Shown: one piece after another, positions 1 through 9,672 of the stretch
How positions within the stretch are numbered: the stretch's first letter is position 1
Layout of the letters: every line of letters begins with the position of its first letter
IMG/VR virus record: IMGVR_UViG_2802429253_000010
Direction: 5' to 3' (one strand)
DNA length: 9,672 nucleotides
Origin: a virus
Taxonomy: Duplodnaviria > Heunggongvirae > Uroviricota > Caudoviricetes
Position numbers and translations under genes: made by a program
The notes under the pieces: generated by a model
Told to the model about the DNA's origin: nothing
Databases searched by the model: none
Seen by the model: only the letters and a program-made list of their open reading frames with translations

Positions 1-275
1 TTTCTGCATCCCGTATTGGGCACTATGATGCCGGAAATCTGCCAGGTTCCACACCTTCCCGATATTCTCCCCATCCATCACCGCGCTCCGGATTTGATGA
101 TTGGGGATGCGTTCATTACATTTACTGGGGAATCCCCCCCTTTACCTGCTCCCATTAAACTAACATAGCACGATGTAAGCAACTTCCGCTTCTGGCACAA
201 AGCGGACAACCACGCTAGCTCTACCCTGTGCCACAAAATGTCAATTTACATCTGAACTAATGCACTTTAATCTCG

Positions 276-698
276 TCACTTCAAAAAATACCGAACATCC
301 CCCTGATAAAACGACAATATCCGCTGCATAACTTCGCTTTTACGACACTCAGTACAAATTATATTATGACGCCTGTCGTAACGACGTATTTCTCCATCAG
401 GTAATGACCAGATAAGGTCCGGATCAACCGCAGATGGTTTCTTCAGCTTTGCCCTTGAGAGCTTTTTACGGGCATTTTGCCAGTCCTTACGCGCCTGTTC
501 AGACGGGAATAACCCGTAACCAGAGTTGTATACATCGCCACTGGCAACCAGCTCTCTGGCCAGAACGCTCATCAGATATCTTGTTGCCCCAGTTTTAGCT
601 TCCAGTTGTCGTAACGTCTCGCGCCCACTCTGGCGTACGAGTTCAAGAACCTGCCCTTTAATTTTTTCCCGCTCTTCTTGTGTAAAAACTTTTGCCAC
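276..698 (-). CDS. Hypothetical protein, 140 aa, basic; last gene of the minus-strand replication operon in this window
   Basis: Six-frame ORF 276..698. Start codon is GTG (complement of 696-698), preceded by a strong SD (AGGAGG on minus strand, 4-nt spacer). Sits 40 bp downstream of the replication-initiator stop. Function not recognised. Confidence 0.55.
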   Translation of the reverse strand: MAKVFTQEEREKIKGQVLELVRQSGRETLRQLEAKTGATRYLMSVLARELVASGDVYNSGYGLFPSEQARKDWQNARKKLSRAKLKKPSAVDPDLIWSLPDGEIRRYDRRHNIICTECRKSEVMQRILSFYQGDVRYFLK

Positions 699-738
699 AA
701 GCCCTCCTGAAAATTACCTCATGACCAGAAATACACAC

Positions 739-1833
739 TTACCCCCTGAAGCCCAGTGGAATTTCGGTATCCGGTTCAGAAATATGATTCACACAACGCT
801 GGTTGTTCGTACCGCTTACCGGGAGCAACCAGGGGTTTTCAAAATTCCGGTCCGGTCCAAAAAACGTCGTCGCTCGCTGAACAAATTCCGTTCCCGTTTT
901 CCCGGTAGCCGCCAGGTATCTTGCGTAACGCCTCACACCATCCAGCATGGCCTCTGGTGGCACCCCCTCGCGTAATCTGGCCTTCCAGGCACTGAAAGCG
1001 GATTTCTTCGGGTTTGCCCCAGCACGCAACGGGTATTCCCGCCAGACCTGTTCGAACACATCCGGATAATCTACTCGTCCCACAGGCTGCCCGGTGTTTT
1101 CCGGGACTACCCGATCGGCTTCCCGCTGAATGGCGGAATCGGCTTCAGGCTGCTGCAGTTGGTGTGATTGCTCCGGCCTTGCGGTCATCACCTGCTGCAC
1201 AGCGCCCGAATCGGCTTTCAGCGCATACGCTGAATCGGCTTCCGGTGTCGTGCCTGCTGGCTGACCAAGATTGACGGTCTGAACATCCCCTGCCTGGTTC
1301 GTGGCGTTTTTTACGCCATGGACCATAGTGTTTTGATCTTCTTGATCTGTATCTTTATCTGTATCTTTATCTGTATCTTTATCTGTATCTTTATCTGTCG
1401 TGACTCGTCGTGACATGTGCGTGACATTTCGTGACGCGCCGTGACAATCGCCATTTTGTTCCCGCTTTCTTTCCCTCTCTCGCTGCGCCCTCTTGCGCTC
1501 TGCAGGAGATTTTGCGGTTTGCGAAATATTGCCGTTGTCCTCTTTAAGCACCTGGCGTTTTTCCCATCCAGTGATTAAATCACCATCAAGTACCCGCCCC
1601 TGCATCGTCTGCAAAATTGAATCAATTACCTCTTCTGTCACGTCGAGCGCACTTGCCAAATCTTCTGTCGTGACATCAATGTGACCTCGCGTGACATTTC
1701 GTGACGCGCTCACCAGGAGGTGGATATACACTGCCATCACTGTTGCAATTGGCTGCCCTGACACCCTGGCAATTGTTCGCCACTTAGGGTCATTTGGCAT
1801 GTCATGCCATAATCTGAGCCAAGCGTTAGCCAT
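739..1833 (-). CDS. Putative phage replication initiator (O-like/replisome organiser) with internal origin-like iterons; 364 aa from ATG at 1833
   Basis: ORF 739..1839 in track begins with GTG; an in-frame ATG two codons in (complement of 1831-1833) has an SD (GAGGTG, about 5-nt spacer), so 1833 is the preferred start. Contains iteron-like direct repeats and a (DKDT)n peptide repeat within the coding sequence, as in lambda O/ori. Arg/Glu-rich linker (RERERKRE). Position immediately downstream of cro-like and CII-like genes. Family assignment is inference. Confidence 0.6.
   Translation of the reverse strand: MANAWLRLWHDMPNDPKWRTIARVSGQPIATVMAVYIHLLVSASRNVTRGHIDVTTEDLASALDVTEEVIDSILQTMQGRVLDGDLITGWEKRQVLKEDNGNISQTAKSPAERKRAQRERERKREQNGDCHGASRNVTHMSRRVTTDKDTDKDTDKDTDKDTDQEDQNTMVHGVKNATNQAGDVQTVNLGQPAGTTPEADSAYALKADSGAVQQVMTARPEQSHQLQQPEADSAIQREADRVVPENTGQPVGRVDYPDVFEQVWREYPLRAGANPKKSAFSAWKARLREGVPPEAMLDGVRRYARYLAATGKTGTEFVQRATTFFGPDRNFENPWLLPVSGTNNQRCVNHISEPDTEIPLGFRG
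1345..1398. repeat. Perfect tandem repeat, 4.5 copies of 12-bp unit ATCTGTATCTTT (nine alternating hexamers ATCTGT/ATCTTT); encodes TDKDTDKD... in the replication protein
   Basis: Read directly from sequence 1345-1398; an additional ATCTT at 1336-1340. Confidence 0.9.
1399..1445. repeat. Iteron-like cluster I: five CGTGAC direct repeats phased at 10-11 bp (starts 1399, 1409, 1420, 1430, 1440); putative replication origin core
   Basis: Direct observation; helical-turn phasing typical of initiator-binding iterons; located inside the initiator gene next to a polypyrimidine tract (about 1459-1502). Confidence 0.6.
1669..1705. repeat. Iteron-like cluster II: CGTGAC-type direct repeats at 1669, 1680 (TGTGAC), 1690, 1700; includes an exact 20-bp copy (cgtgacatttcgtgacgcgc, 1690-1709) of 1420-1439
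   Basis: Direct observation; also an inverted GTCACG at 1637-1642 and a 9-bp direct repeat tcttctgtc (1631-1639 and 1661-1669). Both clusters encode the repeated peptide SRNVT in the initiator. Confidence 0.55.
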
Positions 1834-1904
1834 ACTCACCTCTTCTGATACCGAATCTTTTTACTCACGAGTTGCCGGAAGCGATTCGATATGGCTATTG
1901 TCAG

Positions 1905-2330
1905 TCAATGTACTGCCACAGCATTTCCTGCCGGGCCACCACGGTTCATCTGATTGAAACCGGCGATTGCCACTGCGACAAAATCATCAGCGTCTCTCAC
2001 CAATCGCTCCCGCGTCTCCACCAGCTCCCGAAAATAAGCTGAACTGTGGCTGCGCATTCTGGCCACCAGCAAAGGTGGCATTGCCTTTTCGATCGCTGGT
2101 AACAACGCCTGAATTTTTTCAACTGCATCAGGGGTGTCTTTCTCTACCCAGCGGAAAATTTTCTGGGTATTGCGAGCCAAGGCTTCCGGATGGCTGTCGT
2201 CATACAGTTCAGGAAACGTCATACCCAACTCAAAATAAGCCTGGGTTATTCCAGCTGCTGGAACTTTTTCGCCATCAGGACGCGCCCAGGCATTCATCGC
2301 CATGCGGATGTGTTCATGCTTGATTTTCAT
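1905..2330 (-). CDS. Phage CII-like regulatory protein (YdaT-family-like), 141 aa
   Basis: ORF track gives 1905..2402; the internal ATG (complement of 2328-2330, MKIKHEH...) has a strong SD (AAGGGGGG, 4-nt spacer) and avoids a long overlap with the upstream cro-like gene, so it is preferred. Size, N-terminus and position after the cro-like gene match my recollection of Rac YdaT; not verified. Confidence 0.6.
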   Translation of the reverse strand: MKIKHEHIRMAMNAWARPDGEKVPAAGITQAYFELGMTFPELYDDSHPEALARNTQKIFRWVEKDTPDAVEKIQALLPAIEKAMPPLLVARMRSHSSAYFRELVETRERLVRDADDFVAVAIAGFNQMNRGGPAGNAVAVH

Positions 2331-2556
2331 GAATCCCCCCTTGGTTAGAAGGCGGATTATGATCAGAACCGGGAATGACAACCGTCGGTATGTGTAACTC
2401 ATATTTGAGCGCCCCGGCAGTGACTGCCTGAATTAGCAACGCCCATTTCCACGGAACCTCTTCCCCCCACATGCTGACTGTGGTTTTTGACGTTCCTAGA
2501 GCTGCGGCTGTTTTAACAACTCCGCCAAAATAGCCTAATACTTCTGATTTTTTCAT
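2314..2556 (-). CDS. Cro-like HTH regulator (DicC/YdaS-family-like), 80 aa
   Basis: ORF track 2314..2604 starts at TTG; the in-frame ATG (complement of 2554-2556, MKKSEV...) has an SD (TGGAG, 6-nt spacer). HTH-like segment VKTAAALGTSKTTVSMWG. Divergent from the repressor gene across a 91-bp operator region. Confidence 0.6.
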   Translation of the reverse strand: MKKSEVLGYFGGVVKTAAALGTSKTTVSMWGEEVPWKWALLIQAVTAGALKYELHIPTVVIPGSDHNPPSNQGGIHENQA

Positions 2557-2584
2557 GAGTCGCTCCATAAAACTGAACGCCAAA

Positions 2585-2648
2585 AGTTTAATAATCAAAA
2601 CCAAAGAAAGTCAAGAAACAAAACCATCTGTGTTTTAAAATCAAAACA
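2585..2648. promoter_or_regulatory. OR-type immunity switch: operator TGTTTT-N6-AAAACA (2631-2648) plus weaker copies (about 2586-2601, 2610-2625); candidate pR for cro-like gene (-35 TTGACT = complement of 2609-2614, -10 TAAACT = complement of 2585-2590); candidate pRM -10 TAAAAT (2636-2641) directly abutting the cI ATG
   Basis: Palindrome and hexamers read directly; the same 18-bp operator architecture recurs at 3353-3370. No SD upstream of the cI ATG at 2648, suggesting a leaderless cI mRNA as in lambda pRM. Promoter assignments are inference. Confidence 0.5.
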
Positions 2649-3286
2649 TGAGCAAGCAAACAATATCTGAACGCATAACCCAACGTATGCATGCGCTAAA
2701 CCTGAAAGGCAAAGACCTTGTCAATGCCACTGGCGCATCAAAAGGCTCCGTAAGTCAATGGATGAACGGTGGAGGAGCGCCGTCCTCGCGTTACATAAGT
2801 TCACTGGCAAAGATATTGAAAGTAAACGAAAATTGGCTTCTTAATGGAGGAGAGTTAAATACAGGTGATTCGCTTGATCTATCTTTACCGCCGATAAAAA
2901 CGGTTCCGCTACTATCACTTCAGCAGGCAGCAAGCTGGAGTGATTATATGAAAAATTCCTCAATAACCTCTTGTGTGCAGCTTGTCGGAGAAATCCCGGC
3001 CAATACCTTTGCAGTTGTTCTAGAGAGTGACAGTATGTCAACATCTGGTGGGGGAGTTTCCATCCCAAATGGTTCAACAGTTTTTGTTGATCCCGATCGA
3101 ACCGTACAACCAGGAAATATTGTCCTTGCCTTACCCAAAGGGACCACAACACCTGTCATTCGTAAACTGGAGATAGAAGGGCCGGATATTCTTTTAGTCC
3201 CCACGAATCCTCGCTACCCTTCAATTATGCTGGATGATCTATCTTGCATATTGGGCGTATGCTTTAAAATTCAACAAGATATTTAA
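2648..3286 (+). CDS. cI-like prophage repressor: N-terminal HTH (XRE-type) plus C-terminal LexA/S24 peptidase-like domain, 212 aa
   Basis: HTH segment (about aa 10-60); S24 hallmarks seen: Ser in ESDSM (aa 126-130) and Lys in VIRKL (aa 173); divergent to the cro-like gene; operators on both flanks. Confidence 0.85.
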   Translation: MSKQTISERITQRMHALNLKGKDLVNATGASKGSVSQWMNGGGAPSSRYISSLAKILKVNENWLLNGGELNTGDSLDLSLPPIKTVPLLSLQQAASWSDYMKNSSITSCVQLVGEIPANTFAVVLESDSMSTSGGGVSIPNGSTVFVDPDRTVQPGNIVLALPKGTTTPVIRKLEIEGPDILLVPTNPRYPSIMLDDLSCILGVCFKIQQDI

Positions 3287-3352
3287 CCAACCTCATCTAT
3301 TTGATTAACTGTATGCCATCGTGATGATGGCTTAACAGCTGCCTGCTTAAAA

Positions 3353-3399
3353 TGTTTTGATAAAAAAACATTGACCTGAAAAGTTCATTTTTCTAAACT
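3353..3399 (+). promoter_or_regulatory. OL-type operator (TGTTTT-N6-AAAACA, 3353-3370) immediately upstream of a strong sigma70-like early-left promoter (-35 TTGACC 3371-3376, 17-bp spacer, -10 TAAACT 3394-3399)
   Basis: Read directly; operator half-sites identical to the OR site at 2631-2648; the -10 hexamer is the same as the candidate pR -10. Equivalent position to lambda pL / Qin dicBp. Confidence 0.6.
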
Positions 3400-3578
3400 T
3401 CATTCATTCCCTCACCCCACCCCACAGAATGCAGGGTAATACTTCGAGTTACTAGGCAGTGGTCAGGGGTTAAGTAGCCAGCCCGAGGCGTAAGAACATG
3501 ACGGCAGGGTTCAACTTTAATAACTATGCAGCAGGTTTTTGTTCCGCTACCCCGGCGTTAAGGGGAAATGAGGTCAAC

Positions 3579-3734
3579 ATGGATACTATCGATCTTGGCA
3601 ACAACGAATCTCTGGTGTACGGCGTGTTTCCCAACCAGGACGGCACATTCACCGCGATGACGTATACCAAAAGCAAAACGTTTAAAACCGAAAATGGTGC
3701 CCGTCGCTGGCTGGAAAGAAACTCAGGTGAGTGA
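3579..3734 (+). CDS. ydfA: Small early protein, 51 aa (ydfA-like by size and position); alternative start at 3498 gives 78 aa
   Basis: ORF 3498..3734 in track; the internal ATG at 3579 has the better SD (AGG/GGGGAA upstream, 5-nt spacer) and gives the 51-aa size I recall for Qin YdfA. Symbol rests on size and synteny recollection only. Confidence 0.45.
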   Translation: MDTIDLGNNESLVYGVFPNQDGTFTAMTYTKSKTFKTENGARRWLERNSGE

Positions 3735-3735
3735 T

Positions 3736-3864
3736 ATGGATTTCGACACAATCATGGAAAAGGCTTACGAAGAATACTTCGAAGGCCTTGCCGAAGGCGA
3801 AGAAGCTCTCAGCTTCAGTGAGTTTAAACAGGCGCTTTCCAGCTCGGCAAAATCTAACGGCTGA
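3736..3864 (+). CDS. ydfB: Small acidic protein, 42 aa (ydfB-like by size and position)
   Basis: Not in the ORF track (below its length cutoff). ATG 3736 preceded by SD AGGTGA (3725-3730); translation MDFDTIMEKAYEEYFEGLAEGEEALSFSEFKQALSSSAKSNG; stop TGA 3862-3864. Preferred over the overlapping Arg-rich track ORF 3731..3940. Confidence 0.5.
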   Translation: MDFDTIMEKAYEEYFEGLAEGEEALSFSEFKQALSSSAKSNG

Positions 3865-3893
3865 TAAGCGAAGCAGCACCGCGAGGAATCAGT

Positions 3894-4112
3894 ATGCAGA
3901 AACGAGAACCCGTCATCATCGCGCCAGACTATACCGATGATGAACTTTATGAGTGGATGCGCCAGAAAATTAATGCAGCGCAGGATCTGAAATGGGCCAA
4001 TGAAGCCAGGGCTAAGCAGGCTGAAAATCTGTCCGCTCTGGAGCAGGATATCACCAATCTGGAAAAAGCAGCGGCATTAAGCATTGCCAGAATGATTACA
4101 TACCCACGTTAA
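3894..4112 (+). CDS. ydfC: Small early protein, 72 aa (ydfC-like by size and position)
   Basis: ORF 3894..4112; SD GAGGAA (3883-3888) with 5-nt spacer; size and order match my recollection of Qin ydfC. Confidence 0.55.
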   Translation: MQKREPVIIAPDYTDDELYEWMRQKINAAQDLKWANEARAKQAENLSALEQDITNLEKAAALSIARMITYPR

Positions 4113-4134
4113 TAGCTAACCAACAAGGCTAATA

Positions 4135-4542
4135 ATGGAATTTAAAGATTTACCAAAAGAAATCCAGACAATTGCTGCAACGACTCTCGGTGATAGTCTG
4201 GTGAAAATTGACCCGGCATACACCAAAAAAGAAACCATCGATAATATGGTTCGTAATGTGCGCAATGCTTTTTCTGGGCTATATGGTTCTGATAATCAAA
4301 AGCAGGAAAGCGACGTTAATGAACGGGTAATTTCTGTTTGCGTGAATGGCCATGTTCTTTCATCAATCAAAACAGAAACAGCAACACTCTTCGATTGCCT
4401 TTGCATTGTACAGAGTCTTGTTGATGCCCTGTTTCGTTCAGTGAATTTAGAAAATGATGCAAATCTGCGAGGGCGCACAATAGCACATCCATATGCACAT
4501 ACTTTAGGCTCGGTGGATATCAAAGATCCCACAAATCTTTAA
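4135..4542 (+). CDS. Hypothetical protein, 135 aa, in an AT-rich block; unknown function (candidate accessory/moron gene)
   Basis: ORF 4135..4542; SD-like AAGG (4124-4127); protein-like composition; lies in an AT-rich segment that I do not recall in the canonical dicB operon. Confidence 0.5.
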   Translation: MEFKDLPKEIQTIAATTLGDSLVKIDPAYTKKETIDNMVRNVRNAFSGLYGSDNQKQESDVNERVISVCVNGHVLSSIKTETATLFDCLCIVQSLVDALFRSVNLENDANLRGRTIAHPYAHTLGSVDIKDPTNL

Positions 4543-4753
4543 TGAAATAGTTAACGCGAATTGTACTTGCTCTTTCAGTTGCTTTCAGAATACGCGTTGA
4601 AACTGCTGGCGGTAATTTGGTATTCCATTTATTAAAATCATGCCCGGGAAAGTACTCTTCGAAAATACTTTTAACTGCAGACTCGCCTATTGAAATGCTG
4701 CTTACCATGCGATTTTGATAAAGGCATTTAGCAATAAGAGTTGATTTTAACAT
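4520..4753 (-). CDS. Hypothetical protein, 77 aa, convergent with and overlapping by 23 bp the 3' end of the 135-aa gene; unknown function
   Basis: ORF 4520..4753 on minus strand; strong SD (AGGAGG, about 4-nt spacer) before the ATG. Caveat: the SD lies in a palindrome (ccctcctgaggg), so it may be coincidental. Confidence 0.4.
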   Translation of the reverse strand: MLKSTLIAKCLYQNRMVSSISIGESAVKSIFEEYFPGHDFNKWNTKLPPAVSTRILKATERASTIRVNYFIKDLWDL

Positions 4754-4789
4754 TCACCCTCCTGAGGGTTGGTAATTAAGGAGTTCTCC

Positions 4790-5086
4790 ACGGGTGAGGT
4801 GGAGTGCGTGCGCCGGACACGGGTGAACATCCGGCACTGACAGTTTACTGAAAGGATATTTCCCTGAAAAGTCAGACCATAACGCGAAAGCGCACGGCGA
4901 GGTAGTTGGTTCATAGATAGCCTGTCGTTAAATTTTCGTCGACCGTGCGCTTCCGGTTGTGGCACTCCGCGAAATGGCGCGGCGGTAAGTATGGCGGGGT
5001 TATTCCTTCCCCGTTGAGGACACCGGGTTGTCAGGTTGACCATACGCTTAAGTGACAACCCCGCTGCAACGCCCTCTGTTATCAAT
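4790..5086 (+). other. GC-rich, highly structured non-coding segment immediately upstream of DicF (probable dicF precursor/processing region of the operon transcript)
   Basis: All plus-strand frames have frequent stops; multiple perfect stems seen: 10-bp stem 4888-4897/4943-4952, 9-bp stem 5025-5033/5053-5061, plus shorter hairpins (4967-4982, 4996-5012) and the direct repeat cacgggtga (4790-4798 and 4818-4826). Confidence 0.4.
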
Positions 5087-5139
5087 TTTCTGGTGACGTT
5101 TGGCGGTATCAGTTTTACTCCGTGACTGCTCTGCCGCCC
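5087..5139 (+). ncRNA. dicF: DicF small RNA (trans-acting sRNA that inhibits ftsZ translation); exact ends uncertain
   Basis: Sequence tttctggtgacgtttggcggtatcagttttactccgtgactgctctgccgccc followed by TTTTT (5140-5144) matches my recollection of E. coli DicF almost base for base. Context also fits: dicB and ydfD-like genes immediately downstream. Confidence 0.8.
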
Positions 5140-5144
5140 TTTTT
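5102..5144 (+). terminator. Hairpin plus U-run at the 3' end of DicF (intrinsic terminator-like)
   Basis: Stem GGCGG (5102-5106) / CCGCC (5134-5138) with inner CAG/CTG pairing, followed by CTTTTT (5139-5144). Large loop, so probably only a partial terminator, allowing read-through to dicB. Confidence 0.45.
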
Positions 5145-5313
5145 AAAGTGAATTTTGTGATGTGGTGAATGCGGCTGAGCGCACGCGGAACAGTTAAAAC
5201 CAAAAACAGTGTTATGGGTGGATTCTCTGTATCCGGCGTTAATTGTTAACTGGTTAACGTCACCTGGAGGCACCAGGCACTGCATCACAAAATTCATTGT
5301 TGAGGACGCGATA

Positions 5314-5502
5314 ATGGAAACGTTATTACCAAACGTTAATACGTCTGAAGGTTGTTTTGAAATTGGTGTCACTATCAGTAACCCTGTATTTACTGAAGAT
5401 GCCATTAACAAAAGAAAACACGAACGGGAGTTATTAAATAAAATATGCATTCTTTCAATGCTGGCTCGTTTACGTCCGATACAAAAAGGATGCTGGCAAT
5501 GA
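5314..5502 (+). CDS. dicB: DicB, cell-division inhibitor (62 aa)
   Basis: ATG 5314 with SD GAGGA (5302-5306, 7-nt spacer); protein METLLPNVNTSEGCFEIGVTISNPVFTEDAINKRK... matches my recollection of E. coli DicB in sequence, length and position after dicF. Contained in track ORF 5209..5502. Confidence 0.8.
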   Translation: METLLPNVNTSEGCFEIGVTISNPVFTEDAINKRKHERELLNKICILSMLARLRPIQKGCWQ

Positions 5503-5690
5503 ATACAGCATTTGCACTTGTTCTGACAGTTTTTCTTGTTTCCGGAGAGCCAGTTGATATTGCAGTCAGTGTTCACAGGACAATGCAGGAGTGTGTGACT
5601 GCAGCAACCGAACAGAAAATTCCCGGTAACTGTTACCCGGTCGATAAAGTTATTCACCAGGATAATAACGAAATCCCGGCAGGTCTTTAA
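5499..5690 (+). CDS. ydfD: YdfD-like small membrane/lysis protein (63 aa) with N-terminal hydrophobic segment; translationally coupled to dicB (ATGA overlap)
   Basis: ATG 5499 overlaps the dicB stop TGA (5500-5502); SD AAGGA 8 nt upstream; N-terminus MNTAFALVLTVFLVSGEPV is signal-peptide/TM-like; two Cys in the mature part. Contained in track ORF 5445..5690. Size and position match my recollection of Qin ydfD. Confidence 0.7.
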   Translation: MNTAFALVLTVFLVSGEPVDIAVSVHRTMQECVTAATEQKIPGNCYPVDKVIHQDNNEIPAGL

Positions 5691-5782
5691 AACAGTTCCG
5701 TAATAAACATCCGATTTCATTCTTATATGCCAGCAATGGCAGGGATTTGTTCACCCTTAAATCTGTAATGAGGTAAAACAAA

Positions 5783-8254
5783 ATGAGTAAAGTCTTTATT
5801 TGCGCCGCCATTCCGGACGAACAGGCAATAAAGGAAGAAGGTGCAGTCGCTGTAGCCACTGCCATTGAAGCCGGTGATGAACGTCGCGCACGCGCAAAAT
5901 TTCACTGGCAATTCCTGGAACATTATCCGGCTGCTCAGGACTGCGCTTATAAATTTCTTGTCTGCGAGGATAAACCCGGTATACCCCGCCCTGCCCTCGA
6001 TTCCTGGGATGCTGAATATATGCAGGAAAACCGCTGGGATGAGGCGTCTGCTTCCTTTGTCCCGGTCGAGACTGAATCCGATCCGATGAACGTCACTTTT
6101 GACAACCTAGCCCCTGAAGTACAGAACGCTGTCATGGTTAAGTTCGACACATGTGAAAACATCACTGTTGATATGGTGATTAGCGCACAGGAATTGTTGC
6201 AGGAAGACATGGCAACATTCGACGGCCATATCGTTGAAGCGTTGATGAAAATGCCAGAAGTTAACGCCATGTATCCGGAGCTTAAGCTGCATGCCATCGG
6301 GTGGGTTAAGCATAAATGTAAGCCTGGTGCCAAATGGCCCGAAATTCAGGCAGAGATGCGCATCTGGAAAAAACGTCGCGAAGGTGAACGCAAGGAAACC
6401 GGAAAATACACGTCTGTTGTTGATCTCGCCCGCGCCAGAGCCAATCAACAGCACACTGAAAATTCAACAGGAAAAATCAACCCGGTCATTGCTGCCACTC
6501 ATCGCGAATACAAGCAGACATGGAAAACACTGGATGACGAACTGGCCTACGCTCTCTGGCCTGGTGATGTGGATGCCGGAAACATTGACGGCAGCATCCA
6601 TCGCTGGGCAAAAAATGAAGTTATCGACAACGACCGCGAAGACTGGAAGCGTATCTCGGCATCAATGCGCAAACAGCCCGATGCCCTTCGCTACGACCGC
6701 CAGACTATTTTTGGCCTTGTCCGTGAACGTCCGATCGACATTCACAAAGACCCTGTGGCACTGAACAAATACATTACTGAATACCTGACTACAAAGGGCG
6801 TGTTTGAAGATGAAGGAAGAAATCAGAGCGCAACTGATACTCTCTCGTCGCCAGTACCAGAAACTGATGCAGTGGAAACGGCAATTCCGGACAACGAAAA
6901 AACCGAATGCAAAGTGGAAGTCGAACCATCTGTAGAGCGTGAGGGGCCGTTCTACTTCCTCTTCACCGACAAGGGTGGCGAAAAATACGGTCGCGCAAAC
7001 AAACTTTCTGGTCTGGATAAGGCACTGGCTGCCGGGGCTACTGAAATCACGAAAGAAGAATATTTCGCCCGCAAAAACGGTACATACTCAGGTTCACAAC
7101 AAAATACTGGTGCATCTGACACGACCGCACAACCAGGGCCGGTAAAAGTTACCGCTGACAAAGTAAACAAAATTATGCAGGCAGCCAATATCAGCCAGCC
7201 TGACGCCGATGAACTGCTTGCAGTATCACGTGGTGAATTTGTTGCAGGGATTAGCGATCCGAATGATCCGAAATGGGTGAAGGGGATTGAAACCCGCGAT
7301 TCTGTGAACCAGAACCAGCAAGAAACGGAACAGAACGACCAGAAAGCGGAACAAAACAGCCCAAATACGCAACAAAACGAGCCAGAAACGAAACAACCTG
7401 AACCAGTAGTGCAACAGGAACCGGAAAAGATCTGCACCGCCTGCGGTCAGAGCGGTGGCGGCAACTGCCCTGATTGTGGTGCGGTGATGGGCGACGCAAC
7501 ATACCAGGAAACATTCGATGACAAGAACCAGGTTGAAGTTCAGGAAGACGATTCGGAGAAAATGGAAGGCGCTGAACATCCACACAAGGAGAATGCTGGC
7601 AGCGCTCAGGACCACGCCAGCGATAGTGAAACTGGCGAGACGGCAGATCCCTTAATTACGATGAACGGTCATCACTTTATCACATCCACCAGCAGGACGT
7701 GTGACCATCTAATGATCGACCTTGAAACCATGGGAAAAAATCCTGAGGCCCCGATTATCTCAATAGGTGCAATATTTTTCGATCCGCAAACCGGAGATAT
7801 GGGACCGGAATTTAGTAAGACTATCGATCTGGAAACTGCTGGCGGAGTCATTGATCGGGACACCATTAAATGGTGGCTTAAGCAATCACGCGAAGCGCAA
7901 TCTGCCATTATGACCGATGAAATCCCGTTAGATGATGCACTGTTACAATTGCGGGAATTTATCGACGAAAACTCCGGTGAGTTTTTTGTTCAGGTCTGGG
8001 GAAATGGAGCCAACTTCGACAACACGATTTTGCGCCGTTCATACGAACGGCAGGGGATCCCCTGCCCGTGGCGCTACTGCAACGATCGCGATGTACGCAC
8101 AATCGTTGAACTGGGGAAAGCCATAGACTTCGATGCCAGAACGGCTATTCCATTCGAAGGTGAGCGCCATAATGCACTTGATGACGCCCGTTACCAGGCA
8201 AAATACGTTTCAGCTATCTGGCAAAAACTGATCCCGAGCCAGGCTGATTTTTAA
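5783..8254 (+). CDS. Large prophage exonuclease-like protein (823 aa): N-terminal region of unknown function, Q/E/N-rich acidic linker, C4 zinc-ribbon motif, C-terminal DnaQ-like DEDDh 3'-5' exonuclease domain
   Basis: ORF with SD GAGGT (5770-5774). Motifs read from translation: CTACGQSGGGNCPDCG (CxxC-x8-CxxC, nt about 7434-7481); Exo I DLETMG (nt about 7700), Exo II-like GNGANFDNT, Exo III HNALDDARYQ (H-x4-D). Occupies the slot of lambda exo / Rac recE just upstream of xis-int. Related proteins are often annotated exodeoxyribonuclease VIII (recollection). Confidence 0.85.
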   Translation: MSKVFICAAIPDEQAIKEEGAVAVATAIEAGDERRARAKFHWQFLEHYPAAQDCAYKFLVCEDKPGIPRPALDSWDAEYMQENRWDEASASFVPVETESDPMNVTFDNLAPEVQNAVMVKFDTCENITVDMVISAQELLQEDMATFDGHIVEALMKMPEVNAMYPELKLHAIGWVKHKCKPGAKWPEIQAEMRIWKKRREGERKETGKYTSVVDLARARANQQHTENSTGKINPVIAATHREYKQTWKTLDDELAYALWPGDVDAGNIDGSIHRWAKNEVIDNDREDWKRISASMRKQPDALRYDRQTIFGLVRERPIDIHKDPVALNKYITEYLTTKGVFEDEGRNQSATDTLSSPVPETDAVETAIPDNEKTECKVEVEPSVEREGPFYFLFTDKGGEKYGRANKLSGLDKALAAGATEITKEEYFARKNGTYSGSQQNTGASDTTAQPGPVKVTADKVNKIMQAANISQPDADELLAVSRGEFVAGISDPNDPKWVKGIETRDSVNQNQQETEQNDQKAEQNSPNTQQNEPETKQPEPVVQQEPEKICTACGQSGGGNCPDCGAVMGDATYQETFDDKNQVEVQEDDSEKMEGAEHPHKENAGSAQDHASDSETGETADPLITMNGHHFITSTSRTCDHLMIDLETMGKNPEAPIISIGAIFFDPQTGDMGPEFSKTIDLETAGGVIDRDTIKWWLKQSREAQSAIMTDEIPLDDALLQLREFIDENSGEFFVQVWGNGANFDNTILRRSYERQGIPCPWRYCNDRDVRTIVELGKAIDFDARTAIPFEGERHNALDDARYQAKYVSAIWQKLIPSQADF

Positions 8255-8315
8255 TGTTCAACCGTCGCCAGTTGTCGTTGGTATTCTGCAACTGGCGCGT
8301 TCCGGAGTGATAGCC

Positions 8316-8585
8316 ATGAGCGAACAGTACCTGATAACGCTCGACGAGTGGAAACCAAAACGGTTCAGTCTCCCAATAACAAACACTACCCTGGTGAAAT
8401 ACGGAAAACTAGGATACATCGTTCCAAGACCACAAAAAATTCGTGGGCGTTGGCTGATAGATCGCCGGGCAGTATTTGTTGGACCTGGTGAAACGGGAAT
8501 TGCGCCGGAAATTCATACTGGCGATGATGATGCACTGAAGGAGATTTTAACTCATGTCACCGAGGCCACGAAAAAACAGCACTGA
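8316..8585 (+). CDS. xis: Excisionase (lambda Xis family), 89 aa
   Basis: Track ORF 8307..8585 starts at GTG; ATG at 8316 has SD GGAG (8303-8306). N-terminus QYLITLDEWKPKR resembles lambda Xis MYLTLQEWNARQRR, and WLIDRRAVFV resembles lambda YLFHESAVKV (from memory). Overlaps the int start by 32 bp as in lambda. Confidence 0.75.
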   Translation: MSEQYLITLDEWKPKRFSLPITNTTLVKYGKLGYIVPRPQKIRGRWLIDRRAVFVGPGETGIAPEIHTGDDDALKEILTHVTEATKKQH

Positions 8586-9672
8586 CGTAACCGGTCTTTA
8601 CGAAAAGTTTGATCGCAGAACTGGCAGGGTTTACTACCAGTATAAAAACCCTGTGACTGGAAAATTTCACGGTCTCGGAACAGACAAAGGCAAAGCAGAA
8701 AAAATCGCTTCCACAGCCAATCAGCGAATAGCTGCAGCAGAAGCTGAATATTTCATGCGCAAAATTGATGAAAGTCCGTCAGCAACAAAACGTCGGGGTA
8801 TCAGATTAAAGGCATGGGTTGATCGATATCTGAAAATACAGGATGCGCGACTGAAAAATGGAGATATTGCAGCTACAACTCACAAAGAAAAAGCCCGAAT
8901 GGCTGCATACCTGGTTTCCCGTCTGGGAAGCCACCCATTGAAAGAACTGGAAGTAAGAGACTTTGCATTAATACTGGATGAGTGGCTGGATAAAGACATG
9001 GTCAGCACAGCGAGAGTAAATCGTGGATTATGGGTTGATATTTATAAAGAAGCACAGCATGCAGGGGAAGTTCCTCCTGGATGGAATCCTCCGGAGGCTA
9101 CCCGTAAACCGATCCCTAAAGTAACCAGAGCCAGACTCACCCTGGAAGACTGGCAAAAAATTTACAATGCAACGCCTGAAAAACACTTTATCCGTAACGC
9201 AATGCTTCTTGCGATTGTAACTGGTCAGCGCCGTGATGACATTTGCCACATGCGTTTTTCAGATGTGTGGAACGAACACTTGCATATCACCCAGGGAAAA
9301 ACCGGAATGCGTCTGGCGTTACCGCTTACACTACGCTGTGATGCCATTGGGATAACGTTAAAAGAAGTTATTGATGGGTGCCGAGACAGAATATTAAGTC
9401 CATATCTAATCCATAGTCGGCACCAGAAACAACCAAAGCCGATGAGTAAAGACAACCTGAGCGACTACTTTGCCAAAGCACGGGATCTAGCTGGGATAAT
9501 TCCACCAGCAGGAAAAACGCCAACCACATTCCACGAACAGCGCTCTTTATCCGAACGGCTATATCGCGCACAGGGGATCGACACTAAAACGTTACTGGGC
9601 CACAAGGTGCAGGCAACAACAGATCGATACAACGACACTCGCGGCCAGGAATGGGTAAAGCTGGTCATTTAG
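8554..9672 (+). CDS. int: Tyrosine site-specific integrase, lambda Int family (372 aa, complete; stop TAG at 9670-9672)
   Basis: Strong resemblance to lambda Int from memory: LAIVTGQRRDDICHMRFSDV vs lambda LAVVTGQRVGDLCEMKWSDI; TFHEQRSLSERLY vs TFHELRSLSARLY; LLGHK...DRYNDTRGQEWVKL vs LLGHK...SQYRDDRGREWDKI. Catalytic Arg, His-x-x-Arg and Tyr are present. SD AAGGAG at 8538-8543. Confidence 0.95.
   Translation: MSPRPRKNSTDVTGLYEKFDRRTGRVYYQYKNPVTGKFHGLGTDKGKAEKIASTANQRIAAAEAEYFMRKIDESPSATKRRGIRLKAWVDRYLKIQDARLKNGDIAATTHKEKARMAAYLVSRLGSHPLKELEVRDFALILDEWLDKDMVSTARVNRGLWVDIYKEAQHAGEVPPGWNPPEATRKPIPKVTRARLTLEDWQKIYNATPEKHFIRNAMLLAIVTGQRRDDICHMRFSDVWNEHLHITQGKTGMRLALPLTLRCDAIGITLKEVIDGCRDRILSPYLIHSRHQKQPKPMSKDNLSDYFAKARDLAGIIPPAGKTPTTFHEQRSLSERLYRAQGIDTKTLLGHKVQATTDRYNDTRGQEWVKLVI

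Follow-up and report, generated by a model that had tools for sequence, protein, structure and literature searches.

Positions 1340-1709 of the window (the whole stretch of 9,672 nucleotides analyzed here) probably form a prophage replication origin that lies within the initiator-coding sequence of the same prophage and is of the type that combines iterons with an unwinding element. The earlier note had proposed an origin within the initiator gene, and this interpretation is supported by computation on the repeats, the conservation of their layout, natural chimeras and an AT-rich minimum. From these features we infer binding of the repeats by the organizer, unwinding of the array, recruitment of a helicase and activity of the region as an origin. 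The coordinates of the individual elements are collected in Table 1.

The source element is a lambdoid E. coli prophage with the gene order cI, cro, YdaT (cII-like) and initiator typical of lambdoid early-right operons. The initiator gene starts at an ATG (1833-1831) preceded at a distance of a few bases by GAGGTGA, and its product is assigned to phrog_3729, "replication initiation protein" (E 1e-253), the family being named "phage replisome organizer" in the NCBI clusters. No Pfam or NCBIfam family reaches threshold for the full protein (E <= 0.01). The gene is found at a coverage of at least 80% in 1647 of 5426 complete E. coli genomes and is also carried by functional temperate phages such as Tritos. 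An IstB/DnaC-like gene is present in several relatives (L002, L004, L005 and L069); in the window no phage helicase or loader gene lies beside the organizer, the next gene being DUF977, and no loader or helicase is annotated in the Tritos genome.

Table 1. Elements of the organizer gene and its surroundings (window coordinates).
Feature	Position	Strand	Description	Source
Replisome-organizer (replication initiator) gene	739..1833	minus	364 aa	ORF list and translation
Downstream gene	276..698	minus	DUF977/"Ren-like"; in the slot of the DnaC/IstB-like loader of relatives	
N-terminal domain	1549..1833	minus	aa 1-95; helical with β-hairpin wing (predicted); presumed origin-binding domain	AlphaFold2
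C-terminal tail	742..816	minus	aa 340-364, ...VNHISEPDTEIPLGFRG; common to E. coli DnaT and Rac YdaU	BLASTP
N-domain iteron cluster	1669..1705		CGTGAC at 1669, 1690 and 1700, TGTGAC variant at 1680; copies on + strand	
Linker iteron cluster	1399..1445		CGTGAC at 1399, 1409, 1420, 1430 and 1440; gene nt 389-435; copies on + strand	
Exact repeat	1419..1439, twin 1689..1709		21 nt, GCGTGACATTTCGTGACGCGC (iteron-spacer-iteron)	
Single inverted hexamer	1637..1642		GTCACG on + strand; encodes D-V-T of ALDVTE	
Pyrimidine-rich tract	1459..1502		84% pyrimidine; between the clusters; encodes basic helix AERKRAQRERERKRE	
AT-rich purine/pyrimidine tandem array	1340..1398		AAAGATACAGAT on coding strand; encodes (DKDT)n; 12 nt x 4.9, 97% matches	Tandem Repeats Finder
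Imperfect inverted repeat	1295..1325		13-nt arms, 11/13 complementary, 5-nt A loop; ~15 nt past the array	

Two phased hexamer arrays within the organizer gene

The hexamers are arranged in two clusters ~230 bp apart, one within the segment coding for the N-terminal domain and one within that coding for the linker. Successive copies in the linker cluster are separated by 10, 11, 10 and 10 bp, a spacing that would place all sites on one face of the helix, and all five CGTGAC copies reported earlier with 10-11-bp phasing are present. The N-domain cluster, which reads GTCACG on the coding strand at gene nucleotides 129, 139, (149) and 160, had been described as four more CGTGAC copies; three of these are exact and the one at 1680 is a variant. 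The repeat common to both clusters is likewise exact, its length being 21 nt in place of the 20 given before. The window contains 10 hexamer copies compared with 3.67 expected, 9 of them inside 310 bp, and a chain of five at 10/11-bp spacing never arose when the window was shuffled 500 times with dinucleotides preserved, the longest chain being three. At the position of the single inverted hexamer several relatives have one copy of the core of their own lineage, in either inverted or direct orientation.

The N-terminal domain is predicted by AlphaFold2 to comprise helices at residues 2-14, 16-25, 29-45, 56-63 and 67-77 followed by strands at ~78-88, with pLDDT values of 86-91 in the core; the mean for the whole organizer is 61, and the model is good for the two domains only. 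The N-domain cluster encodes a low-confidence loop (residues 43-55, SRNVTRGHIDVT) that differs in length by up to ~22 amino acids among homologues. A further helix is predicted at residues 110-126, and the linker is predicted to be disordered from residue 129. Matches below threshold to PF09681 (Phage_rep_org_N) and a Crp-type HTH suggest a DNA-binding fold for the N-terminal domain. PF09681 is matched by 4 of 22 N-domains with a best E of 0.0043, still sub-threshold, and for the window protein the match (residues 5-77 over profile positions 1-77 of 121) has an E of 0.1 and scores 13 bits where the cut-off is 23.3. Foldseek comparison of the organizer model with the PDB returned nothing significant (no E below 1).

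A period of 10 or 11 nt is not divisible by three, and the hexamer is accordingly translated in every frame (as VT, SR or CHG); the linker copies give CHG, SR, VT, SR and VT. When codons were shuffled synonymously with the protein kept, the observed phasing was reached in 0 of 200 shuffles in 42 of 58 diverse homologues. The three-frame reading and the loss of the pattern under synonymous shuffling place the constraint on the DNA and not on the peptide. The repeats had previously been said to force repeated peptides, and the peptides are indeed repeated (SRNVT twice, DKDT four times), which is the one point in favor of regarding the repeats as a by-product of the peptides with no function as DNA. 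That account is scarcely credible, because the shuffled genes keep the peptides and destroy the pattern, and the peptides vary between lineages while the DNA design persists; for the hexamer arrays it is refuted by the frame analysis and the synonymous shuffles. Among 81 close alleles, variation is seen at 2 of 54 hexamer positions versus 5 of 30 spacer positions, which is in the expected direction but not significant (Fisher p = 0.09) and a weak sign of constraint at the population level. Strain 12E115 carries an allele (H75) identical to the window over this part of the organizer gene.

The pyrimidine composition of the tract at 1459-1502 also matches the earlier description, and this tract does lie between the clusters. 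The tandem array said to be flanked along with it is instead placed to the left of both. The tract is most simply accounted for by the coding of a conserved Arg/Lys/Glu helix, in which Arg-113, Arg-118 and Arg-120 are invariant in the homologue alignment (A1), and protein constraint is sufficient to explain it.

Homologues, lineage-specific cores and natural chimeras

Roughly 50 of the 58 loci compared, which come from different species of Gamma-, Beta- and Alphaproteobacteria, share the two-cluster plan with 10/11-bp phasing. The plan consists of a cluster in the N-domain loop, a second cluster ~200-280 bp downstream and then an AT-rich tract of the AGATAAAGATAAAGA type. The hexamer core differs between lineages, with GTCAC in 26 loci, GAACG in 16 and GTAAC in 8 (GTCACG, CGAACG and GTAACG in the longer form). 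In 19 of 60 loci the two clusters share identical runs of 15 nt or more, the longest being 39 nt. Comparison of the inter-cluster gaps across homologues (~195-247 bp) showed no common helical phase between the two clusters. Homologues from Stenotrophomonas and Dyella carry the first cluster in another loop of the N-domain, indicating a portable DNA element. Apart from the loop that the iterons encode, the N-domain is strongly conserved among the three core classes, and the residues that would switch specificity are therefore not obvious.

Natural chimeras in E. coli combine these segments in two ways. Joining of the same N-module to a DnaT-like C-domain leaves the GTCAC arrays in place, and in a sister chimera (L068) the C-terminal part is a genuine homologue of the DnaT C-terminal domain. 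Where the same C-module is joined to an unrelated N-domain, AAGGGGCTT is found instead, in two 11-bp-phased clusters 256 bp apart. The homology breakpoints at 1334/1335 and 1376 correspond to the edges of the AT-rich array. In sequence comparison the chimeras behave as modules, the layout being exchanged together with the N-terminal domain. The idea of a distinct specificity class raised by the earlier note is borne out: the family contains three or more cores, and yet another, fourth repeat accompanies an unrelated N-domain.

The chimeras also bear on whether it is the organizer that recognizes the repeats or a different protein, which could be a host factor or a neighboring phage product such as that of YdaT or DUF977. 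Recognition by another protein would fit the near identity of the N-domain core in lineages with different hexamer cores, and binding by the organizer is itself a proposal. It is nevertheless highly improbable, as the motif switches exactly upon replacement of the N-domain while the YdaT and DUF977 neighbors stay, and relatives of the same architecture exist without DUF977. For DnaA as the host factor, matches to the box TTWTNCACA in 1100-2000 are never better than one mismatch and none lies within the clusters.

The AT-rich array and a proposed initiation mechanism

With respect to transcription, the AT-rich array comes directly after the last iteron, abutting the linker cluster, and its GC content of 27.5% is the minimum of the organizer gene. 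Its perfect period-12 run covers 1345-1398, which agrees with the 54-bp tandem array reported earlier. A AGATAAAGATAAAGA-type tract follows the last iteron in nearly all homologues with a GC content of 0.25-0.48, even in genes of GC 0.6-0.69, and the DKDT array is a local, expanded form of this deeply conserved AT-rich element. A reading of the GAT-containing array as a DnaA-trio was rejected on inspection, since the GAT units of the array point 5' to 3' along the coding strand, which is the wrong polarity for that motif.

Copy number in the array had been suggested as a check for a slippage-prone linker. It does vary, the AT-rich tract measuring 24, 30, 36, 48 or 66 nt among the 81 close alleles; the array is, however, probably an unwinding element and not just a slippery linker. 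This natural variation in length is a point against the origin reading, as in lambda deletions of 12-15 bp in the AT-rich region are origin mutations (PMC6022878). The array and the conserved AGATAAAGAT motif might alternatively serve mainly as a recombination linker for the exchange of N- and C-modules, with neutral slippage producing the differences in length. The positions of the chimera breakpoints, the same AAAGATACAGATAAAGAT in Rac ydaU despite an unrelated N-domain, the polymorphic copy number and the predicted disorder of the segment are consistent with such a role. As the main function of the array it is very unlikely, because it does not account for the constant placement right after the last iteron, and because the tract stays AT-rich in the 60-69% GC genes of distant classes that have no evident exchange partners. 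A linker role is moreover compatible with that of an unwinding element and not an alternative to it.

The hexamers may also be organizer sites for autoregulation, copy control, handcuffing or a fork barrier resembling SPP1 oriR, with the true origin elsewhere in the early region. The presence of two separate clusters, one of them far from the AT-rich tract, would suit this explanation, as would the unexplained function of the upstream cluster, and binding to a second, non-initiating site has been reported for SPP1 G38P (PMC3485210). This arrangement is unlikely, given that the linker cluster always adjoins the AT-rich tract and that the arrays are placed inside the ORF, a long way from the promoter region and downstream of it. 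Across the complete genome of Tritos only these two clusters reach at least three GTCAC/GTGAC per 60 nt, and no further iteron-like array is present in the window.

The C-terminal tail of the organizer is 56% identical to that of K-12 DnaT over 25 amino acids by BLASTP (E 2e-6) and also matches the YdaU tail (E 1e-4). Weak profile matches to DnaT chains among PDB sequences involve the DnaT tail only, and the single-stranded DNA-binding C-terminal domain of DnaT (PF17948) was not detected in the window organizer by Pfam. From its sequence, the tail is a candidate for docking the helicase-loading machinery of the host.

For the preferred reading, an origin within the organizer gene, the following mechanism is proposed. 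The winged-helix-like N-terminal domain would bind the GTCACG hexamers in two arrays of the same orientation, with four sites in the N-domain loop and five in the linker. Cooperative loading on the linker array would distort the DNA, possibly with a bridge to the upstream array ~230 bp away, and the distortion would open the adjoining AT-rich purine/pyrimidine array at 1340-1398. The C-terminal domain and its DnaT-like tail could then bring in the host DnaB/DnaC machinery, a dependence proposed alongside the observation that the prophage encodes no loader of its own. Hairpins past the array are stronger in other lineages (L009, L025 and L054 have the same loop with different stems). As the inverted repeat is degenerate in the E. 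coli alleles it is not counted as an established part of the window element, and its membership is uncertain.

Comparison with known origins and biological significance

The closest parallel in layout is ori-lambda, where four iterons and a high-AT region lie inside O (PMC6022878). In both cases the origin, a probable one here, is located in the initiator ORF between the segments for an N-terminal DNA-binding and a C-terminal recruitment domain (here predicted), with several candidate initiator-binding repeats followed by an AT-rich region in the direction of transcription, and the operon position is after cro and a cII-like gene. As in lambdoid origins, an N-module carrying specificity and origin is exchanged separately from the C-module. 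Substantial differences occur in the components. The organizer is not a Phage_rep_O protein, and this family is absent even among the weak matches of 22 N-domains. The repeats are direct 6-bp cores with variable 4-5-bp spacers and a 10/11-bp period, compared with four inverted repeats of about 18 bp, each with internal dyad symmetry, in lambda. Another difference is the division into two distant clusters, one of them within the coding sequence of the DNA-binding domain itself, and no loader gene of the lambda P type follows the organizer.

In the oriL of SPP1, AB boxes and an unwinding element are embedded in gene 38 (PMC5737612). The product of this gene, G38P, is a non-AAA+ organizer, and the organizer gene of the window similarly contains repeats with an adjoining candidate unwinding element. 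The resemblance of the N-domain to PF09681 of SPP1-type organizers is weak and sub-threshold, and the system differs from SPP1 and other Gram-positive phage organizers in its proteobacterial hosts, in having no adjacent helicase or loader genes in the window and in its repeat design.

Rac of E. coli K-12 shows the same synteny of repressor, YdaS, YdaT, organizer, (loader) and DUF977. Rac YdaU resembles the window organizer in having the DKDTDKD peptide, a tract of AAAGATACAGATAAAGAT and, at the C terminus, the ...PD..IPPGFRG tail; its N-domain is instead DUF1376, and its repeats resemble TGTTCAAACA and show no clear phasing. An active origin, oriJ, has been reported for Rac (PMC3945230), and we infer that it is linked to ydaU. 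DnaT acts in DnaB/DnaC loading at abandoned replication forks (PMC13377028), and only its last 25 residues are common to the window organizer.

The repeat unit of 10-11 bp also differs from the 17-22-bp iterons of RepA/pi-type plasmids of the Rep_3 kind, and no match to Rep_3 or a related Pfam family was found. SaPI origins contain short iterons in two sets flanking an AT-rich region, beside the rep gene and not inside it, and pair with an element-specific initiator that is itself a helicase. The likeness to the present arrays is in the short, hexamer-scale iterons occurring in two sets and in the element-specific pairing of initiator with origin, as proposed for the organizer.

No description of this organizer family or its origin was found in the literature on replisome organizers and iterons, the "Eru" replication types of Stx phages, Rac and oriJ, ydaU/ydaV, the hexamer itself or DnaT-like organizers. 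Although the organizer gene is widespread, its origin and the determinants of its specificity appear not to have been described. More speculatively, and with low probability, the region could be the first recognized example of a pan-proteobacterial class of phage origin, in which helically phased hexamers read in three frames occupy two structurally permissive segments of the initiator gene, concerted evolution keeps the two arrays similar, and a change of the core (GTCACG, GTAACG, CGAACG or AAGGGGCTT) generates incompatibility classes. A DnaT-like tail and a post-unwinding hairpin might further take part in initiation, by helicase loading of the primosome type and not the lambda P type.

If confirmed, the origin would supply an annotation rule for proteobacterial prophages, namely two 10/11-bp-phased arrays and an AGATAA-type tract in an organizer gene, and would present a clear case of an overlapping DNA signal shaping a coding sequence. 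It would also define a compact one-gene candidate replicon dependent on the host helicase loader. The family would offer a natural panel of initiator-iteron specificity classes relevant to the switching of origin specificity and to the avoidance of replication interference between prophages.

Gene content and organizer protein

The window comes from a lambdoid E. coli prophage of Rac/Qin type, of which it is the region for immunity and replication; a full-length gene for the antisense sRNA DicF identifies the prophage as Qin/Rac-like (see the table). Phage Tritos has the same DicF element with dicB and ydfD adjoining. A 21-nt-period tandem repeat at 7306-7396 (4.3 copies, 74% matches) lies within a long ORF (5783-8254) that is the counterpart of the Tritos exonuclease VIII (RecE)-like gene. 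The match of the organizer to PHROG 3729 ("replication initiation protein") spans all 364 amino acids (E = 1e-253), and its NCBI cluster is named "phage replisome organizer"; searches of Pfam and NCBIfam gave no family at threshold. Of 5426 complete E. coli genomes, 1647 contain at least 80% of the gene, and temperate phages that have been sequenced, e.g. Tritos and Evi, carry it too. Membership of the lambda O family was rejected by both protein family and iteron type, and the relation to PF09681, the organizer N-domain of phages of Gram-positive bacteria, is sub-threshold only.

Features of the window and comparison loci
Feature	Locus	Position	Strand	Remark
DUF977 gene	window	276-698	-	comes after organizer gene
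Organizer gene, 364 aa	window	739-1833	-	PHROG 3729; NCBI cluster name
YdaT/CII-like gene	window	1905-2402	-	
P22-Cro-like gene	window	2314-2604	-	
cI-like repressor	window	2648-3286	+	faces P22-Cro-like and YdaT/CII-like genes
DicF sRNA gene	window	5088-5139	+	Rfam RF00039, 76.7 bits
Shared tail	window organizer	742-816	-	
Shared tail	L006 (Rac ydaU, gene interval)	4120-4977		
Shared tail	L150 (dnaT, gene interval)	2479-3018		
Chimera organizer gene	L069 (O157:H7)	2505-3596	-	N-domain MRDYAKVSPRFW...
Chimera organizer gene	L067 (another strain)	2540-3625	-	N-domain MRDYAKVSPRFW...
IstB/DnaC-like loader gene	L002	3145-3891		after organizer
IstB/DnaC-like loader gene	L004	3972-4697		after organizer
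IstB/DnaC-like loader gene	L005	3964-4731		after organizer
IstB/DnaC-like loader gene	L069	1752-2498		after organizer

The AlphaFold2 model has a confident helical N-domain with a β-hairpin (aa 1-95), a disordered linker (aa 129 to 252) and a helical C-domain. The N-domain repeat cluster encodes a segment that includes a low-confidence loop (48-52) and differs in length by up to ~22 residues among homologues, and the linker contains the second cluster and the tandem array; both clusters are therefore predicted to lie where the constraint on the peptide should be weakest. The last 25 residues resemble the E. coli DnaT tail (56% identity, E = 2e-6) and also the Rac YdaU tail, the pattern ...(V)N.(I/V)S.PD..IPPGFRG being common to three otherwise unrelated proteins, the organizer, YdaU (DUF1376) and the primosomal protein DnaT; this tail is a candidate shared docking peptide. 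The Tritos annotation contains no helicase, loader or primase, so its organizer must use host proteins. Distant relatives and the O157:H7 chimera have an IstB/DnaC-like loader gene after the organizer; the window and Tritos are without it and have the DUF977 gene in its place, and the module may therefore rely wholly on host DnaC.

Phased hexamer clusters in the window and in homologues

All sequence features named in the earlier note are present in the window. The linker cluster holds five CGTGAC copies at 1399-1445 (spacings 10, 11, 10, 10 bp), as described, and of the four copies claimed for the N-domain cluster at 1669-1705 three stand, the fourth being the variant TGTGAC; an inverted copy lies at 1637-1642. 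The exact repeat common to both clusters measures 21 nt (1419-1439 = 1689-1709). On the coding strand the core GTCACG starts at gene nt 129, 139, (149), 160 and at 389, 399, 409, 420, 430. The longest 10/11-bp hexamer chain in 500 dinucleotide-preserving window shuffles is 3, compared with 5 observed. The pyrimidine tract (1459-1502, 84% pyrimidine) is likewise present and codes for a predicted helix that contains invariant arginines, so a DNA-level explanation is unnecessary for it.

The repeat signal resides in the DNA and not in the peptide. GTCACG is translated in three frames (Val-Thr, Ser-Arg, Cys/Gly-His-Gly) because the repeat period does not correspond to whole codons, and when synonymous codons were shuffled within each gene, preserving protein and codon usage (200 shuffles per gene), the observed number of phased repeats was reached by 0/200 shuffles in 42 of 58 diverse homologues, the window included. 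Together these exclude a pure peptide-repeat artefact.

When one genome per species was scanned, the organizer N-terminal domain was found at 60 loci in Gamma-, Beta- and Alphaproteobacteria; three metagenomic relatives were added separately. The commonest 5- or 6-mer of the gene makes two chains at 10/11-bp spacing in ~50 full-length genes, near gene nt 117-195 and 330-480. Lineages have different cores (26 loci with GTCAC, 16 with GAACG, 8 with GTAAC), and the encoded peptides vary with them (SRNVTRGH..., SNATERGRTQ, GNAGVTQSNA). The first cluster lies in the loop preceding the helix-turn-helix, whereas in Stenotrophomonas and Dyella (L061, L063) a GTCACG cluster at gene nt 75-105 occupies a different N-domain loop, a 6-aa insertion between helices 2 and 3. 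In 19/60 loci the two clusters of one genome have exact matches 15-39 nt long that take in spacers, a sign that the arrays evolve in concert. In 81 closely related alleles taken from viral contigs, variable positions number 2/54 in hexamers versus 5/30 in spacers (p = 0.09, not significant).

It is improbable that the repeats serve regulation or act as a barrier while the origin lies at another place; in the complete 46-kb Tritos genome, no 60-nt stretch outside the two clusters has as many as three GTCAC/GTGAC. The sole other 10-bp-phased hexamer chain of that genome, CAATGC x3 (23188-23213), falls in a gap (22680-23813) holding a pinR-like invertase gene (22907-23497) and is possibly a recombinase site.

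The AT-rich tract and exchange of modules

The perfect period-12 run (1345-1398, 54 nt) is confirmed; it adjoins the linker cluster and is not flanked by both clusters as had been stated. In almost all homologues an AT-rich, purine-strand tract of (C/A)AGATAAAGATAAAGA type comes after the last iteron, even in genes of 60-69% GC; the window array, the GC minimum of the gene (27.5%), is a lengthened version of this tract. The copy-number comparison proposed in the earlier note was run on the 81 alleles and found the tract polymorphic, from 24 to 66 nt: 24 nt in 56, 30 in 3, 36 in 15, 48 (window type) in 4 and 66 in 1. Complete genomes change in the same 6- or 12-nt steps.

Many lineages (L009, L025, L054, L022, L039, L035, L016) have short GC-rich inverted repeats 3' of the tract, 30-90 nt after the last iteron; in L009, L025 and L054 the loop is identical (TCACTACGTTC) and the stems are different yet still complementary. 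The counterpart at 1295-1325 is imperfect or degenerate in the window and other E. coli alleles. A second repeat system of the linker (1137-1240, aa ~198-232) encodes EADS...ADS...EADS peptides, with GAATCGGCTT at 1208 and 1232, and carries in-frame deletions in many alleles (320-330-aa proteins).

Natural E. coli chimeras separate the organizer gene into two modules. In L068 (strain 2015C-3905) the window N-module, whose GTCAC arrays here number 6 and 5 units, is fused to a true homologue of the DnaT C-terminal domain (E = 1e-22); a lambda-P-like gene comes next. L069 and L067 have the window C-module (92% nucleotide identity) and an unrelated N-domain; their repeat is AAGGGGCTT at nt 185/196/207 and 441/452/463, forming two 11-bp-phased clusters 256 bp apart that are followed by a GAACAGGAACAGGAG purine tract. 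The same design thus occurs with more than one DNA-binding domain. The homology breakpoints (window 1334/1335 and 1376) are the array edges; a role for the array mainly as a recombination linker is nevertheless given little probability. The chimera pattern implies that DNA-binding domain and repeats move together, as would be expected of an initiator and its cognate origin, and it is improbable that another protein binds the repeats.

A probable origin within the initiator gene

The evidence best fits an origin of the iteron type that lies, together with an adjoining unwinding element, inside the initiator gene. The proposal of the earlier note is supported and considerably extended by the DNA-level repeats, the homologue layout and the chimeras. 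We infer that the repeats are bound, the array unwound and a helicase recruited, and that the region has origin activity; it would work like its functional analogues, ori-lambda in O (PMC6022878) and SPP1 oriL in gene 38 (PMC5737612).

An active origin, oriJ, has been reported for Rac (PMC3945230). The K-12 Rac ydaU gene contains AAAGATACAGATAAAGAT and then a C-rich palindrome; at gene nt 391-540 (L006 ~4510-4660) TGTTCAAACA-like repeats are followed by AATAAAGATACAGATAAAGAT and CCCCCCCTAAATCCCCCCCGGGGG, and judged by this arrangement the interval is a plausible location of the historically described oriJ.

What sets the present variant apart is its two phased hexamer arrays, one inside the coding sequence of the DNA-binding domain; such bipartite, helically phased arrays are widespread and apparently not previously described.

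Follow-up and report, generated by a model that had tools for sequence, protein, structure and literature searches.

Convergent or antisense control is known in temperate phages from the λ oop RNA, which runs against the 3' end of cII, from pR/pL of coliphage 186, and from sar/ant of P22. Morons, which are extra transcription units with their own promoter and terminator, are known from genomes of the HK97/HK022 type. A third precedent is the cI-N interval, a mosaic hotspot that holds rexAB and bstA, abortive-infection genes expressed in the lysogen (PMC8585504).

In this study, we analysed a window of 9,672 nucleotides (the whole stretch of DNA presented above), which covers the early-left and immunity region of a lambdoid prophage of the Qin/Rac type, and which contains two small genes facing each other. 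They are cargo of a prophage hotspot, and their conserved design of two head-on proteins is unusual. No paper describing these proteins was found in searches on ydfC/dicF, WP_000920491 and lambdoid hotspots. Like rexAB and BstA/aba, the module has its native site beside a CI repressor gene, lies in a mosaic hotspot and has an accessory distribution. With BstA/aba it would moreover share the combination of a factor expressed in the lysogen and a device sparing the lytic growth of its own prophage. However, neither sequence nor fold similarity relates it to RexAB or BstA, which are co-directional with cI and use its promoter; and whereas aba is a DNA element, the corresponding device would here consist of a pL-driven protein and a partner transcribed head-on. 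As for oop/cII, 186 pR/pL and P22 sar/ant, transcription would be face-to-face, with RNAs complementary across a 3' end, at an early promoter. There, a non-coding RNA or a pair of promoters provides the antisense partner, whereas here both strands code for conserved proteins. The module would work most like rexAB, bstA/aba, oop/cII and 186 pR/pL, and it belongs to none of these families.

A cassette between ydfC and dicF

On its minus strand, the left part of the window codes for DUF977, a replisome-organiser-like ORF, YdaT and P22_Cro. A CI-type repressor gene with HTH and Peptidase_S24 domains follows on the plus strand (2648-3286), and downstream of it lies a candidate early-left promoter pL (TTGACC-17-TAAACT, 3371..3399, plus strand), which would drive ydfA-ydfB-ydfC-ORF135-dicF-dicB. 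The genes after the repressor are ydfA (DUF1391), ydfB and ydfC (3894..4112, plus strand), the last being the left flank of a slot occupied here by a cassette. The right flank is the dicF leader (4767-5087), which is also the sole sequence upstream of ORF77, the minus-strand gene of the cassette. The DicF sRNA comes next (5088..5139, plus strand; Rfam RF00039, 76.7 bits against a gathering score of 48), and to its right are dicB, DUF1482, an 823-aa exonuclease, an excisionase and an integrase. In K-12 the operon reads ydfA-ydfB-ydfC-dicF-dicB-ydfD (PMC5069750), as the initial annotation had given it. The cassette is absent from it, and is therefore no part of the core dicB (dicBF) operon.

The limits of the cassette were set by Blast against the Qin prophage of K-12 MG1655. 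Window positions 3541-4132 match positions 1471-2062 of the K-12 locus (98.0% identity), and positions 4767-5750 match 2063-3046 (97.3%). Since K-12 positions 2062 and 2063 (locus L107) are adjacent, the extra DNA is exactly 4133..4766, that is 634 bp, and no K-12 sequence was lost at the insertion site. Its left junction reads ...GCTAA/TAATGG and its right junction ...CCTGAG/GGTTGG. This segment is missing from K-12 Qin and from most Qin-like prophages. Its GC content is 0.391, compared to 0.479 and 0.487 in flanks of equal size, and only 0.4% of all segments of 634 bp have a GC content as low; no other stretch of this length in the window is more AT-rich. A transposon-like insertion was considered and rejected, as neither terminal inverted or direct repeats nor a target duplication were found at the cassette ends; modular recombination is likelier.

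Two genes fill the cassette almost from edge to edge. ORF135 (4135..4542, plus strand; phrog_1363), a gene in the pL operon, starts 2 nt after the left edge, while the ATG of ORF77 (4520..4753, minus strand; phrog_10348), convergent with ORF135, lies 13 nt from the right edge. ORF77 has its own Shine-Dalgarno sequence, AGGAGG (4758..4763, minus strand), 4 nt before its ATG. The initial annotation had placed both ORFs and their 23-bp 3' overlap exactly, and had noted a strong Shine-Dalgarno for ORF77. Its AT-rich extra segment, given as 4113-4789, is real though narrower, and the clean indel it expected inside the dicB operon is borne out by the adjacent K-12 positions. The compositional contrast (0.391 against 0.48-0.49) and the accessory status it had proposed also hold, the cassette being present in about 12% of E. 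coli genomes.

The same annotation had compared the insertion to a moron. Extra DNA of deviant composition is indeed present, and the cassette resembles a moron in being missing from near-identical prophages, in its lower GC content and in having one gene oriented against the operon. The other half of the comparison failed: no promoter or terminator was predicted inside 4133-4766 for either gene, ORF135 belongs to the pL operon, and instead of one unit the block comprises two paired genes. A scan of the window upstream of ORF77 yielded no promoter with at least 9 of 12 matching positions. Two weak candidates were noted on the minus strand, TTTTCA-17-TAAACT at approximately 4842..4870, in the dicF leader and present in K-12 too, and TTAACA-16-GAGAAT at 5249-5222.

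The PHROG profiles split ORF135 into an N-terminal and a C-terminal part, and both alignment and the AlphaFold model agree with this division. The N-domain (aa 1-55, MEFKDLP..., 4135..4299, plus strand) is a predicted helical hairpin. The second part (aa 62-135, 4318..4539, plus strand), a β-hairpin plus helices, has a conserved V-N-G motif, for which we named it the VNG domain. In the model (pLDDT 73.6) the hairpin spans residues 8-50, a disordered linker 52-60, and the β-hairpin plus helices 65-124. Homologues of the VNG domain are stand-alone proteins of 77-86 aa (typically about 78 aa) in Serratia, Klebsiella, Raoultella, Dickeya, Citrobacter, Enterobacter, Leclercia, Yersinia and Proteus. 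The N-domain is limited to the E. coli slot between ydfC and dicF, where its fusion partners are several C-terminal domains with no relation to one another. In certain Citrobacter members of the VNG family, a ClpX-type zinc finger replaces the E. coli N-domain. Inspection of the conserved EANASGKT motif of the VNG family led us to reject a P-loop, its spacing being unlike that of Walker A and the protein being only 78 aa long.

Besides the empty state, found in K-12 and most strains, and the 135+77 allele (about 650 genomes), the slot can hold 201+63 (8 genomes), again with a 23-bp overlap, 208+69, in which the genes abut, 179+80, with a 20-bp overlap and a zinc ribbon in ORF80, and a further allele, 133. 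ORF63 uses the same Shine-Dalgarno sequence and the same right junction as ORF77. The interval is thus a hotspot of Qin/Rac-type prophages with a recurring design, in which a constant N-domain, a variable C-domain and a convergent small ORF are combined. Neighbouring slots of related prophages hold RelBE, ParE/PaaA2 and HigBA.

The convergent pair in enterobacterial prophages

We define the VNG/ORF77 pair as a gene of the ORF77 family (74-78 aa, MLKSTLIAKCL...WN...FIKDLW) convergent with a gene for a VNG domain, the 3' ends of the two overlapping. In the window, the overlap is 23 bp long (4520..4542, both strands) and partly palindromic (ATCAAAGAT/ATCTTTAAT); it codes for ...IKDLWDL and a stop on the minus strand, and for ...IKDPTNL and a stop on the plus strand. 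The conserved C-termini of both families are thus coded by the overlap, ...FIKDLW.. on one strand and ...I(K/T)DP.. on the other. Wherever the DNA was readable, ORF77-family genes of Enterobacterales are convergent with a VNG gene and overlap it at the 3' end. The overlap is also 23 bp in Serratia, Klebsiella and Proteus, and in a relative with only 42% identity to ORF77; it is 51 bp in Citrobacter. Two scans gave 4 loci from genome contigs and 80 from viral contigs. Among the latter, 78 carry the pair, with an overlap of 23 bp (76 loci) or 26 bp (2 loci), and the two exceptions are truncated copies of ORF77. The convergent overlap was likewise seen in five other genera. At a Photorhabdus locus (L015), ORF77 is frameshifted and its partner intact, and more distant relatives of ORF77 can be solitary (L018, L020, L016).

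The occurrence of the same 23-bp overlap with stand-alone partners in other genera indicates that 135+77 is the ancestral arrangement and 201+63 an alternative cassette. For the same reason we rejected the idea that ORF135 is a C-terminally truncated form of the 201-aa gene, with the overlap as a recombination scar. In E. coli the two genes co-occur nearly one to one, ORF77 in 650 genomes and the N-domain gene in 664. The divergences of the VNG and ORF77 proteins are correlated (Mantel r 0.57, reached by none of 5000 permutations), as linkage alone would produce, and VNG evolves faster (mean identity 45% versus 61%). ORF77 and ORF135 are not a chance pairing: the pair is a conserved unit.

Outside E. 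coli, the position of the pair is different. Two loci, one of Klebsiella (L010) and one of Serratia (L008), have palindromic operators between cI and the VNG gene that match those of the cI-cro interval and overlap a good sigma-70 promoter pointing into VNG (TTGACC-18-TATTAT and TTGACG-16-TAAACT, respectively, with 10 of 12 matching positions). VNG is therefore the first gene of the CI-repressed early-left (pL) operon there. We rejected the idea that this first pL gene codes for an N-like antiterminator, since the VNG domain lacks an arginine-rich motif and its predicted structure is folded. An HTH and Peptidase_S24 repressor is coded by the gene immediately upstream of VNG in 9 of 10 further loci. 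The usual home of the pair is therefore the boundary between the cI repressor gene and pL in other enterobacterial lambdoid prophages.

At these native loci ORF77 is oriented back toward pL, and a non-coding element upstream of it is conserved in Serratia, Klebsiella, Proteus and six metagenomic phages (TTTTCACCAC..CGGTGGTATCTTGG..CACACAACCAAGAAG..ATG). It reads as a putative -35 box with an extended -10 (TGgTATCTT) that ends about 31 nt before the ATG. Loci of the Klebsiella, Serratia and Proteus type thus combine VNG as first pL gene with this extended -10 of ORF77. The window has neither: the pair is the fourth unit, after ydfABC, and the cassette edge, lying 13 nt before the ATG of ORF77, leaves the promoter-like element out, so that the E. 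coli gene keeps only its Shine-Dalgarno. As the native promoter was lost and no convincing replacement is at hand, ORF77 may be poorly expressed in the window.

ORF77 is widespread. Its exact sequence is found in at least 1000 public contigs, and its DNA in 650 of 5426 complete E. coli genomes (~12%), O157:H7, O26, O111 and O145 among them; in 641 of the 650, the copies are full-length ORFs at least 99% identical to it. Records of PPompW and Stx2a prophages also contain it, as does phage Evi, a sequenced isolate with the same ydfC-ORF135-ORF77-dicF segment (98.4% identity). Homologues with 55-72% identity, nearly all exactly 77 aa long, occur in Klebsiella, Raoultella, Serratia, Dickeya, Xenorhabdus, Salmonella, Morganella, Yersinia and Proteus. 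A profile search of 1.84 billion representative proteins yielded 163 clusters at 50% identity, nearly all of 74-78 aa.

In the window, ORF77 retains every residue that is invariant in its family. Conserved residues of ORF77 lie in its N-terminal helix, at W43-N44 and in FIKDLW, those of the VNG domain in the VNG, AVAADY and EANASGKT motifs. Between genera, dN/dS (Nei-Gojobori) is 0.08-0.38 for ORF77 and 0.2-0.6 for VNG, and no non-synonymous difference separates the ORF77 genes of three E. coli prophages, so that both genes are under purifying selection. Within E. coli, polymorphism of ORF77 amounts to 6 synonymous and 10 non-synonymous changes (pN/pS 0.44, from small counts), some of them at G23 and P36, which are invariant elsewhere in the family. 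The net charge of ORF77 varies, its pI ranging from 4.6 to 9.5.

Altogether, its architecture, position, conservation and promoter-like signals show the block to be a mobile two-gene module of enterobacterial lambdoid prophages; how it works, we infer. In E. coli the pair has recombined into the hypervariable slot between ydfC and dicF of Qin/Rac-type prophages, where its VNG domain is fused in frame to the constant N-domain of the slot. The initial annotation had seen a simple insertion of two genes; this view has to be replaced by that of a conserved convergent pair, native to the cI/pL boundary, in which ORF135 is a fusion.

Homologies and proposed function of the pair

No match to ORF135 or ORF77 was found in Pfam, NCBIfam or PDB sequence profiles, nor any similarity to toxin or antitoxin families, and none of the 5027 defence models of PADLOC-DB v2.0.0 gave a family at E <= 1. 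Thus, neither protein can be named, as the initial annotation had said. The proteins of the alternative cassettes have no match in Pfam, NCBIfam or PDB sequence profiles and no significant one in PADLOC, the sole one being ORF63 against Csn2 (E = 0.014, non-significant). A remote homology of ORF77 with ORF63, ORF69 or VNG was rejected (hhalign probability <=13%). The five-helix model of ORF77 is of high confidence (pLDDT 95.8) and has no match among solved structures; ORF135 has none either. PHROGs contain both families, ORF77 in phrog_10348 (E = 1e-47), ORF135 and its C-domain in phrog_1363 (4e-46) and phrog_23433 (2e-9), all annotated as 'unknown function'; membership is direct, and the entries say nothing of the pairing, the fused domains or the place in the genome. 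The two ORFs are conserved, K-12 has no equivalent of them, and they are not core genes of known function. The toxin-antitoxin, exclusion or defence role initially suggested for them found no support from homology or structure, and is retained below as a proposal. As in type II toxin-antitoxin systems, two small, tightly linked and co-inherited cytoplasmic proteins are coded by a prophage. However, the genes are convergent with a 3' overlap instead of co-directional in a co-transcribed bicistron, and have no homology to a known family.

We tentatively favour the following mechanism, which we hold to be possible rather than probable. ORF77 would be made while pL is silent, i.e. in the lysogen, where it would serve as an accessory function, most likely by excluding other phages or by interfering with them or with leaky early functions; this last guess comes from the genomic neighbourhood. 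Upon induction or infection, strong pL transcription running antisense through ORF77 would turn it off by collision and by formation of a duplex of at least 23 bp, and the immediate-early VNG protein would counteract the ORF77 protein already present. Such a self-immunity logic would be like that of BstA/aba or SieB/Esc. This mechanism is suggested by the clean indel, the convergent overlap across genera, the pL-proximal VNG gene and the extended -10 of ORF77, and also by purifying selection, the well-predicted fold of ORF77, its near 1:1 co-occurrence with its partner in E. coli and the precedent of the cI-N interval (PMC8585504). That the partner persists where ORF77 is lost, as it does in Photorhabdus and in the 201-aa allele, fits an antidote or counter-factor role for VNG. 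We count against it the lack of PADLOC, Pfam and NCBIfam matches, the loss of the native ORF77 promoter in the window, the within-E. coli pN/pS with its G23 and P36 changes, the fact that the correlated divergence is expected from linkage, and the partnerless distant relatives of ORF77. A broader version, which we find rather unlikely, would make the pair a prophage module distinguishing self from non-self: ORF77, present only in the lysogen, would block competing phages or a host process, and be switched off by head-on pL transcription through the obligatory 3' overlap and by a cognate VNG antidote. The slot would then be a library of cognate pairs (135/77, 201/63, 208/69, 179/80).

The same architecture could be read with the opposite polarity. 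VNG would then be an early protein for host takeover or growth inhibition, and ORF77, made in the lysogen, would neutralise leaky VNG and dampen leaky pL, much like a convergent toxin-antitoxin pair. Small toxic proteins, DicB and Kil among them, are indeed coded by early-left operons (PMC5069750), a Kil is annotated in phage Evi, and the E. coli hotspot alleles, each with a variable C-domain and its own convergent ORF, resemble cognate pairs. What makes this rather unlikely is that VNG genes persist where ORF77 is replaced (201+63) or frameshifted (Photorhabdus), which is awkward for a toxin deprived of its antidote, unless it is expressed only in doomed cells, where it would be tolerable; in addition, the proteins resemble no toxin or antitoxin family, and the genes are not co-transcribed, unlike those of type II systems.

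It is also rather unlikely, in our opinion, that the two genes are functionally independent, ORF135/VNG being an ordinary early lytic accessory gene next to an unrelated ORF77, with their adjacency and overlap due to tight linkage and genome compaction. Correlated divergence can come from linkage, distant ORF77 relatives stand alone, convergent small ORFs recur elsewhere in such operons, and within E. coli the VNG subtypes differ by about 20% while ORF77 is 99% identical. Yet pairing, orientation and overlap are kept down to about 30-42% ORF77 identity and in at least 8 genera, in mosaic phages that recombine freely around the pair, and when the slot changed in E. coli, both genes were moved jointly.

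For the E. coli copy only, and compatibly with any of the other explanations, ORF77 might be a transcriptionally orphaned and effectively silent passenger, with function restricted to the ORF135 fusion or to nothing at all, and confined for the pair to the ancestral cI-proximal context. The truncated upstream region, without the promoter-like element or a promoter of at least 9/12, would agree with this, as would the pN/pS value and the substitutions at G23 and P36. It is unlikely all the same, given that the window copy retains every family-invariant residue and that 641 of 650 genomes hold near-identical, full-length copies. The strong Shine-Dalgarno was kept, and is common to the ORF63 cassette; the cassette is found in the isolate Evi, and weak promoters exist in the dicF leader.

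Finally, convergent promoters and antisense RNAs being established components of temperate phage switches, and the pair lying immediately after OL/pL with a promoter facing pL, one might see in it an accessory of the lysis-lysogeny decision, with VNG acting, e.g., as a CIII-like factor or an anti-repressor, ORF77, expressed in the lysogen, inhibiting it, and face-to-face transcription as for 186 pR/pL or λ oop/cII, but this is very unlikely, as no DNA-binding fold or HTH was detected, the pI of ORF77 is so variable, the E. coli pair persists after its move to fourth place in the operon, at a distance from the operators, and the pair is dispensable, being absent from most Qin-like prophages.

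If functional, the pair would add a compact and widespread module to the short list of genes of lambdoid immunity regions. It is carried by 12% of complete E. coli genomes, including STEC of serogroups O157:H7, O26, O111 and O145, and by prophages of Klebsiella, Serratia, Proteus, Citrobacter and Dickeya. Its architecture leads to the testable idea that a prophage could turn an accessory function off upon entering lytic growth. Moreover, as the cassette of EHEC strains lies inside the precursor transcript of DicF/DicB, antisense transcription of ORF77 could affect the output of an sRNA relevant to virulence.

Conserved element upstream of ORF77, and a database label of the protein

Alignment of related prophage loci from Serratia (L008, 5850-6000), Klebsiella (L010, 5780-6000), L013 (4880-5000) and IMG/VR identified a conserved non-coding element 5' of ORF77, the gene of a 77-aa five-helix protein. 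Among its features are a flanking inverted repeat (TTGTGTG...CACACAA) and, in the 5' UTR, a hairpin (TCTTGG..CCAAGA) that overlaps the SD; bigger hairpins lie further upstream, with arms of 28 nt in L010 and 19 nt in L008. These structures could be an operator, or a terminator or antiterminator acting on the transcript from pL, the CI-repressed early-left promoter. In one public source, the exact 77-aa sequence of ORF77 is named "dGTP triphosphohydrolase", a label that almost certainly stems from erroneous annotation transfer.

Minus-strand signals around dicF and dicB

Between dicF and dicB, a leftward promoter-like site (TTAACA-16-GAGAAT, window 5222-5249, minus strand) was found. A transcript starting there would be antisense to the DicF sRNA, and would reach ORF77 if not terminated. 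Two long minus-strand ORFs, of 51 aa (5048-5203) and 201 aa (5115-5720), run antisense to dicF, dicB and the DUF1482 gene. Both are probably spurious; the counterpart of the shorter one is annotated in the phage isolate Evi as a 63-aa "hypothetical protein".

Second variable slot and tandem repeats

The interval between the CI-type repressor gene and ydfA is a second variable slot. It spans only 211 bp in the window (3287-3497), and holds type II TA pairs (RelB/RelE, PaaA2/ParE, or HigB with an HTH protein) in related prophages (L001 3337-3808, L004 2694-3172, L023 1181-1652 and L021 821-1488). Elsewhere, a replisome-organiser-like ORF of 366 aa (739-1839, minus strand) contains a (DKDT)n tract, encoded by 4.9 copies of a 12-nt tandem repeat (1340-1398) with 97% matches. 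An imperfect 21-nt tandem repeat (7306-7396, 4.3 copies) within the 823-aa exonuclease gene falls in a stretch of low complexity, rich in Q/E/P/K, that lies upstream of the region for the Rv2179c-like exonuclease domain.

Head-on gene pairs

The 201+63 cassette of prophage L003 has a convergent overlap of exactly 23 bp (4584-4606), as does the unrelated ORF135-ORF77 cassette (window 4520-4542), the patterns compared being TTA-N17-TAA versus TCA-N17-TAA. This shared length may reflect either coincidence or constraint. In Citrobacter prophages (L104 and L106, 4264-4873/5012), a ydfC homologue immediately follows the VNG/ORF77 pair (VNG being the C-terminal domain of ORF135), and in turn converges on and overlaps a minus-strand ORF of 147-148 aa. 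Head-on small-gene pairs seem to be recurrent in early-left operons of this kind.

Follow-up and report, generated by a model that had tools for sequence, protein, structure and literature searches.

A ydfE-type prophage protein with a RecE-like N-terminus and a predicted DEDDh 3′→5′ exonuclease head

The last gene of the dicBF operon in this phage DNA encodes an 823-aa protein in which about 626 residues resembling the non-catalytic part of RecE are followed by a DEDDh exonuclease domain of the DexA family. Our preferred interpretation, which we hold to be probable, is that this RecE-family protein of the early-left operon has had its catalytic head exchanged and acts in the lytic phase as a scaffold-tethered 3′→5′ DNA exonuclease. 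The gene itself is already known: it is annotated in thousands of genomes, is covered by Pfam and PHROG families and occurs in 75% of complete E. coli genomes. New in this analysis is the finding, by sequence comparison, that the N-terminal 626 aa are RecE-like.

Gene, operon and neighbours

The longest ORF of the window (the whole stretch of DNA analysed, 9672 nt) starts with ATG and is preceded, about 9 nt upstream, by a GAGG-type ribosome-binding site. The exonuclease slot upstream of xis-int does hold an 823-aa multidomain protein, as the earlier note had it (Table 1). PHROG 2082 matches this protein end to end (823/823), PGAP labels the gene “exonuclease” or “3′-5′ exonuclease”, and copies 92–97% identical are found in the viable phages mEp460_ev081, Tritos, HannyBb, PhiR42_1 and Evi. 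The gene corresponds to an unbroken copy of ydfE, a prophage gene of E. coli.

The dicBF operon, in which the exonuclease gene comes last, is PL-like (early-left) and repressor-controlled (PMC10448788). The exonuclease gene might have its own promoter, or be cut off from ydfD by an intrinsic terminator, but we rejected both ideas: in the 93-nt gap no promoter-like site was found on the + strand, and the only terminator candidate was a weak 5-bp hairpin in a region that folds like shuffled sequence (z = 0.14). Being at the end of a repressor-controlled operon and having no promoter-like site of its own, the gene should be silent in a stable lysogen. YdfE is missing from the dicBF products named as characterised in PMC10448788, which also reports that no transcripts reaching ydfE were detected in K-12, where IS2 disrupts the gene.

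Table 1. Features of the ydfE-type exonuclease gene and its surroundings, with positions in the window.
Feature	Residues	Coordinates	Strand	Basis
DicF sRNA, upstream member of the same operon		5088..5139	+	Rfam RF00039, 76.7 bits vs gathering score 48
dicB (5314-5502) and ydfD (5499-5690), directly upstream		5314..5690	+	ORFs; RefSeq annotation of the 97% identical locus L001
Complete ydfE-type “exonuclease” gene	823 aa + stop	5783..8254	+	Longest window ORF, ATG start
YdfE_N region, partly folded, remote homologue of the RecE N-terminal (Exonuc_VIII) region	1-260	5783..6562	+	K-12 ydfE identity, Pfam, hhalign
Middle region common with RecE (RecE aa 278-592)	262-626	6566..7660	+	BLASTP, NCBIfam, Pfam
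Q/N/E-rich low-complexity tract	500-547	7280..7423	+	52% Q+N+E
C4 zinc ribbon CTACGQSGGGNCPDC, CxxC-x7-CxxC, C551/C554/C562/C565	551-565	7433..7477	+	Sequence
Acidic linker to mosaic junction	567-626	7481..7660	+	28% D+E, 5% K+R
Mosaic junction	Codon 625	7656..7657	.	blastn end points
DEDDh cassette, from left junction 7656/7657 to end of mEp460 homology (8298)		7657..8298	+	blastn
DEDDh 3′-5′ exonuclease domain, DexA/Rv2179c-like family	627-823	7661..8251	+	Pfam, PDB match, AF2, Foldseek
DLETMG	646-651	7718..7735	+	Sequence
NFDN	744-747	8012..8023	+	Sequence
Codon 766 (TGC, Cys), aligned with DexA W152	766	8078..8080	+	Alignments
HNALDDA	796-802	8168..8188	+	Sequence
xis (8307-8585) and int (8554-9672), directly downstream		8307..9672	+	Pfam Exc, Arm-DNA-bind_1, Phage_integrase

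A RecE-like N-terminus

The N-terminal two-thirds of the protein had been described as unassigned, with the suggestion that it be compared with the N-terminus of RecE. That description has to be given up, since the comparison was positive. The first 256 residues are 96% identical to the K-12 Qin pseudogene ydfE, and hhalign aligned aa 14–262 to a RecE_N profile with a probability of 95.4% (E 1.8e-8, 244 columns), a profile of which one member shares a near-identical 20-aa segment with the query. In BLASTP, aa 262–626 align with K-12 RecE 278–592 (E 3e-60) at 38% identity overall and at much higher identity from about aa 470 to 626. NCBIfam PRK09709 gave a partial match of 278 bits at model positions 438–603; measured against the RecE equivalog NF007259, the 278.5 bits compare with a cut-off of 1269, the non-catalytic part alone matching and doing so best at 438–603. 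Pfam PF27430 (YdfE_N) and PF27432 (YdfE_C) are assigned by proxy, from precomputed Pfam matches on close homologues that are 90–97% identical over aa 1–626.

The YdfE_N region has AF2 pLDDT values of 50–72. A helical segment covers aa 280–343 and the rest of the middle region is mostly disordered, with pLDDT below 50 at aa 344–548 and 571–640. Over aa 1–640 the mean pLDDT is 42, from a shallow alignment of 27 sequences in two clades; this model is too poor for a fold search and therefore no fold is assigned to the scaffold. The Q/N/E-rich tract, the C4 zinc ribbon and the acidic tract lie where they had been placed before. The ribbon is kept in RecE, where it aligns with CNACGQTGGDNCPDC, and it matches Pfam DZR weakly (E 0.11).

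Other YdfE_N proteins, from Klebsiella and ZF40, were considered as carriers of a Rad52-like annealase in their C-terminal half, on the basis of a putative Rad52-like motif. Pfam, PHROGs and a PDB sequence search did not support this.

A DEDDh exonuclease head of the DexA family

The C-terminal domain matches Pfam PF16473 (Rv2179c-like) at aa 642–813 with 225.8 bits against a cut-off of 27 (E 4e-67; profile positions 2–177 of 177). The DnaQ-like motifs that had been read there by eye (DLETMG, FD and HNALDDA) are all found, and 5/5 catalytic residues are present in columns that are conserved throughout the alignments. D646 and E648 (Exo I), D746 (Exo II) and H796 and D801 (Exo III) align with D7/E9, D119 and H186/D191 of T4 DexA, respectively. 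The DexA structure 8KEL was matched in the PDB at E 1.7e-6 with the single sequence and at 3.2e-16 with a profile, and the profile search returned no other solved structure at E 0.01, Rv2179c included. An AF2 model of the head (pLDDT 88, pTM 0.84) had DexA 8KEN as its top Foldseek match (E 5e-12, TM 0.73), with RNase T, REXO2 and Orn next. The 50 best Foldseek matches include no PD-(D/E)XK nuclease, and Pfam PF12684 (PD-(D/E)XK, DUF3799) has no match in the 823-aa protein. The C-terminus is DEDDh and not PD-(D/E)XK, as the earlier note proposed, and a 3′→5′ polarity is predicted from this class. Phage records in which the gene is called “exodeoxyribonuclease VIII” or “RecE” mislead the reader, as RecE has a different catalytic domain.

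T4 DexA (exonuclease A; 8KEL/8KEN), a phage-encoded 3′→5′ exonuclease of the same DEDDh family, is the best structural match; however, it is only about 28% identical to the head, and some of its loops and helices fall into alignment gaps and are absent here. DexA is a stand-alone protein of 227 aa in a virulent phage, whereas the present phage is temperate and its exonuclease domain follows, in one polypeptide, a RecE scaffold of 626 aa. Stand-alone homologues also exist among enterobacterial prophages as “3′-5′ exonucleases” of 185–190 aa, e.g., AGR48394 of 1720a-02, which is 60% identical to the head. They mostly have Trp at the position of DexA W152, the base-stacking residue that comes from the partner subunit (PMC12153337), while in the fusions from E. 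coli the residue is Y, H, S or C. This site, residue 766, is the second most variable among 95 close homologues (Y37, H36, S16, C5, T1). The column of DexA D169, which is reported together with W152 for 5hmC recognition, holds A in one alignment and D in another, the alignment being unreliable there.

The C-terminal “...SQADF” was tried as a beta-clamp-binding motif, an idea taken from the DnaE motif QADMF. We rejected it because the Q is not conserved in close homologues, which include NPVDF variants.

A head swap linked to recT

Proteins of 900 aa are found in E. coli with N-terminal 626 aa 90–95% identical to those described here, but with a RecE-type PD-(D/E)XK head. PF12684 is present in these relatives as well as in Gifsy-2 and HK225. 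When the window was compared by blastn with L007, L008 and K-12 recE, all alignments stopped at window position 7656, which is the domain boundary. Near-identical scaffolds whose DNA homology ends at this point indicate an exchange of heads in which recT went with the nuclease domain. The reverse chimera also exists, joining RecE_N to the same DEDDh head at 98% identity. In 5/5 PD-(D/E)XK loci recT lies directly downstream, and in 12/12 DEDDh loci xis or int comes next. At the xis position Evi has an unnamed ORF, behind which lies a mobile element.

The earlier claim that no bet/recT/gam-like gene separates the exonuclease gene from xis held up under Pfam and tblastn. The stop codon of the exonuclease gene and the start of xis are 52 nt apart with no gene in between; no window ORF matches an annealase family in Pfam, and tblastn with three versions of RecT, with lambda Bet, Exo and Gam and with the RecE nuclease domain found nothing in the window. 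Beyond it, tblastn found no RecT, Bet, Exo or Gam homologue in the complete related phages mEp460_ev081, Tritos and PhiR42_1, and no annealase was found by Pfam among the large non-structural ORFs of mEp460. The annealases Erf, Sak and Sak4 were covered through Pfam and record annotation.

With a DEDDh head and no annealase in the window or in three related phages, the protein cannot work as a Red/RecET-type module, which the earlier note had already thought unlikely. By its sequence, however, it is an evolutionary variant of RecE, nearer to RecET than that note assumed. RecE (exodeoxyribonuclease VIII of Rac) and the 900-aa YdfE_N-type RecE occupy the same slot, as the last large early-left gene upstream of xis-int, and the non-catalytic scaffold of RecE is collinear with ours, zinc ribbon included. 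The RecE head, on the other hand, is PD-(D/E)XK and 5′→3′, whereas that of the 823-aa protein is DEDDh and predicted to be 3′→5′, and the recT, lar/ralR and rcbA genes that follow in RecE loci are not found in the DEDDh locus. Lambda Red (Exo/Bet/Gam) has the same operon logic (PL-driven, early-left) and a similar place relative to xis-int, but no Exo, Bet or Gam homologue occurs here, the predicted polarity of the head is opposite and there is no annealase.

Distribution and selection

Of 5426 complete E. coli genomes, 4063 (75%) carry the DEDDh cassette; it stands at 8100 places, and single genomes have as many as 7 copies. Citrobacter, Atlantibacter and Kluyvera have the same fusion of scaffold and head, with head identities of 55–62%. 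The ORF is whole, at 823–826 aa, in at least five phage genome records and in the majority of the nearest cluster representatives; broken copies are frameshifted (PPompW_699 and strain 377323_2f) or, in K-12 ydfE, interrupted by IS2. The gene is under purifying selection: computed without the O26 copy, dN/dS is 0.11 in the N-terminus (aa 1–260) and 0.22 in the head. In the linker it is 0.33–0.58, with aa 546–626 relaxed (0.58).

Discussion

We propose that the PL-like dicB promoter would drive transcription of the gene once the prophage repressor has been inactivated, which would place the protein in lytic development. The N-terminus of about 626 aa would be a RecE-type non-catalytic scaffold, made of a folded YdfE_N part and a long disordered linker with the C4 zinc ribbon, and the 197-aa DexA-family head would stand in for the PD-(D/E)XK toroid domain of RecE. 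The head, probably dimeric by analogy with its closest structural relatives DexA, RNase T and Orn, would remove nucleotides singly from free 3′-OH ends through two-metal catalysis by D646, E648, D746, H796 and D801, the substrate most likely being DNA. The scaffold would position the head wherever the same scaffold puts RecE. The function of the RecE scaffold itself is not known (PMC11611040), and for this reason our word “tethering” is a placeholder. Since 3′ ends would be eaten and no 3′ tails made, such a head would give an annealase no substrate, which may account for the loss of recT, and of lar/ralR and rcbA with it, in that swap.

As for the purpose of such an activity, one candidate is 3′-end trimming in host-RecA-dependent repair or replication of phage DNA, by analogy with DexA in T4 intron homing, and another is the destruction of competing or host DNA. 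Our searches of the literature on Rv2179c and prophages, on ydfE/dicB and on RecE/RecT/DEDDh prophages found no functional study of this protein; a paper on RNA repair in Gifsy-1 proved irrelevant to the ydfE-type exonuclease. This is among the most widespread prophage nucleases of E. coli.

In nature, one RecE-type scaffold (up to 95% identical between forms) is joined to either of two heads whose predicted polarities are opposite, and recT accompanies only the 5′→3′ head. Nature thereby offers a clean experiment on what the large N-terminal two-thirds of RecE, which is dispensable, does, a question that has stood since the 1990s. The role of this part evidently needs neither 5′→3′ resection nor RecT.

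An alternative is an inter-phage defence nuclease of the HREX/EcD type, whose head would degrade the DNA of superinfecting phages (e.g., with modified bases) and thereby protect the lysogen or the induced cell. We consider it unlikely, although several observations fit it. EcD, an E. coli homologue of DexA, degrades 5hmC DNA and protects against T4 (PMC12153337), and such anti-T4 defence points to a non-recombination role. The abundance and copy number of the cassette are in line with defence. No other part of the protein varies as much as the head, and this, with the variability of the W152-aligned site (Y/H/S/C/T), would fit an arms race. DicB, a product of the upstream part of the operon, is itself reported as protective against phage infection (PMC6832061). 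However, the gene lies at the far end of a repressor-controlled operon with no promoter-like site of its own, and the 5hmC residue W152 of DexA is replaced by Cys here and by Tyr, His or Ser in relatives. EcD/HREX belongs to the same DexA family, but it is stand-alone, without the scaffold, and by its published description has Ala for D90, the tetramer-forming residue of DexA (PMC12153337). The loss of D90 is the reported host-safety feature of EcD, whereas the 823-aa protein retains D90 and has Pro for S87. None of the proteins retrieved was an EcD (HAK9828821.1) candidate starting MIDTET..., and a 20-mer from the reverse primer matched an unrelated viral contig by chance. PADLOC returned no defence-system model, just a generic Cas-associated DEDDh match (E 1.2e-5). 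Finally, a defence nuclease leaves no place for a 626-aa RecE scaffold under purifying selection.

A bolder and rather improbable idea is that the RecE-type scaffold would be a portable delivery module, taking heads of either polarity, as exchangeable parts, to the same DNA ends, and that its far commoner DEDDh form would be an early-lytic end-erasing weapon or shield and not a recombination enzyme. If so, the removal of 3′ tails or ends could disable RecA loading, annealase recombination and priming by rivals or the host, or incoming foreign DNA could be destroyed instead, and the base-contacting position 766 could be evolving in an arms race.

It is very doubtful, in our judgement, that the protein is an RNA-directed 3′→5′ exoribonuclease acting on phage or host RNA, for instance in trimming or turnover of the operon transcript (DicF precursor) or on short oligoribonucleotides. 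RNA is a possible substrate because the Pfam family is named for the M. tuberculosis exoribonuclease Rv2179c and PGAP often writes “3′-5′ exoribonuclease”. The nearest structures after DexA (RNase T, REXO2 and Orn) belong to enzymes of RNA or nanoRNA, and the gene shares its operon with an sRNA cut out of a polycistronic transcript. Nevertheless, sequence searches detect just one solved relative, the DNase DexA, and DicF processing, ascribed to RNase III and RNase E, goes on in K-12 although ydfE is broken there. The scaffold, moreover, is common to the DNA exonuclease RecE, and the gene stands in the recombination slot beside xis-int.

That the gene would be a non-functional relic, a decaying RecET remnant hitch-hiking in defective prophages, is scarcely credible: frameshifted or IS-disrupted copies and the relaxed linker would suit it, but an unbroken ORF is the rule among the nearest representatives and is found in phage records, both folded ends are constrained, the catalytic residues are kept and the architecture persists across four genera. 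The copy from O26 has a different N-terminus, with 16% identity over aa 1–260.

Domain architecture of the exonuclease

The 823-aa ORF that the earlier note had placed upstream of xis-int was borne out as written by the ORF list and Pfam, and is preceded by a GAGG-type ribosome-binding site; the zinc ribbon, the Q/N/E-rich and acidic tracts and the DnaQ-like motifs of the C-terminal nuclease were all located. The sole solved relative of the head (aa 627–823) by sequence is T4 DexA (8KEL/8KEN), matched at E 1.7e-6 in a single-sequence search and at E 3.2e-16 with a profile of 101 sequences, and all five catalytic residues align (DexA D7, E9, D119, H186 and D191). Given a diverse alignment, AF2 models the head with confidence (pLDDT 88, pTM 0.84), and Foldseek returns DexA first (E 5e-12, TM 0.73), followed by RNase T, REXO2 and Orn. 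Because sequence and model both match a DexA-type DEDDh enzyme, the alternative of a PD-(D/E)XK C-terminus fails. DexA, RNase T, REXO2 and Orn are dimeric DEDDh enzymes. For DexA, the dimeric state has been demonstrated (PMC12153337).

At E <= 1e-3 the head family has 11,990 representative clusters, and it occurs in 1523 phage records, most members being stand-alone proteins of ~185 aa. Stand-alone homologues in Vibrio phage K231 and Rhodobacter phage RcRios share no constant partner gene.

The N-terminal two-thirds, formerly called unassigned, is instead RecE-like. K-12 RecE aa 278–592 aligns with aa 262–626 (E 3e-60), with very high identity from ~aa 470 on, zinc ribbon included. The proposed comparison with the RecE N-terminal region gave a match: a profile of aa 1–260 (members from E. 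coli, Klebsiella and Pectobacterium) aligns with RecE N-termini over 244 columns at 95.4% probability (E 1.8e-8), a score possibly inflated because a 20-aa segment of the query recurs almost unchanged in one RecE_N profile member. The NCBIfam RecE equivalog matches partially (278 bits vs a cut-off of 1269), and close homologues are assigned to two newer Pfam families, YdfE_N and YdfE_C. The AF2 scaffold model, from a shallow alignment, is weak; it suggests folded elements at ~aa 1–65, 140–200 and 280–343, and disorder at aa 344–548 and 571–640.

Features of the window, its exonuclease and the compared loci
Feature	Sequence	Position	Strand	Remarks
CI repressor	window	2648-3286		212 aa; HTH + LexA-like S24 peptidase domain
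ORF, 135 aa	window	4135-4542	+	PHROG 1363; in 4133-4766 block
ORF, 77 aa	window	4520-4753	-	PHROG 10348; in 4133-4766 block
DicF sRNA gene	window	5088-5139		Rfam RF00039, 76.7 bits, full length; same operon, upstream of exonuclease gene
Exonuclease gene	window	5783-8254	+	longest ORF of window, 823 aa
DEDDh cassette	window	7657-8298		left break 7656; mEp460 homology end 8298
Codon 766	window	8078-8080		aligns with DexA W152
xis	window	start 52 nt past exonuclease stop codon		then int
Low-complexity tract	protein	aa 500-547		Q+N+E = 52%
C4 zinc ribbon	protein	aa 551-565
Acidic tract	protein	aa 567-626
Rv2179c-like 3'-5' exonuclease domain	protein	aa 642-813		Pfam, E 4e-67
DLETMG motif	protein	aa 646-651
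NFDN motif	protein	aa 744-747
HNALDDA motif	protein	aa 796-802
Reverse chimera	L010	6001-8418		true RecE_N (PF06630, Exonuc_VIII) + DEDDh head 98% identical to window's
Third architecture	L011, Klebsiella-type prophage deposited as Stenotrophomonas phage BUCT708	3474-6172		YdfE_N 27% identical to aa 11-377
Third architecture	L012, Pectobacterium phage ZF40 gp07-gp06	3474-6151		YdfE_N 24% identical to aa 11-303
Stand-alone head homologue	L025, Vibrio phage K231	2953-4801		directly upstream of integrase, same slot as window gene
Stand-alone head homologue	L026, Rhodobacter phage RcRios	1027-5664		between Cas4-family exonuclease and DNA polymerase

Head swap and loss of recT

A search with the scaffold (aa 1–626) returned, besides 823–826-aa DEDDh proteins, 900-aa proteins that are 90–95% identical over this part and end in a PD-(D/E)XK domain (PF12684). 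The gene order at these loci is exo(900 aa)-recT-lar-DUF1187-xis-int, an arrangement like that of Rac. All blastn alignments of the window with these loci and with K-12 recE end at position 7656 (codon 625), just ahead of where the K-12 RecE alignment ends (RecE aa 592); the cassette is drawn to 8298 because homology to mEp460 ends there. The reverse chimera L010, in a Rac-like prophage context (kilR, ydaE, sieB), has no recT after it: a DUF4224 gene and int come directly next. Each of the two scaffold types therefore occurs with either head.

PD-(D/E)XK heads have recT directly downstream in 5/5 loci inspected. DEDDh heads lead straight to xis/int in 12/12, counting Evi, where the xis position is taken by an unnamed ORF and a mobile element comes next. 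Neither the window nor any of three complete gene-carrying phage genomes gave a match in tblastn searches with three RecT proteins, with lambda Bet, Exo and Gam, and with the RecE nuclease domain, and no Pfam annealase occurs among the larger non-structural ORFs searched there. Since these searches were negative and DEDDh loci lead to xis/int, an overlooked adjacent annealase is dismissed, and the absence of such a partner, as first read, stands. The locus comparisons indicate that the head swap removed recT along with the nuclease domain.

A third architecture joins YdfE_N of the same scaffold to a different C-terminal domain of ~300 aa (PHROG 2489/7838). A Sipho_Gp157 gene, labelled 'Mu Gam-like end protection' in the ZF40 record, is always next, with no recT. 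This domain may carry a Rad52-like signature (…KKSLTDATKKALSGLGFSGDIFMGLYDN…); it had no Pfam or PDB sequence match, and the signature gained no support from the tests run.

Operon context and selection

The window comes from a lambdoid E. coli prophage of the Qin/mEp460 type and represents its immunity and early-left region, ordered DUF977, replication initiator, YdaT, Cro, CI, ydfA-B-C, a two-ORF insertion, DicF, dicB, ydfD, exonuclease, xis and int. At least 80% of it is present at high identity in 113 complete E. coli genomes, and five phage genomes (mEp460_ev081, Tritos, HannyBb, PhiR42_1 and Evi) carry the exonuclease gene at 92–97% identity. Since its product matches the IS2-disrupted K-12 pseudogene ydfE at 96% identity over the first 256 aa, the gene is, on sequence grounds, an intact ydfE and the final gene of the dicBF operon. 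This operon is PL-like and under DicA repression, its characterised products being DicF, DicB and YdfD only (PMC10448788).

The window's CI is presumably cleavable in the SOS response because of its HTH and LexA-like S24 peptidase domains. K-12 DicA has 135 aa and reportedly has no Ala-Gly bond to be cleaved, its repression being lifted by the antirepressor Rem (PMC10448788), and the corresponding gene in L001, the closest genome match, is annotated as 339 nt only. These differences point to an immunity type that varies over a conserved dicBF-exonuclease operon.

Pairwise dN/dS (8–10 copies) is 0.11 for aa 1–260, 0.15 for aa 261–345, 0.33 for aa 346–545, 0.58 for aa 546–626 and 0.22 for the head. 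The DEDDh cassette occupies 8100 places in 4063/5426 complete E. coli genomes (<=7 per genome); the PD-(D/E)XK head with recT occupies 1841 places in 1750 genomes. The scaffold is also fused to a DEDDh head in Citrobacter, Atlantibacter and Kluyvera (head identity 55–62%). Some copies of the gene are frameshifted or IS-disrupted, as expected for decaying prophages.

DexA W152 is a base-stacking residue supplied by the partner subunit (PMC12153337). The equivalent residue 766 is Cys in the window protein. Although the PWRYxNDRD motif around it is otherwise conserved, only one site in the entire protein varies more than this one across 95 close homologues (Y37, H36, S16, C5, T1; cluster representatives, not independent lineages), whereas stand-alone enterobacterial homologues mostly retain Trp. 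This variability could reflect diversifying selection on a substrate contact.

Proposed role

We infer that the protein is a 3'-5' exonuclease of the lytic phase, probably dimeric, that would use two-metal catalysis and attack DNA at its 3' ends, with a RecE-type scaffold holding it. Such an enzyme would remove 3' ends rather than make 3' tails, and we propose that recT was lost because this activity could not feed an annealase. T4 DexA offers precedents in host DNA scavenging and in 3'-end trimming during intron homing. RNA is also a conceivable substrate, given the family name (Rv2179c-like, also named exoribonuclease) and the RNase T/Orn-like fold. EcD, a stand-alone E. coli homologue, is a precedent for defence, acting on T4 by 5hmC-specific degradation (PMC12153337). 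Several features speak against carrying this model over directly: the window gene comes last in an operon under repression and no separate promoter-like site was found for it, its product has Cys at the W152 position and retains D90, and PADLOC recognises no defence system.

The protein is already catalogued (PHROG 2082; Pfam YdfE_N/YdfE_C/Rv2179c-like), PGAP names it 'exonuclease', '3'-5' exonuclease' or '3'-5' exoribonuclease', and in phage records it often bears the wrong label 'exodeoxyribonuclease VIII'. Our literature search found no paper characterising it or describing the head swap. The protein is chiefly of value as a natural experiment on the RecE N-terminal region, long unexplained (PMC11611040).

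Other observations in the window

A block of ~630 bp and low G+C (~39–42%) at 4133–4766, between ydfC and dicF, is missing from K-12 Qin at this place. Its two ORFs are convergent, overlap by 23 nt and have no Pfam or PADLOC match; the block is a candidate moron or toxin-antitoxin-like pair. In the replication-initiator gene (PHROG 3729; ORF 739–1839, minus strand), a short tandem codon repeat at ~1315–1371 encodes (TDKD)n (...TDKDTDKDTDKDTDKDTD...), and the 'IKIQIKIQ' ORF at 1311–1454 is a spurious product of the reverse frame of this repeat.
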